A DNA stretch of 4,561 nucleotides from a virus (Duplodnaviria > Heunggongvirae > Uroviricota > Caudoviricetes), in IMG/VR virus record IMGVR_UViG_2706794677_000005. One strand, written 5' to 3'. The position numbers were made by a program, and so were the translations under genes. Of the stretch, positions 1-4,561 are shown one piece after another; the stretch's first letter is position 1; the number at the start of each line of letters is the position of its first letter. Below the pieces are notes generated by a model, which was not told where the DNA came from, did no database searches, and saw only the letters and a list, made by a program, of their open reading frames with translations.

Positions 1-116
1 GGGAATATCTCCCCGGCAGCCTTCAGGGAAAAATATCATCAGATGGCTGCTTAAAAAAAGAACAAATGGTAGTGTCCGCTATTGCCAGTACACCTCAAGG
101 ATAAGGCTAAAAAATC

Positions 117-1613
117 ATGACGATAAGTTTTAATACTGTTCCGTCGAATACGCTGGTGCCGTTGTTCTACGCCGAGATGAACAATTCTGCGGCAAATACA
201 GCGGTGACCAGCGCGCCTGCATTACTGATCGGGCATGCCAGCAACGATGCAGCCATTGAGGTTAACAGCCTGGTGCTGATGCCATCGGCAGATTATGCCC
301 GCCAGATTTGTGGGGCGGGGAGCCAGCTGGCGCGTATGGTGGAAGTCTACCGTCAGACAGATCCTTTCGGTGAACTGTATGTTATTGCAGTACCGGAAGC
401 CAGAGGGGCGGCGGCGACGGTCAGGGTGACGGTTGCCGGAGAAGCAGAGGAAAGCGGCACCCTGAGTCTGTATGTCGGGCGCTCCCGTGTACAGGTGCCT
501 GTGGTGAATGGCGATGATGCCACTGCGGTTGCCACCGCGATTAAGGAAGCGGTAAACGGGGTTATCACCCTGCCGTTTACGGCGTCATCTGATGCAGGTG
601 TGGTGACGCTGACTGCCCGTCATAAGGGGCTGTATGGTAATGAGTTACCGGTCTGTCTGAATTATTATGGTTCTGGTGGTGGTGAGATTCTGCCAGCAGG
701 GCTTCGGGTGGTGACGGAAGTCGGTGCTGCCGGTAGCGGAGCGCCTGATCTTACCGCCGCTGTTGCTGCTATGGGCGATGAGGCATTCGACTTTATCGGT
801 CTGCCGTTCAACGATGCCGCCTCCATCAATATGATGATGACCGAAATGAATGACAGCAGCGGTCGCTGGAGTTATGCGCGCCAGTTATACGGGCATGGCT
901 ATACCGCAAAACTGGGAACGCTGTCAGAGCTGGTTGGTGCCGGAGATATGCATAATCAGCAACATATCACGCTTGCCGGTTACGAAAAAGAAACCCAGTC
1001 GCCTGTCGATGAACTGGTTGCCAGTCGCCTTGCCCGTGAAGCGGTATTTATCCGGAATGATCCTGCCCGTCCGACACAGACGGGGGAGCTGGTGGGGATG
1101 CTTCCGGCACCGAAAGGTAAGCGATTCATCATGACAGAGCAGCAGACCCTTTTATCTCACGGCGTGGCGACGGCTTATGTGGAAGGCGGCACGTTGCAGA
1201 TCCAGCGTTCCGTAACCACCTACAAAAAGAATGCGTATGGCGTGGCAGACAACAGCTATCTGGACAGTGAAACTCTGCATACCAGTGCATATGTTCTTCG
1301 CAAACTGAAATCGGTCATCACAAGCAAGTACGGACGTCACAAGCTGGCAAATGATGGTACCCGTTTTGGTCCGGGGCAGGCGATTGTCACTCCTGCCGTT
1401 ATCAAAGGGGAACTTCTGGCGACATATCGTCAGATGGAGCGTGCCGGTATTGTGGAAAATTACGATCTGTTTAAACAGTATCTGATAGTTGAGCGTGATG
1501 CAGATAACCCGAACCGACTGAATACGCTGTTCCCGCCGGATTATGTTAATCAGTTACGTGTCTTTGCGGTGGTTAACCAGTTCCGTCTTCAGTATTCAGA
1601 GGAGTCAGCATAA
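117..1613 (+). CDS. Phage contractile tail sheath protein (Mu gpL-like), 498 aa
   Basis: Longest ORF in the window, and ATG 117 is the first start after an in-frame stop at 108-110. AAGG Shine-Dalgarno-like motifs lie at 97-100 and 104-107. Size (~500 aa) and N-terminus (MTISFNTVPSNTLVPLFYAEM...) match my memory of Mu-like sheath proteins. It sits immediately upstream of a ~118 aa tube gene, a frameshifted chaperone and a tape measure gene, which is the canonical myovirus order. Family assignment is from memory, not a search. Confidence 0.75.
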   Translation: MTISFNTVPSNTLVPLFYAEMNNSAANTAVTSAPALLIGHASNDAAIEVNSLVLMPSADYARQICGAGSQLARMVEVYRQTDPFGELYVIAVPEARGAAATVRVTVAGEAEESGTLSLYVGRSRVQVPVVNGDDATAVATAIKEAVNGVITLPFTASSDAGVVTLTARHKGLYGNELPVCLNYYGSGGGEILPAGLRVVTEVGAAGSGAPDLTAAVAAMGDEAFDFIGLPFNDAASINMMMTEMNDSSGRWSYARQLYGHGYTAKLGTLSELVGAGDMHNQQHITLAGYEKETQSPVDELVASRLAREAVFIRNDPARPTQTGELVGMLPAPKGKRFIMTEQQTLLSHGVATAYVEGGTLQIQRSVTTYKKNAYGVADNSYLDSETLHTSAYVLRKLKSVITSKYGRHKLANDGTRFGPGQAIVTPAVIKGELLATYRQMERAGIVENYDLFKQYLIVERDADNPNRLNTLFPPDYVNQLRVFAVVNQFRLQYSEESA

Positions 1614-1969
1614 TGGCAAAGATCGCCGGAACCTGTTTTTTTAAAGTGGATGGTCAGCAGTTATCGCTGACAGGTGGCATTGAAGTGCCGATGAACACCA
1701 ATGTCCGGGATGACATCGTCGGCATGGCAGGGGATGTGGATTACAAGGAGACCTGGCGGTCACCTTACGTTAAGGGCACGTTTAAAGTGCCCAAAAACTT
1801 TCCGGTCGACAAAATTACCACCTCAGACCAGATGACGATTACCGCTGAGCTGGCAAACGGCATGGTGTATGTGCTTTCGGCGGCATGGCTGCACGGAGAG
1901 GCTAATCATAATGCCGAAGAAGGCACGGCAGATCTTGAATTCCACGGCGAAGAGGGAGGGTATCAGTAA
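1613..1969 (+). CDS. Phage tail tube protein (Mu gpM-like), 118 aa
   Basis: ATG 1613-1615 overlaps the sheath stop TAA 1611-1613 (TAATG junction). GAGGAG Shine-Dalgarno at 1599-1604 gives an 8-nt spacer. Small size and position directly after the sheath gene are typical of the tube subunit. Confidence 0.65.
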   Translation: MAKIAGTCFFKVDGQQLSLTGGIEVPMNTNVRDDIVGMAGDVDYKETWRSPYVKGTFKVPKNFPVDKITTSDQMTITAELANGMVYVLSAAWLHGEANHNAEEGTADLEFHGEEGGYQ

Positions 1970-2304
1970 TGGCAATGAACGTTACAGAAATAGTTTTAAA
2001 AAAACCGGTGACAGCGCATAACGAAATGCTGCATGTGCTGGAGTTGCGCGAGCCCACGTATGACGAAATCGAGGCGCTGGGTTTTCCTTTCATTATTTCC
2101 GGTGAAGGCAGTATTAAACTGGACAGCCAGGTGGCACTGAAATATATCCCGTTGCTGGCGGGGATCCCGCGTTCATCGGCGGCGCAGATGGCAAAACTGG
2201 ATATTTTTAAGACCAGCATGCAGATCCTGCGTTTTTTTACCCAGTCGGAGACGGGAAGCACCTCCGGAAACGACTCTACAATGTTGCCTGGTTCTGGAAA
2301 CTGA
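1969..2304 (+). CDS. Tail assembly chaperone, short zero-frame product (lambda G / P2 E / Mu gp41 analogue), 111 aa
   Basis: ATG 1969-1971 overlaps the tube stop TAA 1967-1969 (second TAATG junction). GGGAGGG Shine-Dalgarno at 1954-1960 gives an 8-nt spacer. It sits between the tube and tape measure genes, where the frameshifting chaperone is found in long-tailed phages. Zero-frame stop is TGA 2302-2304. Confidence 0.6.
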   Translation: MAMNVTEIVLKKPVTAHNEMLHVLELREPTYDEIEALGFPFIISGEGSIKLDSQVALKYIPLLAGIPRSSAAQMAKLDIFKTSMQILRFFTQSETGSTSGNDSTMLPGSGN

Positions 2305-2396
2305 ATCCACTGGAGCTGCGACGGGGGGCTGTTTCGCAGTTTACAGAACTGGAAGCCGAGGCCGTCCGCATTAACGAGGAGATGAAGCATGGCTGA
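1969..2396 (+). CDS. Tail assembly chaperone, predicted -1 frameshift fusion product (join 1969..2238 with 2238..2396; about 142 aa)
   Basis: The -1 frame is open from 2211 (after TAA 2208-2210) to TGA 2394-2396, overlapping the zero-frame ORF over 2211-2304. A T7 tract at 2232-2238 forms an in-register slippery heptamer T_TTT_TTT. The -1 frame stop overlaps the tape measure start (ATGGCTGA, 2389-2396). Predicted extension: ...QILRFF-YPVGDGKHLRKRLYNVAWFWKLNPLELRRGAVSQFTELEAEAVRINEEMKHG. Confidence 0.5.
2232..2238 (+). promoter_or_regulatory. Putative -1 ribosomal frameshift slippery heptamer T_TTT_TTT
   Basis: Seven consecutive T (2232-2238) in the X_XXY_YYZ register of the chaperone frame (codons cgT TTT TTT). 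It is the only strong slippery motif inside the 2211-2304 two-frame overlap. The P2 E/E' frameshift is reported at a similar T-run (from memory). Confidence 0.45.
2246..2266 (+). promoter_or_regulatory. Possible frameshift-stimulating hairpin (CGGAG / CUCCG stem, 11-nt loop)
   Basis: 5-bp stem cggag (2246-2250) pairing with ctccg (2262-2266) around the loop acgggaagcac. It starts 7 nt after the slippery heptamer, which is in the usual 5-9 nt spacer range. A stem this short could occur by chance. Confidence 0.2.
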
Positions 2397-4301
2397 CAGT
2401 TTTCAGCTGAAGGCGATCATCACTGCCGTGGATAAGGTATCGGCACCGCTGAAGGGAATGCAGCGCCAGCTGAAAGGTTTTAAAAAGGAGTTTGCCAGCC
2501 TGTTACTGGGCGCAGCGGGTGCCGGAACCGCAGTACTGGGGGCGCTGGCGCTCCCGGTCAAATCTGCCATTGCCCTTGAATCAAAAATGGCGGATGTCCG
2601 GAAAGTGGTGGATGGTCTGGATACGCCGGAAGCGTTTAAGGCAATGACGGAGCAGGTGCGCGACCTGTCAACAGAACTGCCCATGTCGGCGGAAGGTATC
2701 GCCGAAATTGTGGCGGCGGGTGGTCAGGCTGGTATCGCCCGTGACGAGCTGATGCAGTTTACTGACGATGCCGTGAAGATGGGCGTGGCCTTTGACACCA
2801 CGGCAGAAGAATCCGGTCAGATGATGGCGCAGTGGCGCACTGCCTTTAAACTGACACAGGGAGAGGTGGCAGGGCTTGCGGATAAGATTAACTATCTTGG
2901 TAATACCGGTCCTGCAAGTGCGAAAAAGATTTCTGATGTTGTGACCCGTATTGGCCCTTTAGGCAGTGTTGCGGGTGTGGCCTCCGGAGAGATTGCCGCA
3001 ATGGGGGCAACCATTGCCGGAATGGGGGTGGAGTCAGAAATTGCTGCGACGGGGATAAAGAATTTTATGTTGTCGCTGACAGCGAGGGATTCTGCCACCA
3101 AATCGCAGAAAAAAGTGCTCCGCTCGTTGCGCATTAGCCCGAAAAAACTGGCGGCGGATATGCAGAAAGACGCCCGCGGGGCCATGCTGCACGTACTGGA
3201 TTCTCTGGCAAAAGTGCCGAAAGAAAAACAGGCTGCTGTGCTGAAAGCGCTGTTCGGGAAGGAATCNNNNNNNNNNNNNNNNNNNNNNNNNNNNNNNNNN
3301 NNNNNNNNNNNNNNNNNNNNNNNNNNNNNNNNNNNNNNNNNNNNNNNNNNNNNNNNNNNNNNNNNNNNNNNNNNNNNNNNNNNNNNNNNNNNNNNNNNNN
3401 NNNNNNNNNNNNNNNNNNNNNNNNNNNNNNNNNNNNNNNNNNNNNNNNNNNNNNNNNNNNNNNNNNNNNNNNNNNNNNNNNNNNNNNCAGAGAAAATCCT
3501 GAGGTCGTAAAAACCATCGCGAAAACTGGTGCGGCATTACTGACGATGGGCGTGGCGATTGGCACATTGACACGCATAACAAAAATCATGGGTAGCGTGA
3601 TGAATATGACGCCGGCAAAGGGATTAATTGCGCTTCTCGTCGGTGGTGCATATCTCATAATTGATAACTGGGAAACGGTCGGTCCGGTTGTGAAAAAAGT
3701 CTGGCAGGAGGTTGATCAGGTTGTCAGAGCAATGGGGGGATGGGAACAGGCAGTAAAAACAATAGCAACGGTTTCTGCCCTGTATATTGGTGTGAAGGCG
3801 GTGGCAAGTATTCGTGCGGCAACAGTCGCCCAGAATCAATGGACAACGGCGGCAGGAAAAACAGGGCTGAAATTAAAGGGCCTCGGAAAGATCAGTCTGA
3901 TTGGTGGATTGCTTGAACTGGGCATGATGGCGCAGGAGTTTGAAAAAGCACATCCCTGGCTTGTTAAAAATTTTGTGGCTGATGCACTGAACAGTGGATT
4001 TGGTCTGAATGATAAGTTCGACGAGTGGGGCAAACAGTTCCATGATTTTGTCTATGACATGACCGGATGGCAGATGCCACGTGGTGATGGGTATTTATCT
4101 CCCGATAAACGCTACACCCCGAATGTATCACTGGAAAGGAATCAGCTGTTAAGCCTTGCATCTTCACCGGCAACCCGCAGCGAACTTAAGGTGACGTTTG
4201 ACAACGCGCCGCCTGGAATGCGCGTTATCGATTTGCCGAAAACAGGCGATCCCTTTATGAAAATCACCCATGATGTTGGGTATTCTCCATTTAAAAGGTG
4301 A
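2389..4301 (+). CDS. Phage tail tape measure protein (Mu gp42-like), one gene interrupted by an assembly gap at 3267-3487
   Basis: ATG 2389 with GAGGAG Shine-Dalgarno at 2376-2381 (7-nt spacer). The N-terminal part is Ala/Gly/Met-rich with a motif typical of tape measure core regions (EIAAMGATIAGMGVESEIAATGIKNFMLSL). Downstream of the gap the reading frame is open from the first called base (3489: RENPEVVKTIAKTGAALLTMGVAIG...) to TGA 4299-4301, so track ORFs 2389..3510 and 3546..4301 are two pieces of one gene. Visible coding is about 292 + 271 codons plus the unknown gap content. Confidence 0.8.
3267..3487. other. Assembly gap (221 N) inside the tape measure gene
   Basis: Uninterrupted run of n from 3267 to 3487. 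The flanking coding frames differ (5' part in frame 1, 3' part in frame 0), as expected if the gap length is an estimate. Confidence 0.95.
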
Positions 4302-4368
4302 GTTCTTTTTTTGTGGTGAAAGATGAGGCAAAATTATCGCGTAACATGCTAACAATGGAGTTTGTTTT

Positions 4369-4500
4369 GTGATAAAGCCATTTTTAATGACGGTTGCAAT
4401 ATTAACCTCTTGCTGTGCTCAGGCGAAAATACTAACAAATGAGGAGATTGTTTCACGATTTATTAGTAACGTTAAAACGGTGATGCTGCCAACTTACTGA
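4369..4500 (+). CDS. Hypothetical small exported peptide or lipoprotein (43 codons from GTG; alternative ATG at 4387)
   Basis: GGAG at 4357-4360 lies 8 nt upstream of GTG 4369. Translation V/MIKPFLMTVAILTSCCAQAKILTNEEIVSRFISNVKTVMLPTY has a short signal-like N-terminus (basic K, hydrophobic PFLMTVAIL), then a lipobox-like L-T-S-C and also an A-Q-A signal peptidase I-type site. It lies in the AT-rich segment after the tape measure gene. The ORF is very short and has no homology support here. Confidence 0.3.
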   Translation: MIKPFLMTVAILTSCCAQAKILTNEEIVSRFISNVKTVMLPTY

Positions 4501-4561
4501 TTTAGTGTATGATGGTGTTTTTGAGGTGCTCCAGTGGCTTCTGTTTCTATCAGCTGTCCCT

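Follow-up and report, generated by a model that had tools for sequence, protein, structure and literature searches.

The analyzed window, a stretch of 4,561 nucleotides from IMG/VR virus record IMGVR_UViG_2706794677_000005, is part of a heavily decayed SfV/phiP27-like prophage of Shigella sonnei with a Mu-type contractile tail, and it has IS600 at its left border and IS1 at its right border. In the stretches that were compared on both sides of an internal run of Ns, it is 99.97-100% identical to contig AGRD01000060.1 of S. sonnei 3226-85. Its content is a tail module of the temperate-myovirus type: sheath, tube, and chaperone genes are followed by the tape-measure (TMP) gene and, 3' of the latter, by a low-GC stretch that carries the short ORF described here (Table 1).

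Table 1. Features of the window (positions in nucleotides; L numbers denote comparison loci, L001 being the prophage of E. coli FDAARGOS_944).
Feature	Position	Strand	Basis or remark
Sheath gene	117-1613		Tail module
Tube gene	1613-1969		Tail module
Chaperone gene	1969-2304		Tail module
TMP gene, directly upstream of the moron leader	2389-4301	+	649-aa PhageMin_Tail CDS in L042, L001, and L012
N-run	3267-3487		221 nt; true stretch 258 nt in identical loci (L042:6862-7119, L012:983-1240)
Intergenic 5' leader preceding the moron gene; contains GGAG	4302-4368	+	Sequence; leader identical in intact loci
Remaining native 5' portion of the 160-codon moron gene (codons 1-36 and two bases of codon 37)	4369-4478	+	100% identity to L001:6170-6279
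Predicted signal peptide region: n-region MIK, h-region PFLMTVAIL, lipobox, AQA	4369-4425	+	Lipobox pattern match; clade-A conservation; AXA-then-K alignment with other clades
Putative lipobox LTSC	4402-4413 (Cys15 4411-4413)	+	Pattern match; L[TI]SCC in all clade-A copies
AQA	4417-4425	+	AXA-then-K aligns with the signal-peptidase-I site of other clades
IS1 target site CGTTAAAAC, left copy of the 9-bp duplication	4470-4478	.	Recurs in L012 (3000-3008) and L042, immediately past the right end of IS1
IS1 left end; terminal inverted repeat from 4479, insA GTG at 4534; the window stops inside the element	4479-4561	+	83/83 to K-12 IS1
IS1-derived ORF tail: third base of codon 37, VMLPTY, TGA	4479-4500	+	Frame across the junction; intact alleles read ...NVKTSADNDVD...

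The left end of the window (positions 1-97) is the terminal part of IS600, an IS3-family element, which borders on the sequence immediately preceding the sheath gene, so that the DUF2635 and tail-terminator genes of intact relatives have been cut away. Further left, in L042, an IS4-family element lies beside a fragment of a prohead-protease gene. The locus also has a second IS1 in its baseplate genes, and its head genes are missing. Within the tail module, the N-run is shorter than the true stretch that it replaces, and the apparent stop and restart of the TMP frame (2389-3510 and 3546-4301) is thus an artefact, with TMP being one protein. A T7 slippery run (T TTT TTT, 2232-2238) lies within the tail chaperone gene, and the -1 frame is open from this run to a TGA at 2394-2396 that overlaps the TMP start; this corresponds to the programmed -1 frameshift that is usual for such chaperones in tail assembly. 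An Rfam search at E up to 1 returned two sub-threshold chance matches only, none of them within 4357-4500.

A direct read of the window bears out the geometry of the ORF that a first-pass annotation had singled out: 43 codons from a GTG start (4369-4371) to a TGA stop (4498-4500), preceded by a ribosome-binding GGAG (4357-4360) at a spacing of 8 nt. In the 43-aa product, MIKPFLMTVAILTSCCAQAKILTNEEIVSRFISNVKTVMLPTY, residues 12-15 read LTSC and residues 17-19 read AQA. A total of 42 ORFs of 30 aa or longer are present in the window, so length alone is no evidence for coding, and codons 1-37 are taken as coding because homologues exist. The ORF is annotated as a hypothetical protein (SS322685_3657) in S. 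sonnei 3226-85, and an identical ORF is found in one more S. sonnei assembly.

When the segment from 4200 to 4561 is searched against complete E. coli genomes (megablast), the query splits in two at around 4478/4479. The part up to 4478 matches 11 E. coli chromosomes at 96-100%, in a region annotated as "phage tail tape measure protein" and "hypothetical protein", and the part from around 4479 matches thousands of records annotated as "IS1-like element IS1A family transposase". By alignment, this second part is identical over its whole length to the IS1 left end of K-12 yrhA::IS1, beginning with the characteristic IS1 terminal inverted repeat (GGTGATGCTGCCAACTTACTGAT...), and the start of the K-12 IS1A transposase CDS, 55 nt into the element, corresponds to the insA GTG in the window. 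The junction reads ...CGTTAAAAC followed by GGTGATGC, and the intact allele parts from the window exactly at 4479. Two loci contain the complete element, which is 768 bp long (L012:2232-2999, an IMG/VR contig, and L042:8111-8878), includes a called DDE_Tnp_IS1 gene, and carries the 9-bp duplication on both sides.

The same GTG opens a CDS of 160 codons in E. coli FDAARGOS_944 and AST215 (RefSeq WP_000594909.1, "hypothetical protein"). The full-length gene (residues 1-160) is also present in S. flexneri SFBU1023, E. coli ECMA0423, and several IMG/VR contigs, where the same tail genes precede it, and its slot lies between the TMP gene and a Mu-N-like DNA-circularization gene. Every IS1-free allele runs on to 160 aa, and none ends at codon 43. 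The native sequence in the window stops at the junction, and IS1 supplies everything from the third base of codon 37 through codon 43 and the stop codon. The ORF is thus very probably a chimeric pseudogene stump of a 160-codon prophage moron gene, cut by IS1 after codon 37. IS1 would have inserted at this point and duplicated the 9-bp target, and the open frame would then enter the IS1 inverted repeat, run for six codons, and terminate at the TGA. No evidence against this identity was found in these comparisons.

The first-pass annotation had read the ORF as a small gene of 43 codons, with a mature peptide of 24-29 residues left after processing, and had suggested homology searches and a conservation check of the ORF. 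Conservation of codons 1-37 does hold up, but the IS1-free alleles continue far beyond them, and neither the gene size nor the peptide survives the comparison. That a genuine small gene for such a lipopeptide or exported peptide exists here, possibly still expressed from the stump, is in our view extremely improbable: the ribosome-binding site, start codon, signal peptide, and lipobox are intact and two S. sonnei assemblies carry the hypothetical-protein annotation, but the last six codons and the stop are supplied by IS1, the stump has only part of the first helix in the predicted fold, and the locus is a decaying prophage full of IS elements. Measured against the AlphaFold2 model of the intact protein (see below), the stump keeps the signal peptide and approximately 18-23 residues of the first helix but none of the beta-strands. 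Its 43-aa product is without all eight of these predicted strands. In the S. sonnei genome that carries the stump, the moron gene is dead, as is the prophage around it.

Two partial S. sonnei proteins come from the same junction in other assemblies, one (P0038) stopping at residue 37 and the other (P0043) starting in the IS1 right end and continuing with VKT, which indicates that the insertion is common in S. sonnei. The stump shares with known IS1-insertion pseudogenes of Shigella the terminal repeat, the element length, the 9-bp duplication, the AT-rich target, the insA/insB content, and an S. sonnei host with many IS copies. There is no material difference between them, and the stump represents a standard IS1 gene disruption.

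Some details around the insertion deserve separate mention. The 28 nt to the left of IS1 (4451-4478) resemble the 27 nt to the left of IS1 in K-12 yrhA (L006:900-926), with 20 identical columns and the shared pattern TTTCA..ATTTA.T..T.AC.TTAAA; because of this resemblance, the megablast IS1 matches spilled into the flank. The likeness could reflect IS1 target preference or chance. In the second assembly with the same 43-aa ORF (L043:4881-6424), two tandem IS1 copies sit in the same gene, 8 nt apart (TACATCGG), and the outer flank of the pair carries the same CGTTAAAAC; the tandem arrangement may stem from a second insertion or from the assembly. The prophage of E. coli FDAARGOS_944, which has the intact 160-aa gene, contains a sheath gene split by ISEc60, an IS4-like element (L001:1051-2241), and is also defective.

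WP_000594909.1 is a full-length match to phrog_5586, a family annotated as function unknown (residues 1-160 against profile positions 1-161, E 9.7e-89); the window itself holds only residues 1-37 of this protein. The intact protein returned no Pfam match at E up to 10, no NCBIfam or PADLOC (anti-phage defence) family at E up to 10, and no match in a sequence-profile search of the PDB. We found no paper in the literature on the protein accession, the PHROG family, or the phage.

The family has few members, and these are enterobacterial. Clade A (74-100% identity) comprises members from E. coli, Shigella, and Yersinia, and clade B (~50% identity) those of phage vB_EcoM-720R4 and 20 IMG/VR contigs. 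Two further members (P0011 and P0012, 38-43% identity) likewise lie between the TMP and N genes. The most distant ones (P0022, P0024, and P0027, ~25% identity) adjoin genes for IncFII repA, ParA, a cI-like repressor, and toxin-antitoxin systems on phage-plasmid-like contigs of 20-39 kb. Searching phage and plasmid collections with distant members (tblastn) gave only one deposited phage and one weak plasmid match. Upstream of distant homologues, three loci (L034:688-739, L035:2713-2918, and L036:1981-2043) share an AT-rich near-palindrome, TTTAAATAAATATTTAATAA, which may be an operator or promoter element. Three very long proteins of 883-2363 aa (P0017, P0018, and P0020) match profile positions ~31-103 in 9-12 repeated stretches; P0017 consists of Cys/Thr-rich repeats of ~48-50 aa (...CDSTATL...SSSTT.ASIC.GESYTFNG...), and these matches are probably compositional and do not reflect homology.

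Several properties set the intact gene apart from the tail genes around it. Its GC content is 0.37, compared with 0.52 for the TMP gene and 0.55 for the N gene, and it deviates from its neighbors in seven of eight loci, the exception being L035 (0.547 versus 0.548 and 0.508). An intrinsic terminator, made up of a stem-loop and a T-run, follows the stop codon (L001:6658-6680, outside the window), and a terminator hairpin is present in seven of the eight loci (L001, L003, L038, L039, and L034-L036). The remaining locus, L041, has no terminator, and the gene is packed 16-17 nt from its neighbors there, where it may be expressed from the late tail operon rather than from the prophage. In phiP27, the flanks are 96% identical, the gene is absent, and the gap between the TMP and N genes is a mere 15 nt, which identifies a cassette of ~595 bp as extra DNA. 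A simple scan of L001:5900-6800 found no sigma-70 consensus promoter.

Morons have been characterized by extra DNA, a deviant composition, a terminator of their own, and a promoter of their own (PMC3594210). The first three of these traits are found here, and the promoter is the sole one that was not detected. The comparison supports the view that this is a moron-type, AT-rich accessory gene inside a tail module and not a tail component, and in this respect the first-pass annotation, which had proposed an accessory function, appears to have been right.

One could nevertheless imagine that the gene serves as an assembly or structural accessory of this tail type. The slot between the TMP and N genes is common to four lineages (38-100% identity), the gene is tightly packed in L041, and the encoded protein diverges approximately as fast as the adjacent N protein (pairwise identities, moron protein/N protein, of 50/53, 74/67, 42/52, and 43/67%). 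However, the predicted Sec signal peptide would remove the protein from the cytoplasm, where tails are assembled. The gene is also absent from SfIV and ST64B as well as from phiP27, tblastn found it in a single deposited phage, its GC content and its terminator are out of place inside an operon, and some homologues lie outside tail modules. We therefore consider a tail-accessory function very unlikely. The similar rate of divergence fits long residence with occasional loss, and also fits a long-resident accessory gene that acts in the phage lytic cycle.

According to alignment and pattern rules, every full-length member of the family starts with a Sec signal peptide. Outside clade A, this predicted signal has no Cys and terminates in AXA, with K or G as the next residue (SFA/K, ALA/K, VFA/K, VSA/K, ANA/G, and AMA/K, with the slash marking the cleavage site). 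In clade A, the aligned AQA/K is retained, and a Cys-Cys pair is added just upstream, giving rise to L[TI]SC with Cys15. Every clade-A copy has this motif, even the Yersinia protein at 74% identity, with variable residues around it, and clade B and all more distant members have AXA sites only. The segment FLMTVAILTSC, with Cys15 and with Lys3 within the first seven residues, matches a lipobox pattern of the PROSITE PS00013 type ([LVI][ASTVI][GAS]C preceded by a hydrophobic stretch, Cys at 15-35, K/R near the N terminus). The calls for export and lipidation are based on these pattern rules and on conservation. The signal-like N terminus with a lipobox that had been noted in the ORF is thus supported by the pattern match and by the predicted signal peptides of homologues; the lipobox is kept throughout clade A but does not extend to the whole family, in which most members have a plain AXA site and no Cys.

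A well-placed lipobox in a signal peptide is normally lipidated by E. coli. The clade-A protein probably receives a diacylglycerol at Cys15, is cut by signal peptidase II, and ends up in the outer membrane; this last step is suggested by the residue at position +2, which is Cys and not Asp. The signal peptide would accordingly have gained a lipobox in the E. coli/Shigella/Yersinia clade, and in the other clades the protein would be released to the periplasm after AXA cleavage. Since the lipobox is limited to one clade and the ancestral AQA is kept, lipidation is not certain. The intact protein could alternatively be soluble and periplasmic in all clades, with an incidental clade-A lipobox and signal peptidase I cutting after AQA. 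The aligned AXA followed by K or G in the Cys-free clades, the retention of AQA, TQA, VQA, or SQA in clade A, and the position of Cys15 at the lower limit of accepted lipobox positions would all fit such a protein. Conversely, the conservation of L[TI]SC and Cys15 in every clade-A copy amid variable neighbors, the full match to the lipobox pattern, and the usual behavior of E. coli favor lipidation. We regard the soluble form in clade A as a minority reading, though a serious one, and retain the lipid-anchored form as the preferred reading.

The annotated start of the homologue from Yersinia enterocolitica (L038:4975-5003) is an internal ATG (MMLISCC...). Another ATG lies upstream of it, ahead of an A6 run and one base out of frame, and a single extra A restores MKKTYLLVFMMLISCC with a full signal peptide. 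This offset may represent a frameshift, a sequencing error, or phase variation.

To describe the fold of the intact protein, we use an AlphaFold2 model computed from 12 diverse sequences (pLDDT 84.6, pTM 0.78). An earlier model from a 5-sequence alignment reached a pLDDT of 40 and was discarded. The model shows a disordered signal peptide, a helix (residues 24-41), and a set of eight beta-strands. C57 does not vary in the family, and all full-length members have C150, which suggests a C57-C150 disulphide in the periplasm. A Foldseek search of the PDB and BFVD gave no match at E up to 0.001.

A string shared with lysozyme inhibitors, SASGA, raised the idea that the intact protein could be an MliC/PliC-type inhibitor that shields the murein of the lysogen from lysozymes of incoming phages or the host. 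The string does not carry over to the rest of the motif arrangement: SASG is in another register and no TKG motif is present (compared with SxSGAxY and YxxxTKG), the motif lies 3 residues past the first Cys here but ~35 in MliC, and its A and Y positions vary within the phrog_5586 family. Profile-profile comparison (hhalign) returns a probability of 0.1%, other unrelated barrels score higher than MliC/PliC, and PF09864 is not matched at E up to 10. A relationship to MliC/PliC was rejected on these grounds, and an inhibitor function of this kind is improbable.

A parallel is provided by gp15 of phage HK97, a superinfection-exclusion moron described by Cumby et al. (2012) and covered in the review PMC3594210. 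Both are small, envelope-targeted accessory genes that lie beside the tape-measure gene of a temperate phage, have a deviant GC content and a terminator of their own, and are missing from related phages. The proteins themselves differ, with gp15 being a small inner-membrane protein of the YebO family and the phrog_5586 protein a 160-aa predicted exported beta-strand protein with no sequence relation to it; furthermore, no promoter was found for the phrog_5586 gene. Cor (phi80/N15/HK022), Llp (T5), and Bor (lambda) are similar in being phage-encoded, in having a signal peptide and a lipobox (here in clade A), and in being encoded among or beside tail genes. They belong to no sequence family shared with phrog_5586, most members of which are not predicted to be lipoproteins. 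The comparison with Cor and Bor drawn in the first-pass annotation hence stands as an analogy but gains no backing from Pfam, NCBIfam, or PADLOC. By the same analogy, an envelope role is plausible.

The intact protein would act in the envelope, binding or blocking to the benefit of the lysogen or the phage. The most likely role, although a tentative one, is that of an envelope binding or blocking protein in phage exclusion or envelope masking, as suggested by analogy with HK97 gp15, Cor, and Llp and not by homology. More speculatively, and on balance doubtful, the phrog_5586 family might constitute an undescribed class of periplasmic or outer-membrane-anchored beta-barrels that blocks phages with Mu/SfV-type tails or masks an envelope component on which these phages rely. 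If this were true, the family may have exchanged a soluble form for a lipid-anchored one in the E. coli/Shigella/Yersinia clade, and its persistence beside the TMP gene would reflect a functional link with tail-mediated DNA delivery.

The stump illustrates how a tidy small ORF with a ribosome-binding site, a signal peptide, and a stop codon can arise when an IS element cuts a longer gene, and any ORF next to an IS end should be compared with alleles that lack the element. For S. sonnei, it adds one more IS-inactivated prophage gene to the known decay of the genome. The phrog_5586 family is a modest lead, comprising an uncharacterised, predicted exported protein with a beta-barrel-like model and no match to a known family, which holds the same tail-module slot in several enterobacterial temperate phages.
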